From Ostreococcus lucimarinus (Eukaryota): DNA of 64,000 nucleotides. Below are positions 1-64,000 of this stretch, piece after piece; within the stretch, counting starts at the first letter, position 1; the number at the start of each line of letters is the position of its first letter. A model generated the notes under the pieces. It saw nothing but the letters and a program-made list of their open reading frames with translations, had not been told where the DNA came from and ran no database searches. Location: assembly GCA_000092065.1 (NCBI GenBank), contig CP000583.1. One strand, 5' to 3'. The position numbers were made by a program, and so were the translations under genes.

Positions 1-4
1 GAAA

Positions 5-400
5 TTGCCCGGGGAAATACTCGTCGGTCGACGACCGTTCGCCGACGCGTCCGCCGACGCGTCCGCCGACGCCGCCAACGATCAATACGGCTTTGACCCG
101 CTCGCCGTCGTTGACCCTCCACGAGCGTACGTCTTCAACGTCTGTGTCGCTCCCGAATTCCGCGGTCGCGGCGTCGCGGAAGCCATGCTGCGCGTCTCCT
201 ACGAATATCTCGCGTCTCGCACGCGCGCCGCAGTCGTCTACATTCACGTCGAGCGCGACAACGTCAGCGCTCGACGCGCGTACGAAAAGGCTCTCTTTTC
301 CATCGAGAGCGAAGAGACGCCCGAGCAGAGCGCGAGCGCCGCGCACGAGCCTCGTATTTTGCTTTATCGAGAAATTCTTCGCGCGTCGCCGGCCTTTTGA
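5..400 (+). CDS. GNAT-family N-acetyltransferase, C-terminal fragment (5' end outside the window)
   Basis: The ORF runs to a stop at 398-400. It carries an acetyl-CoA-binding-like motif (RGRGVAEAML) and an ARRAYEKALF segment typical of the GNAT fold. No start is visible in the window. Confidence 0.5.
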   Translation: MPGEILVGRRPFADASADASADAANDQYGFDPLAVVDPPRAYVFNVCVAPEFRGRGVAEAMLRVSYEYLASRTRAAVVYIHVERDNVSARRAYEKALFSIESEETPEQSASAAHEPRILLYREILRASPAF

Positions 401-502
401 ACTTTCAACAAAGATCAGTTGTACAGTAATCAACCGTCTTCAGTACGGGCCTCGCCCCGTCGCCAACGTCAACGCGCGCGCGGTCATCAACAAGAACACG
501 CG

Positions 503-1948
503 ATGGCGTCGATCGTGCTCGCCGGCGGTGCCGCCGCGGCGTTCTTCCGCCAGAAATCCGCGACGAAATCGCAGCTTCAAAAGACAACGGTCGAGAATGA
601 GTCACAGCTTCAAAGCGTCCATCGCGCGCGTATCGACGCCGAATGCGAGCTGGCGCTCATGCACGCCGATCACGAAGACGCGCTTGAACGACTGCGCGAA
701 AGCGAGGCGCGAAACGCGGCGTTGGAGGCGACGATGAAAGAAATGGAGGAACAGCGGGAGGAGACGGCGTCAAAGGTGAGGGCGGAAAAGGAACAGACGA
801 CGAAACTTCGGTTCTCGTTGACTGTGGCGAATGGCAGGATCGATAAAATGCGCAAAGAAATCGATGCGCTCAAGGCGCAGGTAAGCGAGGAGGGGAAACT
901 GTCGGAGGAGAACAAGAGATGGAAAGAACGGGCCAACGACGCGTCGAAAAATTTGGAGACGACGAGGGGACGCGTGCGAGAATTGACGGAGAAGAATGGG
1001 GAGTTGGTGAAGGAAAAGTCTAGGCTTGAGCACGAGCTCGAGGATGCTAAGGCAGCAGAAGCAAAACTGGAGACGGCGCGTGCGCGAAACGTGCAGTTGA
1101 CCGATGAATTAGACGCGAAAAACCAAGAGTTGGCGGCGTCGACGCACGCTTTGCAAGATGCAGAGGTCAATTTTCGACACTCTGAGAGTCAAAATGTGCA
1201 ACTTGGGATCGAGGTAGAAGAATTGCGGGAACAAGTCGTCGCACTACGCGCTCAGGAGATTGAGTTACAAGCCGAGTTGAAAGAAATGCTCGAAACATTG
1301 AATATGGTGACGTCGAACGAGCACGAGGGCGAATTCGAGCGTGACGCCGAAATCGAGCGCATGATGGAAAAGTTGAGCACCCCATTGTCCGAACGTCAGG
1401 GATCTAGTATGGCGAGTGGTGATATGCAGGATGTCAGCCATAGAATGGCCGTCCTGATGGCTCGTGTGGAGGAGTGCAAGACGCCGATGGGGATTTCGAA
1501 AGCGATAGCGGAGTTGGATGAGCTTCAAGTCAAGCTCAGAGATCTTCAGGGCGACGAAGACGACGATATCACTCCGCCTGACGTGAACTCACCGGACGCT
1601 TGGCCCATCTCGCCTCCGTCACCGGTGACGACGTCTAAGAATATATCCGATGATGTTAACATCGGTGAGATTACGCCGCAACGAAGCTTGAACTTTGGCG
1701 ACACGTCGCCGCCGCCGAAAGGCGCCGCGAAGGATGGCATGTGCGCCAAGTGTGGTATCATCCCCATCGCCGATGGATGCGACGGTCGATGCGCGCTCTG
1801 CCATGCGAAAAAGCAGCAAAAGCTCGCGGCTTCGCCGTTACAGCGTGGACTTGCAAGTTTCAAGGACGTCTTTTCGCCATCGAAAGAGAAGAAGGAGGCA
1901 CGATCGGCCAAAAAGTCGAACAAGAAGAAAGGGAACAAGAAAAAGTAA
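503..1948 (+). CDS. Coiled-coil protein with a C-terminal Cys cluster (CAKCG...CDGRCALC, zinc-ribbon-like)
   Basis: ATG at 503 (MASIVLAGG...). Long E/K/L/A-rich heptad-like region. Amino-acid composition is protein-like, unlike the overlapping frames. Confidence 0.5.
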   Translation: MASIVLAGGAAAAFFRQKSATKSQLQKTTVENESQLQSVHRARIDAECELALMHADHEDALERLRESEARNAALEATMKEMEEQREETASKVRAEKEQTTKLRFSLTVANGRIDKMRKEIDALKAQVSEEGKLSEENKRWKERANDASKNLETTRGRVRELTEKNGELVKEKSRLEHELEDAKAAEAKLETARARNVQLTDELDAKNQELAASTHALQDAEVNFRHSESQNVQLGIEVEELREQVVALRAQEIELQAELKEMLETLNMVTSNEHEGEFERDAEIERMMEKLSTPLSERQGSSMASGDMQDVSHRMAVLMARVEECKTPMGISKAIAELDELQVKLRDLQGDEDDDITPPDVNSPDAWPISPPSPVTTSKNISDDVNIGEITPQRSLNFGDTSPPPKGAAKDGMCAKCGIIPIADGCDGRCALCHAKKQQKLAASPLQRGLASFKDVFSPSKEKKEARSAKKSNKKKGNKKK

Positions 1949-1977
1949 TTCGCCTATTACACATGTATGACAACGGT

Positions 1978-3483
1978 TTACATCCTTGCCTTGGTAAATA
2001 TCCCTTTCCCGTCGAACACTATCGTCGTCGCGCGTCTTCGGTCTTGCGCTATCCGCACTACTTCCATCGCGGCGATGTGTGCGGCGACGCATGCCGTCGG
2101 CGCATCCATCCATCCCGAGAACGACGCACGCGTGAAGGACGAGTCCGTGCCTAAACTAACATCCACAACACACGACCCCACGCTCGTACTCGTAATTTCA
2201 ATCACCGGCGATTTTGCCTCTCTCGCGATGGCGACGACTTCGTCGGCGGTGGCGCACGCGCTCGTGCGAACCACGACGTGGTATTTGTACGTTTCTAAAT
2301 CGTCTAAATCGCACAAATCGTCCACTTCGCAATCGTGCCGAACAAATACTTTTGATCCACTCGCCCCGTATACGTCGACGTTACCGACGCCGACGGCGGC
2401 AAGCGCGCAGACGCACGCGTCGTTGGCGAGCGAATCCGTGCCGCACACAAGGACGTACATCTCTCTCAGCTTAGCCAACGCGTCGTAGCCGAAAAGTCTC
2501 GCGTGCGTATCGAAACCCTCGCGATCTTCATCACCGTCTTGCGCGTCGTCGGCATCCATATCGTCCCCGCTCGGAAGAACCTCGTATTCGGACGCGTTTG
2601 GCACGGGCGCCGAGTCCGGGCGATCGGGCTTGTACAACGCCAACGCCTCCACGTGCGTCCACTGATCGCACTCGCGCGCCACTGCGACGGCTTCACTCGC
2701 GTCCAAATAACTCAATATCTTACTCGCCACGACCGCGGCGACGACGCCACACATAGACGCCGTCTCCGGCGCCTCGTCGTCGTCGCCGTTTCCCGGTAAT
2801 CCTTTCCTCGCGTCCGCGCCCGTGATCCCCAACAACGGCCGCGTCTCGGGATGCGCGCGCAAAAACTCCCAGTGCAATCCCGCCTGCAGTTCATCTCGCG
2901 CCTTCGCGTCCGCGTCCACGCCCGCGCTCGACGCCGACAGCGTCTCCGCTAATCTCGCCGTGGCGCTCGGTCGCAGCGCCTCGTACAGCGTCTTCGATCC
3001 CGCGCCGCCGTCGTCCACGAACACGCACCCCGTCGTCGCCTTCGCGCGCGCGTACGCGAACGCGCACGCGCCACTCCCGAGTCCATCTTCGTCGTCGCGC
3101 GTTCTTTTGCACGCCTCCGCCATCGCGCACGCCTCGCTCAGCGCCCCCGGGCCGCACCGCACCGCGACGCGCGCCCCCGTCGCTCGAATCTTCTCCGCGT
3201 CCAGCGCTTCGCCCTCGCGCGTCGACGCGCGCGCGACCGCTCGACCGCACTGACGGTTGATGGTATCAACGCACGCGTCGACGGCGTCGCGTCCGACGTC
3301 GCCGAGCGTCAGCGCGCCGCCCGCGGCTTCGTAATCTTCGAGCGAGACGCGGCGATGTCGACGCGCGTCGTGCACGATGAGCGTCGGATGCGTCGGCGCG
3401 CGGGCGAGAACCGCGGCGAGGGCGTGCGCGACGCCGCCGGACACGCCGGAGATGAGGATCGCGGGAGGATCGGCGCCGCGCAT
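1978..3483 (-). CDS. Hypothetical protein with a possible Rossmann/E1-like segment (VLVCGTDSLANDACVCALAAVGVGNVDVYG)
   Basis: 501-aa ORF with diverse composition (D/E/Y/K present), unlike the GC-artefact ORFs. No confident family assignment. Confidence 0.4.
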   Translation of the reverse strand: MRGADPPAILISGVSGGVAHALAAVLARAPTHPTLIVHDARRHRRVSLEDYEAAGGALTLGDVGRDAVDACVDTINRQCGRAVARASTREGEALDAEKIRATGARVAVRCGPGALSEACAMAEACKRTRDDEDGLGSGACAFAYARAKATTGCVFVDDGGAGSKTLYEALRPSATARLAETLSASSAGVDADAKARDELQAGLHWEFLRAHPETRPLLGITGADARKGLPGNGDDDEAPETASMCGVVAAVVASKILSYLDASEAVAVARECDQWTHVEALALYKPDRPDSAPVPNASEYEVLPSGDDMDADDAQDGDEDREGFDTHARLFGYDALAKLREMYVLVCGTDSLANDACVCALAAVGVGNVDVYGASGSKVFVRHDCEVDDLCDLDDLETYKYHVVVRTSACATADEVVAIAREAKSPVIEITSTSVGSCVVDVSLGTDSSFTRASFSGWMDAPTACVAAHIAAMEVVRIAQDRRRATTIVFDGKGIFTKARM

Positions 3484-3621
3484 GATCGCGGCGGAGTGGG
3501 GACGGGCGCGCGGACGCCGCGGGGCGTCGGTTCGTCGACGCGCGACGCGTAATCGTACCGGACGTCGTGAAACGGACGGCGTGAGACCGCAGCGCGGGTG
3601 CTATGATGAAGGTAATACATA

Positions 3622-5235
3622 TTAATCTTGTTCGAGCGCGGCGAGGCGCCCGAGGAGCTTGGCGTTTTCGAGGGAGAGGGCGTCTTTTTGCGCCTCGCAC
3701 TCGACGATTTCGTTTTGCAGCGCCGCGCACTCGGCGACGATGGTGTCTTTGACGGCCATCATTTCGCGCCCGATTGCGGCCAATTTTTCAAGGTTTCGAA
3801 TCTTTGCTTCTTGTTTGGATAAGGTGGCTTCAAAGTCCGCCTTCATCGCTTCCACGTCCTCGATGGGTGCGCCGACGGAGTTTAACAGCGTTTCCTCGAC
3901 GACGCCTTCGAGCGCGGAGATTTTAGCCTCCAAAGCGACGCGTTCTTGTGAGTGCGATTCGATCGCCGAGCGAAGCGCTTCGTCCCCCGCTAACTCCGCG
4001 CTTCGCACCGCTTCTGCGAGTTCGTCGACTCGGGATTCCAACTCTTCGACGGCGGCGGCGGCGGTTCGCGCCTCATCGCGCGCTCGCTCGAGATCGTCCC
4101 GCAACGTCTGCACGACGCTTTCACTGGAATCGAGCGTTGACTGTGCTTCACGATATGAGGCTTCGAGACGCTCGATTTGCGCGGTCGAAGCCGTCGCATT
4201 TTGCTCGTACTCTTGGCGCTCAGACTTTCGCCGTTGGGCTTCGTCGGAGAGACGGCTCTCCAACTCATCGCGAGCCGACTCTAGCGATGCGATGCGCTCG
4301 AGAAGTTCTACACCTCGATTGACTTCTATGCTGTGCGCGGATTGCGCGTGCGTCAACTTCTCTTCCACCTCGCGAAGTTGTTCGGCCATCTTTTGCTCCT
4401 TCTCCGCGAGCGCGCCCTCAAGTCCCGCCCTGACGCGTCCGAGCTCGTTCGCTTCGGCTCGCGCCTCCTCGAGCGCTACGTTCGATTGGTCCACGGCATC
4501 GACTGCAAGACTCAAGCGTGACTCTATGTCGCTCATCGCCTCAATCGTCTCCTTTTCGAATTCCTCCAGCGTGAGCTCGAGTAAAGTGGCTCGGCGTTCG
4601 GCGGCGGCGCGAGCCGAATCGCCCGATCCGCTCGCGCTCAGAGCTCCTATGCGTTCAGCTGCGCGCAATCGCTCACGCATTTCGCTTTCTAACGCCTCAA
4701 GTCGCGCCTCCTCCTTCTCCGTCGCGCGCTGTAATTCCTCTTCAAGCTCTCTATTCTTCGCCTCACTCTCCTCGAGCATGTGTTGCATCGCGTCCGTCAC
4801 CGCCTGCGCCGTGTCCCGCTCGCGATCGATTCCAGCCTCCTTCGCCGTCTCCAACTCACGCTCGAACGCCGCGCGCATCGCAATCATCTCATGCGCGTGT
4901 GCGTCCTCCATTTCCGTCACCGCGCTCGCATCGCCCGACCTCGACGCCCACCCCTCCTCGAGCGCCGTCAACTCCTCGCGCAGGTGCGCGTTTTCGTTGT
5001 GCGCGTCCCGCAGCTCTTCCCGCAGCCGCGCCACGATCGTCGCGTTCGGCGCCGCGCCGCCGTTCGCGTCGACGTCGTCGGGCGACACGCCGCTGTCTCC
5101 GCGCACGACCGCGCGCGCCGTCGTCGTCGTCGTCGTCGCGCGTCGGGACCGCCTTATCCGCATCGCGCGCGCGCGCGCGTCGTCGCGTTCGCGGCGCGCC
5201 GTCGCGCTCGGCGCGACGGCGAGCGCGCGCGACAT
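3622..5235 (-). CDS. Long coiled-coil protein (A/E/R/L-rich, SMC/myosin-tail-like heptads)
   Basis: 537-aa ORF with charged-heptad composition (ELEEELQRATEKEEARLEALESEM...). The overlapping plus-strand ORF 3659..5305 is S/A/R junk. Confidence 0.5.
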   Translation of the reverse strand: MSRALAVAPSATARRERDDARARAMRIRRSRRATTTTTTARAVVRGDSGVSPDDVDANGGAAPNATIVARLREELRDAHNENAHLREELTALEEGWASRSGDASAVTEMEDAHAHEMIAMRAAFERELETAKEAGIDRERDTAQAVTDAMQHMLEESEAKNRELEEELQRATEKEEARLEALESEMRERLRAAERIGALSASGSGDSARAAAERRATLLELTLEEFEKETIEAMSDIESRLSLAVDAVDQSNVALEEARAEANELGRVRAGLEGALAEKEQKMAEQLREVEEKLTHAQSAHSIEVNRGVELLERIASLESARDELESRLSDEAQRRKSERQEYEQNATASTAQIERLEASYREAQSTLDSSESVVQTLRDDLERARDEARTAAAAVEELESRVDELAEAVRSAELAGDEALRSAIESHSQERVALEAKISALEGVVEETLLNSVGAPIEDVEAMKADFEATLSKQEAKIRNLEKLAAIGREMMAVKDTIVAECAALQNEIVECEAQKDALSLENAKLLGRLAALEQD

Positions 5236-5301
5236 CGTCGTCGTCGTCCTCGCGCGCGGACGCGCCGTCCCGCGCGCGTTGCGCGGCGAAGTGTCGTCAC
5301 A

Positions 5302-6252
5302 ATGACGCGCTTCGCGGCGGTCGAGCTCGCGCGCGGCGCGCGTTTCCGCGTCGCGTCTCGCGAGCGCGGCGCGCGACTCCGCCGTCGCGCGACGCCGACG
5401 CGCCTGACGCCGTTCCCGCGCGACTACGCCGAGCTCGAGCGACAGGCGCGCGAGAGCGTGAAACGATGCGCGAAAGATGGCGTCGAGCTCGTCGAGCTTC
5501 AGTTTCCACCCGGTGGATTGGAACTCGCGAGCGGGGATTTAGAGGGAAACGTCGAGTGTAATCTCACCACCGAGCGGCTGAGAGGGATATGCGATGCGTT
5601 CGTGGCGAACGGGACGGCGAGCACGACGCGCGTGCTGTTTCCGGATCCCACGGAGATGCGGTTGGCGACGACGGGGGCGAACGCGGCGCCGGACGGGATT
5701 CGAGCGCCGGAACAGAGCGACACGCGCGGGTGGTTCGCGGATTGGAAAGGAACGCTAGATTACGTGGATGATCCTAGTTTCATGTCGGTGAGTGGATTCG
5801 ATAAGATATTCGGTGGGAAGAAGAATATTTCAGAGCGGATGAGAGGAGACGAGACGGCGTACGTCGTCGCGTATCCGAGCGCAAATATTTCCGAGTTGGC
5901 GAATACGCGAGATTTGTACGAAGGGTGCGTGCGAGGAACGGGAAAGTCGCTCGTGGTGTGTAACGGCGAGTTGGAACGCACGCGGTCGAATTATTATCCG
6001 CCGTTTTGGAACGCCGGGGAGATGGGACCGTTGCGATCGTTTTGTCGAAAATTTGAAGGCGCGTACGTAATCTATAATTTCAAGGGATCCAATCCCGCCG
6101 TGCTGTTTCGCGTGTACCCGGAGCCGTGGCAGGTATTTCGTCGACGCAAGGGCGGCCGCGACGGGTTGGAGACGCTCGAGCGTGTGTGCACGTTTGAGAA
6201 GTTTGAATCCGTGAAATCCGTGGCGCTGGACGTCTTGCCGCGATACCCGTGA
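5302..6252 (+). CDS. Hypothetical protein (possibly organellar)
   Basis: ATG at 5302 (MTRFAAVELARG...), divergent from the coiled-coil gene that starts at 5235. The downstream 300 aa have normal composition (W/Y/F/N/K present). The upstream part of the ORF-track entry is an R-rich artefact. Confidence 0.5.
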   Translation: MTRFAAVELARGARFRVASRERGARLRRRATPTRLTPFPRDYAELERQARESVKRCAKDGVELVELQFPPGGLELASGDLEGNVECNLTTERLRGICDAFVANGTASTTRVLFPDPTEMRLATTGANAAPDGIRAPEQSDTRGWFADWKGTLDYVDDPSFMSVSGFDKIFGGKKNISERMRGDETAYVVAYPSANISELANTRDLYEGCVRGTGKSLVVCNGELERTRSNYYPPFWNAGEMGPLRSFCRKFEGAYVIYNFKGSNPAVLFRVYPEPWQVFRRRKGGRDGLETLERVCTFEKFESVKSVALDVLPRYP

Positions 6253-6390
6253 TAGCGCGTTGTAGTCTTACTGTCTTACTGAAATGATTCGTGAAACCGT
6301 TCGTGTTAGACGTCTCGGCGTCACGGTGCTCGGCGTCACGGTGCTCGTCGTTGTTGTCTATGTAGCTGTGATATCACACGAGGGAGGTGT

Positions 6391-8088
6391 CTAGTGCCTG
6401 TCGATGTCTTCCAAAATCACCTGGGTCGACGGCGCGAGACGACGAAGATATTTGAACACCCAGAATTTAAATAATACGTCCACGGAGACCGGCACGAAGG
6501 CAACGAAGAGCGAAATGAGTTCTTCTTGTTCCTTCACGCCGTAGTGACCGCCAATGCTACGCAAAAGCGTTTGCCACGCGTCGGCGGAGTGATAGCCGAC
6601 GAGGACGTCCGAGGAGAGCAATAAAATGAAAGCTTGTTGCGCGGGCTCGAGGCTAAAGAATGCGTTCTTCGTCCCAGTGACGACGACTTTGGCTTGATCA
6701 GAGTATACGACAACCATGATCAAGAAAGCAGAGATAAAAACCAAGTCTCCGTACCGGTTGCCTCCGACTTGGATGAAGTGATTGATTTCCTCATCCTCCA
6801 GACGTTGCGCCTCGTGTCGAATCTTTTCCTCCTTTTGAATCGACGTGAGCGGTGCCTCACGACCCATAAGGATGTCAAACTCCATGCGTTGTTGGTAACG
6901 GGTAAGCTTACCGAGAATCTCCGCCTCTTGATCGTCGCGCAGCTCTATCGTGGTCCTGTCCTCGCCCGCTAATTTCAGTTCTTGGCTCACGATGGGATCG
7001 ATGATGGTGAACGTGACAACTTTGGAGATCAAGCTCGGAATGACAAAGAAATTGAACATCCACTTCGCGGCTTCGGATTGCGCAAATTCTTTGACGGCTT
7101 CCGCGAACGATTGACTAAAGTTCGTCTCTTCCTGTTGCTCCGCATCGCCCCCTTCGTCGAATTCGTCTTCCCATTCGCCGGAGAAAAACGCGCTTCCCTT
7201 CTTCTTCGCCTCGACTCGCGCTTGCTGAAGAGCTTTGCGTTTTTCTTGCTCTAGTACGCGCTCTCGCTTCTTGCGCCTTCGCTCGAGCTCTTTTGCGATC
7301 CGTTTCGCGCGACGTTGGCGCTCCAGCGTCTCGAGCTCGTCCACATCGATCGCCGTCTGTCCTAGAATGGCGTCGAATAAATCCGGCGTTCTCGCCTTCA
7401 TCCCATCCAGCGCCGTGCCGTCCAAACGCGAGCTATCCCACGACATACTATCGCCCCATTCTCTCATCACCTTGTCCGCGTCCGTGACCTTGATTTTCGA
7501 CGAACTTTCCTCCTTCTTCTTCCGCTTCGTAAACGTCGCCAACGCGCCGCCGACGTCCACCCCCGTCCACTTCTTCGCCATCTTATTCGACCCGTCCTCC
7601 GCCGCCCGCCCGCTCGACGTCCCGCCGCTCGCATCGCTCTCCTCGCGCGCTAACTCGATCGCGTCTTCCCAATTCCGGTCCGACGCGTCCGCGTCCGCGT
7701 CCGCGTTCGCGCCCCCCTCCGCGGCGGCTTCCGCGTCGTCCCTCTGCGCGATCGCCCGCGGCGCCCTCGTCCCCATCCTCGCGCGCCACGACTCCCGTCG
7801 CGCGCGCGTCCCCGGCGTCACTCCATCGGCGTCCGTTCCGCGCCCTCGCGCGTCGCGCCTCCCGCCGCGCGTCGCCGTTCGAAGCGTCGTCGTCGTCGCC
7901 GACGTGGCCGTCCCTACCCGCGGCATCTTTCGCGCCTGTCGCTCGCGCTCGCGCGCGCGCGCGCTCGCGCGCGTCCGGTTCGACGGGCAAAGACGCGTTC
8001 GCGTCGCTCGCGCGGTCGCGGTGCGCGCGTCGCGCCGCGCGCGTCGCGGTGTGCGCGGGCGCGCGCGCGGTCGACGCGGGACGCACAC
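6391..8088 (-). CDS. Hypothetical membrane protein with a K/E-rich coiled-coil middle and a conserved hydrophobic C-terminal region. The N-terminus is uncertain and may start at an internal Met.
   Basis: The C-terminal 300 aa contain several hydrophobic segments (NFFVIPSLISKVVTFTIIDPI, DLVFISAFLIMVVVYSD, LFVAFVPVSVDVLFKFWVFKYLRRL). The N-terminal 150 aa are R/A-rich and may not be translated. Confidence 0.45.
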   Translation of the reverse strand: MCVPRRPRARPRTPRRARRDARTATARATRTRLCPSNRTRASARARERERQARKMPRVGTATSATTTTLRTATRGGRRDARGRGTDADGVTPGTRARRESWRARMGTRAPRAIAQRDDAEAAAEGGANADADADASDRNWEDAIELAREESDASGGTSSGRAAEDGSNKMAKKWTGVDVGGALATFTKRKKKEESSSKIKVTDADKVMREWGDSMSWDSSRLDGTALDGMKARTPDLFDAILGQTAIDVDELETLERQRRAKRIAKELERRRKKRERVLEQEKRKALQQARVEAKKKGSAFFSGEWEDEFDEGGDAEQQEETNFSQSFAEAVKEFAQSEAAKWMFNFFVIPSLISKVVTFTIIDPIVSQELKLAGEDRTTIELRDDQEAEILGKLTRYQQRMEFDILMGREAPLTSIQKEEKIRHEAQRLEDEEINHFIQVGGNRYGDLVFISAFLIMVVVYSDQAKVVVTGTKNAFFSLEPAQQAFILLLSSDVLVGYHSADAWQTLLRSIGGHYGVKEQEELISLFVAFVPVSVDVLFKFWVFKYLRRLAPSTQVILEDIDRH

Positions 8089-8208
8089 CCGCGTGCGGTG
8101 CCAGTGAGAAAACGAGGCGCATTCGCGCGCGCTTTGGTGGCCGCAGAGCGCGCCTCGCGACGCGCGGGACGCTCGAGGGCGCGCGCGCGCGAAGAAAAAA
8201 ATCCCATC

Positions 8209-10250
8209 ATGGTGCGACCGCGCGCCGCGGACGACGCGCGACGTCGCGAAGCGCCGCGCGAGACGCGTCGACTCGAAGACGCGCGCGGACTGACGACGAC
8301 GCGATCGACGCGCGAAATCGCGGTGTAGGTGGTGCTGTCGGCGGCGATCGTCACCAAGGGCGGTAAAGGTGCGTGGAGAAGATAACGATGCGTCGAACGG
8401 GACGCGCGGGGAGGCGCGGATGCGGTCGCGACGCGCGCGAGGGTGGGATTTCGAGACGAGGGCGGAACGGTCGAGATCAAAGCGAAAGAAGCTCGGTGAC
8501 GGAAGACTGACGGTGGTGACGCGCGTGCGATGATGATGTAGCGCTGGTGTCGAGGCAGTACGTGCAGATGACGCGCGTGCGCGTCGAAGGGTTGCTCGCG
8601 GCGTTTCCGAAACTCGTCGGAAGCGGGAAGCAACACACGTACGTGGAGACGGAAAACGTGCGGTACGTGTATCAGCCGCTCGAGTGCGGGACGATGTACT
8701 TGCTGCTGGTGACGACGAAGGGCAGTAATATCTTAGAGGATTTGGACGTGTTGCGGTTGCTGGCGAAGACGCTGCCGGAGTACACGCAAGGGCAGGTGGA
8801 TGAAGAGGGTGTGTCGTTCGCGGCGTTCGATTTGATCTTCGCGTTTGACGAGATCATCTCGCTCGGGTACAAGGAAAACGTAACGATGGCGCAGGTGAAG
8901 ACTTTCACAGAGATGAACTCGCACGAAGAAAAGCTGCACAAGATGATGATCCAGAGTAAGATCAACGACACGAAGGATGTCATGCGTCGCAAGGCTACGG
9001 AGATCGACAAGGTCAAGCACGAGATGCAGCAATCAGCGATGCAACGAAGCGGAGGTTACGGCGGCCCGAGCCGCGGATTCGGGGCGCGAGATTCGTTCGA
9101 TGCGCGCGGTGGTTTTGGTGGGCAAAGTGGCGGTTTCGGTGGCCAGCAGGGAGGTGGTTTTGGTGGGCAAGGCGGGTTCGGCGACGGCTCGAGCGGCAGC
9201 TTCGACGACGGACGCAACGACGAGTTTGGATACCTCGGCCGCGGCGGCGGCGGAAGTGGCTCGTTCGGTGACGACCACCCGACGAGTGGCGGGTTCAGAA
9301 CCAGGTACAGCGATGACGTGGGCGGATACGGTCAACAGAGCTCCCCGGGTATGCCCCAAAAGTCTCTCGCCGGGCCGAAGAAGGGCATGCAACTCGGTGG
9401 CAAGCCGAAGACGAACCAGTTCCTGGAGAGTTTGCGTGCCGAAGGCGAATCTGTGGACGCAGATTTCGGCATCGAACCTTCTCGACCTGAAATGCCCGTT
9501 GCGGCGGCGCCTGCGGCGGCGCCGACGGAGAGCGTGAGTCTGGTTGTGGAAGAAAAACTCAACGTCACCTTGAACCGCAACGGCGGATTGGAGCAAATGG
9601 ATTTGCAAGGCAACATGCTTCTCGAAGTGCGCAACGAAGACGACGCTCTCATTCGTGTCGTGACCAAGGCGGGTGAGAACGCTGGGTTTCAGTTCAAGAC
9701 GCACCCGAACATTGACAAGGCTCTGCACGCAAACGAGAAAATTTTAGGCTTGAAGGACCCCAACCGTCCGTTTCCGTGCGGCTCGGCGCTCGGCGTGTTG
9801 AAGTGGCGATTCTCCACTAAGGATGAATCTGCGCTGCCTCTCAGCATCAACTGCTGGCCGACGATCAACGGCGGAGAAACCGCGGTGAGCATCGAATACG
9901 AGGCGTCGGATGCGATGGATTTACAAAACGTCGTCATTTCCATCCCGTGCCCGCCGTGCCGAGACCCGCCCGCGGTGAACTCGTGCGACGGCGAATTCCG
10001 ATTCGACGCGCGCAACGGCGTCATGGAGTGGAATATCGAGCTCATCGACGACAGCAATCGAAACGGAAGCATGGAATTCGTCATTCCTGTGGCCGACACA
10101 GAAGCGTTCTTCCCCATCGACGTCCACTTTTCTTCCGCGAAGACGTTCTGCGATATCGAAGTCGCGAGCATCTCTCGCACGACGGATGGCGCCCCCGTGA
10201 CGTTTGGCGGTAGAACGATGATGCTCGTGGACTCGTACCAAGTCGTATAG
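8209..10250 (+). CDS. ARCN1: Coatomer (COPI) delta subunit. Proposed exons: 8209..8211 (ATG only), 8329..8368, 8542..10250.
   Basis: The main exon has a longin-like N-domain ([45 protein letters not shown]) and a mu-homology C-domain collinear with metazoan delta-COP. The upstream micro-exon [13 protein letters not shown] plus ATG restores the conserved [15 protein letters not shown] N-terminus. Introns are 8212..8328 and 8369..8541, each GT...AG with an ACTGAC branch motif about 35-40 nt from the 3' splice site. Confidence 0.8.
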
Positions 10251-10325
10251 ACGTGCGTTGTAATTGCATGAATAAATGAAAGAATCGCTACGCAGTATCT
10301 CTATGATTCTATTTGTCTACTGTAC

Positions 10326-11363
10326 CTACTTTCTAGAGTCCGCCCAAATCGCAGCCGCTACCAATCCGACGACGACGTTTTCCATTTCGCGCTTTCGATT
10401 GAGAAAATTCAAGACGAACATCATCGCCGCAGCGTGCGGTTCCACCGCCGTTCGCAACACGGGAACCACCGCCGACGTCGAGATCAACATCAACGCCTGA
10501 TTGAGCACCAGCATCGTCCGTTGTCGCAAATACTTACGTTTGACGAGCGTTTGCAGGAAGAATTCGAGCACGTACGCCGCATTGAGCAAGAACCAAAACG
10601 CGCGCCACTCAAACAGGCTGATCAAATCCACCGGACGCATCGCCAGACTGACGTTTAATCCGTGCAAAAGCACCGTCTTATACAGCACATACTGCCACTT
10701 CTTCACGCGATACATGCAGCTCTCGAAATCTCGCATCCCGTCCCGATAATTGTTAGAGAACGAATTGATCGGAAAACGACTGCGCGCCGTCCACGCCGAA
10801 GTCGCCAGCAAGCACGCCGTCGCGCGCGTCTCCGCCGAACTTCTCACGAACCACGGCTGAGCGACGCAGTGCACGTACGCAATCTGAAATCCATTCACCA
10901 CGTGGTAAAACGCGTGCTCGAGCATCTCCGCCCCCGTCACCGCCGTCTTCGCGTGCAGCACGCCGCTCCGCACGCCGAGCTGTCGCCGCTCCGCGTGCTC
11001 GTGCGCCTTTGCAAAGTCCCAATGCGCCGTCAGCGTCAGCACGAGCCCACTGACGAACAACATCGCGTCCATCGTCGCCGCGTCGAGGTTCGTCTTTCGA
11101 TGCGCGACGACGTGCGCGCAATATAACGTGAGCACGCCGAGGTGCAGGCTTCCCGAAATTCTGTGTCGACGACCGAATTTACCCAAAAACGCGCGTCTCG
11201 AGCGCGCCGAGACGAGAAGAACGACGGCGAAGTACGACGCGATACACAGAGACGCGCATTCGCGCGCGTCGACGCGCATGCGCGCGTCGCCGCGCGCGTC
11301 GAAGCGCGGCGAAGTCTGCGGAAGCGGCGCTGCGTCCGCAGCGCTGCGTCGCGAATGCGCCAC
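10326..11363 (-). CDS. Hypothetical multi-pass integral membrane protein
   Basis: 345-aa ORF with several hydrophobic helices and His-containing motifs (EHAFYHVVNGF). Divergent partner of the TFIIE-beta gene. Family not recognised. Confidence 0.45.
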   Translation of the reverse strand: MAHSRRSAADAAPLPQTSPRFDARGDARMRVDARECASLCIASYFAVVLLVSARSRRAFLGKFGRRHRISGSLHLGVLTLYCAHVVAHRKTNLDAATMDAMLFVSGLVLTLTAHWDFAKAHEHAERRQLGVRSGVLHAKTAVTGAEMLEHAFYHVVNGFQIAYVHCVAQPWFVRSSAETRATACLLATSAWTARSRFPINSFSNNYRDGMRDFESCMYRVKKWQYVLYKTVLLHGLNVSLAMRPVDLISLFEWRAFWFLLNAAYVLEFFLQTLVKRKYLRQRTMLVLNQALMLISTSAVVPVLRTAVEPHAAAMMFVLNFLNRKREMENVVVGLVAAAIWADSRK

Positions 11364-11439
11364 TCAACGACGCGTGCGGGTGCGCGCTCGAAAGGCGAGT
11401 CGAGTGAGACAGCGCGCGCACGCATCGCGATCGCTCGTC

Positions 11440-12330
11440 ATGGCGGGGTCGTCCAAACGCAAGGCGTCGGTGCTGGAGAAGACGCTGAATAAGTACCGCT
11501 CTGGGCAAAAGGCGGCATCGAAGATCATGACCGCGGCGGCGCGCGATCGCGCGGCGCTGGACGCGCGATCGGAGGCGCAGTACGCGCGCATGAAAGCCGC
11601 GGCGGAGGCGCAGAAGCTCGCGGAGGCGGCGGCGATCGCGGCGATGGAGGCGGAGGCGAAACCCGTGGAGCCGGTCAAGGTGGTGGCGACGAATCTGCTG
11701 GCGAAGCAGAAACACGCGATCGATACGCTCTTCGCGCAGCGACGACCGATGTCGAACGATGATTTGAGAGTTTTCTTGGGCTTTGATTGCAACGTCGGAC
11801 CGCTGTTCGAGTCGCTGAAGAATCACGAGAAGGTTCGATACGACGCGGCGAAGGGGCTGTTCGAGTACAGGGCGAAGCACGACGTGTTGTGCAAGGAGGA
11901 CGTGTTGGAGCTGGTGAATTCGACGCCCGATGGATTAGCGATCGATGAAATCGTCGATGCGTACGTCAAGGCAAAGGATGATGCGATCGCACTCGCGGAA
12001 GAAGACGATGCGGTGATCATGTTGACGAACACGGAGACGAAGAAGAAGGTTTTGTTTAGAAAGCAGCCCGAGTACGAAGTCGACTTGAGTGAAGATTTCG
12101 TCGGATCCTTTCACGACATAGAGATCCCCGAGTACGACGTGGACTTCGATAAGGCGTTGCGCAGAGAGGGGATCGAACCGACACCGCGTCCAGTGTACGA
12201 CTTGGGCCCAGCGCCTGAGGTGGAAAAGAAGAAGAAGAAACGCGCGGTGAACTTTGAGCGCATGAACGTCACCAACGCGCACATGCCCGAGTTGTTCAAG
12301 GCGGCGCAAGTCGACCGATTGGACGGCTAA
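11440..12330 (+). CDS. General transcription factor IIE beta subunit
   Basis: ATG at 11440 (MAGSSKRKAS). The C-terminal half (VIMLTNTETKKKVLFRKQPEYEVDLSEDF...KKKKKRAVNFERMNVTNAHM) is collinear with TFIIE-beta (…ILFFNDKSCQFSVDEEF…KKRRFKTHNEHL). The winged-helix region is similar. Confidence 0.7.
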   Translation: MAGSSKRKASVLEKTLNKYRSGQKAASKIMTAAARDRAALDARSEAQYARMKAAAEAQKLAEAAAIAAMEAEAKPVEPVKVVATNLLAKQKHAIDTLFAQRRPMSNDDLRVFLGFDCNVGPLFESLKNHEKVRYDAAKGLFEYRAKHDVLCKEDVLELVNSTPDGLAIDEIVDAYVKAKDDAIALAEEDDAVIMLTNTETKKKVLFRKQPEYEVDLSEDFVGSFHDIEIPEYDVDFDKALRREGIEPTPRPVYDLGPAPEVEKKKKKRAVNFERMNVTNAHMPELFKAAQVDRLDG

Positions 12331-12482
12331 GTGAGTATTAGCGAGGGACAGTGTAATATGAGTAGATGCTGAAACAGAGTAAAACTTGAATTGAAATCAT
12401 CAAGAGGCGCCGCGTTTTCGTGAGTCGTAAAACAAAGTAAAAGTAATCATCAGGGCGGCTTTGGGCTGCTTAAAGCGTCAAT

Positions 12483-12881
12483 TCAAGACTGACGCATGCA
12501 TTCGTTCGAGATGCCACATTTTCCGAGTGCTTTAACTTCGTCGGACTCGAAGCCATCGTACTTCTTGAGGCAATCGAGAGCGCACTCTCGACCTTCGTCG
12601 CGGCAGTCGCGAAGGCAGCGCGTCGTCATGCGGCACGTCGAATCGTGCGCGCAGTCCTTCAATTCTCGACCACAATTATGAAGGAGGCATCGTAAAACGG
12701 CTCGATTGTCATCGCTGACTTTCTTTCCTTCGCGCACGCGCGCCCACCACCCGTCCGAGCACGGTTTCCACATGTGCTTCTTGTGGTGCTTCCACCCAGC
12801 CTCAGCTGGTTGTGCCACAGCGGCAATCAAGGCGACGATGACGAGCAAGAACGCCCGAGCGCTGAGTTTCGTGTTGAACAT
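12483..12881 (-). CDS. Small secreted cysteine-rich protein (signal peptide plus about 11 Cys in 105 mature residues)
   Basis: The N-terminus MFNTKLSARAFLLVIVALIAAVAQPAEA is a canonical signal peptide. The mature part is rich in Cys, Asp and Arg (CLLHNCGRELKDCAHDSTCRMTTRCLRDCRDEGRECALDCLKKYDGFESDEVKALGKCGISNEC). It sits in a relatively AT-rich spacer. Confidence 0.55.
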   Translation of the reverse strand: MFNTKLSARAFLLVIVALIAAVAQPAEAGWKHHKKHMWKPCSDGWWARVREGKKVSDDNRAVLRCLLHNCGRELKDCAHDSTCRMTTRCLRDCRDEGRECALDCLKKYDGFESDEVKALGKCGISNECMRQS

Positions 12882-13032
12882 TGAAAATGTAAAGTTCGTT
12901 TTCTTTCGCGACGCGCGTCCGTGCGTTGAAGTGAAGTGACTACGAACGAGGGGGCTTCACATGGCATTAAACGAGGCACATGAGTGGCTGTGATTCTCTC
13001 GGCGAGTGTGAGAGCCTCGTTGGGCTTGTTGA

Positions 13033-13045
13033 TTTATAAATCGTC
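13033..13045. promoter_or_regulatory. Palindromic TATA-like element (TTTATAAAT) about 155 bp upstream of the Cys-rich protein start
   Basis: Sequence gatttataaatcg lies in an otherwise GC-rich genome. It is positioned upstream of the minus-strand ATG at 12881. Confidence 0.25.
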
Positions 13046-13197
13046 GCCGATCGCCGCGTGACGTCAACAGACGTGGGCTTTAACGATGCAATCCGAGGTC
13101 CGAGAAGCGTTGCAGATCGCGAGAGGATCGACATCGACAGTAAACCATGTGTTATTCGGTATACAAAAATGCCAAGCGCGGGCTATGATGTAAAGCT

Positions 13198-15315
13198 TTA
13201 CGGCGGAGAGATGAACGCGTGACGCATCGGCTTCACCGCGCCCAGAGGAGTTTCCGGTGGTAAATGAGAAGCGTCGATGTTCCCACTCGCCACGGCATCG
13301 GCCATAATGGCGATAGATTTGATTCCACGCGGTGCTGTTCCTTGACGCTTCGGTGTTTGCACGGTGGCGCCGTACTTGACGTTTCCTTCGGAGTGCATGA
13401 AAGCGGGCGCAGGAGCCGCCTTGACGACTGGAGCCGGTGGTACCATCTCCGCGATAGGTGCCTCGGTCGGCATGACGATTGAAGCGTTCGCAGCGTACGC
13501 TGCTTTTTCTAAATTACGCTGAGCTGTCTTCACATACTGAGTTCGCCAAATCTCTTCGTCACACGTCGCCTCGGCGGCAGCATAAGCAGCGAGACTCGTC
13601 TCGGCGCGGAGTAAAGCCTTGTTGGTCACCAAATGAGCAGCCATTTCACTGCGAAGTAATTCTTCAATCACCGAGCGTGGTGCTGATTGGTCGCACATCA
13701 AATCGAAACGCGACGTCAGCGACGACAGACTTTGTTGCATCCCGATGAGTTTATGCGCCAAAATCGCGCTCCCTTGAATGACGCGATCGTTTTCCGTGCC
13801 GTGCGACGTACCCTCGCCCTTCATCTTTGCCATTTGAATTTGCAGCTGATGCATCGCCGTCTCAGAGTTGCTCAACAGTTGCTCGAGTCGGCCGACTAAC
13901 ACTTTGTATTCCGCTGCCTCTCTCTCAGCCTTGTGCTGACAAAGTTGTGCCGCCGCAGCCGTCATGTGCAGTTCGCACGATCTTGTGATGGCACCGTGAA
14001 GCTCGTCTCGTAGGGAACCATCCGGAATCTGATCAATACTCTCGCGAGTTGCTTGCGCGATTTGTTCCTGCGCGAGCGCCGTGTCCTCATTAATTGCCCC
14101 GAGATCGAGCTCGACTTGACGAATCCCTCGAATTGGTCGAGAAGGAGACATCACTGGCGCTTGAGGCTTGGTCGTCATTCGCGAAGGCTTCACCGGCGAC
14201 ATGGGAATACCACCAACCGAAGTGAGGGCGTCGAGGAGAACACCCATGCCGGCGTGCTGGTCGTCGTCCGACGTGTGCTCGGGCGTCATTTCTCCGTGTA
14301 CACTCGACAGCGACTGACGGGCCTTCTTCCGGCTTCGATCTTTCGCGGCAAGCGTGGACTTGGGAATCGCCGTCGACATCTGCGACGGTAGCACGAAAGC
14401 TGGGACCGTCCAGTGGTTGGACAACCCCTTGCGGTTGCTTCCGCACCCGCATTCAAGCTTGTCCGCGGTGAGAAGAACGTCGTCGCAGTTGCCCTTGGTA
14501 CCGATGATCTGCACCTGGGCGAGCAGTGGGCAAAGCTCGAGCGCTTGTAGGTTGAATCGAGTGACAGTCCACAAATAGTTATCGTCGTTGCCATACCTGT
14601 TCCTGTCGAGGTTTGTTGAGTACTCGTTGCCTTCCGCGTCGGACAACTGATGACGCCTAAGTTCTTCTGGCACTCTGTGCGTACCCGAGTTCAGCGCCAC
14701 AACCTTGGTACGGCGAGTGTTGACGCTGAGTAATTGCAGAATGTTACGAGCACCATCCGTACGTTGGCTTTCAGCCATATCCAAAGCGCGGAGCGTCTGC
14801 AGAAAAGCGCTCGTCACCGATGGACACGCCTCTGTCATCTTTGGCAACTGCTTTTTAACAATCGCCGGAATAGCGTGCTCGTAGTGTTCCCAATGAAAAT
14901 TGATACGATATAAAAGTTGGTTGTTCGTCGGACGTTGCCTCGGCGTCGTCGCGTCCCTCGCCGCGTTGGGGGATTTCATCGTCGCCGGGCTCAACTTTTT
15001 ACCGCCGCTCGCGTGCGAGCCAGCGTTGGACGATTTCCCTACGCTTCTTTGCTGCGTCGACGCCGACGCCTTGAATCCCAAACCCGACTCAATCTTCATA
15101 CGTTTCGCCCCCGTCGCGCCGTTAACGTAACGCCCACCGTCATTCTCCGCATTCGAAGACCTCGACCCGCTCCTCGACATCGTCGACGTCGACGCCTCTG
15201 CCCGCGCTTCCTCCTCCTGCGTCCTCGGCCGCGTTCTCGCCACAAAATCTCCACCCTGAAGTCGGTTCATCGTCGGTTCATACTGCATTTGCCAAAAACC
15301 GTCGTCAGTCGCCAT
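13198..15315 (-). CDS. Hypothetical protein with leucine-rich-repeat-like and coiled-coil regions
   Basis: 705-aa ORF starting MATDDGFWQMQYEP. The middle has LRR-like periodicity (NILQLLSVNTRRTKVVALNSGTHRVPEEL...LQALELCPLLAQVQIIGTKGNCDDVLL). The C-terminal part is predicted coiled-coil. Confidence 0.5.
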   Translation of the reverse strand: MATDDGFWQMQYEPTMNRLQGGDFVARTRPRTQEEEARAEASTSTMSRSGSRSSNAENDGGRYVNGATGAKRMKIESGLGFKASASTQQRSVGKSSNAGSHASGGKKLSPATMKSPNAARDATTPRQRPTNNQLLYRINFHWEHYEHAIPAIVKKQLPKMTEACPSVTSAFLQTLRALDMAESQRTDGARNILQLLSVNTRRTKVVALNSGTHRVPEELRRHQLSDAEGNEYSTNLDRNRYGNDDNYLWTVTRFNLQALELCPLLAQVQIIGTKGNCDDVLLTADKLECGCGSNRKGLSNHWTVPAFVLPSQMSTAIPKSTLAAKDRSRKKARQSLSSVHGEMTPEHTSDDDQHAGMGVLLDALTSVGGIPMSPVKPSRMTTKPQAPVMSPSRPIRGIRQVELDLGAINEDTALAQEQIAQATRESIDQIPDGSLRDELHGAITRSCELHMTAAAAQLCQHKAEREAAEYKVLVGRLEQLLSNSETAMHQLQIQMAKMKGEGTSHGTENDRVIQGSAILAHKLIGMQQSLSSLTSRFDLMCDQSAPRSVIEELLRSEMAAHLVTNKALLRAETSLAAYAAAEATCDEEIWRTQYVKTAQRNLEKAAYAANASIVMPTEAPIAEMVPPAPVVKAAPAPAFMHSEGNVKYGATVQTPKRQGTAPRGIKSIAIMADAVASGNIDASHLPPETPLGAVKPMRHAFISPP

Positions 15316-15862
15316 CTACACGCGACGATGATCGCCGTCGCCGTCGTCCGGCGGTTACGCCGCCGGCGTCGATCGCGGATCGTCATCACGCCCATCTTCT
15401 TCCCCACCACCGCCCACATTCCCTTCCGTTTCGCGCGCGTTTACGAGATCACACCACCACGCACCTTCACCGGCGGTTTCCTCGCGCGAATCTCCCGCAT
15501 CACGCGCTCGCAGGGCGTCGTTCGCTCGATCGGAGTCGTCGTTTCGACACGTCGGTCGTCGTCGCGCGATGATGCCGTCGCCGTCGCGCGGTTCCGGACG
15601 CGTTTCGCGCGCGCGGGTGCGGCGCGTTCGTCTCACGACTTTCTGCTCGATTCGCGCGCGGGCGAGCGCGTTGGCGTCGTCGAGGACGTCGGGCGCGTCG
15701 TCGATTGCCGCCGACCGCCAATGCCGGAACGAAAAATTTGAATTTTGGCGGCAAAAGTGCAGAAGTGGTCAATTCGGCGGCGATCGATCGAGCGGTGCGA
15801 CGAAGGGCGAATGACGCACGCGCGACGAATGATTGACGTAGAATACAAAACGGTGAAGATGA

Positions 15863-17150
15863 CTAGGAAGCGCCGCGGTCGCCGGCGGCGACGAGGGCGC
15901 GGAGCTCGGAGATGCGCTGTTTCGACTTCTCAGCGGCAACCATGAGTTCGATTTCCTTCTCGCCACGGGCGCCGGGTTCGTATTTCATCACCGCCTTGGC
16001 CTTCTTGCGCTCGATCTTGCGGCGAGGCTCGATGATCTCGCGACGCTCGTACGATTTGAGGCGATCGCCAAGGAGAGAGACGCCTGGCTTGAGGGTGCGG
16101 AGGGAACCGCCGTCGAGCTCGTCGGCGAAACGGACGTCGGCGTCGGCTTCTTTGTGACGAAGCTTGCCAAGACGTGAAGGCTGAGACGCGCGACGTTCGG
16201 CGCGAACGGCGTTGCGACGCGCCAGGTTTGCCTTCCTTTCCTCTTCCTCGGCTTCGATCTCTTTGTTCAAAGCCTTGAGGTTGCTCAGGTCTCGTCTGAG
16301 CTGCTTCGCCTTCTTGTTCGCCTGTTCGATCGCCTCCGCCTCCGCGCGTCGCTTGAGCTTGTTTCGCTTCGTTCTAGTGTACTTATCCGCGTTTACCGCG
16401 GGATTGATGCTGAGCTTACCGTCGCCATCGCCGTCTTCGTCGTCCGTCTCGTCTTCCCCGAATCCGCTCTCGAAATACAACTCGTTGACCAAATTCGCCT
16501 CCGCCACGACGTTCGACACGGGCACCGTCACCGGATCTAAATACCTCGCCTGCTTCGCCTTAAACTCCTTCGCGAGCGCAACCGCGACGACGTCTTCGCG
16601 CGCATCTTTCGGGGGATTAAACGAACACCCCGGATGTTCGGGCGCCACCGCCTTCGCGTTCGTCGTCGGCGCGGTGAGTTTCCTCGCCAATTTATTCACC
16701 CCTCTCGCCCGCGGTGCCTTACTCGCCCACACATCGAACACGCCGTCCGCTTTCTTTCCTTTCGAGCCCGCGCCCTTCACCACCGGCTTCGCTTTCCCCT
16801 TGACCCGCACCGCCTCGAGCGCTCGACTCGGCGGCGGGTTACACATCTTCCCCGCCCGCAGCTTCACCGGCGTCGGGTACGCGCGCGCCGCCGGCGCCTT
16901 CTCACACGCCGCATCAATCTTCAGCGCGCGCTGTCGCGCGCGCTCGCGCTTCGTTCCCGCGTTGTCGCGCCCGCGCGCGCCGTTCGAGTCGCCGCCGCCG
17001 CCGCCGGCGCGGTCGACGTAAAACAGCGCGTCGTTCGTCTTCGTCGCCGCGTCCTCGCGCGCGCTCGGCGCGCGGACGGCGTCGGCGACGTCATCCGCGA
17101 GCGCGCGCCAGGCGGCTTTGCTGTTTCGTCGCTTGGGCATCGCGCGGCGG
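15863..17150 (-). CDS. NOP53: Ribosome biogenesis protein NOP53 (GLTSCR2 family)
   Basis: ATG at 17150 (MPKRRNSKAAWRAL). Diagnostic HPGCSFNP motif (HPGxSYNP in the family) and a K/E/R-rich C-terminus. The upstream part of the 836-aa ORF-track entry is an R/S/A-rich artefact. Confidence 0.7.
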
Positions 17151-17165
17151 CGCCGCGACGTCGCG

Positions 17166-18794
17166 ATGTGGCGTCTCGGCGTCTCGGCGGCGTCACTTCG
17201 CGCGCCTCGCGCGCGCGACGCGACGCGATTCGAGCGCCTCGAGCGCGCGGCGCGGCGCGATTCGCGCGGCATGCGTCGCGCGGCGCGAGAGACGATATAC
17301 GCCCTCGCCACCGCGCGCGGGCGCGCGGGCGTGAGCGTCGTGCGCGTGAGCGGGCCGAACGCGCGCGACGCGCTGCGGCTGACGAGACCGCCGGGAGGCG
17401 CGAATTCGAGCGACGGCGCGTCGTCGACGAACGCCGCGGACGCGCGCGCGCGGTCGCGGGCGGCGGAGACGAGCGCGACGGCCGCGGAGCACGGACGGTT
17501 GCGGTTGGTTGAGTTCGCGCGAGGCGACGCGGCGCGCGACGAACCGCCCATCGATGTGGGATTTGTCGCGGTGTTCGCGTCGCCGAGGTCGTTCACGGGA
17601 GAAGATGTGGTAGAATTACACGCGCACGGTTCGGCCGCGGTGCAGCGCGCGCTCATGGACGCGCTGGGGACGTTGGATAATTTTCGCGTCGCCGAAGCCG
17701 GGGAGTTTTCGAGGCGAGCGTTTAGAAACGGGAAGATGGATTTGACGCAGGCTGAGGGGTTGGCGGATCTCTTGGACGCGGATACGGAGGCGCAGAGACG
17801 ACAAGCGATGATGTTGTCGCGGAACGCGGCGCAGAGATCGATGTATGAGACTTGGAGGAAAGAGTTGTTGACGTGCGCCGCGTATTGCGAGGCGGCTTTA
17901 GATTTCGGCGAGGAGGAGGATATAGCGAGCGACGTGGTGGAGAGGAAAGTGCGCGAACGCGTCAAGGCGCTTCGCGATACGTTACAAAAGTATTTAGACG
18001 CACCCGCGCGTGGGGAGCTGATTCGTCGGGGCGTGCGCGTCGCCCTCGTGGGCTCGCCTAACGTGGGCAAGAGTTCGATGCTCAACGCGCTCGCCGGCCG
18101 CGACGCCGCCATCGTTTCGCCGCACGCGGGGACGACTAGAGACGTCCTAGAGGTGTCTCTCGAGCTCGGTGGGTACAAGGTCATCGTCAGCGATACTGCC
18201 GGTCTTCGTGAGACCGAAGACGACGTGGAAAAGCTTGGCATCGCTCGAGCGCTCGAGCGAGCCGAAGACGCCGACGTCGTCGTCGCCCTCGCGGACGCCA
18301 CTAACGACGCATCCAACATCGATCTCAAGGCGCTCAATTTATCGAAAAAGACAATCGTTAACGTATGGAACAAATCCGACGCGCTGAGTGACGGACAAAC
18401 GCGCGAGTTGATGGAGATTGAAAACGAAACCGCCGCGGATGGCTACGAAACCGCCGTCGTGAGCTGCCTCACCGGCGCCGGTCTCGACGGTTTCATCTCG
18501 ACTCTCACGCGCATCGTCGCTCAAAAGTGCACGATCGGCGATGACGCATCCGACGCCAACGATTCCACCCTCGCCATCACGCGTTCGCGCCATCGAGTCA
18601 ACCTCGCTCGGTGCGTCGCTTCGCTCGACGCCGCCGTCGCGCGCGCTCGCGCGTCCTCCGCCTCCGCCTCCGCGCTCGAGCTCGAGGCCGAGGAGTTAAA
18701 GCTCGCGGCGCGCGCCCTCGGTCGCGTCACCGGCGCGTACGACGTGGAAGACGTCTTAGACGTCGTCTTTCGCGATTTCTGTGTAGGAAAGTAG
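17166..18794 (+). CDS. mnmE: tRNA modification GTPase MnmE/TrmE (MSS1/GTPBP3-type, probably mitochondrial)
   Basis: N-domain IYALATARGRAGVSVVRVSGP. G-domain LVGSPNVGKSSMLNAL...TTRD...DTAGLRE. C-terminal FCVGK motif. Starts 15 bp from the divergent NOP53 ATG. Confidence 0.85.
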   Translation: MWRLGVSAASLRAPRARDATRFERLERAARRDSRGMRRAARETIYALATARGRAGVSVVRVSGPNARDALRLTRPPGGANSSDGASSTNAADARARSRAAETSATAAEHGRLRLVEFARGDAARDEPPIDVGFVAVFASPRSFTGEDVVELHAHGSAAVQRALMDALGTLDNFRVAEAGEFSRRAFRNGKMDLTQAEGLADLLDADTEAQRRQAMMLSRNAAQRSMYETWRKELLTCAAYCEAALDFGEEEDIASDVVERKVRERVKALRDTLQKYLDAPARGELIRRGVRVALVGSPNVGKSSMLNALAGRDAAIVSPHAGTTRDVLEVSLELGGYKVIVSDTAGLRETEDDVEKLGIARALERAEDADVVVALADATNDASNIDLKALNLSKKTIVNVWNKSDALSDGQTRELMEIENETAADGYETAVVSCLTGAGLDGFISTLTRIVAQKCTIGDDASDANDSTLAITRSRHRVNLARCVASLDAAVARARASSASASALELEAEELKLAARALGRVTGAYDVEDVLDVVFRDFCVGK

Positions 18795-18970
18795 CCCCCC
18801 TCGCCCGCCTCGCCTCCGAGTCGCGCCGCCGCTCGTCGCGCGCGCGAAATCTGGAAATCGTCCGCGCGGCGACCCCGCGCGACGTCGCATCGCGTCGCGT
18901 CGTGCGCGTTCGCGACGACCTCGCGCGTCACCGCGCCGCGACGACCGGCGCGCGCGGCGAAACGCACGAA

Positions 18971-21355
18971 TCATGGTGCGACGCGCGCGCGATCGATCCA
19001 AGCCTCGCGCGCGCGACGCGACCGCGCGCCGACGACGCGACCGGTGTCGAAAGATGAAGATCGAAGATCTCGACGAACGCGCGGTGATGACGAACGACTG
19101 ACGCGGTGTGACGCGACGCGAACGCCGAGCAGGGGTTCGGAGACGCGCAAGAAGACGTCACGGACGCCGAGGGAGCGCTGTTTCCGATATTCGTCGTGAG
19201 CATGCTCGGGACGTTTTTGATTCCGGCGACGATCGCGCGACTGGCGAGCGCGGCGACGAAGACGGAACGCGGGAGCGGAGAGGGGAAGGGTGACGCGGCG
19301 AGCTCGAAGAAGCAGACGCAGACGATATCGACGGAGATTAGTGACGTAGAGAGTGAATGGGGAAAGGCGGCGATGGCGTCGATGAAACGGCGTAAGATGA
19401 CGACTGGGAGGCGCGTGGGCGGATTGTTTCGAGGGACCAATTTGTGGTACACGCTCGGGTGGATCGTGATGATCGCGCTGTCCGTGTACATCACGAGAAC
19501 GCCGTTACAGGAGAAACGGTTCGATCCGTACGATATCTTGGACCTGCGCGTGGGGGCGAGCACGAAGGAAATTAAGAGCGCGTACAGAAAGTTGTCGCTC
19601 AAGTATCACCCAGACAAGAACCCGGATCCCGCGGCGGCGGTTTATTTCGCCGAGTCCATCGCGCCGGCGTACAAGACGCTGACGGACGATGTCGCGCGAG
19701 AGAACTACGAAAAGTACGGTCATCCTGATGGTAAACAGAGCACCAAGCTCGGCATCGCGTTGCCCGAGCAACTTTTTGGAAAGGGTGGCATGGCGCCGGT
19801 GATGCTCATCGTGCTCGTTGTCGGAGGTATCATGCTTCCGCTTTTCATCGCTATGTGTTCGATCCGTAAAATGAACAAATTTGGTGGAAACAACGTGCTC
19901 AAGCAGACACAGGTTAATTACGCGCGCATGTTAAAGCCGGTGCTCGCGCTCTCAAAGGTTCCGGAGACGCTCGCCGTGGCGCACGAATTCATCGAGACGC
20001 CGTTCCTCGATGGACAAGATGCGGCCGTAAGCCAGCTTCTCAAAGATTACAAGAACGAGTACGAATCGAAAGATCAAAAGCTCATGAAGCGGTTGCCGAC
20101 CATCATCAAAGCACACATGTTGATCCTTACTCAGACGTCCCGGCGTGCGGCTTCGCTTCCACCTGTGCTCTCCGCGGATGCTAAAAAATTGGTGCTCACC
20201 CTGCCTCGATTGATCGAAGAGTTGCTCAAGATCGCAGCGATGCCAATCAACCGCGCCGGTCATTCGTACGCGCGACCGCAGATCAGCGTCATGGAGTTTT
20301 ACCAATGCTTCACTCAAGGCGTGCCTCTTTCTTCGCGAAAGCGAGATGAAGACGGAAACGCGAGTTTGCTTCAGCTCCCACATTTCTCCACGGAAAACCT
20401 CAACGGTGTTGCAAAAAAGTGCAAATCCCTGCACGCGCTGATGAAATTATCGAGCGAGGATCGCAAAAAGCTGTTGATTGGCGCAAGATTTTCTGAGGCC
20501 GCGACGAAGGATGTCGAGCGTCAGCTCGCGGTGATCCCACGTGTGACGACTTTTGAGGCGAAAATATCTGTCGACGACGACGACGACACCATCATGGAAG
20601 GAGATTTTGTCACCGCGAAGCTCAAGATTAAAATTGGACGATCTGGTGGACCGCTAGGTGGCGCGTTGCCTCCGTTACCGTTTTGCGCCGCTGATCGTAC
20701 AGAGGGTTGGCGCGTGTTCGTGTACGATCAATCCACGAACACCCTCTTAGCTAGCTCGACGTTAAAGCAGCGCGATGTAGAGAAGGCTGAGCGCGGGGAT
20801 GAACCTTTGGATTTGTCTGTCCAGTTCGTCGGCTTGCCGAGCGGTATGTACAACGTGGGCGTGTCGCTGATGAGCGACTATTGGATTGGTGTCGACGCCA
20901 AGGTTTCGTGCATGATGAAGGTGCTGAAGCCCACCGCGACGAACGTGGCAGCGCGCGAAGCCAAGTCCGCATCGCGTTCGGACGTCACGAAACCGAACGC
21001 TGAAGTGGAGGAGGAAGAATCGAGCGAATCGGACTATAGCGATGACGACGAGGACGATTACAGCGATGAGGACTATCCTTCGGATGAAACGGGAACGTCG
21101 GAATCCGATGATGAAGCCCGGGCTAGAATTGACGCGATGCGACGTCCTGAACAGACCAAAAACACAGTAAAGGAAGGTGCGACCGCTGCAAAACCGGCGT
21201 CAGTGCCGCAGCGAAAGACATCGACATTTGGACAGAAGGCGGCAGCGGCACGTCCCTCGATTCCAGGGCAAGCGGTTGTCCAGCAGACGCCGGCCACGGA
21301 AAAACCGGTCGTCGCCGAGGAAGTAAAGCCGGATACTGTTGATAACGTAGACTAA
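18971..21355 (+). CDS. SEC63: Translocation protein Sec63 (J-domain plus Sec63/Brl domain). Proposed exons: 18971..18973 (ATG) and 19133..21355.
   Basis: J-domain DPYDILDLRVGASTKEIKSAYRKLSLKYHPDKNP, then GHPDGKQSTKLGIALP and LLQLPHFSTENL, collinear with metazoan SEC63. Conserved N-terminal TM (GALFPIFVVSMLGTFLIPAT) lies upstream of the first in-frame ATG at 19202 with no ATG before the stop at 19109. This implies an ATG-only 5' exon at 18971 with donor GTGCGAC and branch ACTGAC at 19096. The acceptor could instead be 19129 or 19132. Confidence 0.75.
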
Positions 21356-21426
21356 AACACTACACATTGTTCAATGCAACTGGAGCTAAGAACTAAAGAT
21401 CCTACGTTGTTTGGGAGCCTCTCCCT

Positions 21427-22293
21427 TCACGAATGATACCAACGACCCATTCCGGATCCGCGCGCCGGGAACCACACGCCAGCGATGTTTTCGACGTATG
21501 GGTCCCAAATTAGCGCACAATCACATGACTGCACGAGCTTCAACCGCGACAGCGGACGTCGCTCGCACTCCACTCGCAACGCGTCCCAATACTTTTTCGG
21601 ATCGCTCGCCCGCGAGCGCTGCGCCGAAGAGAAATCAACCAAATTCCCGAGCACGACGACGACGACCCCTTTCGCCGCGGCGTAGTCCATCGCGAGCTTG
21701 AAATCATTATCGGACGTCACTATCAACACCACACGATCGCGACCGCGAACGATGGCTTCTATTTGCTCCTCCCGGACGTCCCAGCCCGTCGGCAGCGCCG
21801 CTCTCGCCTCGCGCGCGGCGTCCGCCCAAAACGTCGCCTCCTCGATCGCCGACGCGCGCTCTGTCGCCATCTCGGCGTTCACCCCGCTTTCATCGACCAT
21901 CAACCGTTTTTTCCCGCTGAACACGGGCGCGTCTTCGCCACCGACCGCGCGCGTCAACGCGTCGCCGAGCGCGTCGTCCGCCGCCTCCGAGCTCGACGCG
22001 CACGCCGTCACCTCAACCACCCCTTCCAGCCACTCCCCGTCCTCGGCCAACCTCGCCAGCGTCTGATCGTTCGCGTACGCGCGCACCGGGTGGTTCACGC
22101 GCCCGAACGCGGCGCCCGCGGCGAGCACGCGCTCGAACACGACCGCGGCGGTCGCGCTCTTCGGGCATAGATTATCCAAGTCCCAGTACACGTCCACCGT
22201 GCGCGTCGACGCGGCGCGCGCGAATCTCGGGCGACGCGCGCGTCCGCGCCGCGTCCTCGCGGGCGCCGCGCGCGCGCGCGCGCGCGTCGCCAT
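21427..22293 (-). CDS. NYN-domain (PIN-like RNase fold, MARF1/limkain-b1 type) protein
   Basis: ATG at 22293 (MATRARARAAPAR). Motif VDVYWDLDNLCP resembles the VFWDIENC NYN signature. A second conserved block is VLIVTSDNDFKLAMDYAAAKGVVVVVLG. Confidence 0.5.
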   Translation of the reverse strand: MATRARARAAPARTRRGRARRPRFARAASTRTVDVYWDLDNLCPKSATAAVVFERVLAAGAAFGRVNHPVRAYANDQTLARLAEDGEWLEGVVEVTACASSSEAADDALGDALTRAVGGEDAPVFSGKKRLMVDESGVNAEMATERASAIEEATFWADAAREARAALPTGWDVREEQIEAIVRGRDRVVLIVTSDNDFKLAMDYAAAKGVVVVVLGNLVDFSSAQRSRASDPKKYWDALRVECERRPLSRLKLVQSCDCALIWDPYVENIAGVWFPARGSGMGRWYHS

Positions 22294-22745
22294 GTGCGTA
22301 GAATGTACGGACTGTTTACACATACGACCGGGACATTCGGACATTTGGTCACGTTCCGTGTGTACGCTCGTCACGACACCTCGCGCGCGCGCGTCGCCCG
22401 CGCCGTCTTTACGACGCGCGACGACAGGTGCGCCGGCGACGACGACCCGACGCGACGCGCGCGCGGCGAAGACGACGCGCATCGATCGTTCGACCGCGCT
22501 TCGACGGCCCGCGACGTCGCGCGCGACGCCGAGACGCGGTCGAACGCGCGCGCGGTCGATCGCGCGCGGGCGCGCGCGACGATCGCGTCGGACGGCTCGC
22601 GTGACGCGCGCGATCGCCGCGCGATGACGCGCGCGCGATGATGCTGTCGGGAAAATCATCGTTCGCGCGCGGTCGACGCGCGGGCGGTCGATCGCGCGCG
22701 GGTGATGGGTGAAGCGCGCGCGATGGGGAGGCGCGCAAAGCCCTA

Positions 22746-22821
22746 GTGAGAAGAGGGTTGACGCGACGGAGGCGGGAAGGGCGAGGGACTGACGAATGAC
22801 GCGCGCGTTCGAAAATCACAG
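22746..22821 (+). other. Putative 5'UTR intron of the RPL12 gene (GTGAGA...ACTGAC...cacAG), ending 4 nt before the ATG
   Basis: Donor-like GTGAGA at 22746. ACTGAC branch-like motif at 22787-22792. AG at 22820-22821. ATG at 22826. Confidence 0.3.
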
Positions 22822-22825
22822 AAAG

Positions 22826-23326
22826 ATGCCGCCTAAGTTCGACCCGAACTCCGTTTTGGAGATTTTCATGCGCGCCACCGGCGGTGAAGTCGGCGCTGCG
22901 TCTTCGCTCGCGCCGAAGATCGGTCCGCTCGGTTTGTCGCCGAAGAAGGTCGGGGAAGACATCGCGAAGGAAACCGCCAAGGACTGGAAGGGTTTGCGCG
23001 TGACGGTGAAGCTCACCGTGCAAAACCGTCAAGCGAAGGTGTCTGTCGTGCCGACGGCCTCCGCCTTAGTCATTAAAGCGCTCAAGGAGCCGTTCCAAGA
23101 CCGCAAAAAGGTCAAGGGTATCTTGCACACGGGCAACTGCTCTTTGGACGACATCATCGAAGTCGCGCGCACTATGCGCCCGAGGTCTTGCGCCAAGTCG
23201 CTCGCCGGTACCGTCAAAGAAATTCTCGGTACGGCCAAGTCTGTGGGCTGCACCGTCGAGGGCGAAGACCCGTCGGACGTGCAAGAATCGATCGATTCCG
23301 GGGACATTGAAATTCCGGAAAAGTAG
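22826..23326 (+). CDS. RPL12: 60S ribosomal protein L12 (uL11)
   Basis: [48 protein letters not shown]...[30 protein letters not shown] is near-identical to eukaryotic RPL12 throughout. Confidence 0.95.
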
Positions 23327-23509
23327 ATTTCGCGTTTTGCGTTCGTTAGCCGGAGTGTTATGGAAAAGAGTGATTCCACATTATATCGTCGTCCGCTCGT
23401 CTCGTCGCACGAATTCTCGTCAAGTGCTTGCGTTGTGTTCAATGTCTAATGCGGCTATTATGCGGCGCTACAATAAATCGATTTTGGGATCTTGTTGCGG
23501 GCGGTGGTG

Positions 23510-25783
23510 CTATGTGTCGCTTTCGTTCGCGTCGACCAAGGACGACGACGACGACGACGAACCGTTCTTCTTCGAACCGTTCTTCTTTCCGTTCGTTTTA
23601 AAGAAGGCACCAATACTTCCATTCTTCTTCGAGCCATTCTTCTTCCGGCTTTCGGTGGTCTCTTGCGGCGTGAACGTAGTGGAAATATTCTTTTGTTGCG
23701 CCTCGAGCTCTTGCTGTTGAGCGAGAAGCCGCGACTCCATCTCTGCCATTTCTTCGATGACTGCGTTCATTTCATTTTGAATGGCTTCCATGCGAAGCCG
23801 AATGGCCTCAGAGTCTTCTTCTTTCGCCGGAGTTTGCTTGGAAATTCTAGCGAGCATGGACGACACCTTGTCCTTTGTGTTCTCGACCGTCTTTCTCATC
23901 GCCGGCGCCTTCGGAGTCGTCTTTTCTTCTCGCTCAACGTTTTCTGAAACTTGTCTTTCTTCGTCTTCGGCATCTGGCGCGTTAGGGCGAATCGCGCGCA
24001 AAAGCGTGTTCATGCCTTCATCGAAGCTCTTTCTCGTGTCCTGAGCGGCTCGGTTGACGCGATCATTGATGGACTGCATGCGTGTCTTCCCGATGCCGTT
24101 CGAGGAGAGATTCGACAGCAAGCCGTCGTACTCTTTCGACGTCTCAACGCCGCTCTCCTTGGCCGCTTTTTTCAACTCGGTCGCTGCGGAAACCATAGTC
24201 GTGCGCGCTTCGACTTCCTTGAAGCTCATGGATCGAACCAAGCCTTGTAATCCAACGCGCATCTTCTCGAGCGTCTTTTCCTCCTCTGCGATTTTCTTAG
24301 CGTCCTCACCGTCGTCTCGCATGCGCTGGATCGTCGTAGATTGTTTGGCTATGTTGACTTGCTGGCGTTGGATACGTTTTTCTAACGAAAACATATCAGT
24401 CAACATTCCAGCGGTCTCCGCTACCCAGTTATCACCGCGGCCTTCCTTCACTTCGACCTTGAGCTCGGTGGGGTCGACTTGGAAGAAGCGATGCTTGAGC
24501 GCTTGCTCTGCGCTCGGGCGCTCGCGGGCTTCTTGATCATCCTCGGCTTCGTACGGCCTCGGACGGAGTAAATCTGCCGCCAACTCCCATCCCGCGCCAT
24601 CACCAGCGTCGAGAACAGCCGTCTTCGATCGACTAAGTTGACCTTTGTTCGCTTCTCTCCACTTTTGCAAGTCGTACTTGAACTTTTTCAATCCGCGGTT
24701 GAAGCTTTGCAACCCACTGTTCGTGCGCAAGCTCGGCATGGCGAGCTGCATTAGTACGATTCCAGTGCTATACATATCGAATCGATCTGGTCTGTGTGAT
24801 AGCCATGCCGTGGTACCGGCCGCGAGCGCGACAGGTGCGAACATCTTTCGCAGATCGGGGGCGTCGTCCGTCGGAATTAAAAATTCCTCGGGAGGCGCGT
24901 ATTTCGGATCCATGATGGTTTCATCCGGGGTGAAATTCATCCCAGATCTGAAGCACGCACAAGCGCCGAGATCGATCACTTTAAATTCAGGCGTCGGCTC
25001 TCTCGCGAGCACGAGATTGTGCGGTTTCACGTCGCGATGAACCAACCCGGCGCGATGCATCGCCATCAGACTCGACAAGAGCTGCGAAATCGCGCGTTGC
25101 GTGATCTCGAGTTCCACCGCAGCGTCGCCGCGATACACGTCATCACGATCCAGTAATGCCTTCGCGAGTCCAGTGGGATAATCTGGCTGCGCGAGATATT
25201 GCGCCAACGTGCGATCGCCCTGGTATCTCCACACCAACCACAAGCCTTCCTTGCTCAACGCGTCGTTCGTCCCGGATGCCAACCAATCGTCCCGAGTCAC
25301 GCGAAACGATCCCACGAACTCCGCGCACGCCCCCTTCGCGTCTCGACTCACTCGATCGTTCATCCAAGACTCGATCTCCTGCAACTCCGCCGCGCCCTCG
25401 ACCGTGAGCTTCGGGCGCTTGAGCACCACGGCGTCGCCTTTGCGCAACCCGCGCGCGTCGTTCACCGCCACTCGTCCCTCGTACACCACCCCGAACGACC
25501 CCTCACCGATCTGACGCTCCATCTCAAAGTCACTCTTCTTATACTTGCTCCCGTTCACGACCACCAGCCCCCGTCGTCGTCGTCCCTCGCGTCTCCGCGT
25601 CGTCGCCGCGCGCGCGTCCGCTCGCCGCCCCTCGCCCCGCCGTCCACGCCCGACGCCCGCCGCATCCCGCGCGCCCTCGCGCGCGCCGAGCGACGTCGCC
25701 ATCCCACGCCGACGCTCGACCGCCTCCGCGCCTCTTCTTCGCGCCTCCCTCGGCGCTCGCGCGCGCCTCGCGTCTCGATTCAA
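23510..25783 (-). CDS. STN7: Stt7/STN7-family serine/threonine protein kinase (state-transition kinase-like) with a long charged C-terminal extension
   Basis: Kinase core GEGSFGVVYEG...HRDVKPHNLVL...DLGACACFRSGMNFTPDETIMDPKYAPPEEF...FDMYSTGIVLMQLAMPSLRTNSGLQSFNRGLKKFKYDLQKWR matches the STN7/Stt7 signature ([31 protein letters not shown]...FDIYSLGLIFLQMAFPSLR). R/A-rich presequence. About 330 aa of K/E-rich tail ending in KKNGS repeats. Confidence 0.8.
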   Translation of the reverse strand: MNRDARRARAPREARRRGAEAVERRRGMATSLGAREGARDAAGVGRGRRGEGRRADARAATTRRREGRRRRGLVVVNGSKYKKSDFEMERQIGEGSFGVVYEGRVAVNDARGLRKGDAVVLKRPKLTVEGAAELQEIESWMNDRVSRDAKGACAEFVGSFRVTRDDWLASGTNDALSKEGLWLVWRYQGDRTLAQYLAQPDYPTGLAKALLDRDDVYRGDAAVELEITQRAISQLLSSLMAMHRAGLVHRDVKPHNLVLAREPTPEFKVIDLGACACFRSGMNFTPDETIMDPKYAPPEEFLIPTDDAPDLRKMFAPVALAAGTTAWLSHRPDRFDMYSTGIVLMQLAMPSLRTNSGLQSFNRGLKKFKYDLQKWREANKGQLSRSKTAVLDAGDGAGWELAADLLRPRPYEAEDDQEARERPSAEQALKHRFFQVDPTELKVEVKEGRGDNWVAETAGMLTDMFSLEKRIQRQQVNIAKQSTTIQRMRDDGEDAKKIAEEEKTLEKMRVGLQGLVRSMSFKEVEARTTMVSAATELKKAAKESGVETSKEYDGLLSNLSSNGIGKTRMQSINDRVNRAAQDTRKSFDEGMNTLLRAIRPNAPDAEDEERQVSENVEREEKTTPKAPAMRKTVENTKDKVSSMLARISKQTPAKEEDSEAIRLRMEAIQNEMNAVIEEMAEMESRLLAQQQELEAQQKNISTTFTPQETTESRKKNGSKKNGSIGAFFKTNGKKNGSKKNGSSSSSSSLVDANESDT
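23520..23660. repeat. Short direct repeats (ccgttcttcttcgaaccgttcttctttccgttc...) encoding KKNGS/KNGSKKNGS units at the 3' end of the kinase gene
   Basis: Direct repetition of ttcttc/ccgttc blocks is visible on the + strand. Translated on the minus strand this gives NGSKKNGSIGAFFKTNGKKNGSKKNGSS. Confidence 0.6.
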
Positions 25784-26324
25784 ATATCTTCGAGCTCGTT
25801 ATCCGACGCTTTCGGGTCGTCTTCGCGCCGCTCGCGCGCCCCTCTTCGCCGTCGCGCGCGCGTTCGCGTCGTTTTCGAATCCGCTTCCGTTTCGCGCGTC
25901 GTCGACGCGCTTCCGCGTCGACGCGCGTCCGCGTCCGCGTCGCGATGTCGCGTCGATCGCCCGCGGGATGGGTCGCCGTCCCGCGACCCCCTCGCGTGGA
26001 GTCGCGACCCGTCGATGGGTGTCACGAGACCGGTCGGTCGTCACACACGGACTAACCGCGTCGTAAGGTGCGGAATAAAGTACGGCGTTTCATACACGAT
26101 CGCGCGGTCCGCGACGTCGCGACGTCGCGGTCGCGCGCGCGAGACGCGCGCGCGCGCGCGCGACGCGCGACGCGAGAGACGCGACCGTTCTCGACGCGCG
26201 CGGATTCGCAGAGACGATCGCGGAACCGGCGCGCGACCGCGAAGAGGGAAGAAGGTCTCGAGACGAACGAACGCACGACTCGGCGTCGCGAAGAACGACG
26301 GACGACGGCGCGCGCGCGCGCGCG

Positions 26325-27650
26325 ATGGCGGACGCGCGACGGAGGCGCGATGTATGCGCGACGACGCGCGCGGGCGGGCGACGCGAACGACGCGGCGGGC
26401 GGTCAGACGGCCGGGAATGGGTCGGGACGGCGTCGGGACGACGACGCGCGACGCGCGAGGACGACGCGGAGACGCGGACGCGAACGCGAGGATGGGTGAT
26501 TCGCGACGCGCGCGCGCGTGCGACGGCGGTGACGTCGTCGACGTCGATGGGGACGGCGGGAGGGGCGGGCGCGGGCGCGGGCGGGCGGCGGTGGAGGTTT
26601 TTGGCGGCGGCGGCGACGCGCGCGGCGGCGACGAAGGCGGCGACGGGACGCGGCGCGACGCGCAAGGCGAACGGGGGGGGCGCGAAGCCGCGGCGGCGAG
26701 AGAAAAAGTTGTCGAGGAAGGAAGAGGCGGGTCGGCGGTTGGCGAGCGGGACGCTGGCGACGGTGTGCGTGCGCACGGTGCTCGCGCCGCTGGAGAGGGT
26801 GAAGATTGAGTACCTGTTGAATCGCAGCGCGCTCAAGCTCGAGGCCATGGTGGGGGGGATATTGCGCACCGAAGGCGCGCTCGGATTTTGGAAAGGGAAC
26901 ATGCTCAACATCGCGCGCACGGCGCCGTTCAAGGCGATCAACTTTTGTGCGTTCGACACGTATCGCGAAATCGTCAACCGCACTTTTCCCGAGGGCAGCG
27001 ACGCGAGGAAAATCGGCTTGGTGTGCGCTGGCGCGGGGGCGGGAATGACGGCGGTCGTCACGTGTTTTCCCATGGATGTTTTGCGCACGAGACTGCTCAC
27101 GACGGGTGGGAAGGAAAAGTACGGCTCGTTCTTCGCGTGCGTGAAGATGATGTACCGACAAGAGGGCGCGAGCACGTTTTATCGCGGCATCACGCCGGCG
27201 CTCGTGTCCATGGTTCCGAACGCGGCGGTGTATTATAGCGTCTACGACGGGTTAAAGAACCGCAGATTAGCCCAACTCAACGCAGAGCTCGCGGCGACGC
27301 GGAAGAAGAGCGGATCGAAACAAGCAGAGGAAAATTCTGTGAAAAACATCGAGCAAAAGAACATGATGCTGTACGGCGCCGTCGCGGGCGTCGCCTCGGA
27401 AGCGTCGACGTACCCATTCGAGGTCATCCGTCGGCGAATGCAAATGCAAAGCGGTCGATCGTCCACCGCCATGGTGTTCGGTCGAAAAGCGCTCCTGAGT
27501 ATGGCCACGACGCTTCGCTCCGTCGCGCGCGAATCCGGCTTGAAGAGCCTCTACGCCGGTCTCGGTCCGAGTTGCGTGCAAGTTCTCCCATCCGCCGCGC
27601 TCGGGTACTACACGTACGAGATGTTCAAGCTGCTGTTAGAAGTAGATTAA
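26325..27650 (+). CDS. Mitochondrial carrier family (MCF/SLC25) transporter, possibly an adenine-nucleotide or Brittle-1-type. The real start may be the internal ATG at 26547.
   Basis: Three carrier repeats with signatures PLERVKIEYLL, PMDVLRTRL and PFEVIRRRMQ, and six hydrophobic helices. R/G-rich N-terminal leader. Confidence 0.8.
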   Translation: MADARRRRDVCATTRAGGRRERRGGRSDGREWVGTASGRRRATREDDAETRTRTRGWVIRDARARATAVTSSTSMGTAGGAGAGAGGRRWRFLAAAATRAAATKAATGRGATRKANGGGAKPRRREKKLSRKEEAGRRLASGTLATVCVRTVLAPLERVKIEYLLNRSALKLEAMVGGILRTEGALGFWKGNMLNIARTAPFKAINFCAFDTYREIVNRTFPEGSDARKIGLVCAGAGAGMTAVVTCFPMDVLRTRLLTTGGKEKYGSFFACVKMMYRQEGASTFYRGITPALVSMVPNAAVYYSVYDGLKNRRLAQLNAELAATRKKSGSKQAEENSVKNIEQKNMMLYGAVAGVASEASTYPFEVIRRRMQMQSGRSSTAMVFGRKALLSMATTLRSVARESGLKSLYAGLGPSCVQVLPSAALGYYTYEMFKLLLEVD

Positions 27651-27759
27651 TTCGTCACAGGATCGTTCGCGCGACGATCTGACGATAGATTATTTTAATA
27701 AAAACAGGCGCCGAGGACGCGACCGACGGCGCCGCCCTCCACACCGCGACGCGCTCGAC

Positions 27760-28482
27760 ATGTCCGCGCAGTTCACGCGCGCGGGCGACCCGAACGATGA
27801 CCGCGGTCCGTCGATGATGGTGCGACACGCCGAGCAGCGCGCGCGCGAGGCGGCGGCGAACGCCGACCGGTACCTACGCGAGACGTTCCCGAGAGCGAAC
27901 GCGACGACGCTGGCGCTGGCGCTCAAAGAGTTCAACAACGACGTCGCGCTGGCGAAGGACGCGTTGAAGGAGTTCTTCGAAGAGGAAGACGGAGGCGGTG
28001 GGCGAGGACGGCGACGGGGACGGGGACGAGGCGGGGAGGAGGACGCGCGACGCGACGGAAAGCGACGGCGCCGCGACAAAAAGGAGAAGCGAGAGAAGGA
28101 TAGAAAGCACAAGCGCAAACACAGGCGACGCTCGCGTTCGCGTTCGCGTTCGCGTTCGCGCGAGAGATGGCGCGAGCGACGACGGGACGAAGAGGCGGCG
28201 CCGCGACGCGCGTTCGGTAACGACGAAGAGGAGCGCCGAGCCGAGCTCGCGGAGGCTCGCAAGAAAGACGAAGAGGCGAGACAGAAAGAGATCGTCGCCA
28301 GACTTCGCGCGCACGGCGACGTGAGCGTGATGCGCGAGCAAGAGATACTTCGCCAGAAGTTGCAAATCGCCCATCGCGTCGGCGACGCGAGCGAAGCGGA
28401 ACGCATCAAGGCTTTGCTGTCAGTCGACGACGCGCTCGCGAAAGCCGCGAAGAGTAACTACGGCTTTCGACCCGGAGATTGA
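27760..28482 (+). CDS. CUE-domain protein with an arginine/serine (RS) and K/R/E-rich low-complexity region
   Basis: N-terminal LRETFPRANATTLALALKEFNNDVALAKDALKEF fits the CUE/UBA-like consensus (MFP...AL...N.V..A...L). It is followed by RSRSRSRSRSRERW and a KKEKREKDRKHKRKHRRR region. Confidence 0.5.
   Translation: MSAQFTRAGDPNDDRGPSMMVRHAEQRAREAAANADRYLRETFPRANATTLALALKEFNNDVALAKDALKEFFEEEDGGGGRGRRRGRGRGGEEDARRDGKRRRRDKKEKREKDRKHKRKHRRRSRSRSRSRSRERWRERRRDEEAAPRRAFGNDEEERRAELAEARKKDEEARQKEIVARLRAHGDVSVMREQEILRQKLQIAHRVGDASEAERIKALLSVDDALAKAAKSNYGFRPGD
28134..28163. repeat. (GCGTTC)5 hexanucleotide microsatellite encoding the RSRSRSRSRS tract
   Basis: The direct repeat cgcgttcgcgttcgcgttcgcgttcgcgttcgcg is visible. 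Confidence 0.8.
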
Positions 28483-28540
28483 TCGCGCCGCGCGCGCGTT
28501 TTAGGAAAACTACGCTACTAGATACATTAATCACATTTCG

Positions 28541-29218
28541 CTACCGTAGTCGAGACGCCTTCGCCTTCGTCGTCGTCGCCGCGAGACGCGGATCGAGCCC
28601 CAAAACATCCCCCAAGACGACGTACGCGCACGCCGCGCACGCCCCGACGAGGTGTCCTATCTCGATCCCTCGCAACACGCTGTTCGGCCACGCGAGCCAC
28701 GCGCGCTCCCAATCCAGCGCCGTCGCGCACGCGCCGCACCACGCCCCCGCCGCGCTCCCGAGCGCCGCCGCTCGCGCGCTCGCCTCCCTCGCCGTTCGCG
28801 CGCGCCCGTCCACGAACACCCGCTTCACGTCTTCCCCGTACGTTCGCAACGCTTCCTTCACCGTCTTCTCGTCACCGTCGCCGTCGTCGCGCGCGAGCGC
28901 GAACGCCGTCGTCGTCGTCGCGCTCAGCGCGCGCGCCGCCCGCCACGTCCCGCGCGCCGTCTCCGCCGCCGCGCGCGCGCCCGCGCCGAGCGCGCTTCCC
29001 GCGAACGCCCCGGCCGCGACGAACCACGCGCACGCGCCCAGGACGTGCGCGACGCCCGCGACGACGCCCGCGACGCGCGCGTCCTCGACGCCGCGAACCG
29101 TCATCGCGCGTCCCGCGACGCGCGCCGCCATCACCGCGCGCGTCGCGTCGACGCGCGACGCGCGACGCACCGCGAGCGCCGCCGTCTCGATCGCGCACGC
29201 GACGGTCTCGCGCCGCAT
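28541..29218 (-). CDS. Putative Tim17/Tim22/OEP16-family small membrane protein (tentative)
   Basis: ATG at 29218 (MRRETVACAIETAALAV). Gly/Ala-zipper-rich hydrophobic stretches (AGVVAGVAHVLGACAWFVAAGAFAGSALGAGARAAAE; AALGSAAGAWCGACATALDWERAWLAWP) resemble the GxxxG-rich helices of the Tim17 family. Convergent with the CUE gene and divergent, 81 bp away, from the Strawberry-notch gene. The upper 380 codons of the 606-aa ORF-track entry are the antisense of the SBNO gene and were rejected. Confidence 0.35.
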   Translation of the reverse strand: MRRETVACAIETAALAVRRASRVDATRAVMAARVAGRAMTVRGVEDARVAGVVAGVAHVLGACAWFVAAGAFAGSALGAGARAAAETARGTWRAARALSATTTTAFALARDDGDGDEKTVKEALRTYGEDVKRVFVDGRARTAREASARAAALGSAAGAWCGACATALDWERAWLAWPNSVLRGIEIGHLVGACAACAYVVLGDVLGLDPRLAATTTKAKASRLR

Positions 29219-29299
29219 CGCGCGCGCGTCGCGCGGTGCCGCGGTGCCTCGAATTTCAAGCGTCGCGTCAAACGTCGTCGCGCGTTCGACGCGCGCGCG

Positions 29300-32200
29300 A
29301 TGCGCGCGGCGCCGGGCGACGACGAGGTGATGCGCGACTACGTCCAGCGCCTGGCGGCGCGGCAGATGGAGGCGCGACGCGAGCGGAAACCGCGCGCGCC
29401 GCGAAGAGAGCGCGCGCGCGTCGTCGACGCGGCTCGACCGCGAGACGAGGAGGACGACGCGCGACGACGCGTCGACGCGCTGGACGCGAGCGGTGCGGAC
29501 GGCGAGGGCGACGCGAGGGACGCGGAGTACGAGCGGTACGCGCCGACGCACGGAACGATCGCGGGAGGACCGCATCCGGATCCGGTGGTGGAGACGGGAA
29601 CGCTGGCCAAGGTGGCGCCGCCGAAGCCGACGTACGAACACGGGATACGGGATCTGTGCGACAGCGGTGGACTGAGCGCGCTGCAGATGGAGTGCGTGAC
29701 GTACGCGTGCATGCGACACGAGCAGAGACTGCCGGGAGAGCGAAATGAAAGGGCGGGATTTTTCTTGGGAGACGGCGCGGGCGTGGGGAAGGGACGACAG
29801 ATCGCGGGATTGGTGTACGAACACGTGCGACGGGGAGGGAGACGGGTGCTGTGGGTGAGCACGAGCGCGGATTTGAGGTACGACGCCGAGCGGGATTTGA
29901 ACGATTTGAACGCGAAACCAAAGGTTGAGGTGATTCCTAAAAATACCGCGGCGATGCCGCGCGGAGACTTGAGCGAGCACCTCGACTCGGGCGTCGTGTT
30001 TTCCACGTACTCTTTGCTCACGCAGGGCACGGCGAAAGTCAAGAAGGACAAGTATTCGAACAATGACGAGATTCTGAAGATGATCACCAAGAACAGCCGA
30101 CTGGAGCAGTTTGTGACGTGGCTCAAGGAGGATGAGCGCGGGCCGCTCATAGTTTTTGACGAATGTCACAAGGCCAAGAACTTGTACAACTCGGGTGGCA
30201 AACCGACCAAGACCGCTTTGTGTGTGGTGGCGCTGCAACTCGCGATTCCGGACGCGCGTGTGCTGTATTGCTCCGCCACCGGCGCGAGCGAACCGAGGAA
30301 TTTGGGCTACATGACGCGCCTGGGTCACTTTGGATGGGCCGACACATTCGACATGTTGCAAAAGCTCGAGAGCGCGGGTCTGGGTGCGTTGGAGATGTTC
30401 GCGTGCGGGCTCAAGGCCACGGGAAGCTATCTTTGTAGGACGCTTTCGTACGAGCAGGCGGAGTTTGAACTCGTCGATTGTCCGATTTCGGAAGAGTTGA
30501 AAATGATGTACAATCGTAGCACCGAGTTGTGGGTCTTGTTCAAAAAAGTTGACGAAGCGATTTCCAAGTTACGCGGCATGGGCGGTGAAGAGTGGGTGAC
30601 CGCGAACGAGAAGAGCGCCAAAGCGCTCAACAGATTGTTTTGGGCGACGCACCAGCGATTTTACCGTCAGATGTTGCTATGCGCAAAAGTTCCTGAACTC
30701 GCGAAGCTCGCTCGAAAAGCCGTCACGCAGGAAAACTTGGCTGTTGTGATCGGACTTCAGAGCACTGGTGAAGCCAGCCTCACGCGCATGGCTGACGAAG
30801 CGAACGATGAAGATGACGAAGACTTCGTCAGCTCTCCCGCTGAGATGCTCACGAACTATCTCAAGAACAATTTCCCCACAACTTCGTGCCGCGCGTCTGC
30901 GAACAACGCCAGACTTTGGGACACTGTTTTGGCCGATGTTGTGCGCGTCGTCAACACGTGGTGCTCGCAAGAAACCATCGTCGAAGTGCTTGGTCGTAAT
31001 CCGCTTGATGACAACGTCCCAGCTGCGAACGCGGTTGGTGCCGCGGCGAGGGATGATGACATCGAAGTCGTGCATGAGAAAGGGCTGGACGAGGTGCTCG
31101 CCGAGCGCTTAGAGGCGGCCAAACTCGCCGGCAACTTTCTAGATTTGACGGATGACGACATCGAACGACGCGCGCGAAATGGGGTCAACGAGGCTCAGAT
31201 ACGCGATCTCGAGCGCATGGAGGAAGCAAACGCTGCGAATGAGCAGGCGCGACGAGATCGTCTGATTGCTGAGGAACGTCAGCTGGCAGAGTTGAATCGT
31301 CGACGCGTTGAAGAAGCTTTGGCCGCGGCGCCGTCGCCGAGTTCGAACGATGAAAATTTGCCGCCTCCGATGAGTCCACCGCCAGAACGACAAGCGCTCG
31401 TGGAAAATCGTCAGCAGATTTCACAGTCGGGAAATAAGAGATCTTCTCGGAGCGATGATGGTTCGGATCTGCCGCCCAATCCGCGACAGAAGGTTGCCGG
31501 CGCAATTCGCGACGTCGACATCATCGAGATAGACCTTACTTCTTCAGATGATGAGTCGCGAGATGCTTTCAATTCAAGTGTGCAGAAACGTCGAGAAGAG
31601 TTCGCGCGCAACGGTCAGATACTCAGTGGTGCCGCGCATACTATGGATATTCCGGCGCCGGCTCGTCCCGACGCTCCCGTCGCTTCTGGCTCTGGGATGC
31701 ACTTTTCCCGGGCAAACGCGCCTGATCCGCCCAAACCGGCCGTGAACGCTCTTGAACGACTACGCCGTTTCGTTCCAGCAGATCACGCTCCACCGCGCGA
31801 CGCGCCTCGCGCGAATGCAGGTGTTGTCCGAGTGAAACCCGAGCCTGTTCAAGGAGATCGCCGCCGCGCCGCCGCGCCGGTGAACCTTAAGGACGAGTTC
31901 GCCAACGCAGACGCGGAAGATTCAGACAGCGACGGCGCGCGAGAAGAGCTCTCGGATATGGACGAACCATTACCTGACGATGACGTCGAAAACCAGCATC
32001 TCGTGCACATCCGCGCTCTTTTGCTTCGAGCGGTCGACTCGTTGCAGCTTCCACCAAATCCGCTCGACAATCTCATCGCGCTCTGCGGTGGACACGAGCA
32101 CGTCGCCGAGATGACTGGCCGAAAGCTGCATCAGGTCCGACAGGAGAACGGCAAAATTATGACTCGAAAGCGTATGGACGATACGGACGCCGCGAACGCC

Positions 32201-33763
32201 AAGCTGATGAACATGACCGAGAAGAGAAAGTTCCAACAAGGTGAAAAACTCATCGCGATCATCTCCGACGCGGCGAGCACCGGTATTTCTCTCCAGGCGG
32301 ATAAACGTGTCCAAAATCAGCGTCGACGATGCCATATGACGCTTGAGCTTCCCTGGAGCGCTGATAAGGCAATTCAGCAGTTCGGTCGTTCTCACCGGTC
32401 GAATCAGTCGAGTGCTCCGCTCTATCGCATTCTCATGACGCCGTGCGGTGGCGAACGACGCTTCGCGTCCAGTGCAGCCAAACGTCTTCTTTCGCTCGGC
32501 GCCTTGCTCAAGGGTGATCGACGCGCGCTCGGCGCCGGCCAAAGTCTGCAAGCGTTTGACATAGATAACGCATACGGCTCTGAAGCGCTGAAGCGCATGA
32601 TTTCTGATCTCAAGCGCGACACCGATCCCATGCCGACTGTGCAGTACACGGAGGCGCAGCTTGACGCCATCATCAACATCATTCGAGGCGAGCTCGTGAA
32701 AGTCGGTCTCGCCGACGAAGACAATGGCGACGGGAGGTTTACACTCAAAGGCAACAAAACTAAAAATTCTGGTCTGAAGATCTCCACATTTTTGAATCGT
32801 CTTCTCGGGATGCCTATCGAAATGCAAGAAATTGCATTCGACTACTTTACGCAAACGTTTGAAGGCGTCATCAAGGATCATAAACAACGTGGCAAGTATG
32901 ACTCGGGCGTGACGAATATTACCGGTCAGAGCATCGTCTCAAAGCCAGAACACAACAAAGTTGTTCACAAGTGTCCGACATCTGGTGCTGAGACCAACGT
33001 TCGCTTAGTGGTCAGCGACTCCGGCGTTAAATATCGTCAAGTGTGCGCCATGATGCGCGATTACGAAGAGAATCGAGAGGCCTTGTTCGAAGGATCAAAC
33101 CAGCGTGGACTGTGTGGATTCTACATCGCGACGTACGGGACTATGGCCAAGACGAACCGACCGAACGTCTGTTACGCGCATGAAATTAGGAACATGGGCC
33201 AGCAGAATCAAAATTCGATCAAGAATCCGCAAATGCAGATCACGCGTGCGAATAAGCTCAACGCTTCAAAGATGGACCTGGACAACTTGCAGGCAAACTA
33301 CAAGAGAGTAGAACTTACCGATATTGACGGCGTGCTTCGTTTTCGTGAGCTGTGGAACTTTTGGTATGACTTCTTCAAATCCACGTGTGTGCACGGCAAA
33401 ACGTGTAAGCAGGGTGTAGGGAGGCGGATGTGCGACGCCGGGAAACGTTTCCGGAACGATCTGCTCATTTGCGGCGCCGTGTTACCGGTATGGAATCAGA
33501 TAAATGACCAATTCAAGGGTATGGTGGCCACGGAAGAAGGAACTGTTCGCGAAACTCATTTGAAAGTGATGCGCGCGCAGACCACGCTTGGCGAAAAGAT
33601 TGTCGGATTGAAGCTCGCGTCCATCGCAGTCGAAGATTTTGACGATTACGTTCGATCACTGCAAACCACGATTGAAGACAGAACCAAAGGAGGAGTTGGC
33701 CATGAACGACATGGCGGCGAAATTCACTATGACGAATATTACGATGACGACGATCTGTATTGA
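29300..33763 (+). CDS. SBNO: Strawberry notch (SBNO)-like DExH helicase-related protein
   Basis: P-loop block FFLGDGAGVGKGRQIAGLVYEHVRRGGRRVLWVSTSADLRYDAERDLNDL and DExH box FDECHKAKNL. Helicase-C-like block (IISDAASTGISLQADKR...HMTLELPWSADKAIQQFGRSHRSNQ). Conserved SBNO N-terminal region (HPDPVVETGTLAKVAPPKPTY...LSALQMECVTYACMRH). ATG at 29300. The upstream 216 codons of the ORF-track entry are an R-rich artefact. Confidence 0.8.
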   Translation: MRAAPGDDEVMRDYVQRLAARQMEARRERKPRAPRRERARVVDAARPRDEEDDARRRVDALDASGADGEGDARDAEYERYAPTHGTIAGGPHPDPVVETGTLAKVAPPKPTYEHGIRDLCDSGGLSALQMECVTYACMRHEQRLPGERNERAGFFLGDGAGVGKGRQIAGLVYEHVRRGGRRVLWVSTSADLRYDAERDLNDLNAKPKVEVIPKNTAAMPRGDLSEHLDSGVVFSTYSLLTQGTAKVKKDKYSNNDEILKMITKNSRLEQFVTWLKEDERGPLIVFDECHKAKNLYNSGGKPTKTALCVVALQLAIPDARVLYCSATGASEPRNLGYMTRLGHFGWADTFDMLQKLESAGLGALEMFACGLKATGSYLCRTLSYEQAEFELVDCPISEELKMMYNRSTELWVLFKKVDEAISKLRGMGGEEWVTANEKSAKALNRLFWATHQRFYRQMLLCAKVPELAKLARKAVTQENLAVVIGLQSTGEASLTRMADEANDEDDEDFVSSPAEMLTNYLKNNFPTTSCRASANNARLWDTVLADVVRVVNTWCSQETIVEVLGRNPLDDNVPAANAVGAAARDDDIEVVHEKGLDEVLAERLEAAKLAGNFLDLTDDDIERRARNGVNEAQIRDLERMEEANAANEQARRDRLIAEERQLAELNRRRVEEALAAAPSPSSNDENLPPPMSPPPERQALVENRQQISQSGNKRSSRSDDGSDLPPNPRQKVAGAIRDVDIIEIDLTSSDDESRDAFNSSVQKRREEFARNGQILSGAAHTMDIPAPARPDAPVASGSGMHFSRANAPDPPKPAVNALERLRRFVPADHAPPRDAPRANAGVVRVKPEPVQGDRRRAAAPVNLKDEFANADAEDSDSDGAREELSDMDEPLPDDDVENQHLVHIRALLLRAVDSLQLPPNPLDNLIALCGGHEHVAEMTGRKLHQVRQENGKIMTRKRMDDTDAANAKLMNMTEKRKFQQGEKLIAIISDAASTGISLQADKRVQNQRRRCHMTLELPWSADKAIQQFGRSHRSNQSSAPLYRILMTPCGGERRFASSAAKRLLSLGALLKGDRRALGAGQSLQAFDIDNAYGSEALKRMISDLKRDTDPMPTVQYTEAQLDAIINIIRGELVKVGLADEDNGDGRFTLKGNKTKNSGLKISTFLNRLLGMPIEMQEIAFDYFTQTFEGVIKDHKQRGKYDSGVTNITGQSIVSKPEHNKVVHKCPTSGAETNVRLVVSDSGVKYRQVCAMMRDYEENREALFEGSNQRGLCGFYIATYGTMAKTNRPNVCYAHEIRNMGQQNQNSIKNPQMQITRANKLNASKMDLDNLQANYKRVELTDIDGVLRFRELWNFWYDFFKSTCVHGKTCKQGVGRRMCDAGKRFRNDLLICGAVLPVWNQINDQFKGMVATEEGTVRETHLKVMRAQTTLGEKIVGLKLASIAVEDFDDYVRSLQTTIEDRTKGGVGHERHGGEIHYDEYYDDDDLY

Positions 33764-33902
33764 ACACACAAACTGCGAACGGCGTAAACGTCGACGAACG
33801 CTGAAAAATGCTAAACGTCGCGTTACGTCGAAAAGCTCCGCGCGGAGCTCGTAGATAGCTACAACACTACACTAGAACGATTGAATTGAAATTTGTACAC
33901 CA

Positions 33903-35399
33903 TCAACGCACGCTCGACGCGACAGACTTCGCCGGCAAAGCGATGCAGCCGCTCGCGTCGCATCGCAACACGACCTTCGCCACGACGTCGGCGCCATACG
34001 GAATCGTCGTGTGACCAGTCATTATCCATGCACCATCGGTGTCATCGCGTTCGAAAGTCTGCGTGCAGAGTAGAGTCGCGCCATTGGCGACGGTTTCTAA
34101 TCCAGTGAGCGTTGCGAGGCCCTTTTCGATCGTCACGTCGAGGTCGCTCACTATGATACCCTGCGGTCGGCGATCTGGTCGCAAAACAACGTCCCATCCA
34201 TCGAGACGCGCACCCTTATCGACAAGCGGCGCCAGCGCGCTCTGTCGCGTCTTACTCTTTGACCAAATAGCCGCCATCGCTTCTTCGTCGCCCTCGCCCA
34301 GGGCGCGATAAAAGCCTTCGTGTATGGCGACGATTTCGCTCAATTCGGGCACGTCGCGTGGAAGCGCTTGCGAAATCGCGCCGCGCCCACCGCCCGAGGC
34401 GATTCGAGTGCCTTCCTCCTTCGACGTGAGCGCCTCGGACGAATCTAATGTCGCGCGTTTCCACGCTTTCTCCGCCTCTTCATCTTGTTTGTTCCCCGGC
34501 CGGTTCCGAGGAAACGTGCTCAACAAAACATCCCAATTCGGCGCGCCCACGCCAGAGCCGCGAATCATGCCGCTCGTGGAAATGGTCAAGTACCCGCCCG
34601 ACGCCGCCGCGTCACCCATCAGTCGCCGGAAATACCCGCTCCAATCGTCGTTTCGCGTCGGCCACGCGAGCCATCTTCCCGCGCCGGCGCCCGGAAACGC
34701 CTTAACGACGTCCTTCAAAAGCTCCCACCGTCCCGGTCCGACGTCCGCGACGGCCGACGTCGCCGCCGCGCTCTCGCGCTCGACCACGGGCACGACTAAA
34801 ATCCGACTCTGTTCCAACCGCCGTCGATACGGCGTCGCCGCCATCAAATCTCGCTCCACTTTCGCCGCGTCGCCGTACACCACCGCGACGCGCGCCACGT
34901 CCCGCAGCTCCCCCAGCGCGAACCTCGTCTCCTCCCGAAACTTATTCCTCTGAATCACCGTCATCTTCCCCAGCGCCAGCTCTCGCTGCAACCGCTCCAG
35001 ATCTTTCTTCCGCTTATCCGCGTCAACCTTGGCGAGCGTCGCGCACGCCGCGAGCCCGCCCGCGTTCTCCAGCAGCGCCGCCGTCGCCTCGGCGCTCCCG
35101 CCGCTCCGCGCCGCGTCGCCGATCGAGCTCGGCAGCGACAGCGCGAGTCCGAGCGCGAGCGAGCCGACGAGCGTCAGTCGCGGGTAGAACCACGCCGCGC
35201 GCGACTCCCACGTGCGCAGCGTCGCGTCGTCGAAGCGACCGCCGCTGAGCGCATCGGTGCGCGCGTCGTCGCGCGCGCGCTCGACGACGACGTCGTCGTC
35301 GCGACGCGACGCGCGCGAGGACGCGCCGCGCGCGCGGTCGCGCGCGACGCGCGCGCGACGCGGCGTCGCGCGACGCGGCGACGACGCGACGACGCGCAT
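33903..35399 (-). CDS. Hypothetical protein with an N-terminal hydrophobic segment and a C-terminal NTF2/SnoaL-like domain. Probably organellar.
   Basis: R/A/S-rich presequence and a TM-like WFYPRLTLVGSLALGLALSL. The C-terminal AIHEGFYRALGEGDEEAMAAIWSKS...WDVVLRPDRRPQGIIVSDLDVTIEKG...DGAWIMTGHTT resembles the NTF2-like (DUF4440/SnoaL) fold. Confidence 0.5.
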   Translation of the reverse strand: MRVVASSPRRATPRRARVARDRARGASSRASRRDDDVVVERARDDARTDALSGGRFDDATLRTWESRAAWFYPRLTLVGSLALGLALSLPSSIGDAARSGGSAEATAALLENAGGLAACATLAKVDADKRKKDLERLQRELALGKMTVIQRNKFREETRFALGELRDVARVAVVYGDAAKVERDLMAATPYRRRLEQSRILVVPVVERESAAATSAVADVGPGRWELLKDVVKAFPGAGAGRWLAWPTRNDDWSGYFRRLMGDAAASGGYLTISTSGMIRGSGVGAPNWDVLLSTFPRNRPGNKQDEEAEKAWKRATLDSSEALTSKEEGTRIASGGGRGAISQALPRDVPELSEIVAIHEGFYRALGEGDEEAMAAIWSKSKTRQSALAPLVDKGARLDGWDVVLRPDRRPQGIIVSDLDVTIEKGLATLTGLETVANGATLLCTQTFERDDTDGAWIMTGHTTIPYGADVVAKVVLRCDASGCIALPAKSVASSVR

Positions 35400-35407
35400 C
35401 GACGTCG

Positions 35408-36517
35408 ATGAGTGACGACGACGCGCGGACGCACTTCGCGCCGCGTCGAGCGCGCGCGATGCGCGCGACGACGGCGACGACGGCGACGGCGAACGCGCCG
35501 CGCGCGCGCGCGAGCGACGGCGACGGCGACGCGCGACGGCGACGCGCGACGCGGCGACGCGACGGCGAGCGCGCCGCGAAAAAAGATGACGACGCGGCGT
35601 CGCGGCGCGCGACGTGCGCGGCGGCGGCGCTGACGGTGGCGATGGCGACGACGACGCACGCGCGACCGGTGCGGGCGTACGCCGATCGACGCACGGTGGT
35701 GCGGCGAGAGATAAAGCGCGAGGACTTTGAGTCGCTGCGAGACTTTGAACGCGCGAGGAGCGGCGAACGCGCGAGCGAGTCGGCGAAAGATTCCGAGCGA
35801 GGGATTCCCGTGACGCTGAGCAGCTCGAGCGAGGGCGAGAACGAGAGCGCGATGATGTACACGGAGCCGCCGAGACGGGCGACGGCGCGGAGGAAGGGGG
35901 CGTTCGACGCGCGACGGGCGGCGAGCGCGGCGTTTCAATGGAGCGTCATAGGGGGAGTGGTGTACAGCGTGCGCCGGGCGCAGAGACGGTCGGAAGACGT
36001 GTCGAAGAATCTCGCGCGACGGTTCGCGTACGCCGACGCGGAGCCTGACGCGCTCGTGGGGACGCGTTGGCGCGTGTACGCGGACATAGGACGAGAATCG
36101 GGCACCTGGATGCCCCCGGCGTGGGGGCAATCCGGCATGCGTTTGGTGTGTCCGATCGCCATCGAGTTTAAAGACAACGGCGTCGTCGAACCCATCGCAA
36201 CGGGCGCGTTCACGCCGACGAAGTTTGAAGCGGGCACGTGGAGCATTGACGGTGACACGCTGCGGTTCAACCTGAAGATGGTCGGCGGCTTGCGGCGAGG
36301 CGACATCGAATTCGGCGAAGAGTCGCTGTACTTTAAAACCTTGGCCTGGGGCGATAAAGTCAGCGCGAACAAAGGCCGCATGCTCGTGAACCAAACTCGG
36401 TTCTTAATCCGTCGCGAATGGCGTTCGGTGGGGACGTTTAAGACGGAGCGCATCGCCGCCGACGAAGACGCCGGCGCGCAACTCGTGCCGCCCATGCGCG
36501 TTCGCGTGCCCGAATGA
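35408..36517 (+). CDS. Hypothetical protein
   Basis: ATG at 35408, 9 bp from the divergent gene's start. The C-terminal 200 aa have normal composition (WRVYADIGRESGTWMPPAWGQSGMRLVCPIAIEFKDNG...). The N-terminal 100 aa are R/A/T-rich low complexity, possibly a presequence. Confidence 0.45.
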   Translation: MSDDDARTHFAPRRARAMRATTATTATANAPRARASDGDGDARRRRATRRRDGERAAKKDDDAASRRATCAAAALTVAMATTTHARPVRAYADRRTVVRREIKREDFESLRDFERARSGERASESAKDSERGIPVTLSSSSEGENESAMMYTEPPRRATARRKGAFDARRAASAAFQWSVIGGVVYSVRRAQRRSEDVSKNLARRFAYADAEPDALVGTRWRVYADIGRESGTWMPPAWGQSGMRLVCPIAIEFKDNGVVEPIATGAFTPTKFEAGTWSIDGDTLRFNLKMVGGLRRGDIEFGEESLYFKTLAWGDKVSANKGRMLVNQTRFLIRREWRSVGTFKTERIAADEDAGAQLVPPMRVRVPE

Positions 36518-36593
36518 GCGGCGACGGTGCACACGCGCACGAAATGAATGAATATTATCATAGTTTTAGGGTTCATACCCCCGTAGTCTACTT

Positions 36594-37145
36594 TTACCCC
36601 GAAATTTGCCTGCTCTCGCACCACGCCGCGATTTCCTCCACCGTCGCCTCCATCGCGTCCGCGTTCGCGTTCGCTCGCACCCAAACCTCCTCGTACGCCT
36701 CCTTCGCCTCCTCCACGACGACTTGAAAGATGTCACACTCCACATTTTCCCGTATCTTCTTTTCCGAGTACCCTCGCGCCGCCAACCGATCGTACAGCGT
36801 CGCCGTGTCGTCCACCAGCGTCAGGCACGTCACCAAGTCGAACCACCGCTCCGGGAACAGCTCGCACGAGTGATAATCCACCACGCACGCCTCCCCTCGC
36901 GCCGCGTGCCCCTCGAGCAGGTCTTCCATGCGATCCAACAGCGCGTCCTCGTCCAGCTCGTGCGTGTCCGCGTCCTCGACGTACGCGCCGTGAAAACCTT
37001 CGCGCGCGCACAGCGCCCCGACGTCGATCCTCTTCGCGTCGATTCGCGTCGCCAGCGCGTCCGCGAGCGTCGTCTTGCCCGCGCCCGGGACGCCGGTGAC
37101 GAGGATGAACGGCCTCGCGCGCGTTGCCGCCGTCGTGGGCGCCAT
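36594..37145 (-). CDS. AK6: Adenylate kinase isoenzyme 6 (Fap7/hCINAP)
   Basis: ATG at 37145. Walker A ILVTGVPGAGKTTLADALA and AK6-type collinearity (ACVVDYHSCELFPERWFDLVTCLTLVDDTATLYDRLAARGYSEKKIRENVECDIF). The upstream part of the 463-aa ORF-track entry is an R-rich artefact. Confidence 0.85.
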   Translation of the reverse strand: MAPTTAATRARPFILVTGVPGAGKTTLADALATRIDAKRIDVGALCAREGFHGAYVEDADTHELDEDALLDRMEDLLEGHAARGEACVVDYHSCELFPERWFDLVTCLTLVDDTATLYDRLAARGYSEKKIRENVECDIFQVVVEEAKEAYEEVWVRANANADAMEATVEEIAAWCESRQISG

Positions 37146-37193
37146 GACGCGCTTCCGACGCGCCCGAACGTGCCGCCACTCGCCGTCGCGCCG

Positions 37194-38729
37194 ATGGCGT
37201 CGCTCGTTCGCGTCGACCCGCTGCGACGCGTCGCGGCGAGCGCGGACGACGACCGCGGCGACGACGCGAATCACGACGCGCGCGAGCGCACCGCGGGGCC
37301 GCGCTCGATGCTCGAGGGCGAGGCGCGCGAAGAGACGTACGCGCGGTCGCCGTGCGAGGACCTCGCGCGATTGACGCTCGCGGCGCTCCTGTCCGTCGTC
37401 CAGGCGGCGTGCGCGTGCGCGCTGTGCGCGCTTTACGCGGTGCGCGCGGTGACGCCCGCGCCGGTCGAGCGGTTTACGCGCGCGCGGGCGTTCGACGTCG
37501 CGTACGCGGTGTACGCGAGCGCGCTGGGGCGAGCGGCGCATCGAGGCGCGGTTTCGATGACGCGAGGCGGCGGGACGCACTCGACGGCGCACCCGCCGAT
37601 GGCGTGCGGCGGGAAGTCGGTGATAGTGAGCGTGCCGTTCATGAACGATAATTATTCGTACGTCGTCGTGGATTCGGAAACGCGAGAGGCGTGCGCGATC
37701 GATCCCGCGGATCCCGAGGCGACGCTGGAGTGCGCGAAGAAAATCGGCGCGCGGTTGACGACGGTGTTGACGACGCATAAGCATCACGATCACGCGGGAG
37801 GGAACGGGAGGTTGGTGGCGATGATGGCGGAGGAGGAGAACGGTGCGGTCGCGATGAAGGTGTACGGACACGCGCGAGATGGGTGTCACGGGGTGAACGC
37901 GCGCGTGGAGCACGGGGACGTCGTGCGAGTCGGGCGCGGGACGCGGTTTTTGGTGACGCACGTGCCGTGTCACACGCGCGGGCACGTGGTTTATGGATTA
38001 TTAGGGCAGGAATACGAAGACGATGGCGAGACGGCGCCGTCGCTGGCGGACGTCAAGGCGATGTTCACGGGAGACGCCATCATCAACGGCGGCGTCGGGG
38101 CGTTCTTCCACGGCGACGCCAAGGATTGTTACGAAAATCTTCACGAGCGTCTGGCCGACGTCTCGGACGATTGCTTGGTGTTCAGCGGGCACGAGTACAT
38201 GGAGACCAACTTACGGTTCGCTAAAGCGATCGACGTCGCGGATGAAATCACGGCAAATTGCTTTTTCGCCATTCTGTTGCACCGGCATAAGCGCGCGAGC
38301 ACGATGCCGTCGTCGTTTCGCGTCGAGCGTCGACTCAATCCGTTCTTCAGGTGTCGCGATCGAGAGTACTTGAGAACGCTCGTCGAGACGAAGAAGGAGT
38401 TCGCCAAGGCAAAACAACGACCATGGTGGCACAGATACTTTGGGCCCGACGCGAAAACTCTCGCGGAACGGCGAGAGCGAGAGGTGGAAAACGGCGCGCT
38501 CGCTCGCCTCCTCGCGTCGGCGAATCACGAGTTGGCGGCGACCAAGGAAGAGGCAGTGGCGGGTATGAACATGGTGATAAATTTGATGTCGGATGTGTTC
38601 TCTGAGATAGATGCGAGGAACGGCGACGATGAGGAGCGACGCGTGTTCGTCCAGTACGCGAAGCACGCTGCCGCATCGGGCCACACGCGCGTCGTCGTTT
38701 CGCAGCTCATCGCGCCGGGGCTGGTGTAG
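37194..38729 (+). CDS. Hydroxyacylglutathione hydrolase (glyoxalase II)-like metallo-beta-lactamase with N- and C-terminal extensions
   Basis: VPFMNDNYSYVVVD, then metal-binding TTHKHHDHAGGN, HTRGHV and FTGDAIINGGVGAFFHGD match GloII motifs (THHHWDHAGGN / FTGDTLF.AGCG.FFEG). ATG at 37194, 48 bp from the divergent AK6 start. About 120 aa of N-terminal leader with a Cys/Ala hydrophobic stretch, and about 190 aa of C-terminal extension. Confidence 0.8.
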   Translation: MASLVRVDPLRRVAASADDDRGDDANHDARERTAGPRSMLEGEAREETYARSPCEDLARLTLAALLSVVQAACACALCALYAVRAVTPAPVERFTRARAFDVAYAVYASALGRAAHRGAVSMTRGGGTHSTAHPPMACGGKSVIVSVPFMNDNYSYVVVDSETREACAIDPADPEATLECAKKIGARLTTVLTTHKHHDHAGGNGRLVAMMAEEENGAVAMKVYGHARDGCHGVNARVEHGDVVRVGRGTRFLVTHVPCHTRGHVVYGLLGQEYEDDGETAPSLADVKAMFTGDAIINGGVGAFFHGDAKDCYENLHERLADVSDDCLVFSGHEYMETNLRFAKAIDVADEITANCFFAILLHRHKRASTMPSSFRVERRLNPFFRCRDREYLRTLVETKKEFAKAKQRPWWHRYFGPDAKTLAERREREVENGALARLLASANHELAATKEEAVAGMNMVINLMSDVFSEIDARNGDDEERRVFVQYAKHAAASGHTRVVVSQLIAPGLV

Positions 38730-38805
38730 AGAGGAGGGAGTTTTAGAAGTAGAGAAATGTATTAATCACACGTCGCACGCACGCTCAAATTTTGATTTGA
38801 AACGC

Positions 38806-39924
38806 TTACTTGCCGAGAACCGTCTCGTTGAAGCGTTCGACTTCCTTGGCGGAGCCGATGCAGAGCGCGGTGCGTTGGTCAACGGTGTTGATTTGGACGT
38901 CCAAAACGGAGCCGCCGGTGACGCCGTCAGACGTCTTACCACCAGACTTTTCGACGAGCAAACCGAACGGCGCGGCTTCGAACGCGAGGCGAAGCTTGGC
39001 CGGGGATTTGGCGGAGGTCGGGTTGGAGAACACACCTTGGTTCTTGGTGAATTGCTGGTACACATCCGGGACGAGGCCGCCAGAGTAGCGGAGCGTGTAG
39101 CGTTCGTCCATGTAGTAGTCCAACAACTTCTTGTAGCCTTCGGTGTCTTGCGCGGCGCGCATGTTCGCCGGAGAGAAGATCTTGGAGGTTTCGTTGATCT
39201 TAATGTTCATGCGGGAGCAGATCCACGGCTCGAAGGAGCCGTCCGGAAGTTGGCAACCCTCCGGCGTGCAGCCGTAGGAGAATTCGTAGACGCCGTCGTC
39301 GAGGGCGACGATGACGGTGGTACGCGGACCGTAAAGCGCGACGAGAGACGTGCGCTGGTCGCGGCCGGTGGCACCGAGCAAACCGTCGGCGCCAGTCCCG
39401 GAGGTCGAGTCCCAGATACCGATGATGGTACCGACGGCCCAGTTGTTGTCGACGATGGAGGAGCCGTCGAGCGGGTCCCAGCACACGGTGTACTCGCCGT
39501 TCGGGTTGCACTGCACAACTTCCGGCTCTTCTTCGGACGCACCGTACGCCACAGTTTCAGAGCTCTTCACGCAATCCCACATGAGGTTATCCGCGATCAC
39601 GTCCACGGAAAGTTGCGCGTCACCAAAGGTGTTCGCGCTCCCCTCCACGGTGACGAGCGCCGAGCGCAACGCCTCGGTGATATCCGCGCAGCAATCGAGC
39701 ATCTCGACAATCACCTTGCGCAACTTTTCGTCCGCGCAGTGCTTACCCAAGATGTTTTCAAGGCTCGGGTACGAGTCTTGCTTCTCCGTCGTCGTGTAGA
39801 ACGACGTCGACGAGGCGCCGTATTCGTGCGCTCGCACGTCCCGGCGCACCGGCTTCGCCGCTTGGCGTCGCTTCGTCGCTTGGTGCGTCTTCGCGGAGCA
39901 TCGCGCGCGCGTCGCCGCGTTCAT
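38806..39924 (-). CDS. SBPASE: Sedoheptulose-1,7-bisphosphatase, chloroplast (FBPase superfamily)
   Basis: ATG at 39924. [29 protein letters not shown]...GATGRDQ...LYGPRTT...[15 protein letters not shown]...[22 protein letters not shown] is collinear with SBPase ([29 protein letters not shown]...YTLRYTGGMVPDVNQ...AKLRLLFEVAPLGFLIEKAGG). R/K/T-rich transit-peptide-like N-terminus. Confidence 0.9.
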   Translation of the reverse strand: [372 protein letters not shown]

Positions 39925-40329
39925 CTGTCGTCGTAAAGATCCGCGTTCCCATCGTTCGTCAGTCGCCGCGCGTCCTCGCCGCCGTCTCCCGCCGCGCCGT
40001 CGCCGCGCCGCGCGCGCGTCGTCCCGCCGCCCCGATCGTCTCGCGCCCCATCGCGTCGCGTCTCTCGCCCCCGTCGACGCATCGCTCGCGCGCGCGCACC
40101 GTGGACATGGCGGACATGATCGAGTTCGAGTGTCTTCGCGCGCGTCGCTCGTGCGAGGCGCGGTGTGCGTCGCGCGCGCTCGCGTCGCGCGTCGCCGGCG
40201 AGTGGATAAGATCATTCGGTCCGTGTGTCGATTCGTGTCGATTCGTCTCACGTATGGGCAAACAGTGTACATATCGACGGCAGACGCGCCGACGCCGACG
40301 ACGACGCGCGCACACGGCGACGCGCGACG

Positions 40330-40466
40330 ATGTCGACGACGGCGCGCGCGACGGCGTCGGCGTCGGCGCGACGCGCGACGCCGGCGCGCGCGCGCGGCGC
40401 GACGCGAACGCGCGCGGTGCGCCGACGCGCGATCGCGAGACGCGCGACCGGGGACGGGACGACGCG

Positions 40467-40499
<33 letters not shown>

Positions 40500-41091
40500 G
40501 GCGGCGGCGGCGCGCGCGTCGAAGAAGTGGAAACCGAAACCGCTGCCGTCGACGTTCGGGGACGCGGCGTCGCCGAGAGCGCGGTCGCCGTTCGACGCGA
40601 AGACGGGGGCGACGTCGCCGTTCGAGAAGGCGCCGGGGACGTCGGCGTCGCCGTTCGAGAAGGCGACGAGCGACGGGACGGGTAAACCGGCGAGTCCGTT
40701 CGGGGCGGTGGCGACGCCGGTGACAGAGGGCGGGGCGGCGAGCGGGGACGCGACGACGACGCGCGCGAAGGCGGCGGCGAGCCCGTTCGGGGCGGCGGAG
40801 GCGCGGTCGCCGTTCGCCGCGGCGCCGGGCGCGGCGAAGAGCCCGTTCGGAGGAGCGAGCGCGGCGAAGAATCCGTTCAACGAACCGGAAGCCGCGCTGT
40901 ACGGCGCGAAGCCGGTGGCGAAGAAGCCGGCGGTGAAGGTGGAAGAGAAGACGTCGTTTTTGGAGTCTTTGCCGCGACCGACGCTCGGGCAATTCTTCAT
41001 CGTGTTCTCGTTCGTGACGATCATTTCTTTGATGCTCGGGACGTTTTGGGTCGTCGTCAACGCCGGTGGCGTGCACTTTAACGATTCTTAA
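40330..41091 (+). CDS. Hypothetical tail-anchored protein with eight or more SPF(E/G/D) repeats, an R/A/T-rich presequence and a C-terminal TM helix
   Basis: ATG at 40330 (MSTTARATASASARRATPARARG). Repeats ASPFGAV/SPFEKA/SPFDAK/SPFGGAS run through the middle. C-terminal LGQFFIVFSFVTIISLMLGTFWVVV. The (GACGCG)6 tract at 40468..40503 encodes DADADADADA. Confidence 0.5.
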
Positions 41092-41201
41092 GCCGAGCGC
41101 GACGTGCTCGCACTCATTTATCGCTCGCGTTGCTTTACATTATCCTTGTAGTCGGCAAATAGGTCACACATTCATCGTTTGTTTGTTTGTTCGTTTCTCG
41201 T

Positions 41202-42623
41202 TCATCGCGCGCTCAAGCGGCCTTCGAGGCAAAGCGCGCATACGTAGTCGAACGCATCGCTCGCCGTTTCGGGCGTTCGACGCAATCGCGGGTCGGAAAG
41301 AATGGCGGCGAGCCGCGAGCGCTGCGCCTCCAGCTGCCGAACGAAGCATTCGCGTTGGAGAGAGTCGAGCGAAAGCCGATGGAGCTCGAGCAACGCGCCT
41401 TGCAAGCGCTCGGAAGGCACGCGTCGAATCGCCGCCGTCAGTCGAAGTGTCTGCTCGGAAACCTCCCGCTCGATCGTGTTCGCTCGAAACGCGTGACGAC
41501 TCGCTTCACCGTCCAAGGCTTGTGCTTCCGCGTCGACCCATCGTAGAAAACTCAAGCCGATCGTCTGCGAAGGCGTCGTTCTCGCGCGAGACGTTCGTGG
41601 AAGATTGGAAAGACGATACGTCAACATTCGTCGCCACACGTCGTCGTCATCGTCGCCTTGGTTGCATTCTTCGTCCTCATTCGTGGTGAAGGACGAAAAG
41701 TCGCCGAGCGCGTCGTGGATGCTGGCGCGCGCGCGCGGCGGAAAAATTTCAATTTCCCTCGGCGTCCACGCGGCTTCTTCGGGCGACGACGAATCTTCGT
41801 CGACGTCGCCGGATGAATGCAGCGTACCGAGCGATGACGGCTTCAACGACGAGACCGTTCGTAACGATTTCACGCCCGAACGCTCGGGCGTCACGCACGT
41901 CCGCGTCGGCGATTCGGAATCGGAGCTCTCGCTCAACGTCGCCGGATCGGCGCTCCGTCGACGCATGGCGTTCACGCGCCTCAGTTTCGGCGTCTCACCC
42001 CCCACGACGACGGCGCGGTGCAAACAATCACCGCCATCAACGCTCGCGTCATCGATCGCGCACGCGAGCAGCAAAGCCGCGCCCGAACTTTCCGAAGACG
42101 TGCGCGCCGACGCCGCCGATCCCGACGTCGTCGAGTCCAATCGCGCCGTCGCGTGCGCGCTCGACATCCGCCCGAGCGGCACCACCTCGAGCGCCTCGCC
42201 CATCGTCATCGTCACCGACCGATACTTCACGCGCGCGTCGTCGTCCAGATACGCCAACAGTTTCCTCGTCGCCGTCTCGTCGTCTTCCCCTCCCTCGCCG
42301 CCTCCGATCTCGAACCCGTTCTCGGCGTCCGCGCGCATCTCCTTCGCCGTTCTCTCCAACCGCGCCAGCGTCCCATCCCGTCGCAGCGCCTCGACGAAAT
42401 CCTCCACCAACCCCTCGCTCGCGATTCCCTCGCGTTCGCGTTCGCTCGTCGCGCTCGTCGTCGTCGTCGACGCCCGCCCCGACGACGCGTCCTCGTCGTC
42501 GTCGCGCCCTCGTCCTCCCGTCTCTTCCTCAACTTTCACTTTCGCCTTCGTTTTCGCCCGTCGCGTCGTCTTTCGCGCGCGTCGCGCGATAAACCTTCGC
42601 CACGCGTCGCGCGCGCGCGTCAT
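41202..42623 (-). CDS. Hypothetical protein (acidic/Ser-rich middle, conserved-looking C-terminal 150 aa)
   Basis: ATG at 42623 (MTRARDAWRRF). Protein-like composition. The opposite-strand ORF 41605..42768 is S-rich junk. Family not recognised. Confidence 0.45.
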   Translation of the reverse strand: MTRARDAWRRFIARRARKTTRRAKTKAKVKVEEETGGRGRDDDEDASSGRASTTTTSATSEREREGIASEGLVEDFVEALRRDGTLARLERTAKEMRADAENGFEIGGGEGGEDDETATRKLLAYLDDDARVKYRSVTMTMGEALEVVPLGRMSSAHATARLDSTTSGSAASARTSSESSGAALLLACAIDDASVDGGDCLHRAVVVGGETPKLRRVNAMRRRSADPATLSESSDSESPTRTCVTPERSGVKSLRTVSSLKPSSLGTLHSSGDVDEDSSSPEEAAWTPREIEIFPPRARASIHDALGDFSSFTTNEDEECNQGDDDDDVWRRMLTYRLSNLPRTSRARTTPSQTIGLSFLRWVDAEAQALDGEASRHAFRANTIEREVSEQTLRLTAAIRRVPSERLQGALLELHRLSLDSLQRECFVRQLEAQRSRLAAILSDPRLRRTPETASDAFDYVCALCLEGRLSAR

Positions 42624-42660
42624 GTCGCCGCGCGCGCGTCGTCGCGCGCGTCGGTGCCGT

Positions 42661-42765
42661 CGAGTCGAGCAGTGTCGACTTTCGATCGACATCGATCGAC
42701 ATCGATCGACGTTCCGTCGATCGATCGATGGTCTCGATCGATGGTCTCGATCGATGTTACTCGAA
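42661..42765. repeat. Tandem array of TCGATCGA palindromic units ((ATCGATCGAC)x3, then (TCGATCGATGGTC)x2-3) in the bidirectional promoter between the divergent genes at 42623(-) and 42999(+)
   Basis: Visible as ttcgatcgacatcgatcgacatcgatcgacgttccgtcgatcgatcgatggtctcgatcgatggtctcgatcgatg. Confidence 0.8.
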
Positions 42766-42998
42766 TGAACACGGACCGCGTCCTCGCCCGGTCTCCGGGC
42801 GGCGCGCCGTCGCGCGCGCCGCGGAAGGACGCGCGCGGCGACGCGGCGCGCGGCGACGCGGCGCGCGGCGAACGTCGCGGGGCGACATCGCGCGCGCGGC
42901 GCGGCGCGGCGAGGCGCGAACGGACGCGAACGGACGACGCGAGAGACGCGGTGATTTCGAAACGCGCTTCGACGGAAACGGAACGGCGCGACGACGCG

Positions 42999-43577
42999 AT
43001 GGCGCGCGACCCGAGGGAGATGACGGGAGAGGTGGCGCGCGTCGTCATCGGTGGGGACGTGTTCCAGGTGAACGACGCGGTGTTGGTCAAGGCGCCGGGG
43101 GCGAACGAGCGGTACGTGGGGCGCATCGTGAGCGTGGCGGTGGAGAACGGGGCGGTGAAGGCGCGGTTGTGCTGGTATTATCGACCGCAAGAGACGCGAG
43201 GGGGACGGAAACGGTTTCACGGGGTGAAGGAGTTGTTTTCGAGCGATCACTACGATTGGGTGAGCGTGAACACGATCGATGCGAAGTGCGAGGTGTGGTC
43301 GCTGCGGGAGTATCAAGAGCTCGAGGCGGTGACGGAGTTTGATTTTTACGCTCGGTTTTTGTATCGAAGCTCGCGGGGGGAGTTCCGACCGGAGAAGGTG
43401 CCGGTGTTCTGTAAGTGCGCGGAGCCGTATAATCCCGATCGGTTCATGGTCGAGTGCGATCAGTGTAACGATTGGTTCCATCCCGAGTGCGTCAACGAGA
43501 CGAAATCCAGCGCTTCGCAGCTCGACGTTTGGCGGTGTCCCGACTGTCGATTGAGCAAGATTACGGGCGAGGTTTGA
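42999..43577 (+). CDS. BAH-PHD chromatin reader (EBS/SHL-like)
   Basis: BAH region RLCWYYRPQETRGGRKRFHGVKELFSSDHYDWVSVNTIDAKCEVW. PHD finger VFCKCAEPYNPDRFMVECDQCNDWFHPECV...WRCPDC. Collinear with plant EBS/SHL (HCRWYYRPEE...YCKCEMPYNPDDLMVQCEGCKDWYHPAC). Confidence 0.85.
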   Translation: MARDPREMTGEVARVVIGGDVFQVNDAVLVKAPGANERYVGRIVSVAVENGAVKARLCWYYRPQETRGGRKRFHGVKELFSSDHYDWVSVNTIDAKCEVWSLREYQELEAVTEFDFYARFLYRSSRGEFRPEKVPVFCKCAEPYNPDRFMVECDQCNDWFHPECVNETKSSASQLDVWRCPDCRLSKITGEV

Positions 43578-43822
43578 AACGCGAAATGAGCGCATCGAAT
43601 AATTGAATGTACAAATGAAATCGCGCGCGCGGCACCGTCGCTGAGCACGCGACGGGCGCGCGACGCGAACTTATAGCAAGACGGCGCCGTTCACCCTTAG
43701 ATAATTCGAGTAGCACGAAGCAACTCCATCGCTCGATTAGCACCCAGCACACCACCGAAAAATGGCACGTCTGAAATATTCTATCGCTATATCACAATGA
43801 ATCCGTGCGTCGATCGCCGTCA

Positions 43823-45280
43823 CTACTCGTAACCTTCGCCGATTTCGATGCCTGCGTCGATGAGTGCGTTCCCAGTCGCTTTCATTCGCGCGGCGAACTT
43901 GCACGCCGCGCGGAGCTTTGCCATGCGCAAACGCTTCAAAAGCTGCTTGGCGAGGTGCGCCACGCGAGGGTTGCGCGAGTTTTGCAAATAATCAACCACC
44001 TTAGTGCCGTCCTCGACAATCATGATGGACTGATTTCCGGGCGATAACATCAAGTTGGATAACGCGGTGATGGCGGCGGTTTCCGAGCGCACGTCCCCGG
44101 TCCGAGCGAGCTGAATGATCCATTTTAACGCCCCTTGCTTGCAAAAGCGCTCACCGTTTGGCTCGTACAGCGCTAATTCTGCGATCGCGAGCGCGGCGAA
44201 CCGCTTTACTTCCTGCTGCGGACTGCGCAACATGAAGATGCACGCCTGAATGGCGCCCGTTTTTCCGGCGAGCGCGCGCAAATCGAAATTCGACGCCAAA
44301 TTTTTCAACCCGAGCGCGGCGACTAATTGCATCTCCGCCATATCGATTCGTTCCGACGTGTTCATCGCAATCGTGCAAAACAACTGAATGGCGCGATACT
44401 TGACGAGCGTCTCGCGCAAATCCTTGTTGCGCGCCATGTGCGCGATGACGAGCGCCGCCGCCAGCTTCCGAGCCGGAATCTTATCTCTCGAGAGTTCGAA
44501 CAAAAAAGGCACGTAACCTTTTTTCTCCATCAAATTACTAAATTCGTCGTTCATCGCCAAACGCGCGATGGCGATGAGCGCCCACTTCTCCGTGTCCGTG
44601 TCGTCCGTCTTATCGACGAAGTCGAGAAAGTTTTTAATCAATTGCTCCGGCGCCTTCGCGCTCATCAGCGACGCCACCTCGGGATCATCCGCGATTCTCG
44701 CGAACGTCACCACGCAATTTCTTTTAACCCTCACCCCTAACCCCTTTTCCGTGATCAGCGCCGTCATGCTCTTATCCAGCCCCTCGTCGCTCGCTAAAAA
44801 CCGCGTATCGTCGTGATTCACCAGCGTCGTCAGCGCCCCGCTCGCCGCCACCGCGCGCTCTTTATCTTTCCCCTTGATCGTCGCCACGCACAGTTTAAAC
44901 ATCTCCTTCGTCGCCAGCGCCGTCGCGCAATCATCGTGCAGCGCCAGCGTCTGCACCAGCCCGAACGCCGCGATCTGCGCCTCTCGCTCCTTAAACTCGC
45001 ACAGCCGCGGCAGGCTCTCCCTCAGAAACGTCCCGCGCGTCCTGTGCGTCAGCTTCCCCCACGTCGTCTCCACCTCTCCCGCGATCGCCGCTCGAAGCGC
45101 GCGCATCTGTCGCAGCAAGCGTCGCATCTTCCCCGTCGATCGCTTCCATCCCGCGATGTCGTCCATCATCGCGTGCACCTTGGCGTCCGTCATCGCTTCG
45201 TCCACCGTCTCGCGCGCGCACGTCACGAACGCGATGAACGCGCGCACCGCGCGCACCATGCGACGCCGCGCCACGCGCAT
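43823..45280 (-). CDS. Armadillo/HEAT-type helical-repeat protein
   Basis: 485-aa ORF with recurring 40-aa helical units of the form L..L...L..NL (ALAIAELALYEPNGERFCKQGALKWIIQLAR...AAITALSNLMLSPGNQSIMI), typical of ARM repeats. Confidence 0.6.
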   Translation of the reverse strand: MRVARRRMVRAVRAFIAFVTCARETVDEAMTDAKVHAMMDDIAGWKRSTGKMRRLLRQMRALRAAIAGEVETTWGKLTHRTRGTFLRESLPRLCEFKEREAQIAAFGLVQTLALHDDCATALATKEMFKLCVATIKGKDKERAVAASGALTTLVNHDDTRFLASDEGLDKSMTALITEKGLGVRVKRNCVVTFARIADDPEVASLMSAKAPEQLIKNFLDFVDKTDDTDTEKWALIAIARLAMNDEFSNLMEKKGYVPFLFELSRDKIPARKLAAALVIAHMARNKDLRETLVKYRAIQLFCTIAMNTSERIDMAEMQLVAALGLKNLASNFDLRALAGKTGAIQACIFMLRSPQQEVKRFAALAIAELALYEPNGERFCKQGALKWIIQLARTGDVRSETAAITALSNLMLSPGNQSIMIVEDGTKVVDYLQNSRNPRVAHLAKQLLKRLRMAKLRAACKFAARMKATGNALIDAGIEIGEGYE

Positions 45281-45422
45281 CGCGAGAGTCTAACTAGCGT
45301 TCGTCTTTCAGCGTTCTGTGCGTGTCCGCGTTCTGTGCGCATCCGCGTCGCGCGGTGCCGACGCGTCGATCGTAACGGTCGAACGAAATCGCGAAATCGA
45401 CGCATCGCGACGCGACGACGCG

Positions 45423-46103
45423 ATGTGGACGACGCGGGAGATCGACGGCGTCGCGCGCGCGCTTCGCGAGGTCGCGGACGCGCTCGCGGAGGCGTCGAGC
45501 GAGGCGAAATCGAGGGACGCGCGACGCGCGCGCGACGACGACGACGACGACGATGGACCGGCGCTCGGCGCGGTGAGAGGGGCGACGCTGGCGGGGAACT
45601 GCGCGGTGAAGCTGCGAGAGGCGCTCGAACGCGTCGAGGCGCACGCGGGGGAGGCGTTTCGGGACGTCGAGGGCGCGACGAAGGCGGCGGCGAGAAGGAA
45701 AGCGAGGGGAGGGGAGGCGGGGGAGGGGGACGACGACGACGGGGAGGACGACGCGTTCGAGGATATGTTCGATAAGGATGGGAAACCGCGGCGGGGGAGC
45801 GCGCCGAGGCGGGGACACACGCTGCCGGGGATGAGCGACGCGCTCGGGGAGCTGCGCGGAGTTTTGCAAAAGGTGGGCGTGAAGAGCGCGGCGGCGGCGG
45901 CGGAGGCGGCGGACGATCCGACGAGCTCGGGCGCGGAGGCGGATGGCGAGGCGAGCGAGGTGGAGAGCGAGCGACGCGCGGTGCGCGAACCCGTGGTCGC
46001 GGCGCCGCCGCCGGCGAAGGCGGAAAAACCGCAGTGGATGGTTGAGTTGGCGGCGAAGAACGCGGCGAAGCGCGCCGCGCAAAACTCGAGCGACGCGCGA
46101 TAG
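45423..46103 (+). CDS. Hypothetical acidic low-complexity protein
   Basis: ATG at 45423 (MWTTREIDGVARAL). D/E/A-rich. Divergent from the ARM gene. Composition is less GC-artefact-like than the alternatives, but support is weak. Confidence 0.4.
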   Translation: MWTTREIDGVARALREVADALAEASSEAKSRDARRARDDDDDDDGPALGAVRGATLAGNCAVKLREALERVEAHAGEAFRDVEGATKAAARRKARGGEAGEGDDDDGEDDAFEDMFDKDGKPRRGSAPRRGHTLPGMSDALGELRGVLQKVGVKSAAAAAEAADDPTSSGAEADGEASEVESERRAVREPVVAAPPPAKAEKPQWMVELAAKNAAKRAAQNSSDAR

Positions 46104-46168
46104 CTCGAATCGCGAACGCTTTGCGTGTCTAAATTCCACCGCTATCTACTAATGTTCTACTGCCTGTA

Positions 46169-49100
46169 CTAATTTTGTTTCGCGTTGGCGTTCACGAACG
46201 GCGAGAGCGCGCTCGAAAGCCAACGCGCGGCGTCTTCGTCGGCGCATCGCACGACGATCGACGTCGGCGTCGCCGCGTCTTCGCCGCGGAAAGTCTCATC
46301 GACGTCGTGGAATGATTGATCCTGTTCTCGATGCATCCACCCGAACGCGAATCCATACGCTCGAGCGAACACGCTTTGCGTCTGTGCGAGGGACACGCGC
46401 GTCGATCGCTCCGCTCTCGCGGCGTACACGGAGACGCGATTCCCGTCGCGAAGGACGCCGGAGATGTCCACAAATCTCACGCTCGAGCGCACGTACGGCG
46501 CGTTGACGTCCGATCGATGAACGACGAGCAGTTTCCCACCCGTCAAAACACACATATCGTGCGACGGCCACATCAACGAAGCGGTGGCGACGAATCGTTC
46601 TCGTTTTTCGCTCGAAGCGAGTTTCGCGAGCGTCTCCCTGCCGATGGCCTCTATGAGATGGTACGGCCGTATGGGGTCCATGTATGACGTGGGAAGCGGG
46701 CGACGCGGGCGCATGTACTCCCCTTCGAACGTTTTCGCCGCCGTGAAAAGTCGAAGTCGCCTCGCGCTGAGCTCGGCGCCATCCAGAGCGGCGGCTAAAA
46801 CGCGCGTCAACGCGCTCATCAAGCCGATGACGGAGCCTTCAACCAACCCTCTCACGCCGGCCAGTTCCAGGCCATGCAGTGGTCCATCGATGACATCGAA
46901 GACGACGCGACCGACAGTGTCAAATATGCGCGCCACAAACGTCACCGTCGCCTGCTTCTCGAGATCTTCGACCGTGCCGAGTCTTCTCGGTCGAAGCGAA
47001 AATCGCCGACTGGCTTGGGCGACTTCCAGCGCTTCGAGCCAACCATCGACGACGTCACGCGCTTGCGATAGCGCCGTCTCTCCAGAATGCGCAAACGCAG
47101 CTGTGAGTGCCATTATTACTCGTGGCAACGCGGTTGTCGCCGAACCTTGATGCATCTCATCGAAAGCTTCGATGATTTCATCCCAAAGCCGGCGCGGATC
47201 GCCGAGTAAGGAGTTATGCGCCCAAAGAGAACCGGCGACGATGACGGCTTCCCTAGCGAAATGACGCGCGGCCATCATGCTGACATCTGCCGCCATGAGT
47301 GACGGCTGGTTCATGTGAAAGCCTCGCAGTCGCAAATTCGCGCGATCAACGCCGGCCAACGCTCGTACGGCGACCGGTAATCCGGGTAAACGAGAAAACG
47401 ACAGGACGAGCTCGACATCGTTTATGATGAGTTCTTGTAAGTATACGGACGTAAGCGCGCCCACAGTTTCGCCTTCCAAGCTGCGCTTACGTGCACCGTT
47501 CGCTTTTATCGTCGGTTTCGCAGGAGGCAAGAGCAACTCTGCGTGACGGACGCACGGCGCGATGGCGCGCGGCACGGATTCAATCAATTCATCGTGTAAA
47601 TCGACGAATGCTGGCGCCAAATCAACCTTCAACGAACGTATGACGGGTAAACCATTCAACTTCTGCACCCGTCCGTGCACCTGCAACTCGAGTGCCTCTC
47701 GGGCGCTTTGATGCCGCTCGGGTATGGCTAACACGATTGGTCGTTTCGCTTTGCTGCTTGTGTGATCGACTCGTGCGCTGTGCACGCGGACGGCGCTCTT
47801 GAACTCGGAACCGTCCGCGAGCACCTTCACCGTAATACCACTCACGCGTCCGTACAGCAACTCTTCGTGTCCATGGATCGCACTCACACCAATCCAACCA
47901 CACTTGAACGACACGTTGACGGGGGCTCCGGGGCGTTGGGGCGTCTTCGTCGATAGTCGCGGGCGCTCGGGCGTATCTGCGACGCGACTGCTCAGCGCGT
48001 CTTCAATGATGACAGAGCACATCGGTCCCTCTCTCGTTACCATCACGCGCAAGCACCGCTTGTCTGTCGTCACCACGCTATACGACAGAGTGCGAGTGAT
48101 GTCAAGCGAAATCGGTTCGCCCAACGAAAGATCGCCGTACCCAATGACGAGCGCGCGAGGAAGAGACGAGTCTTCAATCAGTCGCTCTTCGCTCTCCTTG
48201 GGCGCGAGCGTCGCGCGCGCATCATCGGCACCGAGCTGGTGATACCAGATTGACGCGTTCGAGTGGTTCTCGATGGAATGCATTCCGAGCGCGCCGTCGA
48301 TCTCAGTCGGCCGCGCGATGCGAATGTCAAACGTTCCGTCGTCGTTTTCTAGAATCGAGACCGTGATAGTTTCCGTGTGCAACGTACTATCTCCGCCGAG
48401 GTGACGCATCTTCAGTATAGAAGCAGTATGCTCAGGCACATGCACTGGCTTAGACCATTCGAAAACTCCCTTCTCCGGTCTGAACATGATCACTTTGGGC
48501 ACCTTGGAGCGCATGTCAAACCAACGCAGCGGCGTCGCCGAGCGGGGCTGCAACAAATCCACGCTCTCCGTGCCGCCGTGTCGGATCCAAACGGCTTCGT
48601 CTAGCGTACTTTTGATGAGAAACTTTGGTCGTATCATGATCTTTGCCGTCTTGCACAATTTATCGGTCGAAACCATGGAAGCAGTCACGACGAATACATG
48701 CTCGCAAACATCTGAGCCGGCGTCTGAGGGTAGCCTGATTTCAATCGGCAGACCCGTCGGATCGATCCTAAAAGGGCGACTCCACGCGCTTGAAGACTTG
48801 AGCCGAATACGAATCCGTGGACGCCGTTTGATTGACTTGCGCCAATGCGCTGAACTACCGAGAACGGTCGCGCGTTGATCCAGTGAATCCTCGTCGTCGA
48901 CGCCGTAGTCCACGCCGTGGTCCGTCGATACCGTCTGGCGTCCGGGCGTTGATGGCGTGAGAAGCGTGACCGAATCGGCATTCAATCGCAACGACGACTG
49001 TCGCATCAACAACGGGCTTGTTTGTGACAACACATTCGTCGAAGAACTCATACGTCGAAGAGACGGCAAAGCTTGATTCTGCGCAAGTCGAGCGAAAGGA

Positions 49101-52100
49101 GAAGCCGGCGCCGGGGGAGTCTCAAAGTTCTCAGCGTCTTCTATGAAGAGACGGTTCGGAAGCGGTGAGTTCGTTCCTTGGCGTTCTGCATCGGGGTTTG
49201 ACTCGAAAACTTCGATTTCACTCTGCACAGACTCCTCCATCTCAGTGCCATAGAGCATGTCTTCGAGCACGATGGCGCAGGATGTTGAATTCAGCACGAC
49301 GAGTGGCGCGGCGCAGTACAAGGTCCGTGACTGCGTCGCTTCATCGATGTAAAACGTAAAGCGCAAGGAAACGGCTTGTGAAGACGATTTGTCACCTCCG
49401 TCGTGAATCCTTTTCGTATCTCGATCAACATGGTAAATCTCACCGTTTGCCTGACACTTGGCGTTTTTCAAAGCCATCGTGTATTCCGGCACGACGAGCT
49501 CTTCGCACGGCGCATATCCAACGATTTGTGCAGATACCGAAGCAGACCAAGTGGGGTGAGAGGCTGTGAATAAAGTCGACTCACCCGGATTCACCACATG
49601 TGACTCTATGCGCGCATCATGGCCAAATGCATTCCTAGCGCGGCAAGTGACCACCATCTGCAGCGGTAGCGTGTTGACAAATTTCAGCGGCGCGCTCAGC
49701 GCCAGCTGCACGCGTTTGAGTGTCTCGTCGCGAGTCACCGTGAACGCACACGTGTACGGATCAGACGAAGCAATACTATGTTCTTTCGTCACCGAACAAA
49801 GCGATGCCTCGATAGCATCTTCTTTCGCGACCAAATCAGAAAACGCGACAAAGGTACTCCAATTGTGACGACGTCGCCAGAACGCGTCCCCAAAGGGTGA
49901 GCGTGGAGTGGCGTTGGTTTTCGAACGATGGAGCGGGCTGAGGAAAGGTGACCCAGCGGAAGCTTCAGAATCATCCACCTCATCCACGGAGATTTCTCCA
50001 AAATCTTCATCCGGCGACACCACGCGCCATTGCACGTTTTTAGCTAAGCGCAGGGGTATCGGAAGCCACACACTTTCGCCGGGAAGTATCGGGCCGAAAA
50101 TCGTCGCCGGCAGCGTCGCACTTTGCTGAAAGCACATCACGATCGGGGCGTTCGTGCCATTCAAAATTGCGACGTCCGAACGAAGCAATAGTTCATATCG
50201 ATTCACCTTGTTCGAGCAAGGGCCGATCTCCGCGATGACACGCGCGCAGGAACCGTCCACCATCTGTGCTTCGTATTCCAGCAAGCTCGTCTCCTCGCCA
50301 ATGGTGTCGAGAGAAATTGCCTCGTCTATGTCGACCTGGATGTCTTCAAATTCGAGCGACACGTGAGGAACGCGTTCTTGCGTCGATTCCGATCGATGGC
50401 GCACGCTCGCGCCGTCATCTTCATCGTCATCATTGATCGGCGATGCCCAGTACGAGGCCCCTCGCTCTATGACGCGGTTGGTTTTGCACGCACGATTTTC
50501 CTCGCGCCGCTCAAAGTGCATAACGTTTGTGTCACCCGCGATAGTTTTACCCGCCCCGGCGGACGTGATTTCGCCACCACGAACTAACGTGAGCGCATAA
50601 GCGACGTTGAATCCAGTGGCGTTCGTCATCTGATAAGTGCAAGGTCCAAAAGTCGTCGACTGTTCGAGATCCGCGATGGGCGCTTGCGCCGCTTGCGCGA
50701 TGATTTGCGTCTTGAGAAGCGCTTCGACGACACTATGCGACATTGTTATTTCGATCCCAGCCGCAACGTTGATGTTGACACTCTCAAATAGAAACTCTGG
50801 CGTGAGCTTGATTGACGTCGAAACGCGCATGGGTTCAAGAATGGGTTCCCAAGCCGCTTTCACTGGATGCAAGTAGTCCATCTCTACATCCATCGATGCG
50901 CTTCCATCCACGCCAGAGCTCGAGCTCTTAACATCAACACGCGCGTCCGTCATCATGACTTGCAAAACTGGCACAACGATGTGGACCTGTGCGTGTTCCA
51001 GGCACGCACTCATGGACTCTACGTTGATGGAAAGATCGAACTCGTGTGGGCTTGAACTCGAGGGCAATTGATCATACGCCTCTATGGCGTTCAAAGTTGC
51101 CGGTTGCGCGAGGATCAGCGCCGAAACTTCTTGTATCAAGTGTAAAGAAACTTCGTTTGCGCGTGCGCGCATCTCATGTACAGTAACGTCCATTTTCGGC
51201 ACGACTTTGCGCGCAAAGTGTTCAGGAGATGTGGGCGGCAAAGTCATTCTACTCGAAAGTCCAATAACTTCGGCGAGCGTAAACATGATTGATGAACCTT
51301 CGAGATCATCTTCATCCTTGCAGTATCCTGTCTCAAGCGTGAACTCATCCAGTGTGAACGTCGCATTGACGCAAGATCCCGCAGTGAACTCATTCAAAGT
51401 ACCCGATTGCCGAGTCTTCAAACGTACGATACGCAGCGGCGCATGGCGCTCGCTCTCTGAACGCCAAGGTAGTTGTACTGTCCAAGTTTCCGTGCGAAAG
51501 TTCGCAGACACGAGAGTTAAAGACAAAGGTGATATCGATGGTGCAGATGTCGTTGTCGACGCGGTCAACACAGGCATTGCCTGTCTCACGCCATGCAAGA
51601 CACTCGTTCCCGCAATGATGTACGGCGCGTTGAACTCGACATCGCCTTTCCCAATGAGCAACTCGGACTTTACTGAGCCTTGGGCGTACATGGCATCCAT
51701 TTTGACAGCCGCACCGGACTCACTCGATATATGAAGCAACGTCGTCGGGTGTTCGATACTTTTGCGTGTGCAAACTTGCAGATCAATAGAGTCCACTCGT
51801 AATTCAGCGAGATGGCCGTCTTCTCGCGGACTCGCGCGCCCCGTCACGTCGAAAAACGTCAACGAAATTTCATCCGCTTCTCTAGCGCTCAACCTGATTC
51901 GTTTCACATTCACGTCGACGGAAGGAATTGAAAACACTTTGGCGTCAGTGATCCCAGGAGAAGCTATAGGTGAACTCTTAGTCAGAGAGGGCATCTTTGG
52001 AATCGATTCCGAGACGACGACCAGTCGCCGCACGTCTGTGGGGGTAATTTCAGCGCCAATACTCCCCACCTGCACCTTCGCCGCGTTTGAGGCGCTCCCG

Positions 52101-55100
52101 AAAGAATGAGTAAAATGTACATCCTCGACATCGAGTAATGAAGTAGAAAACTCGGCGTTGAGAATAGAGAGTAACATTCTAGGGAGCTCAAGTTCCACGT
52201 GCGAGGCATTGCCTCGAATCTCCATGGCACGCGTCGTGAGCGCAACCGCTTCCTTTTCGCCCGACTCTTCAAAGAGCTTGAACGACATGGGTTCAATGGA
52301 GCCGTGTAAAAATAGTGACAACGAGTCTGCGATATCGAACGTCGCTACACAACTCCACGCCCTGTCGAACTCACCACGGACGGAACGACTCTGAATAGGG
52401 CTCGCGACGTGCAGACGTTCACCAAAGAACTTCTTGACGTCTTTCGTAAGGCGGGCAAACTCTGATAGCGTTTCGAGTACATTTTGCGTAACTCTTACGT
52501 CGATGGCTCCCAATTCGATCGTACCCGCGATTCGTGCGCAGACGTGAGCTTTCAGTATAGAGTCCTTCGGCGAGCAACGCACAATTTCTGTTTGCGCCGA
52601 ATCAGCGTCCATGTGCACGCCAGATACCGTACCTACGCTTGATTTCATCCTCCAATCGTCGCTCGAACCCTTCGTGGCGATACTGATGTCCGTGACCGTG
52701 TAATGCATTCGGCCTGATGCGCTATTCAAATTCAGCGCGATCTTTTCTAAGTTGAATCGAAGCCCAGAATCCACGGCGAAGGGCGTCGAACTCGCAGTTG
52801 TCTGTACAGAGACGTCTGCAAAGGCTTGGACCACGTGAACCACCGCCGCGACGCTTACCGGATCGAAGTTGAGTTCGATCGGTTCCAAGTCTACCATCGT
52901 CACATCGGAATCGAATATTGTCGCATCGTTCACGACAGTAAGTTTCACTCCTTCAGCTATAGCAGCGGAGGCGTTTGCCGCGGTCATCCACGCGCCGTCG
53001 ACGTGTGCGAAACTACGAGTTTGCAAAACAAATTCAGACAACTCTTCCAGGGCGCGCCACGCTTCCTTTGCATCGTAAGCATAATCCATCATCGCTGAAG
53101 CTTCGTCTACCAATCGATCAAACGATCCATCATCGCGTGATCGCGAACCGTTTTCCTGGCAAAAGACAATCTTTTCCGCGCCAAACGCCAACGCAGCCGA
53201 CGTCTCCACATCGATCGATGGCGGTGCAGTTTGAGCGGGTACGACAAGTAAGGGTGAATCGATCTCAACGAGCACAGGTATCGCTTGTATCCCGTCGCCA
53301 AGGAGCTTGATCATCTTCAACCTGCACTCTGGCGAGCGATTGTTCAACCCCAAAGTCGCTCTTCGTAGTGCTTGCCAGTAAGGTCCATCTCTGATACTCG
53401 CGAAACCCGCGAGCACTTTGGCCGTTGACGGTCGAATAGCCATACCGTGTGGCGCCATCTTCACGTGCACGTTTACGAGCACGTCCAGCGTCGCGCACGC
53501 ACTCGGATTCAACTTGATCGTAACCGCTCGCTCGCCATCAGTTTCTCGAGACCAAATCATATCCTCAGCAACACCCGAGCTCGAGTCCTCAGCGTGCACG
53601 CGATCGACGTGTATCTGCGTCTCACTGACGACACCTTCGTCATCGGCGAAGAGAGCACCATGCGCCAGTGATATGTTATTCGCCGTGAACCGTAATCGAT
53701 TCTCCGCCGCGTCTCGAATCGTCATCGAGACGCCGGGAATCTCCACAGATACTTCTGGCTCAAAGTCACCGACTGATTCTGATGCCGACGCATATTTTGA
53801 TGACACGTTGACATAGTTGTAAGCTTTGGAGATGTAACTCGTGCTCTTGGCATAGAGATAGCTCGTGAGACTCGTTGACGTCTGTTTTGACTCTGGCATT
53901 CTTCTTATCTGCTCCGCGGTCTCCTCCGCATCATCGCCGCTGGTGTCGAATATATCCGCGGCGCTGTATGACGAGTGATACGAAGGAAACATGCTATCCA
54001 TCATATCATCTTCTGTCTCTTGAAGACTCGCCACCTTGCGCTCGACAAGCGATGTGATGAGCTCAACGTCATCCGCCGTGAGCCTCGTCTCAAACTTTTG
54101 TAAATGTTCAGGCATCGTGATTCTCTGCCCACGTTTGCGCTCGACGCACACCTCGACGTACGCCTCGAGCTGTGAGCGCCCATGTCTAAGTCTATCTAGC
54201 ATTCGAGCGCGATGGTGCTCTCCGCGCGGCACCGTCGCCCTGACGGCGTATCTCCACCAATCGACGGGATTCTTCGTCTTTGGTCTACGTTCGCCGTGCG
54301 CTCTTCTCTTCGTCCACATATCAATCTCATCGCGCACCAAAAGCAACATCTGCGCCTGCGAAGCGCTAATATTCGTTTCTAGAACGTCTCGAACGTCTAT
54401 CTTCGCGACGTATTTCGATGCCTTCGGGCGAAGGAATCTCGCGCGCCGCGCGCGTTTGCGCAAGTGCACGTCCATTCGCACGCGACCGTTCGGTCCCACG
54501 ACATCGTGCTGCCCCGACGTCTCACCATCATCCACGATGAGCGACAGTCCTGTTATTTCGACGCGCTTCATCGCGTCTCCGCTGAACGACGCGTCGCCCG
54601 CGTCGTCGTCGTGCTCGGAAGTCTTTGTTTTCTTTCGCTCTGGCTCGCCGTCGTTCGCGTCCTCGTCATCCTCCGCTGACCGAGCGCTCGACGTCTTCCC
54701 TACGCTCTTCATCGTAAACCGCTCGATGCTTCCTCGCAATCGCCCGACGTCACCCTCCCGCCCCGAACCCGTCGCCTTCGTCGCGTACGTCGCGCTCGCG
54801 CGTCGACACTCCACCGATAAACGCTCAAACGCCGCCGCGAACCACGCGTTGGACCACGCCGACCCTTTCACCATCTCTCGCGCGTGCGTCTCCATCGCGC
54901 TCGCGATGTGTTCCATCGCTTTCTCCCTCGCGTCCCGTCGTTCGCGCAGCGCATCCGAGTCGACCCCATCACCCGAGTCGTCTTCGTCTTCTTCGTCGTC
55001 GTTCGGCGCCTCCGCCTCGACGTCGACGCCTTCCACGCGCACCCGAAGCGTCTCCTCTCGCTTCCCGAACACCGCGTAGTGCACGTCGATCGTCTCGATG

Positions 55101-55288
55101 CGCACTCGCGTGAGTTTTATCCCCAGGTTCAGCTCGCGATTGAGCGCGTCGCAGTTCACGGACACGTTTCGCAGCGAAAGTTTTCGTCGCAGCAGGGCGA
55201 TGCGCAGGGTGTCGGAATTGACGCCGTCGAGGTAGCGATTGAGCGCGCGCGCGAGCAAAGGCGCGAGTATGGTGTGCGCGCCGATCAT
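46169..55288 (-). CDS. VPS13: VPS13-like bridge-like lipid-transfer protein (chorein-N family), 3039 aa in a single exon
   Basis: N-terminus MIGAHTILAPLLARALNRYLDGVNSDTLRIALLRRKLSLRNVSVNCDALNRELNLGIKLTRVRIETIDV matches the chorein-N pattern (LLNRFLG.YV.....QL.IG...G...L.NL.L...AL..L.LP). Size and extended-beta composition throughout are typical of VPS13. Uninterrupted 9.1-kb ORF. Confidence 0.75.
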   Translation of the reverse strand: MIGAHTILAPLLARALNRYLDGVNSDTLRIALLRRKLSLRNVSVNCDALNRELNLGIKLTRVRIETIDVHYAVFGKREETLRVRVEGVDVEAEAPNDDEEDEDDSGDGVDSDALRERRDAREKAMEHIASAMETHAREMVKGSAWSNAWFAAAFERLSVECRRASATYATKATGSGREGDVGRLRGSIERFTMKSVGKTSSARSAEDDEDANDGEPERKKTKTSEHDDDAGDASFSGDAMKRVEITGLSLIVDDGETSGQHDVVGPNGRVRMDVHLRKRARRARFLRPKASKYVAKIDVRDVLETNISASQAQMLLLVRDEIDMWTKRRAHGERRPKTKNPVDWWRYAVRATVPRGEHHRARMLDRLRHGRSQLEAYVEVCVERKRGQRITMPEHLQKFETRLTADDVELITSLVERKVASLQETEDDMMDSMFPSYHSSYSAADIFDTSGDDAEETAEQIRRMPESKQTSTSLTSYLYAKSTSYISKAYNYVNVSSKYASASESVGDFEPEVSVEIPGVSMTIRDAAENRLRFTANNISLAHGALFADDEGVVSETQIHVDRVHAEDSSSGVAEDMIWSRETDGERAVTIKLNPSACATLDVLVNVHVKMAPHGMAIRPSTAKVLAGFASIRDGPYWQALRRATLGLNNRSPECRLKMIKLLGDGIQAIPVLVEIDSPLLVVPAQTAPPSIDVETSAALAFGAEKIVFCQENGSRSRDDGSFDRLVDEASAMMDYAYDAKEAWRALEELSEFVLQTRSFAHVDGAWMTAANASAAIAEGVKLTVVNDATIFDSDVTMVDLEPIELNFDPVSVAAVVHVVQAFADVSVQTTASSTPFAVDSGLRFNLEKIALNLNSASGRMHYTVTDISIATKGSSDDWRMKSSVGTVSGVHMDADSAQTEIVRCSPKDSILKAHVCARIAGTIELGAIDVRVTQNVLETLSEFARLTKDVKKFFGERLHVASPIQSRSVRGEFDRAWSCVATFDIADSLSLFLHGSIEPMSFKLFEESGEKEAVALTTRAMEIRGNASHVELELPRMLLSILNAEFSTSLLDVEDVHFTHSFGSASNAAKVQVGSIGAEITPTDVRRLVVVSESIPKMPSLTKSSPIASPGITDAKVFSIPSVDVNVKRIRLSAREADEISLTFFDVTGRASPREDGHLAELRVDSIDLQVCTRKSIEHPTTLLHISSESGAAVKMDAMYAQGSVKSELLIGKGDVEFNAPYIIAGTSVLHGVRQAMPVLTASTTTSAPSISPLSLTLVSANFRTETWTVQLPWRSESERHAPLRIVRLKTRQSGTLNEFTAGSCVNATFTLDEFTLETGYCKDEDDLEGSSIMFTLAEVIGLSSRMTLPPTSPEHFARKVVPKMDVTVHEMRARANEVSLHLIQEVSALILAQPATLNAIEAYDQLPSSSSPHEFDLSINVESMSACLEHAQVHIVVPVLQVMMTDARVDVKSSSSGVDGSASMDVEMDYLHPVKAAWEPILEPMRVSTSIKLTPEFLFESVNINVAAGIEITMSHSVVEALLKTQIIAQAAQAPIADLEQSTTFGPCTYQMTNATGFNVAYALTLVRGGEITSAGAGKTIAGDTNVMHFERREENRACKTNRVIERGASYWASPINDDDEDDGASVRHRSESTQERVPHVSLEFEDIQVDIDEAISLDTIGEETSLLEYEAQMVDGSCARVIAEIGPCSNKVNRYELLLRSDVAILNGTNAPIVMCFQQSATLPATIFGPILPGESVWLPIPLRLAKNVQWRVVSPDEDFGEISVDEVDDSEASAGSPFLSPLHRSKTNATPRSPFGDAFWRRRHNWSTFVAFSDLVAKEDAIEASLCSVTKEHSIASSDPYTCAFTVTRDETLKRVQLALSAPLKFVNTLPLQMVVTCRARNAFGHDARIESHVVNPGESTLFTASHPTWSASVSAQIVGYAPCEELVVPEYTMALKNAKCQANGEIYHVDRDTKRIHDGGDKSSSQAVSLRFTFYIDEATQSRTLYCAAPLVVLNSTSCAIVLEDMLYGTEMEESVQSEIEVFESNPDAERQGTNSPLPNRLFIEDAENFETPPAPASPFARLAQNQALPSLRRMSSSTNVLSQTSPLLMRQSSLRLNADSVTLLTPSTPGRQTVSTDHGVDYGVDDEDSLDQRATVLGSSAHWRKSIKRRPRIRIRLKSSSAWSRPFRIDPTGLPIEIRLPSDAGSDVCEHVFVVTASMVSTDKLCKTAKIMIRPKFLIKSTLDEAVWIRHGGTESVDLLQPRSATPLRWFDMRSKVPKVIMFRPEKGVFEWSKPVHVPEHTASILKMRHLGGDSTLHTETITVSILENDDGTFDIRIARPTEIDGALGMHSIENHSNASIWYHQLGADDARATLAPKESEERLIEDSSLPRALVIGYGDLSLGEPISLDITRTLSYSVVTTDKRCLRVMVTREGPMCSVIIEDALSSRVADTPERPRLSTKTPQRPGAPVNVSFKCGWIGVSAIHGHEELLYGRVSGITVKVLADGSEFKSAVRVHSARVDHTSSKAKRPIVLAIPERHQSAREALELQVHGRVQKLNGLPVIRSLKVDLAPAFVDLHDELIESVPRAIAPCVRHAELLLPPAKPTIKANGARKRSLEGETVGALTSVYLQELIINDVELVLSFSRLPGLPVAVRALAGVDRANLRLRGFHMNQPSLMAADVSMMAARHFAREAVIVAGSLWAHNSLLGDPRRLWDEIIEAFDEMHQGSATTALPRVIMALTAAFAHSGETALSQARDVVDGWLEALEVAQASRRFSLRPRRLGTVEDLEKQATVTFVARIFDTVGRVVFDVIDGPLHGLELAGVRGLVEGSVIGLMSALTRVLAAALDGAELSARRLRLFTAAKTFEGEYMRPRRPLPTSYMDPIRPYHLIEAIGRETLAKLASSEKRERFVATASLMWPSHDMCVLTGGKLLVVHRSDVNAPYVRSSVRFVDISGVLRDGNRVSVYAARAERSTRVSLAQTQSVFARAYGFAFGWMHREQDQSFHDVDETFRGEDAATPTSIVVRCADEDAARWLSSALSPFVNANAKQN

Positions 55289-55440
55289 GTGCGTCGATCG
55301 TGCGCCGCGCGCGCGGCGCGTGCGGCGCGTGCCGCGCGTGGCGCGCGAGAGAATGACGAAAGCGAAAAGTTCGTTGGTCGAGCGCGCGACGCGACGGGAC
55401 GGGACGGGACGCGGCGATGGAATAACATGAATGAATTACA

Positions 55441-56508
55441 TCACGAAGGCACGGGCACCGCGCCTGGGACGCGCTCTGCGTCTTCGTCTCCGGGCGCCAA
55501 CGCCTCGTCGATCTCGCGATCGCTCACGGGCGGCGGCGATTTGCCCTTGGCGACGTCATATCCTTTGCGGCGCTCGCGCGGCGCGGGACCGGTGGATACG
55601 ATGGAGTACGCGGCGTTTAAGACGTCGTATCGCGACGTCGTGAGCGTGCGGTTGGCGAACACGGCCGCACTGAGTCGTTTGGTGAAATCACCGCCGGGCA
55701 TTTTATCGCCCTCGTCGATGTCGATGTCTTGCATGCGAACGTCGAACGCGTTGTCCACCAAAGTCAACGCGTAGTCGGCTTGCACGACTTTACTCGTCGG
55801 CCCGTTTCCTCGCAATTCTCCCGTGCGCACGATGGTGAACGTCCATCCATCCGCGACACCGCCCGGTTTCACCGTTTTCGCCGCGCGGCGGCGTATCATG
55901 TCCTCGCACGCGACGCAATCGTCCAACGGCGCGCCGCCTCGAAACGTCTTGCGATTCATATACTTGAACGGATCGACGTCTCGCCGTTCGACGCCGATTC
56001 TCGACATCAACACCACGCGCCGCAATCTCGGGAACCGACCGCCGTCGATCGCCTCACAAAACGTCTCCACGCACGCCTTGAGCTTCTTCGAGCTCTCCTC
56101 CGCGAATATCACGCACGTCGTTCGCTCGCGCGTCGCCGTCTCGCCTCCCAGCGTCTCCCCGAGCTCCGCCGTCTCCACCCCTTGTTCGTCGAGCATCTCC
56201 AGCGTCTTCGCGTGCGGGTACACCAGCGTCGTCGATCGCACGTCTCGCGGATTTCGCACGCCCTCGAACGCCTCGCGCGGCAGCGCCGCGACGACGCGCA
56301 CGTCGCTCGACTTTTCGTTTCGCTTCAGCTCGACCGCCGACGTTTGCGCCAGCCGTTCGAGCGCGCCGGTGACGACGACGACGTCGCGCGCGGCGTCGAG
56401 CGCGCGCGGCGAGACGCGCGCGCGTCGCGGCGTCGAGCGCGCGTCCCGCGCGCGTCGCGACGACGCGCGCGGCGTCGCGGTCGACGGCGCGCGGCGCACC
56501 GACGCCAT
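55441..56508 (-). CDS. Hypothetical organelle-targeted protein with a possible NAD(P)-binding Rossmann N-terminus
   Basis: ATG at 56508 (MASVRRAPSTATPRASSRRARDARSTPRRA presequence), then DVVVVTGALERLAQ. The rest has normal composition. No family assigned. Confidence 0.45.
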   Translation of the reverse strand: MASVRRAPSTATPRASSRRARDARSTPRRARVSPRALDAARDVVVVTGALERLAQTSAVELKRNEKSSDVRVVAALPREAFEGVRNPRDVRSTTLVYPHAKTLEMLDEQGVETAELGETLGGETATRERTTCVIFAEESSKKLKACVETFCEAIDGGRFPRLRRVVLMSRIGVERRDVDPFKYMNRKTFRGGAPLDDCVACEDMIRRRAAKTVKPGGVADGWTFTIVRTGELRGNGPTSKVVQADYALTLVDNAFDVRMQDIDIDEGDKMPGGDFTKRLSAAVFANRTLTTSRYDVLNAAYSIVSTGPAPRERRKGYDVAKGKSPPPVSDREIDEALAPGDEDAERVPGAVPVPS

Positions 56509-56519
56509 CGCGCGACGCA

Positions 56520-57845
56520 ATGGCGACGCGCGTCGCCGGCGCACCGCGCCCGCGCGTCGTCGCGCGCGCGTCGCGACGCGCGACCGTCGCGCGTTCGAGC
56601 GACGGCGCGTTCGACTGCGCGCACTGGCCGCGGTGCGCGGGATGCGTCGACGTCGACGCGCCGCTGCGACCCGAGGCGGAGGCGCGCGCGCGCGCGTACT
56701 TTGCGTCGCTGGACGCGCGCGCGGGCGAGACGGGCGAGACGCGCGAGACGCACGAGACGTATCGCGGACGCGCGACGCGATGGCGCGTCAAGGCGAAGCT
56801 CGCGGCGCGCGCGCACGAGGGCGAGACGCGACTGGGGCTGTTCGCGCGAGGCTCGCACGCGCTGGAGCCCATCGACGACGCGAGCGGGTGCGCGGTGTCG
56901 GCGATCGCGGTCGAAAGAGCGATGGCGCTGGTGCGAGAGGTGTGCGCGTCGATGGATGTGAAAGGGTACGACGAAACGACGGGGAACGGGGAGCTGCGGT
57001 ACGCGCAAATCGTGGCGCAGACGAGAACGGCGGGACAGTGGGACGCGGCGAAGGACGAAGACGCGCGAGCGGCGATTTCGTTGGTGTGGAACGCGCGGAA
57101 GATGACGCCGCGCGCGATGGCGGTGTGCGAGGAAATCGCGCGAAGGGGTGGAGATTTCGTGCACGGGACGTGGGTGAACGCGCAAGACGCGCGAAATAAC
57201 GTGATTTTTAACAACGACGGGTGGCACCACGCGACGGGCGAGCGAGAAACGCACTCGTACACGCCCAACGGTGCCAAGGTGTTTTATCTGCCGGGAAGCT
57301 TCATGCAAGCCAACGCGGAGGCGTACGGAGAGTTGCTCAAGCGCATGCCGCGACACGTGCCGAAGAACGCGCGCGTCGTCGAGATGTACGCCGGCGTCGG
57401 CGCCATTGGTTTTTCGCTTCTGACGAACGACGCGCTCGGCGTGAAGAGCTTGCGATGCGTGGAATCGTCGAGCGCGGTCGCCGAAGCGTGGGAACGCACG
57501 CGTGGCGAGTTACCAGAAGATTTGCGAGGTCGAGCAAGTTTGCAAGTCGAAAAGGCGGAGCGCATCGCCGTCGAATCGACGAAGGATTGCGACGTTCTCA
57601 TCGTCGACCCGCCTCGAAAGGGACTCGACGCCAAGCTGCGCGCCGTGCTCACCGACGTCGATGGTCTGAGCGATGACTTGCAAACTTTGCTTTACGTGTC
57701 GTGCGGATTTGAATCATTCATGCGCGACTCGGACGAGTTATTGGCGAGCGGCGTGTGGCAAATCCGTCATCACGAGAGCTTCGTGTTCTTCCCAGGCACG
57801 AATCACATCGAAATCTTTGCCGTGTTTTCGCGCACGCCTTATTAG
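56520..57845 (+). CDS. RumA/TrmA-family RNA (uracil-C5)-methyltransferase with an N-terminal Cys cluster. Probably organellar.
   Basis: N-terminal CAHWPRCAGC Fe-S-type Cys motif. SAM-MTase core VVEMYAGVGAIGFSL...VLIVDPPRKGLD...LLYVSCGFESFMRDSDEL...FFPGTNHIE matches the TrmA-family motifs DPPR.G, YVSCNP..L.RD and FP.T.H.E. Starts 11 bp from the divergent upstream gene. Confidence 0.75.
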   Translation: MATRVAGAPRPRVVARASRRATVARSSDGAFDCAHWPRCAGCVDVDAPLRPEAEARARAYFASLDARAGETGETRETHETYRGRATRWRVKAKLAARAHEGETRLGLFARGSHALEPIDDASGCAVSAIAVERAMALVREVCASMDVKGYDETTGNGELRYAQIVAQTRTAGQWDAAKDEDARAAISLVWNARKMTPRAMAVCEEIARRGGDFVHGTWVNAQDARNNVIFNNDGWHHATGERETHSYTPNGAKVFYLPGSFMQANAEAYGELLKRMPRHVPKNARVVEMYAGVGAIGFSLLTNDALGVKSLRCVESSSAVAEAWERTRGELPEDLRGRASLQVEKAERIAVESTKDCDVLIVDPPRKGLDAKLRAVLTDVDGLSDDLQTLLYVSCGFESFMRDSDELLASGVWQIRHHESFVFFPGTNHIEIFAVFSRTPY

Positions 57846-57905
57846 AGTGTAGTCGATTAGAACGGTCCTTAGCTAGGCCTAGCTAGTTGTAGCGATTAAG
57901 TAGTT

Positions 57906-59153
57906 TTACTCCTCCTTCCTTGGGGGAAGAATGAATATGTTTGAGTGCATCCCGAGACATCCCGTGACTTGCGCGCAAAGCGTCGCGCTTCGGTGAAGCA
58001 ACAAAAATAACGCGGCGCCGAGGAGGATGCCGCCGATGAACATGTTGCCCGCGGGCACAAATGTCGTCATGATCATGATGAACCCGCTCAACCAGTTGAA
58101 CAGCGGCCAATCGGGGTCTGAAACGCGCAGGCGCATGATGCTCATCTCGGCTTCGGCGAAGAGAAGCATGCTCGTGGCGTGCGCCAACGCCAAGTTTGGC
58201 GCAAAATACAAGCACACGCCGTGAAACAACTCGTTGACGATGCAAAACAACGCAATACGCGTCGGATTACGATGCTTTGGCCAGTGTGGTGGCACTTCTT
58301 TTGCCGTGACGGTGCGATAAAACGTCATCGCGCGAGATCGCACGCCGAACAACGCCCCGCCGTCGACGAGCAGGCGCACCACGCCTCGCTCGCCGATGAT
58401 GGGTAGAGTGATCGTAAACGCATTCATCGCGTCGCTCCCAACGAATCCGAAGACAATCATACTTATTTGCAACAGGATCTGCATCTCTTGCACGTCAAAA
58501 GCGGTGTTCACAGGTAACAATCCCGTGTACGTGCTCGAAACCGTGTCGACGGCGAAAAAAATCCGGCTCGACGTCATCATCATCACCGCGAACGCTCTCG
58601 CCGCGGGCGTCGCGATACCGACGGCCAATAAATCAACGAAAATAATCCCGTACACGCACGTGCAAATCGCATCGCATCCGTGATCGACGACTTCTCCCAA
58701 CGGCGACCCGCTCTTCGTTCGTCTCGCTTGCTTACCGTCGATGCCGTCCGCCGTCTGATACGCAAACATTAAAACAGCGCTCACCGCGTACATCCACGAC
58801 GGCGCGGTGTGCGCCAGCACTGGCGTGTGCGTCCAATACAACGCGTACGTCACCATCACCAACATTAATCCGCCGAACGTCAACGCGTTCGGCGCCACCC
58901 ACAGCGGACACCACCGTTCGACGACGTACGTCCACCATCGCTCCAAAAACAGCTTCTCAAACGACGTCGACGGCGGTGATGTATACTTGTACGAGTGCAC
59001 CTGCGCGCACGTGCGCTCGGACGCGCCCACGTGCGCGCGTTTCGCTTCGCGCTCATTTTTTTGGGCGTAGCACACCAAGTCCTCGTTCGACCCATCGTGT
59101 CCACCGCGCGTCAGCACATCGAGGCGCGCGCGTCGAACGGCGGCGATCGGCAT
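57906..59153 (-). CDS. CDP-alcohol phosphotransferase (choline/ethanolaminephosphotransferase, CPT1/EPT1-like)
   Basis: Catalytic motif DGIDGKQARRTKSGSPLGEVVDHGCDAI matches D-G-x2-A-R-x8-G-x3-D-x3-D. N-terminal WTYVVERWCPLWVAPNALTFGG and multiple TM helices. Confidence 0.85.
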   Translation of the reverse strand: MPIAAVRRARLDVLTRGGHDGSNEDLVCYAQKNEREAKRAHVGASERTCAQVHSYKYTSPPSTSFEKLFLERWWTYVVERWCPLWVAPNALTFGGLMLVMVTYALYWTHTPVLAHTAPSWMYAVSAVLMFAYQTADGIDGKQARRTKSGSPLGEVVDHGCDAICTCVYGIIFVDLLAVGIATPAARAFAVMMMTSSRIFFAVDTVSSTYTGLLPVNTAFDVQEMQILLQISMIVFGFVGSDAMNAFTITLPIIGERGVVRLLVDGGALFGVRSRAMTFYRTVTAKEVPPHWPKHRNPTRIALFCIVNELFHGVCLYFAPNLALAHATSMLLFAEAEMSIMRLRVSDPDWPLFNWLSGFIMIMTTFVPAGNMFIGGILLGAALFLLLHRSATLCAQVTGCLGMHSNIFILPPRKEE

Positions 59154-59317
59154 CGCGGCGGCTTTCGATCTTCGCGTCCGCGTCGCTTCGGGTCCGCGCG
59201 CGCGACGTCGGCGTCGTCTTCTGCCGTCGCGTTCGGCGGGACTCTCGTCGTTCCAGTGTCAACGAGATCTCATCGCGCGCCCTTCGTCCTCTGCGCGCGA
59301 ATCCGGGACGCGGCGCG

Positions 59318-61231
59318 ATGGCAGGCGGTGTTGCGGTGGCGTCGGGAGAGATCCGGCACGGCGATAGGGTCTTCAGTGGGAACTCTGGCCCCGCGCAGCG
59401 CGAACAACCCATAAACAAAGAACTCATCGCGCACTTCAAAAGCAAGGGAGACAGTGTGTCCTGGGGCATCGCTGCAAGCATAGAGAACTACGAGGAGGAT
59501 ACGAAGAGGCCAGTGTTGTCGGGCGCATGCATCGCGTCGCTCTACGACCAAGAGACCGAGCGCGAGTTGGCAGAGGAGGTGGAGAACAGAATTGAGCGGG
59601 TGCTAAGCGACGACGCAGCCTTGTTGAAAATACGTCGATATTTGAAGACCTTCCACGCGGACGAGCGCGAATGGGATGTGAGAACGTGTGCAGCGGCGGC
59701 TCGAGGGGGCAACTTGGAGTGTTTGAAATATCTGCACGAGCACGGGTGCGCGTGGGATAAGAGTGCGTGTGAAGCGGCGGCTCAAGGTGACCACTTGGAG
59801 TGTTTGAAATATCTGCATGCGAACGGGTGCACATGCGATGAGAGTGCGTGTTTAGCAGCGGCTGAAGGTGGTCACTTGGAGTGTTTGAAATATCTGCACG
59901 AGCACGGGTACCCATGGAGTGAGTGGGTGAGTTTAGCAGCGGCCGAAGGCGGTCACTTGGAGTGTTTGAAATATCTGCACGAGCACGGGTGCGTATGGAA
60001 TAAGAAAACGTGTCGAGCAGCGGCTCGAGGTGGCGACTTGGAGTGTTTGAAATATCTGCACGAGCACGGGTGCGCGTGGGATGAGAGTGCGTGTGAAGCG
60101 GCGGCTCGATGTGGTCATTTGGAGTGTTTGAAATATCTGCATGAGCACGGGTGCCCGTGCGATGAGAGTGCGTGTGAAGCGGCGGCTAGCTGTGGCGACT
60201 TGGAGTTTTTGAAAGACCTGCACGAGCACGGGTGCCCATGGGATGAGAGTGCGTGTGAAGCGGCGGCTCTAGGTGGTCACTTGGAGTGTTTGAAATATCT
60301 GCACGAGCACGGGTGCGTATGGAATAAGAAAACGTGTCGAGCAGCGGCTCGAGGTGGCGACTTGGAGTGTTTGAAATATCTGCACGAGCACGGGTGCGCG
60401 TGGGATAAGAGTGCGTGTTCTGCAGCGGCTGGACGCGGTCACTTGGAGTGTTTGAAATATCTGCACGAGCACGGGTACCCATGGAGTGAGTGGGTGAGTT
60501 TAGCAGCGGCCGAAGGCGGTCACTTGGAGTGTTTGAAATATCTGCACGAGCACGGGTGCGTATGGAATAAGAAAACGTGTCGAGCAGCGGCTCGAGGTGG
60601 CGACTTGGAGTGTTTGAAATATCTGCACGAGCACGGGTGCCCGTGCGATGAGAGTGCGTGTGAAGCGGCGGCTAGCTGTGGCGACTTGGAGTTTTTGAAA
60701 GACCTGCACGAGCACGGGTGCCCATGGGATGAGAGTGCGTGTGAAGCGGCGGCTCTAGGTGGTCACTTGGAGTGTTTGAAATATCTGCACGAGCACGGGT
60801 GCGTATGGAATAAGAAAACGTGTCGAGCAGCGGCTCGAGGTGGCGACTTGGAGTGTTTGAAATATCTGCACGAGCACGGGTGCCCGTGCGATGAGAGTGC
60901 GTGTGAAGCGGCGGCTAGCTGTGGCGACTTGGAGTGTTTGAAATATCTGCGCGAGCACGGGTGCCCGTGCGATGAGAGTGCGTGTGAAGCGGCGGCTCTA
61001 GGTGGTCACTTGGAGTTTTTGAAAGACCTGCATGAGCACGGGTGCGCATGGGATAAGAGTGCGTGTTCTGCAGCGGCTCGAGGTGGTCACTCGGAGTGCT
61101 TGAAGTACTTGCACACGCACGGGTGCCCCGGGAATAAGCGTGCGTCTGAAGCGGCGGCTGGAGGTGACGTCATGGAGTGTTTGAGTTTGAAGTACTTGCA
61201 TAGATCGCTCAAACGAAAGATTTACAGGTAG
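59318..61231 (+). CDS. Ankyrin-like repeat protein: about 18 tandem 27-aa units of HLECLKYLHEHGC(P/A)WD(E/K)SAC.AAA.GG
   Basis: ATG at 59318. The first 58 codons of the ORF-track entry overlap the CPT gene and were excluded. The repeat shares the AA..GHLE.LK.L...G core with ankyrin repeats but is 27 aa rather than 33 aa. Confidence 0.75.
   Translation: MAGGVAVASGEIRHGDRVFSGNSGPAQREQPINKELIAHFKSKGDSVSWGIAASIENYEEDTKRPVLSGACIASLYDQETERELAEEVENRIERVLSDDAALLKIRRYLKTFHADEREWDVRTCAAAARGGNLECLKYLHEHGCAWDKSACEAAAQGDHLECLKYLHANGCTCDESACLAAAEGGHLECLKYLHEHGYPWSEWVSLAAAEGGHLECLKYLHEHGCVWNKKTCRAAARGGDLECLKYLHEHGCAWDESACEAAARCGHLECLKYLHEHGCPCDESACEAAASCGDLEFLKDLHEHGCPWDESACEAAALGGHLECLKYLHEHGCVWNKKTCRAAARGGDLECLKYLHEHGCAWDKSACSAAAGRGHLECLKYLHEHGYPWSEWVSLAAAEGGHLECLKYLHEHGCVWNKKTCRAAARGGDLECLKYLHEHGCPCDESACEAAASCGDLEFLKDLHEHGCPWDESACEAAALGGHLECLKYLHEHGCVWNKKTCRAAARGGDLECLKYLHEHGCPCDESACEAAASCGDLECLKYLREHGCPCDESACEAAALGGHLEFLKDLHEHGCAWDKSACSAAARGGHSECLKYLHTHGCPGNKRASEAAAGGDVMECLSLKYLHRSLKRKIYR
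59690..61150. repeat. Tandem array of near-identical 81-bp coding repeats with duplicated higher-order blocks of about 250-490 bp
   Basis: cacttggagtgtttgaaatatctgcacgagcacgggtgc recurs every 81 bp. The block 59880..60080 repeats at 60470..60660. The block 60148..60400 repeats at 60640..60890, almost base for base. Confidence 0.85.
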
Positions 61232-61254
61232 CGGAAAAATTACGCGAATTGAAA

Positions 61255-62580
61255 TCAAATACCTACGAAATCGGCGTACGCCGGACAGAGCCTACGACAG
61301 TGGCGAAATAAACGCATCGCTTCCATGGCGTCGCCCGAGGTCTCCGCGTCCACGGCGCGCTTGTGCAGGGCGTACGCCTCGGCGCCGACGGCGTCGGCGA
61401 ACGCCGGCGGCTCGCGAGCGTACATGACGTCGGTGCGAATGATGAATTTCACCGCGCCCTCGCCCACGGGCGCGCCCTCGTGCGGAATGTCTTGTCGAAA
61501 CACCAGAGCAGTGCCTCGCGCGCACGGCGCGGCGTCGGCGATCCATTCATCCGGCCAACGGTATCGATCGTCCTCGTCGCGCACGAATTTCGACGGCTCA
61601 AAGTCGCTCGGCGGCGCGAACATCGACGTCTCCCCACCTCGCGCGCAATCGTTCAGGTACACCAAGACGCTATAAAACGAACGCGTATTGAAATCTTCGA
61701 TCGTCGCCCCGTCGGTGTGCGGTGAAAAGTGCCCGCGTCCAGAGTATCGATTAAACAACAAGTGTTCGTTCACGCCTCGCGCCACCCATCGTCCGCGCGC
61801 CCCCGCGCCGTGCGTCTCATCCTCCTCAATCGTGATCTCCGGCGTCGCGTGCGGTTTCAATCGCGCCCACAGCGCTTCCGCGACCGTCTTCGACATCACC
61901 TCCACCGTATCCGCGTTCCTGAACGATTTTCTATTCCTCGCCTCCGCGTCCTCGTGCCAAAAGCTCAACCGTCCCGACCGCCGCGCGGCGTCCACCAGCC
62001 TTTCGCACTCCGTCGCCGTCAGCACGTCCCGCGCGACGAACGCATCGAGCGGGCTCGCGCACCTTCGCGCGCTCGTCGTCGCTTCGTCACCGCGTCGCTC
62101 GACCGCGTCGTCGAACGGTTTCGCGTCTTCGGCGCACGCCTTCTCCACGGGCGTCACCGCGCTCTTATCGACGTCCACGAACGCGCGCGACATCGCCTCG
62201 ACGACGGCGTCGACGACGGTCGCGTCGCCGCCGCCGTCGTCGCCGCCGCGCGCGTCGACGCTCGACCGTTCGGTCGACCGTTCGCGGCGCGGCGCGGCGA
62301 GCTGTGCGGCACTGTCGAGCGCGATGGAACGCGTCGCGCGCGCGTCGTCGCGCGCGGCGACGGTCGGGGCGTCGCGTGCGGGGACGGGGAACGCGCGCGC
62401 GACGACGGCGTCGCGCGGCGCGCGCGCGACGACGGCGCGGCGCGCGCCGGCGGCGGCGTTTCTTTCGTCGGTGTCTCGAAAGTGTCGTCGCGGAAGGACG
62501 ACGACGACGGGAGCGCTGGCGATTCCGGACACCGCGTTCACGGTGGCGACGATGGCGGTGATGCCGATGTACGCGCTCAT
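61255..62580 (-). CDS. Prolyl 4-hydroxylase-like 2OG-Fe(II) oxygenase. The start is uncertain: ATG at 62580 or internal ATG at 62193.
   Basis: Catalytic core LFNRYSGRGHFSPHTDG (HxD) ...FYSVLVYLND...GGETSMFAP...VFRQDIPHEGAPVGEGAVKFIIRTDVMY carries the second His and the basic residue. The N-terminal 130 codons are A/R/V-rich and overlap the divergent ABA4 start. Confidence 0.65.
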   Translation of the reverse strand: MSAYIGITAIVATVNAVSGIASAPVVVVLPRRHFRDTDERNAAAGARRAVVARAPRDAVVARAFPVPARDAPTVAARDDARATRSIALDSAAQLAAPRRERSTERSSVDARGGDDGGGDATVVDAVVEAMSRAFVDVDKSAVTPVEKACAEDAKPFDDAVERRGDEATTSARRCASPLDAFVARDVLTATECERLVDAARRSGRLSFWHEDAEARNRKSFRNADTVEVMSKTVAEALWARLKPHATPEITIEEDETHGAGARGRWVARGVNEHLLFNRYSGRGHFSPHTDGATIEDFNTRSFYSVLVYLNDCARGGETSMFAPPSDFEPSKFVRDEDDRYRWPDEWIADAAPCARGTALVFRQDIPHEGAPVGEGAVKFIIRTDVMYAREPPAFADAVGAEAYALHKRAVDAETSGDAMEAMRLFRHCRRLCPAYADFVGI

Positions 62581-63016
62581 GATCGCGAGCCCGCGGTCGA
62601 AGCGCGTGCTCGCGATGGTGGAGTCGAAGGCGTTGTTTTGGGTGCTCGGAGCGTGTTATCTGTGCGCGGCGGGGGCGTCGTTGGCCTCGGCGCACGTGTT
62701 CGACGCGGCGAGAGCGGTGCTGAATGATCGTTCAGCGCCTTTGGTGACGAAATTCGTGACGCTGGTGAGCGAATTCATGGCGACGTCGGAGACGGCGGCG
62801 AGCGCGTGGGTACACCTGTTGTCGTTGGATTTCTTCGTGGCGAGATTCGTGTACTTGGATTCGGCCAAGTATAGCTCGAGCGCGGGGGATTTGGTGGCGC
62901 GGATACCGGTACGGCACTCACTTATTTTGTGCTGCATGTTCGGACCGCTCGGGCTGATTTCGCACGCGCTGACGCGGGCAATTTGGAACACGTACGTCGT
63001 CGTCGACGTGGTGTGA
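62325..63016 (+). CDS. ABA4: ABA4/DUF4281-family plastid membrane protein (neoxanthin-synthesis-related). The start is tentative.
   Basis: FTVATMAVMPMYALMIASP...SETAASAWVHLLSLDFFVARFVYLDSAKYS...VRHSLILCCMFGPLGLISHALTRAIW is collinear with Arabidopsis ABA4 (AVLPFYTLMVVAP...[24 protein letters not shown]...[26 protein letters not shown]). An R/A/S/T-rich transit-peptide-like leader begins at ATG 62325. Confidence 0.55.
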
Positions 63017-63091
63017 CGCGACGCCGACGACCGAAGATCGGAAGTTTGTCGAATGTATCAATACAAAAGAATGCTGTGATTTGAATTTGAA

Positions 63092-63991
63092 TTATTGCGC
63101 CTCCTCCGTAGCCTTGCGCTTGTTTGCCGCCGGCACGTTGATTTTGAACAACCCGGGATTAGCGGCGTGCGAGCTCTCGCCAGATTTGAAGTCTGCTTTC
63201 GCCGCCTTGACGAGCGCGTTGACGCGAGCGATGTAGTCGGGGATGCTAAACTTCTTCTTTGTGCTGTCGTACGCCATGTATCGAATCTTGCCGAAAACTT
63301 CGCGTTCTTTCCAACCTTGATCGTGCACGCCCACGATGGACCACATGCATCCGACGTAGCCGCTCGGATCGCGACCATCCAGCGAGTACGTGTCGTTCAA
63401 ATAAATTGCAAACTTCAACGCTTGCTCGGGCGACTCGGTCCACTCGAGAATCTTCTTCGCCCAATACATTCGACAAAAGCCGTGCATCTTACCTCCATAA
63501 CGCAACTCTCGCTGGGCGGCGTTCCACAGATCGTCGTGCGTCTTCGCCCGCTCGAGTTCTTCGAGCGAGTACAAGTACGGACGCTTGTCACTCGCATGCA
63601 GGCGAAGCGTGTCCTTGGCCCAGTCGTACTTTTGTCCCTCAATCTGATCGTACTTCGGGCTGTAGTAGCAAAAGTTGTCGGACAACTCTCGACGAACGAC
63701 GAGCTCTTCGAAGAACGACTCATACGCGGGCGGCGACGCCTTTCCGACGGCTTTCTTTGCCTCGAGCGCGCATCGCTGACCAGAAATCTGCCCAAAGTGC
63801 AGCCAAGGCGACAGCCCGCTCAGCGCCTGCGGCTTGGATGGATCGTTGCGCTTCTCGTACAACTTCATGCGTGAGTTCACAAAGTCGTCCAAAACAGCGT
63901 GCGCCGCGGTTTCGCCCGGGATCGCCCACGTCACTTCCGGCACCGCTTGCCCGCGCGACAGCGCCTCGGCGATGATGTCGTCCCACTTCAC
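63092..63991 (-). CDS. Class II CPD photolyase, C-terminal FAD-binding part. The N-terminal part lies beyond the window end.
   Basis: LSGLSPWLHFGQISGQRCALEAKK matches the class II signature LSPYLHFGQIS. Also WAKKILEWTESPEQALKFAIYLNDTYSLDGRDPSGYVGCMWSI. The ORF runs to the window edge. Confidence 0.85.
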   Translation of the reverse strand: MKWDDIIAEALSRGQAVPEVTWAIPGETAAHAVLDDFVNSRMKLYEKRNDPSKPQALSGLSPWLHFGQISGQRCALEAKKAVGKASPPAYESFFEELVVRRELSDNFCYYSPKYDQIEGQKYDWAKDTLRLHASDKRPYLYSLEELERAKTHDDLWNAAQRELRYGGKMHGFCRMYWAKKILEWTESPEQALKFAIYLNDTYSLDGRDPSGYVGCMWSIVGVHDQGWKEREVFGKIRYMAYDSTKKKFSIPDYIARVNALVKAAKADFKSGESSHAANPGLFKINVPAANKRKATEEAQ

Positions 63992-64000
63992 CGCGTCGAG

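Follow-up and report, generated by a model that had tools for sequence, protein, structure and literature searches.

The question raised by this locus is how the Sec63 protein of Ostreococcus lucimarinus begins. We analysed one strand of a 64,000-nucleotide stretch of contig CP000583.1 (assembly GCA_000092065.1; hereafter the window), and the host gene is, judged from its sequence, that of the Sec63/ERdj2 translocon subunit, with a J domain, a Brl domain and homology to the yeast protein (Pfam matches DnaJ, 9e-19, and Sec63, 4e-12; yeast Sec63 structures PDB 7kah_D and 6n3q_D, E = 1e-33). The reading frame that opens at 19133 translates as GFGDAQEDVTDAEGALFPIFVVSMLGTFLIPAT, and its first in-frame ATG is at 19202. 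A start at that position would lose 9 of the about 21 residues of transmembrane segment 1 (TM1), the core of which lies at residues 15-36 by hydropathy, and would lower the hydropathy of the segment from 2.08 to 1.30. We propose that the initiator codon lies further upstream and that a canonical spliceosomal intron of the U2 type, inserted in phase 0, separates codon 1 (ATG, 18973-18975) from codon 2 (GGG at 19133), a reading to which we assign a probability of about 0.9. The predicted spliced product has 741 amino acids, comprising a 15-residue N-terminal tail, TM1 (about residues 16-36), the DnaJ domain and the Sec63 Brl domain.

Splice signals at the Sec63 start codon

The signals of a start-codon intron are all present in the window (Table 1), and the predicted intron lies in phase 0 directly after the initiator ATG, the position that characterizes this class. 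An intron here had been put forward in the original prediction, of which the acceptor (cAG, 19130-19132) stands, whereas the other coordinates were off by 1-2 nt: aatcATG lies at 18969 rather than 18971, the donor at 18976 and ACTGAC at 19097 (19097-19102, within the GACTGACG motif). The initiator is embedded in aatcATGG, with A at -3 and with G at +4 in the unspliced and the spliced RNA alike, and it is the first ATG on the + strand downstream of the TrmE gene, the preceding one (18541) lying within the TrmE ORF. The intergenic region must carry the promoter and the untranslated portion of exon 1, an exon that would thus consist of a short 5' UTR and the AUG only. The spliceosome would recognise the donor G-GUGCGA (hyphens mark junctions throughout), the branch motif GACUGACG, whose presumed branch A (about 19101) lies 31 nt upstream of exon 2, and the CAG acceptor, and would join the AUG to GGG UUC GGA GAC, such that the first 36 residues of the product form the short tail and TM1.

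Removal of 18976-19132 restores a continuous conserved frame, M followed by GFGDAQEDVTDAEGALFPIF, which is the N-terminal motif common to all homologs, and the predicted spliced junction 40-mer is GCGAAACGCACGAATCATG-GGGTTCGGAGACGCGCAAGAAG. When the intron is retained, the ATG at 18973 opens an ORF of only 42 codons that ends at a TGA inside the branch motif, and hence full-length Sec63 would require splicing. A GAG at 19127-19129, 3 nt upstream of the CAG, makes a tandem acceptor possible, and its use could add one Gln to the protein. That the Sec63 RNA is actually spliced, where its transcription begins and that CAG is used in preference to the neighbouring GAG are inferences.

Table 1. Features of the Sec63 locus and of the delta-COP gene used for comparison (window coordinates).
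Feature	Coordinates	Strand	Sequence or basis
delta-COP start codon	8209..8211	+	catcATG-GTGCGACCGCG; spliced transcripts begin MVVLSAAIVTKGGKALVSRQ
delta-COP intron 1, start-codon intron, 117 nt	8212..8328	+	GTGCGACC ... GGACTGACGA ... gtAG
delta-COP intron 2, 173 nt, phase 1 after codon 14	8369..8541	+	aag-GTGCGTGG ... AGACTGACGG ... gtAG
Intergenic region	18795..18972	+	TrmE/MnmE-like stop (18792-18794) to Sec63 ATG; ORF list, TrmE-then-Sec63 synteny
Sec63 start codon	18973..18975	+	sole coding triplet of predicted exon 1
Predicted Sec63 intron, phase-0 spliceosomal, 157 nt, 68% GC	18976..19132	+	GTGCGAC...GACTGACG...CAG; signals and orthologs
Sec63 5' splice site	18976..18982	+	GTGCGAC; agrees with genus consensus GTGCGTG at +1 to +5
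Sec63 branch-point motif	19096..19103	+	GACTGACG; equals extended consensus of O. lucimarinus non-chromosome-2 introns
Sec63 3' splice site	19130..19132	+	CAG; only YAG adjoining GG conserved in orthologs
Sec63 exon 2, 740 codons and stop	19133..21355	+	ORF, Pfam, structure matches, hydropathy

Conservation across Ostreococcus and alternative starts

Seven Ostreococcus lineages were compared (the window, L001, L002/3, L004, L012, L006/7 and L008-10), among which Sec63 protein identity goes down to 58%. The gene order TrmE then Sec63 is kept at all of the orthologous loci. Each of the seven lineages has an ATG with a purine at -3 and the sequence ATG-GT(G/A)CG at the Sec63 start, as well as an exon 2 that begins GFGD, which gives an N-terminus of the form MGFGD...ALFP(I/V)F, and ACTGAC is found 20-35 nt ahead of YAG-GGNTTCGGNGA in all six lineages measured. 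As the original prediction held for the window, the conserved N-terminus and TM1 are recovered when 18975 is joined to 19133, and the equivalent is true in 7/7 lineages. The complete introns (n = 6) are 157-182 nt long, with lengths that leave a remainder of 0, 1 or 2 when divided by three, and their interiors are unalignable, being 58-60% identical compared with 72-81% for exon 2. The window and its 96%-identical relative L001 are separated by six indels of 1-2 nt in the intron and by none in 600 nt of exon, a 2-nt indel within the intron distinguishes L002 from L003, and the in-frame stop at 19109 reads as a sense codon in other strains. Starting precisely at the YAG, GFGD...ALFPIFVVS is conserved as protein in the seven lineages, with synonymous changes and whole-codon indels. 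The Sec63 intron thus behaves as non-coding sequence of which the position and signals are conserved, and it is this comparative evidence that argues strongly for it.

The reference annotations imply that there is no intron and that translation starts at 19202 or at a non-AUG codon to yield an N-terminally shorter Sec63. The O. lucimarinus entry XP_001416787.1, to which the window protein is 100% identical over the aligned part, is flagged partial, begins LFPIF and also skips 27 conserved residues, while the O. tauri entry XP_003078442.2 begins at an internal methionine (MVMEV), and the intron is not included in the reference gene models. Look-ups and junction scans also returned no spliced Sec63 transcript. 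Exact look-ups of the predicted spliced protein (seven lineages, six strain variants, and the MQ-acceptor and MKIEDLDERA models) gave no match; a search with the N-terminal 131 residues returned only a frameshifted genomic fragment; and of two scans of JGI metagenome contigs for the junction pattern, the first found nothing and the second three chance matches, none of which lies in Sec63 and two of which come from activated-sludge metagenomes. No public protein model of Sec63 starting MGFGD was found, and the case for the intron therefore rests on comparative evidence.

That evidence makes a start without splicing very unlikely. The protein-level conservation that begins precisely at the YAG speaks against it, as does the loss of TM1 residues from a start at 19202. 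There is no ATG between the in-frame TGA at 19109-19111 and exon 2, as had been noted originally, and none of the codons between 19111 and 19133 is a near-cognate start. In seven of eight loci an in-frame stop likewise precedes exon 2 by 0-8 codons and no ATG intervenes, nor in most lineages does any near-cognate codon. Across the five other lineages, represented by six loci, the first in-frame ATG falls at codon 60-78, beyond TM1, and a start there would delete the segment; an in-frame ATG able to encode TM1 without splicing was found in none of the seven. The homologs from plants and from Micromonas-like and Bathycoccus-like algae, moreover, have in every case an N-terminus of 6-20 residues followed by xLFPIF.

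A larger first exon had also been left open, running from the ATG at 19054 to 19083 (MKIEDLDERA) and spliced from a GTGATG donor at 19084 through a 49-nt intron. The ATG and the GT are present, the frame would join, and L001 and L002 contain a comparable string, AAAGATGA. The donor is, however, unlike the GTGCG of the genus, the branch motif would sit only 13 nt from it, and the transcript has an AUG ahead of that at 19054. Conservation does not extend to the MKIEDLDERA ORF: L002 lacks a usable donor there, the 2-nt indel sets L002 and L003 apart and L004, L006, L008 and L012 have no equivalent, in contrast to the invariant ATG-GT(G/A)CG, and the exact look-up of the corresponding protein was among those without a match. 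We now consider this exon structure highly improbable and retain the one-codon first exon.

Relation to the delta-COP start-codon intron

The window contains a second start-codon intron, in the gene for delta-COP, a coat subunit of 583 amino acids, and here splicing is observed at the transcript level: three public assemblies, L013, L014 and L015, which are independent of one another, lack exactly introns 1 and 2, the first as predicted. Intron 1 is also found in the O. tauri-like contig L012, as ATG-GTGCGTCG. The original prediction was correct that Sec63 and delta-COP share the junction ATG-GTGCGAC, and it took this identity as the mark of either an introner-like family or a conserved regulatory arrangement, neither of which is borne out.

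Motif counts are by themselves modest evidence for the Sec63 intron. The 10-mer ATGGTGCGAC occurs three times in the window compared with 0.14 expected, the 8-mer ATGGTGCG is not enriched (4 compared with 2.1), and the full signature ATG-GT[AG][CA]G...ACTGAC...AG is found twice compared with 0.2 expected, with 3 of 200 shuffles reaching two. The third copy of the 10-mer, at 27817, was rejected as an intron, as it lies inside a 240-aa ORF (MSAQF...SMMVRH) with a 221-aa read-through and no downstream branch motif. The ATGGT[AG]NG sites at 46658 and 55269, and at 54528 and 45259 on the - strand, have no ACTGAC branch within 450 nt.

Introns outside chromosome 2 of O. lucimarinus have the consensus donor GTGCG(T)G and the extended branch motif GACTGACG (Irimia and Roy, 2008; PMC2483917). 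The Sec63 intron has the same GTGCG, the same branch motif, the same short fixed distance from branch to AG and the same intron-poor genomic setting, and it differs in nothing substantive, carrying AC rather than the consensus TG at +6/+7. Six consensus introns were identified in the window, all of them 5'-proximal and in unrelated genes, and all six fit this class. In the Sec63 orthologs the donors are GTGCGAA, GTGCGCG, GTGCGTC (twice), GTGCGAA and GTACGTA, such that +6/+7 is AA, CG, TC, TC, AA or TA where the window has AC. As these two bases differ even in the closest relative, L001, their identity in Sec63 and delta-COP would be due to chance, and by this comparison the shared junction is the start codon, the lineage-wide 5' splice consensus GTGCG and two chance bases. 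It points neither to a common origin of the introns nor to a control element that the two genes share.

Introner elements, which are known in the related genus Micromonas, and other introner families exist in many near-identical copies and are often polymorphic from one strain to another. A mobile family of this type inserting at ATG-G would account for the excess of the 10-mer, which is identical at the two junctions, and both introns are CG-rich with GCGACCGCGCGCCG-like strings in common; the picoalgal lineages are related, and the concept of sequence common to numerous introns applies to both. Nevertheless, the bases that the two introns share are those of the start codon and the consensus donor. 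Alignment of the two, the check that the original prediction itself had suggested, gave a Smith-Waterman score of 32 compared with 29.8 +/- 3.3 for dinucleotide shuffles, 131 of 500 of which reach the observed score. Comparison of both introns and delta-COP intron 2 with 500 dinucleotide shuffles and 814 window tiles revealed no excess similarity, and no further intron copies were found in the 64-kb window. The Sec63 intron is at the same site in 7/7 lineages with its interior fully diverged, and is hence old rather than a recent insertion; neither recent gain nor presence/absence variation was seen, and the delta-COP intron position is shared with a lower-GC Mamiellales relative. An introner origin is thus as improbable as the larger first exon.

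The remaining suggestion is that the start-codon intron serves secretory-pathway genes specifically, as a conserved means of regulation, for example through regulated intron retention that gates the translation of Sec63 and COPI. Both examples are indeed secretory-pathway genes, the intron position is conserved across the genus and the main ORF would go untranslated if the intron were retained. The sample is, however, two genes, and the other four consensus introns of the window are equally 5'-proximal (delta-COP intron 2 and those of an FBPase-family gene, RPL12 and a gene for an unknown protein). No conserved element or stable fold was found in the interior of the Sec63 intron, the fold of which is not unusual (z = -0.83), and no RNA element in the whole window matched Rfam; a scan for bacterial promoters and terminators, uninformative for a eukaryote, found nothing. 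In the Micromonas-like and Bathycoccus-like Sec63 genes the N-terminus is encoded contiguously, and both a 5' bias and a peak of start-codon introns are general in eukaryotic genes (PMC1626468). We therefore regard a dedicated regulatory role as unlikely, if slightly less so than the alternatives above, and as both introns are no more alike than shuffles and meet at consensus and chance bases, the Sec63 intron is better viewed as an ordinary member of its class.

Known intron classes and consequences for annotation

Start-codon introns are a known class, in phase 0 between codons 1 and 2, and are statistically associated with short, lysine-rich and often ribosomal proteins, an association that is not a criterion for membership (Nielsen and Wernersson, 2006; PMC1626468). 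The introns described here agree with that class in phase and location, in the conservation of their position among orthologs and in the G at +4 that makes ATG-G a proto-splice-like site (PMC1626468). They differ in their hosts, the 741-aa polytopic membrane protein Sec63 and the 583-aa delta-COP, and in the atypical donor, GTGCG rather than GTAAG or GTATG. The pattern also resembles that of other lineages. Intron-poor genomes, such as that of Saccharomyces with its ribosomal-protein genes, have few introns, all of which lie close to the 5' end or within the 5' UTR and carry near-invariant signals. The Ostreococcus introns are likewise few, 5'-proximal and near-invariant in their signals, with several at or adjoining the start codon, but yeast uses GTATGT and TACTAAC where Ostreococcus uses GTGCG and ACTGAC, and the lineages are independent. 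No new mechanism is revealed here, as the literature already describes this type of intron, the signals it carries and the class to which its position belongs.

The main value of the finding is for annotation, in that the corrected model gives back the N-terminal tail and TM1 of Sec63, a core subunit of the ER translocon, in a model picoeukaryote. A first exon of one codon is easily overlooked by gene finders, and the failure is seen for two genes in two reference genomes, the O. tauri delta-COP entry, like that of Sec63, beginning at an internal methionine. Predictions of topology or targeting for such Ostreococcus proteins thus call for care. The introns of this one 64-kb window cluster strongly towards 5' ends. 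It is conceivable, though we consider it doubtful, that introns at or near the start codon are selectively maintained in the intron-stripped Ostreococcus genome, where obligatory splicing of the AUG would boost or gate housekeeping expression, and that they are systematically missed by annotation. If this were true, many of the Ostreococcus reference proteins that are now 'partial' or N-terminally truncated, and the targeting predictions made from them, would be wrong.

The 5' end of the Sec63 gene

The Sec63 (ERdj2) ORF contains DnaJ and Sec63 Brl domains, is matched by yeast Sec63 structures at E = 1e-33, and is identical at every aligned residue to XP_001416787.1 of O. lucimarinus CCE9901. 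The window accordingly belongs to O. lucimarinus or to a strain almost identical to it. Every homolog recovered, from land plants and from Micromonas-like (MVQSDPTDAHGNLFPIF) and Bathycoccus-like algae, begins with Met, followed by 6-20 residues and then xLFPIF. The earliest in-frame ATG of O. lucimarinus exon 2 is at 19202, and a start there lowers the hydropathy peak from 2.08 (19-residue window from residue 17, LFPIFVVSMLGTFLIPATI) to 1.30. The features of the originally predicted intron directly after the start codon were all found, with coordinates shifted by 1-2 nt (see table). There is no + strand ATG between 18541, within the upstream TrmE/MnmE-like ORF, and 18973, so that 18973 is the first AUG for any transcript starting in the 179-nt intergenic region. 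A TGA at 19109-19111 is in frame with exon 2; it is the sense codon CGA in other strains (proteins P0244/P0253, beginning V/MRRDANAEQGFGD).

Features of the Sec63 locus and the six credible introns of the window
Feature	Position	Strand	Place in gene	Details
Sec63 start codon	18973-18975	+		ATG
Sec63 donor	18976-18982	+		GTGCGAC
Sec63 branch motif	19096-19103	+		GACTGACG
Sec63 possible tandem acceptor	19127-19129, then 19130-19132	+		GAG, then CAG
Sec63 exon 2	from 19133, stop 21353-21355	+		translation GFGDAQEDVTDAEGALFPIFVVSMLGTFLIPAT...
Sec63 intron	18976-19132	+	after codon 1	donor GTGCGA
delta-COP intron 1	8212-8328		after codon 1	donor GTGCGA
delta-COP intron 2	8369-8541		after codon 14, phase 1	donor GTGCGT
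FBPase-family (SBPase-like) intron, ATG 40117	40099-39925	-	after codon 6 (MSAMST-MNAATRAR...)	donor GTGCGC (GTGCGCGC), branch CGACTGACGA
Intron of uncharacterised 706-aa protein gene, ATG 15500	15464-15283	-	after codon 12 (MREIRARKPPVK-YEPTMNRL...)	donor GTGCGT
RPL12 intron, ATG 22826	22746-22821	+	5' UTR, 4 nt before ATG	donor GTGAGA; cta-GTGAGAAG ... GGACTGACGA ... cacag-aaagATG

We propose that Sec63 exon 1 would comprise the 5' UTR and the AUG, which splicing would join to GGG so that G at +4 is kept. If retained, the intron would give an ORF of 42 codons (41-49 for most orthologs) whose TGA lies inside the branch motif, so that the main Sec63 ORF would go unread. The intron has no match in Rfam, and its RNA fold is not unusual.

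Conservation of the Sec63 start among Ostreococcus lineages

Syntenic loci, in which TrmE is followed by Sec63 and, on contigs long enough, by RPL12 farther along, were fetched from assemblies of metagenomes and genomes. They cover six Ostreococcus lineages besides the window, with Sec63 proteins 96% (L001), 76% (L002/L003), 74% (L004), 71% (the O. tauri-like L012, whose protein cluster contains O. tauri XP_003078442.2), 59% (L008-L010) and 58% (L006/L007) identical to that of the window. The junction is ATG-GTGCG(A/C/T) or ATG-GTACGT with a purine at -3 in every lineage, an ACTGAC branch lies 20-35 nt upstream of YAG in the six lineages measured, and exon 2 opens with GG(N)TTCGG(N)GA in 7/7, so that the spliced N-termini would all read MGFGD...GALFP(I/V)F. 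The conserved acceptor is only the YAG adjoining GG; the possible NAGNAG arrangement at 19127-19132 is confined to the window and L001, and the GAG of the window could serve as a minor acceptor adding one Gln.

Judged from sequence comparison, the DNA between these invariant anchors behaves as non-coding. Complete introns measure 157-182 nt, with lengths of 0, 1 or 2 modulo 3, and interior identity is 58-60% (effectively unalignable) versus 72-81% over the opening 600 nt of exon 2; the window and L001 differ by six indels of 1-2 nt within the intron, whereas their exon sequence has none. In 7/8 loci exon 2 is preceded, at a distance of 0-8 codons, by an in-frame stop, and no ATG intervenes. 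For the five lineages more distant from the window, the earliest in-frame ATG is codon 60-78, far past the first transmembrane segment; hence their genes could not encode the conserved N-terminus without the splice. An alternative exon, ATG 19054..19083 with donor GTGATG, is disfavoured: its donor is off consensus and only 13 nt from the branch, another AUG precedes 19054 in the transcript, and its short ORF is unconserved and is broken by the 2-nt intronic indel that is the sole difference between L002 and L003. With its signals and layout conserved in all seven lineages and no alternative start for the N-terminus, the inferred start-codon intron is the correct, and a useful, description of Sec63 gene structure. 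In Micromonas-like and Bathycoccus-like Sec63 the N-terminus is contiguous with its own ATG, and thus the intron is common to the Ostreococcus lineages examined and unseen in these relatives.

Transcripts, reference models and delta-COP

For delta-COP, two Logan contigs and one from JGI carry an uninterrupted coding sequence for P0268 (MVVLSAAIVTKGGKALVSRQYVQMTR...); these contigs are identical to the window's delta-COP exons and 5' UTR and lack both introns exactly at the predicted sites. One of the three also carries neighbouring genes, consistent with the reported joining of transcripts via overlapping UTRs in Ostreococcus RNA-seq assemblies (PMC4378021). Spliced Sec63 was not found by exact look-ups of the predicted product or by N-terminal protein search, and two junction-pattern scans gave chance matches only, so that we infer the Sec63 splice rather than observe it.

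The reference models of both genes are wrong or incomplete. XP_001416787.1 is 'partial' with a spurious 27-aa internal gap; the omitted residues (SEWGKAAMASMKRRKMTTGRRVGGLFRG, window ~19352-19435, +) keep the reading frame and are for the most part conserved among orthologs. Besides lacking its 5' end, the model thus seems to contain a falsely predicted intron. The O. tauri references begin at an internal MVMEV (Sec63) and at MTRVRVEG (delta-COP, 79% identical to the window ORF). Agreement between the O. tauri reference (GCA_000214015.2, CAID01000003.2; L011 9417-9720) and L012 (228-470) ends ~300 nt 5' of delta-COP exon 2, with unrelated sequence exactly at exon 1 (ATG-GTGCGT) and most of intron 1. 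The divergent stretch of the reference contains no ATG-GT, and the reference delta-COP model is truncated at its N-terminus; either variation between strains or faulty assembly could account for this.

A Mamiellales relative of lower GC content (L019 1100-1520; delta-COP 60% identical, lacking Ostreococcus intron 2) shares the first codon of delta-COP exon 2 (gtaAG-GTCGTCTTGGCA, encoding VVLAAS), preceded by a pyrimidine tract and TACTGAAC, with a candidate ATG-GTTAGT ~390 nt upstream. These signals suggest that the delta-COP start-codon intron may predate the genus Ostreococcus.

The shared junction and its positional class

The ATG-GTGCGAC shared by Sec63 and delta-COP (catcATG-GTGCGACCGCG at 8209) had prompted the suggestion of either a recurrent, perhaps introner-like, intron family or a conserved regulatory arrangement. 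O. lucimarinus introns have been EST-confirmed by Irimia and Roy, and those outside chromosome 2 have a strong atypical 5' consensus, GTGCGTG, with ACTGAC in 87% and GACTGACG in 66.5% (PMC2483917). Credible introns account for 6 of the 17 ACTGAC sites in the window; all six contain GACTGACG and lie within the 5' UTR or first 14 codons. Thus ATG-GTGCG is a start codon plus a consensus donor, and the AC at +6/+7 is not conserved (AA, CG, TC, TC, AA and TA in Sec63 orthologs; TC in O. tauri-like delta-COP). Alignment of the Sec63 intron to that of delta-COP scores 32, within the range of dinucleotide shuffles (29.8 +/- 3.3; 131/500 reach 32), and their common CG-rich strings are compositional; an introner-like family is therefore unsupported. 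A third ATGGTGCGAC, at 27817, has no intron and is ordinary coding sequence, within a 240-aa Arg/Lys/Glu-rich ORF (27760-28482, +) that has an RS-like repeat (RSRSRSRSRSR) and no match in Pfam. ACTGAC and a YAG 4-5 nt 5' of the RPL12 ATG likewise occur in L001 (~4700-4820), L004 (~6540-6660) and L006 (~7250-7370).

Surviving introns of intron-poor genomes are typically strongly 5'-biased. The six 5'-proximal window introns are in genes unrelated in function, which leaves the regulatory architecture unsupported, and the two secretory-pathway cases are no sign of an arrangement peculiar to that pathway. Across eukaryotes, phase-0 introns immediately following the initiator ATG are in sharp excess (PMC1626468). 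The Sec63 intron belongs to this known positional class and is an old and ordinary spliceosomal intron with consensus signals.

What the first reader, a model, noticed from the sequence alone, without database searches (positions are those of the whole stretch)
23510..24600. Stt7/STN7-like kinase carrying a roughly 330-aa charged, repeat-bearing C-terminal extension and no obvious N-terminal TM helix
The kinase core matches the state-transition kinase signature. The usual single N-terminal TM helix is not evident between the presequence and the kinase domain (GLVVVNGSKYKKSDFEMERQIGEG follows the presequence directly). Instead there is a long K/E-rich, predicted coiled-coil tail ending in KKNGS tandem repeats that are encoded by DNA-level direct repeats. 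This suggests a divergent regulatory or anchoring mode for an LHCII-kinase homolog.
Basis: partly seen in the sequence, partly recalled or inferred. Interest (0 to 1): 0.5.

Follow-up and report, generated by a model that had tools for sequence, protein, structure and literature searches.

The report
Membrane-anchorless STN-family kinase paralog with helical tail
This green-alga gene encodes a relative of the thylakoid kinases STN7 and STN8 that has no membrane anchor and carries a conserved helical tail; it is an old, little-studied paralog, not the alga's state-transition kinase, and the KKNGS repeats are species-specific filler.

Summary
One intron-less minus-strand CDS (25702..23510, 730 aa) encodes three parts:
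- a basic presequence of about 50 aa;
- an intact protein-kinase domain whose best solved relative is the Micromonas "Stt7 homolog" 4ix3;
- a 321-aa charged, mostly helical tail ending in four KKNGS units.

No transmembrane-like segment exists in the protein, or in 1.6 kb upstream.

The protein belongs to the STN superfamily. In a bootstrapped NJ tree it falls outside the clade (93%) that unites all STN7 and STN8 sequences, every one of which has an N-terminal hydrophobic helix. Profile scoring agrees. Ostreococcus-like algae carry a separate canonical STN7 with the C-x4-C motif and a TM helix.

The window protein sits in a prasinophyte clade of anchorless, long-tailed kinases. Its first tail module is homologous to one in long, anchorless core-chlorophyte STN-like proteins.

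AlphaFold predicts two confident tail elements: a helical hairpin (423-516) and a later helix (631-676). The KKNGS region is disordered, fixed at four copies within the population and unconserved between species.

Extra STN paralogs in Ostreococcus were noted in 2012 and remain uncharacterised. Interest is modest.

The parts
23510..25702 (-). Complete intron-less CDS of the STN-like kinase (730 aa, TAG stop at 23510-23512)
   Evidence: ORF listing; translation; collinear alignment with 22 orthologs; a 100% identical 730-aa protein is present in public collections (P0001).
25559..25702 (-). N-terminal presequence (aa 1-48). It is Arg/Gly/Ala-rich, unconserved and disordered. It is presumed to be a cleavable organellar targeting peptide. 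It contains no Cys pair and no hydrophobic helix.
   Evidence: pLDDT about 33. Orthologs have equally short (35-60 aa), basic, acid-poor, fast-evolving N-termini. Maximum hydropathy of the N-terminal extension is -0.25. A 23-bp imperfect DNA repeat at 25567-25642 lies inside it.
24476..25540 (-). Protein-kinase domain of the STN type (aa 55-409), with all catalytic motifs
   Evidence: Pfam Pkinase; MsStt7d 4ix3 E 3.5e-50 and Foldseek E 4e-17; motifs located; confident AF2 model, pLDDT 75-95.
24155..24436 (-). Tail block 1: a conserved helical hairpin directly after the kinase domain (aa 423-516; helices 423/426-464 and 468-516)
   Evidence: pLDDT 74-86 in the full model and 88-96 in the tail-only model. 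Invariant L440, Q454, L478, G484, L485, Q486, R490. Homologous to a module in core-chlorophyte long STN-like proteins: hhalign P 94.9%, E 4.6e-8, against a reversed control of 2.7e-3; BLASTP E 2e-6 to Chlamydomonas incerta P0252 and 1e-4 to Coccomyxa P0080.
23813..24154 (-). Variable, mostly low-confidence linker (aa 517-630), containing weakly predicted helices 523-533, 540-571 and 607-620
   Evidence: pLDDT mostly below 50. Length and sequence vary between orthologs.
23675..23812 (-). Tail block 2: a conserved amphipathic helix of about 46 residues (aa 631-676; 'EAIRLRMEAIQNEMNAVIEEMAEMESRLLAQQQELEAQQ')
   Evidence: pLDDT about 70 in the full model and 83-92 in the tail-only model. Invariant R635, M638, E644, L659 across Mamiellophyceae and Pyramimonas. 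Heptad bias p 0.02.
23513..23674 (-). Disordered low-complexity C-terminus (aa 677-730), including 4 x KKNGS and a Ser7 run
   Evidence: pLDDT below 50. KKNGS units lie at 23630-23644, 23615-23629, 23573-23587 and 23558-23572. TRF finds a 15-bp x2 repeat at 100% and a (GAC)n run. The region is not conserved between species. It is invariant within the population.

Best explanation
The gene encodes a nuclear-encoded, organelle-targeted Ser/Thr kinase of the STN (Stt7/STN7-Stl1/STN8) superfamily. The target organelle is most likely the chloroplast. The kinase is soluble or only peripherally attached.

**Shown**
- It is not the ortholog of STN7 or of STN8. It belongs to a separate, old branch of long-tailed STN-like kinases.
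- The catalytic core is intact.
- The N-terminal lumenal Cys pair and TM helix are absent. In Stt7/STN7 these tether the kinase in the thylakoid membrane next to cytochrome b6f.
- The lineage keeps a separate canonical STN7.
- Two tail modules are conserved across Mamiellophyceae and Pyramimonas.
- The first module is shared with anchorless long STN-like proteins of core chlorophytes.

**Inferred**
- Without the anchor, the kinase cannot be switched on by the membrane-embedded b6f/plastoquinone route used by Stt7/STN7.
- The helical hairpin (aa 423-516) and the later helix (aa 631-676) act as a coiled-coil or helical-bundle module. Whether the two elements pack together was not inspected. The module would oligomerise the kinase or dock it onto a partner or membrane surface, and may also restrain or position the catalytic domain.
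- The flexible linker and the KKNGS/poly-Ser end are slippage-generated, fast-evolving spacer sequence with no specific role.
For: - **Family.** Best PDB sequence and fold hit is 4ix3. 175 library representatives at E<=1e-30 are all STN-type.
- **Tree.** STN7+STN8 form a 93% clade that excludes the window protein. Mamiellophyceae orthologs group at 100%, and at 75-80% with P0069 and Pyramimonas.
- **Profile scoring.** 377 and 369 bits for the long clades, 339 for the MsStt7d type, 331 and 303 for STN8 types, 249-293 for STN7 types.
- **Anchors.** Nearly every full-length member of the STN7/STN8 clade has an N-terminal segment with KD about 1.3-2.4. The prasinophyte and core-chlorophyte long clades do not. 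The window protein has none, and neither does its upstream DNA.
- **Separate STN7.** P0109 carries C-x4-C and a TM helix.
- **Tail conservation and structure.**
- **Block-1 homology to core chlorophytes.**
- **Presequence-like N-termini.**
- **Transcribed as one ORF.** Orthologs P0008 and P0067 come from transcriptomes (MMETSP).
- **Literature.** Extra STN7/STN8 duplicates in O. lucimarinus, Chlamydomonas and Selaginella were noted as absent from higher plants (PMC3525998). Micromonas commoda has STN7, STN8 and two paralogs (PMC10735309). An uncharacterised 'STN-like' gene exists in Physcomitrium (PMC9434285).
Against: - No experimental data bear on activity, localisation or substrates.
- The tree is distance-based (NJ, Kimura correction) and has no outgroup. 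Backbone nodes joining the long clades have only 48-56% support, so the grouping of prasinophyte, core-chlorophyte and streptophyte long forms into one orthogroup is tentative.
- Tail homology to the streptophyte long forms is not detectable (E 0.15).
- Block 2 similarity to chlorophyte C-terminal helices is no better than a reversed-sequence control.
- The presequence has 5 acidic residues in 51, which is unusual for a transit peptide.
- Tikkanen et al. 2012 predicted the extra algal paralogs to be mitochondrial.
- The tail fold has no significant PDB match, so the oligomerisation or docking role is inference from helicity and heptad bias only.
- I could not establish whether Chlamydomonas Stl1 (Cre12.g483650) belongs to the long core-chlorophyte clade. 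If it does, this protein would be better described as Stl1-like.
Confidence: 0.6

Rival explanations
1. It is the functional state-transition (LHCII) kinase of this alga. On this view it has swapped the N-terminal TM anchor for a C-terminal coiled-coil and KKNGS anchoring or regulatory device.
For: The kinase domain is of the STN type and its best solved relative is named a 'Stt7 homolog'. The tail is conserved.
Against: It lies outside the STN7 clade and gets its lowest profile scores against STN7-type HMMs. It has no Cys pair and no TM helix. A canonical STN7 ortholog with both features exists in Ostreococcus-like algae. 4ix3 itself is not in the STN7 clade. The KKNGS region is unconserved and disordered.
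Confidence: 0.06
2. It is the Stl1/STN8-equivalent kinase of prasinophytes, acting on PSII core and thylakoid proteins. On this view the 'long' chlorophyte forms are simply the algal version of STN8.
For: Plant STN8 is closer to it than plant STN7: 38-41% against 33-35% identity, and 303-331 against 249-293 bits. NCBI labels the Coccomyxa long form 'probable STN8 at N-terminal half' and Selaginella P0083 'STN8'. No core-chlorophyte sequence was identified among the TM-bearing algal STN8-like representatives I looked up.
Against: The STN8 clade, including Chloropicon 'STN8', Pedinophyceae and cryptophyte sequences, groups with STN7 at 93% to the exclusion of this protein. Marine, high-GC TM-bearing STN8-like proteins also exist (P0324, P0327). 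M. commoda is reported to have STN8 in addition to paralogs. Selaginella has both a short STN8 (P0104) and a long form (P0083), so the split is old.
Confidence: 0.15
3. It is the same paralog class as in the best explanation, but it is targeted to mitochondria rather than chloroplasts and is therefore unrelated to thylakoid regulation.
For: Tikkanen et al. [quoted passage not shown] The presequence is very Arg-rich, with 15 R+K in 51 residues.
Against: The paper does not say which of the two extra Ostreococcus paralogs was meant. Targeting predictors are unreliable for prasinophytes (my own knowledge). Orthologs end the presequence with V-R-V-x-A-like motifs typical of stromal processing sites (my reading). 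No predictor could be run here.
Confidence: 0.2
4. It is a gene-model artefact: a kinase gene fused in silico to a downstream coiled-coil gene, or a pseudogene.
For: None beyond the unusual length. Some database entries are tail-only fragments annotated as coiled-coil proteins (P0383 'SlyX'; P0105-P0115).
Against: It is a single uninterrupted ORF. The architecture is identical in more than 20 orthologs, including transcriptome-derived ones. The tail-only entries are truncated calls of the same Micromonas gene. Catalytic motifs are intact.
Confidence: 0.02

Closest known systems
Stt7 (Chlamydomonas) / STN7 (Arabidopsis) LHCII state-transition kinase
   Same: Same kinase superfamily, with about 33-35% identity in the catalytic domain. 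Same overall kinase fold with STN-type insertions. Nuclear-encoded with an N-terminal presequence.
   Different: It lacks the lumenal C-x4-C pair and the single TM helix. It lies outside the STN7 clade. The STN7 C-terminal extension of about 100-190 aa shows no similarity to this tail (hhalign E 0.52). A true STN7 ortholog exists separately in the lineage.
Stl1 / STN8 PSII-core kinase
   Same: Closer than STN7 by identity and profile score.
   Different: STN8-clade proteins have an N-terminal hydrophobic helix and almost no C-terminal extension (0-41 aa in nearly all members). This protein has no helix and a 321-aa tail, and it is excluded from the 93% STN7+STN8 clade. I could not test where Chlamydomonas Stl1 itself falls.
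MsStt7d (PDB 4ix3-4ix6), 'Stt7 homolog' from Micromonas sp. RCC299
   Same: It is the best solved relative, at about 37% identity over the whole kinase domain. It is also anchorless.
   Different: It belongs to a different clade (76% support). That clade has N-terminal PDZ-like or FHA extensions and no C-terminal tail.
Long STN-like proteins of core chlorophytes (e.g. Coccomyxa 'probable STN8 at N-terminal half' P0080; Chlamydomonas incerta KAG2422260 P0252)
   Same: They give the highest profile score (377 bits). They have no N-terminal TM helix and a short presequence. They carry a homologous post-kinase helical module. They also have a C-terminal amphipathic helix at the very end of the tail, but this is a positional similarity only.
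   Different: Those proteins are 600-1450 aa long and carry FF domains. In C. incerta the block-1 module is duplicated. The window protein has no FF domain.
Long STN-like proteins of non-seed streptophytes (Sphagnum P0076, Ceratopteris P0082, Selaginella P0083, Klebsormidium P0090 and P0092). These probably correspond to the uncharacterised 'STN-like' Pp3c10_6850 of Physcomitrium, which is my inference and was not tested.
   Same: The kinase domain scores 369 bits against their profile, far above STN7 or STN8. They have a long C-terminal extension and did not appear among seed-plant hits.
   Different: They keep an N-terminal hydrophobic helix and have additional hydrophobic segments in the tail (KD 1.6-2.1). 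No tail homology is detectable.

Membership tests
STN kinase superfamily (Stt7/STN7, Stl1/STN8 and relatives) | Catalytic domain more similar to STN-type kinases than to any other kinase group | tested here: met
   4ix3 E 3.5e-50 against the next PDB kinase at 4.8e-07. The top 150 library representatives are all STN-type. Foldseek top hit is 4ix3.
STN kinase superfamily (Stt7/STN7, Stl1/STN8 and relatives) | Intact catalytic motifs (Gly-loop, beta3 Lys, HRD..N, DxG, APE) | tested here: met
   GEGSFG 66, VVLK 92-95, HRDVKPHN 222, DLG 244, APPEE 269. All are invariant in orthologs.
Stt7/STN7 orthogroup | Two conserved N-terminal (lumenal) cysteines, C-x4-C | tested here: not met
   There is no Cys in aa 1-125 of the protein. 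The canonical ortholog P0109 has 'LPCAVQNCGD'.
Stt7/STN7 orthogroup | Single TM helix between the N-terminal region and the kinase domain | tested here: not met
   Maximum KD-19 of the N-terminal extension is -0.25, against 1.4-2.4 in STN7-clade members. No hydrophobic segment exists in 1.6 kb upstream.
Stt7/STN7 orthogroup | Phylogenetic placement within the STN7 clade | tested here: not met
   NJ tree. HMM scores of 249-293 bits are the lowest of all clades.
Stt7/STN7 orthogroup | Cytochrome b6f-dependent activation and LHCII phosphorylation | not testable with these tools
   Requires genetics and biochemistry.
Stl1/STN8 orthogroup | Placement within the STN8 clade, with an N-terminal hydrophobic helix and a minimal C-terminus | tested here: not met
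   It is excluded from the 93% STN7+STN8 clade. STN8-clade C-extensions are 0-41 aa in nearly all members, against 321 aa here. HMM scores are 303-331 bits, against 369-377 for the long clades.
Stl1/STN8 orthogroup | Orthology to Chlamydomonas Stl1 (Cre12.g483650) | not tested
   The C. reinhardtii sequence could not be retrieved (one search returned no C. reinhardtii entry). Only the gene identifier was confirmed.
Long anchorless STN-like kinases of Chlorophyta (unnamed) | Kinase domain closest to this clade, with no N-terminal TM helix and only a short presequence | tested here: met
   377 bits, the best of eight clade profiles. N-terminal extensions and hydropathy.
Long anchorless STN-like kinases of Chlorophyta (unnamed) | Conserved post-kinase helical module ('[LF]-x-LE-x-[RK]-I-x-x-Q ... 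Q-[ST]-T ... L-[ED]-K-M ... L-x-G-L') | tested here: met
   hhalign P 94.9%, E 4.6e-8 over 74 columns, against a reversed control of 2.7e-3. BLASTP E 2e-6 and 1e-4.
Long anchorless STN-like kinases of Chlorophyta (unnamed) | FF domain(s) in the tail | tested here: not met
   There is no FF hit in the window protein at E<=0.01. FF is present in P0080 and P0252. FF may therefore be a core-chlorophyte addition rather than a defining feature.
Coiled-coil proteins (generic) | Long helices with heptad a/d hydrophobic periodicity | tested here: inconclusive
   Four long helices are predicted. Heptad bias is significant for two of them (p 0.0075 and 0.02) and not for the other two. No dedicated coiled-coil predictor or multimer model was available.

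The most novel reading that the evidence does not exclude
The protein represents a third, ancient branch of the STN kinase family. This branch is present across Chlorophyta, and possibly in non-seed streptophytes, and is lost in seed plants. It works as a soluble stromal kinase, recruited or regulated through a dedicated helical-bundle module rather than through cytochrome b6f. It would then be a thylakoid or stromal phosphorylation pathway independent of the STN7 and STN8 systems. That could account for 'orphan' phosphorylations such as the unidentified second LHCB6 kinase discussed for Physcomitrium.
Probability: 0.3. Interest if true: 0.55.

Novelty: new variant of a known kind. Interest (0 to 1): 0.33.

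Why it matters
Thylakoid phosphorylation is usually discussed as a two-kinase system of STN7 and STN8. This gene belongs to a further, anchorless branch that is conserved across marine picoalgae of global importance, and no function has been assigned to it.

It cannot sense the plastoquinone pool and cytochrome b6f in the way Stt7/STN7 does. If it is chloroplast-located, it would therefore mark a separately wired phosphorylation input.

The analysis also gives a practical caution. The only crystal structure used as a model for Stt7/STN7 (4ix3) comes from yet another anchorless paralog clade, not from the true Stt7 ortholog of Micromonas.

For genome annotation, the point is that 'Stt7/STN7-like' or 'STN8' labels on such genes should not be read as orthology.

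Tried and rejected
- **Hidden upstream TM exon.** Three-frame translation of the minus strand from 25561 to 27300 found no stop-free 19-residue window with KD above 1.4. Rejected.
- **Tail homology to streptophyte long forms and to the STN7 C-terminal extension.** hhalign E 0.15 and 0.52, no better than reversed controls. No evidence.
- **Block 2 homology to the C-terminal helix of core-chlorophyte long forms.** Forward E 4.9e-4, but the reversed control scored better (9e-6). I treat this as coiled-coil composition and do not use it as evidence.
- **Known domain in the tail.** Pfam gives only a sub-threshold ABC_tran_Xtn coiled-coil hit. Foldseek of the tail-only model against the PDB gives no hit at E<=1e-3, only generic helical bundles.
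- **KKNGS copy-number variation between strains.** All 14 listed environmental variants have four copies; the 11 full-length ones are at least 99.6% identical to the window protein. No variation was seen.
- **Naming the Chlamydomonas reinhardtii ortholog or placing Stl1.** The third homolog search, seeded with the C. incerta kinase domain, returned no C. reinhardtii entry. The papers gave only the gene identifier. The AFDB50 fold library was unavailable. Unresolved.
- **Literature searches.** Queries on 'STN8-like/STL2' and 'MsStt7d' were uninformative. The supplement of PMC10735309 with the STN phylogeny is not held.
- **Second STN-like gene in the window.** tblastn finds only this locus.
Full report
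**1. What is in the sequence**

The finding lies in one long minus-strand ORF (23510..25783).
- The first ATG is at 25702. This gives a 730-aa protein ending at a TAG at 23510-23512.
- An identical 730-aa protein is already in public collections from marine metagenomes (P0001, annotated only as 'serine/threonine protein kinase').
- The neighbours are ordinary eukaryotic nuclear genes:
  - Sec63/DnaJ at 19196-21355;
  - ribosomal protein uL11 at 22796-23326;
  - a divergently transcribed mitochondrial carrier at 26325-27650.
- The closest named relatives are Ostreococcus proteins at about 73% identity, then Micromonas at about 49%. I therefore take the window to come from an Ostreococcus-like member of the Mamiellophyceae. 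This is an inference.

**2. Checking the observation**

- **Kinase domain.** It spans aa 55-409 and is intact. GEGSFG, the beta3 lysine in VVLK, HRDVKPHN, DLG and APPEE are all present.
- **Best solved relative.** By sequence it is MsStt7d (PDB 4ix3, E 3.5e-50). The next kinase in the PDB scores 4.8e-07. An AlphaFold2 model built on 23 orthologs also hits 4ix3 first.
- **No TM helix.**
  - The best 19-residue Kyte-Doolittle window in the whole protein reaches 0.84.
  - Nothing hydrophobic is encoded in any minus-strand frame for 1.6 kb upstream.
  - All aligned orthologs have the same layout: 35-60 basic, poorly conserved residues and then the kinase domain.
- **Tail.** It spans aa 410-730 and is 34% charged (E 12%, K 10%). 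Predicted helices are 426-464, 468-516, 540-571 and 631-676.
- **Tail modelled alone.** The hairpin 423-516 reaches pLDDT 88-96 and helix 631-676 reaches 83-92. The regions 572-630 and 677-730 stay disordered.
- **KKNGS.** It occurs four times, in a 2+2 arrangement. Two units are encoded by identical 15-mers.

**3. What it is**

I collected the family in three ways:
- a word-seeded search with the window protein;
- a search seeded with an Ostreococcus-like protein carrying the STN7 hallmarks (P0109);
- an exhaustive HMMER scan of 1.84 billion cluster representatives, which gave 175 hits at E<=1e-30.

From these I took 118 non-redundant, near-complete kinase domains (318 trimmed columns). I built a neighbour-joining tree with 100 bootstraps and annotated each leaf with the length and hydropathy of its flanks.

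Five groups emerge.

| Group | Bootstrap support | N-terminal side | C-terminal side | Examples |
|---|---|---|---|---|
| (i) STN7 + STN8 | 93% | Almost every full-length member has a hydrophobic N-terminal segment (KD about 1.3-2.4) | STN8-type tails are 0-41 aa in nearly all members; STN7-type are about 100-190 aa | Named plant STN7 and STN8, Chloropicon 'STN8', cryptophyte sequences |
| (ii) Non-seed streptophyte 'long' | 94% | N-terminal helix | 195-561 aa tail containing hydrophobic segments | Sphagnum, Ceratopteris, Selaginella, Klebsormidium |
| (iii) Prasinophyte | Mamiellophyceae 100%; 75-80% with P0069 and Pyramimonas | No anchor | 290-367 aa hydrophilic tail | The window protein |
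| (iv) Core-chlorophyte 'long' | 74% | No anchor | Tails up to 1121 aa, with FF domains | Coccomyxa P0080, C. incerta P0252 |
| (v) MsStt7d type | 76% | PDZ-like or FHA extensions, no TM helix | No tail | 4ix3, P0338, Mesostigma P0103 |

The position of the root does not matter here. The 93% bipartition means the window protein is in neither the STN7 nor the STN8 clade.

An independent test agrees. Clade-specific HMMs, built without any group (iii) sequence, score the window kinase domain as follows:

| Clade profile | Bits |
|---|---|
| Core-chlorophyte long | 377 |
| Streptophyte long | 369 |
| MsStt7d type | 339 |
| Algal STN8-like | 331 |
| Plant STN8 | 303 |
| STN7 types | 249-293 |

The lineage also has its own canonical STN7. 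P0109 and its relatives carry the C-x4-C pair ('LPCAVQNCGD') and a TM helix, and they are 47-50% identical to plant STN7 over about 76-87% of the query.

This fits the literature.
- Micromonas commoda is reported to have STN7, STN8 and two paralogs (PMC10735309).
- Tikkanen et al. 2012 noted extra STN7/STN8 duplicates in O. lucimarinus, C. reinhardtii and Selaginella that are absent from higher plants (PMC3525998).
- Physcomitrium has an uncharacterised 'STN-like' gene (PMC9434285).

**4. The tail**

Alignment of 23 orthologs shows two conserved blocks separated by a variable linker.

*Block 1* spans aa about 432-510 ('DMFSLEKRIQRQQ..IAKQSTTIQR...EEEKTLEKMRVGLQGLVRS').
- It is homologous to a module placed at a comparable position, downstream of the kinase domain, in core-chlorophyte long forms.
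  - hhalign gives probability 94.9% and E 4.6e-8 over 74 columns. The reversed-sequence control gives E 2.7e-3.
  - BLASTP gives E 2e-6 to C. incerta and 1e-4 to Coccomyxa.
- In C. incerta the module occurs twice.

*Block 2* spans aa 631-676.
- It is conserved within prasinophytes.
- Its resemblance to the terminal helix of chlorophyte proteins is no better than a reversed control, so I do not count it.

No tail similarity to streptophyte long forms or to the STN7 C-terminal extension was found. The tail model has no significant PDB neighbour, only generic helical bundles and hairpins.

The KKNGS and poly-Ser end is a low-complexity region of the N/G/K/S/T type.
- It differs in every Ostreococcus-like ortholog.
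- In Micromonas it is replaced by a different conserved C-terminal helix.
- Within the population it is fixed at four copies (14 variants).

**5. How it most likely works**

*Shown*
- The catalytic core is intact.
- The membrane anchor and Cys pair are absent.
- Two tail modules are conserved and predicted to be helical.
- A separate canonical STN7 is present in the lineage.

*Inferred*
- After import via the basic presequence, the mature protein is a soluble or peripheral kinase. I favour the chloroplast on family grounds and on the V-R-V-x-A-like ends of the ortholog presequences. Mitochondria remain possible, following the 2012 prediction.
- Stt7/STN7 depends on its transmembrane and lumenal part for activation at cytochrome b6f (established knowledge, restated in PMC12661317). 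This kinase cannot use that switch.
- The conserved hairpin and helix most plausibly form a coiled-coil or helical-bundle module that dimerises the kinase, docks it to a partner or surface, or folds back on the catalytic domain. Whether hairpin and helix contact each other was not inspected.
- The linker and the KKNGS end are flexible spacer sequence.

Confidence in the classification is high, about 0.85. Confidence in the mechanism is modest, about 0.4.

**6. Comparison and novelty**

It works like an STN-family kinase, and it is a member of that superfamily. It fails the defining features of both the STN7 orthogroup (Cys pair, TM helix, clade) and the STN8 orthogroup (TM helix, clade).

Its nearest kin are the anchorless long STN-like proteins of core chlorophytes, but it lacks their FF domains.

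One point stays open. I could not place Chlamydomonas Stl1. If Stl1 proves to be a long core-chlorophyte form, this protein would be 'Stl1-like', and the equation Stl1 = STN8 would itself need revisiting.

Extra paralogs of this kind have been mentioned in the literature but not characterised. I therefore rate it a new variant of a known kind, of modest interest.

**7. Limits**

- The tree is distance-based and has no outgroup.
- Backbone nodes linking groups (ii) to (v) have only 48-56% support.
- No targeting predictor, coiled-coil predictor or multimer modelling was available.
- AlphaFold contacts could not be inspected.
- The organism assignment is inferred from best hits.

Noticed in passing
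not in the window; PDB 4ix3 / P0338 / P0103: The crystal structure widely used as the 'Stt7 homolog' (MsStt7d, 4ix3) is not in the STN7/Stt7 clade in my tree. It groups (76%) with anchorless proteins that have N-terminal extensions and no C-terminal tail. Examples are P0338 (66% identical; weak PDZ hit at E 1.9e-4, just under the Pfam cut-off) and FHA-bearing Mesostigma P0103. The true Mamiellophyceae STN7 orthologs are the P0109 type, with C-x4-C and a TM helix.
   Followed up: partly
not in the window; P0076, P0082, P0083, P0084, P0089, P0090, P0092, P0094: A well-supported (94%) clade of long STN-like kinases exists in Klebsormidium, a Closterium species, bryophytes, a fern and Selaginella. 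Members have an N-terminal hydrophobic helix plus extra hydrophobic segments in a 195-561 aa tail. No seed-plant member appeared among the hits. Selaginella has both this form and a short STN8.
   Followed up: partly
not in the window; P0080 (Coccomyxa), P0252 (Chlamydomonas incerta KAG2422260): Core-chlorophyte long STN-like kinases carry FF domains (E 4e-15 to 5e-17). FF is a module best known from nuclear proteins, so it is odd in a presumed organellar kinase. In P0252 the post-kinase 'LFDLE.KI..Q' module is duplicated.
   Followed up: partly
window 25567-25642 (-): An imperfect 23-bp tandem repeat (3.3 copies, 72% matches) lies inside the coding region of the Arg/Gly-rich presequence. Part of the presequence therefore seems to have grown by DNA slippage, like the KKNGS end.
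   Followed up: no
window 23541-23560 (-): A (GAC)6.7 microsatellite on the plus strand encodes the Ser7 run directly after the last KKNGS unit.
   Followed up: no
window 21427-22659 (-): A 410-aa ORF between the Sec63-like gene and the uL11 gene has no Pfam match at E<=0.001. Its N-terminal half is extremely Arg/Ala-rich. It was not examined further.
   Followed up: no
window 25703-26324: Only about 620 bp separate the kinase start codon from the ORF start of the divergently oriented mitochondrial-carrier gene. This suggests a shared bidirectional promoter region, as is typical of compact Mamiellophyceae genomes.
   Followed up: no

Follow-up and report, generated by a model that had tools for sequence, protein, structure and literature searches.

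Start-proximal GT-AG introns in the SBPase gene and, most likely, in the RPL12 leader of Ostreococcus lucimarinus

Genomes that have kept few introns tend to retain them near the 5' ends of genes, a bias that has entered the textbooks (cf. Mourier and Jeffares 2003 and Sakurai et al. 2002, both cited in PMC3488318). The ribosomal-protein introns of Saccharomyces cerevisiae, with their TACTAAC branch sites, resemble the introns described here in being few, in combining a near-invariant branch site with a strong donor, in lying adjacent to start codons, and in being enriched in highly expressed genes. The two systems differ in that the yeast motif is ACTAAC and the Ostreococcus motif ACTGAC, and in that Ostreococcus is GC-rich; they belong to separate lineages, and the likeness is one of convergent evolution. 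Plant leader introns located near the ATG are known for intron-mediated enhancement, of which the polyubiquitin and EF1-alpha genes are classic cases. They share with the putative RPL12 intron a short non-coding first exon, an intron end 1-10 nt before the ATG and a highly expressed gene, although this likeness is one of arrangement only. The SBPase intron is unlike them, its first exon being coding.

The closest described system is the canonical intron of O. lucimarinus itself. Among EST-confirmed introns outside chromosome 2, Irimia and Roy (2008) found ACTGAC in 87% and GACTGACG in 66.5%, together with a donor consensus of GTGCGTG, a 3' end that prefers CGCAG (C at -5, purine at -4), and a branch site-to-AG distance that peaks at 20-35 nt (PMC2483917). 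Where introns lie with respect to the start codon was outside the analysis of that study. The octamer GACTGACG was also given as the canonical Ostreococcus branch motif by Verhelst et al. 2013 (PMC3879977). Lanier et al. 2008 reported more introns in highly expressed genes and 16-20% of genes as intron-containing (PMC2367439); RPL12 and SBPase are both absent from their EST tables. Among the papers searched, none explicitly states or quantifies the start-codon proximity of Ostreococcus introns. Two other intron types occur in related settings. Introns in the low-GC region of chromosome 2 in Mamiellales are 40-65 nt long and AT-rich, with no recognisable branch motif or strong donor (PMC3491373, PMC2483917). 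Micromonas introner elements of the IE-C type carry the same GACTGACG motif and are short, and their repeated copies share sequence identity along the whole length (Verhelst et al. 2013, PMC3879977).

The window analysed here is a stretch of 64,000 nt from contig CP000583.1 of O. lucimarinus CCE9901. Its GC content ranges from 52 to 70%, and the O. tauri orthologue of its SBPase gene resides on record CAID01000003.2, which we take to be chromosome 3 of that species. The window is therefore an ordinary GC-rich part of the genome, outside the low-GC region of chromosome 2. It contains six canonical introns, that of RPL12 being putative and that of Sec63 predicted (Table 1). All six lie in a 5' UTR or within the first 14 codons, in keeping with a preliminary description of this DNA that had proposed start-proximal introns as a recurring feature. 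Five of the approximately 30 genes in the window carry such introns, which fits the published proportion of intron-containing genes (16-20%; PMC2367439). With lengths of 76-182 nt, 62-77% GC and strong signals, these introns differ from those of chromosome 2 in the same genomes. Pyrimidines make up only 39-47% of the nucleotides from branch site to AG.

Measured against the canonical introns of O. lucimarinus (PMC2483917), the SBPase and RPL12 sites share the ACTGAC/GACTGACG motif, followed by gaps of 31 and 26 nt, the GC-rich background and the lack of a polypyrimidine tract. The donor is of the same GTGCG(T/C/A) type, except that RPL12 has GTGAGA; otherwise nothing essential differs. Very likely, each site comprises the branch site and acceptor of an intron of the canonical U2-type GT-AG kind that characterises the GC-rich, intron-poor bulk of the Ostreococcus genome, the SBPase intron being a coding one and that of RPL12 most likely residing in the leader.

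Table 1. Introns and neighbouring features in the 64,000-nt window (a slash marks an exon-intron boundary)
Feature	Position	Strand	Signals or basis
delta-COP intron 1	8212..8328	+	ATG/GTGCGA ... GGACTGACGA, 32 nt, TAG; directly after the start codon
delta-COP intron 2	8369..8541	+	inside codon 15, phase 1; GTGCGTG ... AGACTGACGG, 28 nt, TAG
Predicted-protein intron, after codon 12	15283..15464	-	GTGCGTG ... CGACTGACGA, 19 nt, CAG
Sec63 intron (predicted)	18976..19129	+	ATG/GTGCGA ... CGACTGACGC, 25 nt, GAG; alternative CAG 3 nt further
RPL12 exon 1 end (putative), telo-box-like AAAGCCCTA abutting the donor	22737..22745	+	conservation across lineages
RPL12 5' UTR intron (putative)	22746..22821	+	76 nt, GTGAGA ... 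GACTGACG (22787-22794), 26 nt, CACAG
RPL12 CDS	22826..23326	+	166 aa + stop; exact match to XP_001416788.1 / A4RV66, O. lucimarinus CCE9901
SBPase exon 2, remaining CDS + stop	38806..39924	-	ORF, opens with an in-frame ATG
SBPase intron 1	39925..40099	-	175 nt, GT-AG, phase 0, after codon 6
SBPase branch motif GACTGACG	39957..39964	-	31 nt between ACTGAC and AG; identical to the published motif
SBPase 5' splice site GTGCGCG	40093..40099	-	6/7 of the published consensus GTGCGTG (PMC2483917)
SBPase exon 1	40100..40155	-	transcript contigs; start codon 40117..40115 + 5 codons, MSAMST

At SBPase, the minus strand reads gcgACTGACgaacgatgggaacgcggatctttacgacgacAG/ATGAACGCG, with ACTGAC at 39963..39958, AG at 39926..39925 and ATG at 39924. 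At RPL12, the plus strand reads ccctaGTGAGAagaggg...gggACTGACgaatgacgcgcgcgttcgaaaatcacAG/aaagATG, with GT at 22746, ACTGAC at 22788..22793, AG at 22820..22821 and ATG at 22826. Both strings had been quoted in the preliminary description, and a check of both strands finds them at these positions. That description read ACTGAC and the following AG as branch site and acceptor, and at SBPase transcripts bear this out. The segment 40099..39925 is spliced out of SBPase mRNA, because four independent transcript contigs from four samples (Logan SRR15845142, SRR3473044 and SRR28369012, and JGI 3300009608) join 40100 directly and exactly to 39924. The donor on which the proposed intron had been made to depend, somewhere within 40000-40300, is GTGCGCG at 40099. 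The 3' end of the intron is GACAG, which retains only the purine at -4 of the CGCAG preference.

In contigs L003, L004 and L005 the match to the window is exact as far as 40100 and resumes at 39924, and the SBPase transcript contigs are 99.8-100% identical to exon 2. One of the spliced contigs carries a 5' adapter remnant and another a SMART template-switch oligo, which identifies them as cDNA. Two contigs have 5' ends at about 40155 and 40153, and the cap-proximal end marked by the SMART oligo (L004) lies near 40127. The predicted spliced protein of 378 aa, in which ATG 40117 is joined to 39924, is found verbatim in a public protein collection; a near-identical 378-aa protein comes from an MMETSP transcriptome. 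The exon 2 ORF contains Pfam FBPase domains, has homologues named sedoheptulose-bisphosphatase and shows 89% identity to its O. tauri counterpart. In two Logan transcript contigs, L002 (bases 1-348) and L038 (bases 1-303), unrelated sequence is fused upstream of O. lucimarinus 5' UTRs, and these are probably chimeric assemblies.

The preliminary description had placed this intron in the 5' UTR. The intron stands, but its assignment to the 5' UTR does not. Exon 1 consists of a leader of about 10-38 nt followed by ATG TCC GCC ATG TCC ACG. The ATG at 40117 is the first AUG of every SBPase transcript contig, with no ATG upstream and a purine at -3, and it is in frame with 39924 (MSAMST/MNAAT). In O. 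tauri the genomic DNA reads ATGGCGTCCGTGACCTCCACC/GTGCGTG ... GGACTGACGA, 26 nt, TAG/ATG, and the curated protein model, MASVTST/MRTAQ, begins at the upstream ATG; the annotation of this species is based on RNA-seq, with 89% of its introns validated (PMC4378021). A third lineage has the transcript L040, encoding MSTTTT/MRAAT, and the genomic contig L041 with a 276-nt intron in the same place. The coding part of exon 1 is divisible by three in all three lineages (18, 18 and 21 nt), and its peptide is Ser/Thr-rich in each. With the transcript's first AUG located in exon 1, in frame and conserved in three lineages, the intron is a phase-0 coding intron after codon 6, and ATG 39924 is codon 7. A leader intron would require that ATG 40117 be unused and that translation start at ATG 39924. 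An ATG does follow the acceptor directly in the three lineages examined, and most public gene calls (246 contigs) contain the 372-aa protein of the ORF alone. However, the position, context and frame of ATG 40117, the exon length kept at a multiple of three, a composition like that of transit peptides, and the start of the O. tauri model all speak against this arrangement, which we consider quite improbable. From the scanning model and the conservation of frame, we infer that AUG 40117 is used rather than 39924. Judging by their composition, the six additional residues look like part of an apparent chloroplast transit peptide.

If the SBPase intron is retained, the frame opened by ATG 40117 stops at a TGA within the branch motif ACTGAC itself (39958-39963 on the minus strand; ORF 39959..40315), such that unspliced RNA would give a 52-residue peptide. 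Approximately 50 nt upstream of the SBPase 5' ends is an I-box/GATA-like heptamer, GGATAAG (40204-40210 on the plus strand; CTTATCC on the gene strand), which O. tauri (L001) and the third lineage (L041) also have at a similar position upstream of their SBPase genes. This heptamer occurs nine times in the window versus 2.3 expected, an excess that is partly owing to a tandem repeat elsewhere. Divergent from SBPase is a 288-aa ORF (40225-41091, plus strand) that contains the motif SPF(E/G) repeatedly and has a hydrophobic C-terminus. Should this ORF be a genuine gene, it would have a promoter region of about 100-200 nt in common with SBPase.

For RPL12, conserved signals make a 5' UTR intron at 22746..22821 likely. 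Homologues of plants and algae have the N-terminus MPPKFDP in common, so any intron here must reside in the leader. The putative intron stops 4 nt short of the ATG at 22826, and splicing of 22745 to 22822 would bring a TAA into frame immediately before it. Its donor, GTGAGAA, shares with GTGCGTG only the GT and the G residues at positions 3 and 5, and is off consensus at +4. The 3' end is CACAG in the window, and CGCAG in strain L013 and in a second clade.

Eight lineages of Mamiellophyceae were compared upstream of RPL12, comprising O. lucimarinus strains, the second clade, O. tauri, and relatives with 90% and 81% identity, the last of which is probably Micromonas. All eight keep the series (A)CTGAC, 20-34 nt, AG, 1-10 nt, ATG. 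Six of them also have a telo-box-like AAAGCCCTA, replaced by ACCCTAA in the most distant relative, with a GT donor 0-12 nt further on, and the donors of the orthologues read GTGAGA, GTGCGA, GTGTGG and GTGCGT. The inferred intron varies in length from 76 to 259 nt, and its interior is unalignable. Comparison with the divergent strain L013 reveals no differences among the 77 positions of 22669-22745, within flanking sequence that is 7-8% different. The intron itself has six differences, all of them outside GTGAGA, GACTGACG and CAG. The first is at intron position +7, which is exactly where the substitution pattern shifts.

The AAAGCCCTA element, extended by a G at 22737-22746 (plus strand), occurs only once in the window and is also found upstream of RPL12 in L015, L027, L053, L054 and L056; every Ostreococcus-type lineage has it directly before the RPL12 donor. 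A more distant relative has GACCCTAAC in this region, followed by CAG/GTGCGT. The element may be a promoter or leader element of ribosomal-protein genes, like the telo-box of plants.

The predicted RPL12 junction had no match in a scan of metagenome contigs, a collection biased to genomic contigs. A control scan for the start of the RPL12 CDS returned only 12 contigs, all of them long and genomic, and the negative result for the junction therefore has little weight.

The main rival to a leader intron in RPL12 is a transcription start beside the ATG. Transcription would then begin at about 22820-22822 to give a very short leader with no intron, and AAAGCCCTA and GACTGACG would be promoter elements, the latter at about -30. 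Consistent with such a start, no contig carries the junction of exons 1 and 2, and exon 1 is absent from all seven contigs with the exact 166-aa RPL12. Four contigs with the 166-aa ORF begin at 22820-22824. One of these, L007, begins at 22821 directly after an adapter remnant and has a Logan run accession in the numeric range of an RNA-derived contig; a transcription start at 22821 would also explain where it begins. Very short 5' UTRs do exist in O. lucimarinus, as the SBPase leader of about 10 nt in L004 demonstrates. However, the way these contig starts cluster reflects selection: a contig that extends beyond them on the upstream side is called as a 176-aa ORF from ATG 22796, a product present in 1282 blocks of the public collection. 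The JGI contigs that start near the ATG are DNA assemblies from a series that includes a 966-kb contig. The starts at 22820-22824 were thus rejected, as a selection artefact, both as a transcript 5' end and as a splice discontinuity. (Strains L006 and L012 lack the ATG within the intron.) Also against a start beside the ATG, GACTGACG is a documented branch motif of O. lucimarinus, and we know of no promoter role for it. Across lineages in which the intervening DNA has diverged in sequence and length, a donor-like GTG(A/C/T)G persists together with the branch motif and an acceptor of the form (C)GCAG or CACAG, and conservation is strongest in a block upstream of the donor rather than at -35..-1 of 22821. 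We regard such a transcription start as unlikely. The intron could also be real and use as its acceptor the second AG (22824-22825), which directly precedes the ATG (AAAG/ATG) and would parallel the AG/ATG of SBPase. This choice appears very unlikely, since the first AG after a branch site is normally chosen, and in RPL12 it is at 26 nt, within the usual range; other lineages have an acceptor-like (C)GCAG 4-10 nt before the ATG. A leader intron that ends at 22821 is the preferred reading.

The preliminary description had likened both sites to introns in the delta-COP and Sec63 genes, and these do display the same signals in the window, with a GACTGACG-type branch site followed after 25-32 nt by AG. 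Three RNA-derived contigs (L037, L038 and L039) contain the splice junctions of both delta-COP introns and so confirm them. For the intron at 15283..15464, the spliced 706-aa product is the NCBI model XP_001417083.1. The Sec63 intron (18976-19129), with its GACTGACG branch site, is predicted from sequence and very probably real. The conserved N-terminal segment of Sec63 has no in-frame ATG of its own, and two spliced models had no match in the public protein collection. The NCBI model for this gene (18973-21355, plus strand), XP_001416787.1, is partial and lacks the N-terminus. It also omits 28 residues (SEWGKAAMASMKRRKMTTGRRVGGLFRG) that belong to the uninterrupted ORF, which suggests that the model carries a spurious internal intron. 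Elsewhere in the window, a long ORF (58976-61231) contains a tandem array at 59671-61184 (plus strand) in which an 81-nt (27-aa) unit is repeated 18.7 times at 81% identity.

The context of every ACTGAC and ACTAAC copy in the window was inspected. The bare ACTGAC hexamer is not enriched in these 64 kb, where it occurs 17 times versus 21.4 +/- 4.8 expected. Six of the 17 copies, each at a gene's 5' end, have an intron context with a GTG(C/A)G donor upstream and an AG 19-32 nt downstream. The remaining 11 are coding or antisense sequence and were rejected as introns (3249, 10647, 11049, 12488, 14313, 21204, 28424, 35178, 41442, 51949 and 53624). The extended 8-mer GACTGACG, present at both the SBPase and RPL12 sites, occurs 11 times versus 4.5 +/- 2.1 expected, a count reached by one of 100 shuffles. 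A third ATGGTGCGA, at 27817, is coding sequence and so was rejected as an intron signal. With so few of its copies in intron context, ACTGAC alone is weak evidence for an intron. What counts is the full arrangement of donor, GACTGACG, 19-32 nt and AG beside the start of a conserved ORF.

Other origins and functions for these introns were considered and rejected. An all-against-all comparison of the six introns revealed no similarity beyond splice motifs and short GC-rich low-complexity matches. Unlike introner elements, they lack similarity along their whole length, and an introner-element origin was rejected on these grounds. The idea that the introns house a snoRNA or another structured RNA was likewise rejected, since a search of the whole 64-kb window gave no Rfam hit at the gathering score and shuffled sequence folds at least as well as the SBPase intron (z = +1.7).

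The known workings of the spliceosome suggest how these signals could operate. U1 would recognise the strong GTG(C/A)G donor, and U2 would pair with the near-invariant GACTGACG such that its penultimate A is bulged. The first AG located 19-32 nt downstream of GACTGACG would serve as the acceptor. Because there is no polypyrimidine tract, the strong branch site presumably carries recognition, as it does in yeast. In SBPase, a tiny exon 1 composed of the leader, start codon 40117 and five codons is joined in frame to exon 2 to yield MSAMST-MNAAT. In RPL12, splicing most likely removes a 76-nt segment of the leader, which follows a very short non-coding exon 1 ending in AAAGCCCTA and stops 4 nt short of the ATG. 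Intron loss in streamlined genomes may spare 5'-proximal introns, and promoter-proximal introns may aid expression.

The phenomenon is a known one, in that motif, spacing and donor consensus were already published for O. lucimarinus in 2008. The six start-proximal introns of the window represent the familiar 5' bias of intron-poor genomes, and biologically there is nothing unexpected in them. Their practical value is for the correction of gene models. As the preliminary description had expected, annotation that relies on ORFs is misled by such introns, and ORF-based catalogues of this abundant marine alga mis-start its genes. For SBPase, a 372-aa protein that lacks exon 1 is called instead of the 378-aa protein on hundreds of contigs. 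For RPL12, a 176-aa product that starts from an ATG inside the likely intron occurs in more than 1200 blocks, versus seven contigs with the correct 166 aa. For Sec63, the public model is a partial one. Such models become easier to repair once it is recognised that a first exon may consist of nothing more than the start codon.

A broader design rule for Ostreococcus and the Mamiellophyceae can be proposed only tentatively, and it may well not hold. According to this rule, canonical introns would reside almost exclusively at the start codon, with a first exon composed only of the leader plus the ATG or a few codons, and ribosomal-protein genes would carry a module in which a telo-box micro-exon abuts the donor. 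The proposal is based on the six canonical introns of the window, all of which comply, and on the RPL12 module, which is kept from Ostreococcus to the relative with 81% identity. If the rule is true, a AAAGCCCTA or ACCCTAA element that ends a micro exon 1 at the 5' splice site would couple the core promoter to splicing.

Follow-up and report, generated by a model that had tools for sequence, protein, structure and literature searches.

The head-to-head gap between two genes of Ostreococcus lucimarinus contains seven copies of the palindromic octamer TCGATCGA, organized in two adjacent perfect tandem sub-arrays, and we consider this array probably to be a lineage-specific compound mini-satellite sitting in repeat-prone promoter DNA. 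The O. lucimarinus genome was examined directly over a stretch of 64 kb, hereafter called the window, to which all positions refer unless a contig is named.

The array and the head-to-head gap that contains it

The features of the locus are as follows.

41202-42623, minus strand, ATG at 42623: left-hand gene, 473 aa (codon gene finder and exact protein look-up)
42624-42998: divergent intergenic region and putative bidirectional promoter, 375 bp, GC 0.72
42661-42681: left flank of the array, TCGAGTCGAGCAGTGTCGACTT, which contains TCGA and is not a repeat unit
42682-42710: sub-array A, (TCGATCGACA) x2.9, period 10, 100% matches, score 58 (TRF)
42682, 42692 and 42702: the three TCGATCGA cores of sub-array A (motif count)
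42711-42716: central spacer GTTCCG, predicted loop of an array-wide imperfect hairpin (DNA fold)
42717-42759: sub-array B, a lead-in TCGA followed by (TCGATCGATGGTC) x2.8, perfect, with a degenerate final unit, TCGATCGATGTTA
42717, 42721, 42734 and 42747: the four TCGATCGA cores of sub-array B (motif count)
42721-42756: repeat of sub-array B as delimited by TRF, period 13, 100% matches, score 72
42831-42917: second tandem repeat of the gap, (GCGCGCGGCGACGCG) x5-6, CG-rich (TRF: period 15, 5.3-6 copies, 78% matches)
42999-43577, plus strand, ATG at 42999: right-hand gene, 192 aa, BAH and PHD domains (Pfam)

Genes were called by a home-made codon log-odds finder trained on the window, which gives imprecise 5′ ends in CG-rich DNA; it recovered the annotated 473-aa gene exactly. 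The product of this left-hand gene is identical to XP_001417090.1, a "predicted protein" of Ostreococcus lucimarinus CCE9901, in which a Pfam search detected no domain. In the right-hand product Pfam identified both a BAH (E=3e-17) and a PHD (E=1e-9) domain, bearing out the statement of a preliminary description of this DNA that a BAH-PHD gene adjoins the array. The protein shares 71% identity with a 194-aa homologue from O. tauri and 41% with the "chromatin remodeling protein EBS" of pea (Lathyrus oleraceus), and by its sequence it is a predicted chromatin reader of the EBS/SHL type. The divergent ATGs at 42623 and 42999, also given in that description, were both verified as starts. A 5-bp indel that segregates at 42951 in environmental contigs shows that the extension of the right-hand ORF upstream of 42999 (42741-42998) is non-coding. 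Together with the verified starts, this shows the gap to be a genuine head-to-head intergenic region; it is the divergent gene arrangement that suggests its action as a bidirectional promoter.

The protein collection contains no exact match to the 192-aa BAH-PHD product, and all four of the neighboring genes that were looked up are on record there as exact sequences. At this gene, metagenome gene callers proposed ORFs of 278-284 aa that extend back into the repeat array. Since CG-rich gaps lack stop codons, annotation of the longest ORF from its first ATG runs through the promoter. The BAH-PHD gene may be missing from the reference annotation or be modelled otherwise. An RNA gene was considered and rejected, as an Rfam covariance-model search of 41000-44500 yielded no match at E<=0.1. 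The (GCGCGCGGCGACGCG) repeat that lies between the array and the BAH-PHD gene is of the usual kind in divergent gaps of the O. lucimarinus genome.

Along the stretch, the array and its borders read GTCGACTT-TCGATCGACA-TCGATCGACA-TCGATCGAC-GTTCCG-TCGA-TCGATCGATGGTC-TCGATCGATGGTC-TCGATCGATGTTA-CTCGAATG. The palindrome-based tandem array that had been reported between the divergent ATGs is thus confirmed, in the form of two 100% perfect TRF arrays with seven TCGATCGA cores, and six of the cores, spaced 10, 10, 15, 17 and 13 bp apart, were assigned to a single family by a gap-free repeat finder. Its limits and composition need some correction: it had been drawn from 42661 to 42765, of which the core at 42682-42756 (75 bp) stands and 42661-42681 and 42757-42765 prove to be TCGA-containing flanks, and of three supposed ATCGATCGAC copies two are exact while the third has a T at its first base.

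The window contains 11 TCGATCGA sites, seven of them within 42682-42754. Dinucleotide shuffles gave a mean of 7.75 sites for the whole window and ~0.009 per 73-bp span, so that seven sites in 73 bp cannot be attributed to chance and represent duplication products. Nowhere else in the window do TCGATCGA, CGATCG or ATCGAT form a cluster. Outside the array, TCGATCGA is found at four sites, three coding and one intergenic, which is below the shuffle expectation. This other intergenic occurrence (15781-15791, GCGATCGATCGAGC, with the site at 15784) is located in a 547-bp gap of tandem orientation between two minus-strand genes, ~80 bp past the stop codon of one and ~470 bp upstream of the ATG of the other.

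Variation of the array within and between species

Within the species we compared 18 environmental contigs, in which the 375-bp gap occurs as 13 haplotypes. The seven cores were identical in all 18 contigs and no change in copy number was seen: the array is fixed in O. lucimarinus, and the copy-number polymorphism by which mini- and microsatellites are recognized is absent at this locus in these contigs. The two sub-arrays, which together span 72 bp, contain none of the 14 SNP positions, against an expectation of ~2.7. This depletion is borderline (one-sided p=0.05; Fisher p=0.08), and we counted it neither for constraint nor for neutrality. The only SNP within the array span is a T>G change at 42713, in the central spacer; another affects the left flank at 42668. 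Elsewhere in the gap, the 5-bp insertion at 42951 is a TGATT duplication carried by L001/L002, and positions 42781-42783 carry a 3-bp multi-nucleotide substitution haplotype in environmental O. lucimarinus. The invariance of the array could reflect constraint, equally low slippage at three copies, or homogenisation. As low mutability is expected of units present in three copies, it does not exclude membership in the mini- and microsatellite class.

Orthologous loci were available from O. tauri (L003) and from three more Ostreococcus-like species (L004/5, L008-10 and L011). The BAH-PHD orthologues of these four species are 66-75% identical to the protein encoded in the window, and gene order is kept, with ARM-repeat and VPS13 genes alongside; in L003 the called neighbors differ. 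In none of the four does the corresponding gap, in front of the BAH-PHD orthologue, contain the array, which is therefore specific to O. lucimarinus. Absence at orthologous sites represents the rapid turnover typical of mini- and microsatellites, and the conservation in orthologous promoters that would mark a cluster of binding sites was not found. L009 alone contains two copies of CGATCGAA, as CGATCGAACGATCGAA; they do not exceed the background density of CGATCG in divergent gaps (5.7 per kb). The preliminary description had pointed to the BAH-PHD gene beside the array, and a link between the two is not supported: the array is closer to the other gene (59 bp from the left-hand ATG, compared with 243 bp from that of the BAH-PHD gene), and the BAH-PHD orthologues do without it. 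Its proximity to a chromatin-reader gene is a coincidence.

In one of the sister Ostreococcus-like species, an analogous but longer compound array, (TCGA)n / (TTCATTTCGA)n / CGATCGCG, precedes a gene start by ~30-150 bp (L008:170-305, L009:165-295 and L010:115-240), with (GACC)n and (GTCG)n microsatellites adjoining it. Copy number and arrangement differ in each of the three contigs sampled; such differences in copy number are microsatellite behavior.

Tandem repeats and gene orientation

TRF returned 255 rows for the 64-kb window. The density of repeat arrays was 5.1 per kb in divergent gaps, 1.6 in tandem gaps, 0.45 in convergent gaps and 0.86 in coding DNA, and the corresponding repeat coverage was 31%, 6%, 2% and 5%. 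Gene orientation alternates strongly along the window, whose 36 predicted genes are separated by 14 divergent, 15 convergent and 6 tandem gaps. The largest tandem repeat of the window (59671-61184; 81-bp unit x18.7, TRF score 1813, 81% matches) is coding: it lies inside the ORF at 59318-61231 on the plus strand and specifies ankyrin repeats with a period of 27 residues (Pfam Ank_4, E=1e-59).

A metagenome scan for three cores 2-5 bp apart identified at least 120 loci. About a quarter of the matches listed were prasinophyte-like, i.e., had a GC content of ~0.6 and a CpG observed/expected ratio of at least 1.4, an assignment based on composition and codon-model fit and not on a named match. A taxonomic check of the array-rich contig L028 returned only chlorophytes among named matches, at ~50% identity, and unnamed metagenome sequences at up to 97%. 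The gap around each array was classified with the gene finder trained on the window. After deduplication, the TCGATCGA/(TCGA)n arrays of the prasinophyte-like contigs among the matches listed were found in ~19 divergent, 2 tandem and 0 convergent gaps (p=6e-7 against a length-weighted baseline). Where a single neighbor was visible, its 5′ end faced the array in every case among the matches listed, and the median distance from the array to a 5′ ATG was 143 bp at 25 other loci.

Other tandem repeats are distributed similarly. In unselected gaps of 27 prasinophyte-like contigs they numbered 58 in divergent, 19 in tandem and 7 in convergent gaps, and the distribution of TCGATCGA arrays is not significantly different (Fisher p=0.09; binomial p=0.04). 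Because a 5′ bias is thus common to all tandem repeats, most of the promoter signal of the TCGATCGA arrays is removed. The preliminary description had opposed its reading to a common dispersed microsatellite with no promoter enrichment. The first half of that picture applies, since the motif is of a common dispersed type in the lineage; the second does not, as promoter enrichment is real, though not motif-specific.

At the level of the motif, observed/expected ratios in unselected divergent gaps of the pooled prasinophyte-like contigs were 4.4 for TCGATCGA and 3.9 for ATCGAT, and the control palindromes GTCGAC, ACGCGT and TCGCGA showed no excess in such gaps. Of the unselected gaps, 4 of the 37 divergent ones and 6 of the 52 in tandem orientation had at least one TCGATCGA, with most counts coming from one region of L099. 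The genes beside such arrays code for a kinase, GPI2, UCH, a JmjC protein, MDH, a PLP-dependent enzyme (Pfam PALP) and a Glu/Gln-tRNA synthetase; array-flanking genes elsewhere are without a common function. On two related chlorophyte contigs, a JmjC (JMJD6-like) gene is preceded by a divergent gap (L028:7028-7869 and L099:10872-11945), and the two gaps are orthologous. They are full of ATCGAT/CGATCG-based repeats, with 20 and 38 ATCGAT copies, respectively. Coding identity between the two contigs is 88%, and the gaps align over the final 35 bp only.

The array pattern was also looked for in IMG/VR, where 8 contigs were retrieved, mostly with plain (TCGA)8. One viral contig (L150:3307-3344; IMGVR_UViG_3300037522_000055, GC 0.60) carries (TCGATCGACA)x4, the unit of sub-array A, and the same TCGATCGACA unit is present three times in reverse orientation in a prasinophyte-like contig (L030:4781-4808); the repeats of L150 and L030 probably have independent origins, and nothing connected the L150 repeat with the host promoter. 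Four IMG/VR contigs, L147, L149, L151 and L152 (GC 0.47, CpG observed/expected 1.36) share a single locus, viral or from a low-GC prasinophyte host, in which a (TCGA)n run lies beside (GGGT)n/(CCCA)n repeats.

Origin and possible roles of the array

We propose that a TCGATCGA-containing seed in the head-to-head gap was duplicated by replication slippage or unequal exchange, which would have generated three 10-bp units and, beside them, three 13-bp units. Divergent 5′ intergenic DNA, about one-third of which consists of tandem repeats in this compact genome, tolerates changes in length. Any effect on the flanking genes would most likely be passive, the array forming a ~100-bp GC-poorer, ApT-containing and cruciform-capable spacer that may keep apart two extremely CpG-rich leader regions. 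The copies are arranged head to tail with high identity (2.9 x 10 bp and 2.8 x 13 bp, 100%), as in mini- and microsatellites, and the perfection of both sub-arrays is a signature of recent duplication. Unstable tandem repeats whose copy number varies between strains were reportedly described in yeast promoters by Vinces et al. in Science in 2009. The resemblance lies in short tandem repeats in promoter DNA and, for the arrays of L008-L010, in their variable copy number, and by analogy copy number may passively tune expression; the difference is that the O. lucimarinus array did not vary in copy number in 18 contigs.

The mini-satellite interpretation is supported by the published position of O. 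lucimarinus as an extreme outlier in which CpG-containing repeat types are dominant (Mayer et al. 2010, BMC Genomics 11:277; PMC3152781) and in which repeats with units of >6 bp exceed short ones (PMC3152781). The array belongs to the same genome, contains CpG and has units of 10 and 13 bp. Mayer et al., however, stress CG, ACG and CCG units, and the array is GC-poorer than the typical repeat reported there; that paper does not mention TCGA-type or palindromic units, and its main text and text supplements gave no match for ATCG (PMC3152781). Some observations count against a mini-satellite. The unit is GC-poor and palindromic, which is atypical, and the neighboring repeats are mostly CG-rich. 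Invariance in 13 haplotypes could mean constraint. TCGATCGA and ATCGAT are in excess in divergent gaps, where the control palindromes are not, and L028 and L099 keep ATCGAT copies despite gaps that cannot be aligned. Finally, with a period of 10 bp, the sites of sub-array A would all lie on the same side of the helix.

Some of these features would suit a homotypic array in which the palindromic TCGATCGA cores bind a putative dimeric or GATA-type zinc-finger factor, a reading that we regard as unlikely; we are just as doubtful that seven sites in ~75 bp, of which three are spaced one helical turn apart, could serve as an orientation-independent element for both genes. The single TCGATCGA sites speak against binding, since they are not enriched in the window and are present in few of the unselected gaps (4 of 37 divergent, 6 of 52 in tandem orientation), even if the palindromic core and the exact 10-bp phasing of sub-array A are what a dimer would call for. 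Sub-array B, moreover, has a period of 13 bp and is thus not helically phased. The location of the array, with divergent ATGs at distances of 59 bp and 243 bp, and the median of 143 bp that separates arrays from a 5′ ATG at 25 other loci are consistent with regulatory sites, but a 5′ location bias is common to all repeat types and the flanking genes are functionally heterogeneous. Cores that are invariant in 13 haplotypes with 14 SNPs in the flanks (p about 0.05), and an excess of ATCGAT and TCGATCGA in unselected divergent gaps that control palindromes do not share, likewise argue for binding sites, whereas the four orthologous promoters show no conservation. Absence from those promoters, the lack of enrichment of single sites, the unrelated functions of flanking genes and the generality of the 5′ bias leave without support the site array for a dimeric transcription factor that had been put forward in the preliminary description, and the array is probably not a purpose-built binding-site array.

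Among the literature matches listed for the TCGATCGA octamer were primers, CpG oligonucleotides and unrelated sequences and no algal cis-element, and a search for Ostreococcus promoter motifs or bidirectional promoters found nothing relevant. In Drosophila, the DRE (TATCGATA) is bound by DREF, and clusters of the BEAF-32 motif CGATA lie between head-to-head genes. Both DREF and BEAF-32 belong to the BED-finger proteins of insects, and the DRE is a core-promoter motif present in single copy instead of in perfect tandem arrays. The O. lucimarinus array shares with this system the clustering of CGAT-containing, partly palindromic motifs and a location between close head-to-head genes; neither CGATA nor TATCGATA is present on either strand of 42661-42765. 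The hexamer GATCGA, which occurs 14 times in the array when its reverse complement is included, has a precedent in the light-response elements of Neurospora, where it is recognized by the White Collar Complex, which dimerises and is of the GATA-type zinc-finger class (PMC3991626). That system is fungal, and the array resembles it at the 6-mer level only.

Methylation offers another possible role. The array could be an epigenetic landing pad, with the one concentration of ApT/GATC (and symmetric TCGA) sites in a gap that is saturated with CpG and elsewhere free of ApT, and would act as a putative 6mA substrate or as a CpG-methylation-sensitive element, which we consider very unlikely. It does hold 12 of the 15 ApT and all 7 GATC of the 375-bp gap, and ApT 6mA marks the first linkers just downstream of transcription starts in Ostreococcus and Micromonas (PMC12695648). 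Most promoters of the window have no such ApT cluster, however, so that it is not a general requirement. The CpG version, also raised in the preliminary description, is contradicted by density: 42661-42765 has 18 CpG per 100 bp, compared with 35 in the left and 30 in the right flank, so that CpG is sparser in the array than anywhere else in the gap and the raised local density of a CpG-island-like element is lacking. Furthermore, prasinophyte 5mCG is reported as a mark of gene-body linkers and not of the surroundings of the transcription start (PMC12695648).

Alternatively, the self-complementary units might extrude a cruciform or disfavor nucleosomes and so keep the shared promoter open, a reading that seems to us rather improbable. 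As single-stranded DNA, 42661-42765 is predicted to fold into one long imperfect hairpin (MFE -33.4 kcal/mol, z-score -3.8), which none of 200 shuffles equals, with the complementary arms and short loop of a cruciform; the repeat finder delimits 19-nt arms of 84% complementarity, and the array, at GC 0.52, forms a GC-poor island between flanks of GC 0.8-0.9. Yet hairpin potential is automatic for any array of palindromic units and hence is not independent evidence of function, and the orthologous promoters manage without the array. The palindromic unit also explains the approximate dyad symmetry of the whole 100-bp block, the one feature in favor of a mobile-element remnant or terminal repeat (e.g., a MITE) inserted into the gap. 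Such an origin is extremely unlikely: target-site duplications and non-repeat internal sequence are lacking, and it was rejected because no other copy of the block was found in the window or among the metagenome matches listed, of which only L101, the window's own locus, matches it.

Broader in scope is the possibility that TCGATCGA/ATCGAT arrays are not neutral repeats but a functional, fast-evolving class of bidirectional-promoter elements in prasinophytes, which would supply clustered symmetric ApT/GATC sites for TSS-proximal 6mA or for a lineage-specific palindrome-binding factor, in CpG-saturated promoters that have no other ApT, and would be maintained by turnover instead of positional conservation. 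This would fit the L028/L099 promoter pair and the invariance of the array across 13 haplotypes, and we judge it quite unlikely. Taken overall, a functional reading of the array is unlikely or even markedly so, and we infer that the mini-satellite arose by slippage and has no dedicated function. Nothing found in this analysis requires one.

By itself the array matters little: it is an unannotated promoter tandem repeat of an ordinary sort, and the abundance of CpG-containing repeats in this genome was known before. As a by-product, the analysis reveals that in these ultra-compact algal genomes tandem repeats, including the recurrent (TCGA)n/TCGATCGA type, are almost confined to head-to-head gaps. 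If such arrays were maintained as ApT/GATC platforms or as binding sites, they would provide a sequence handle on the organization of bidirectional promoters in the smallest free-living eukaryotes.
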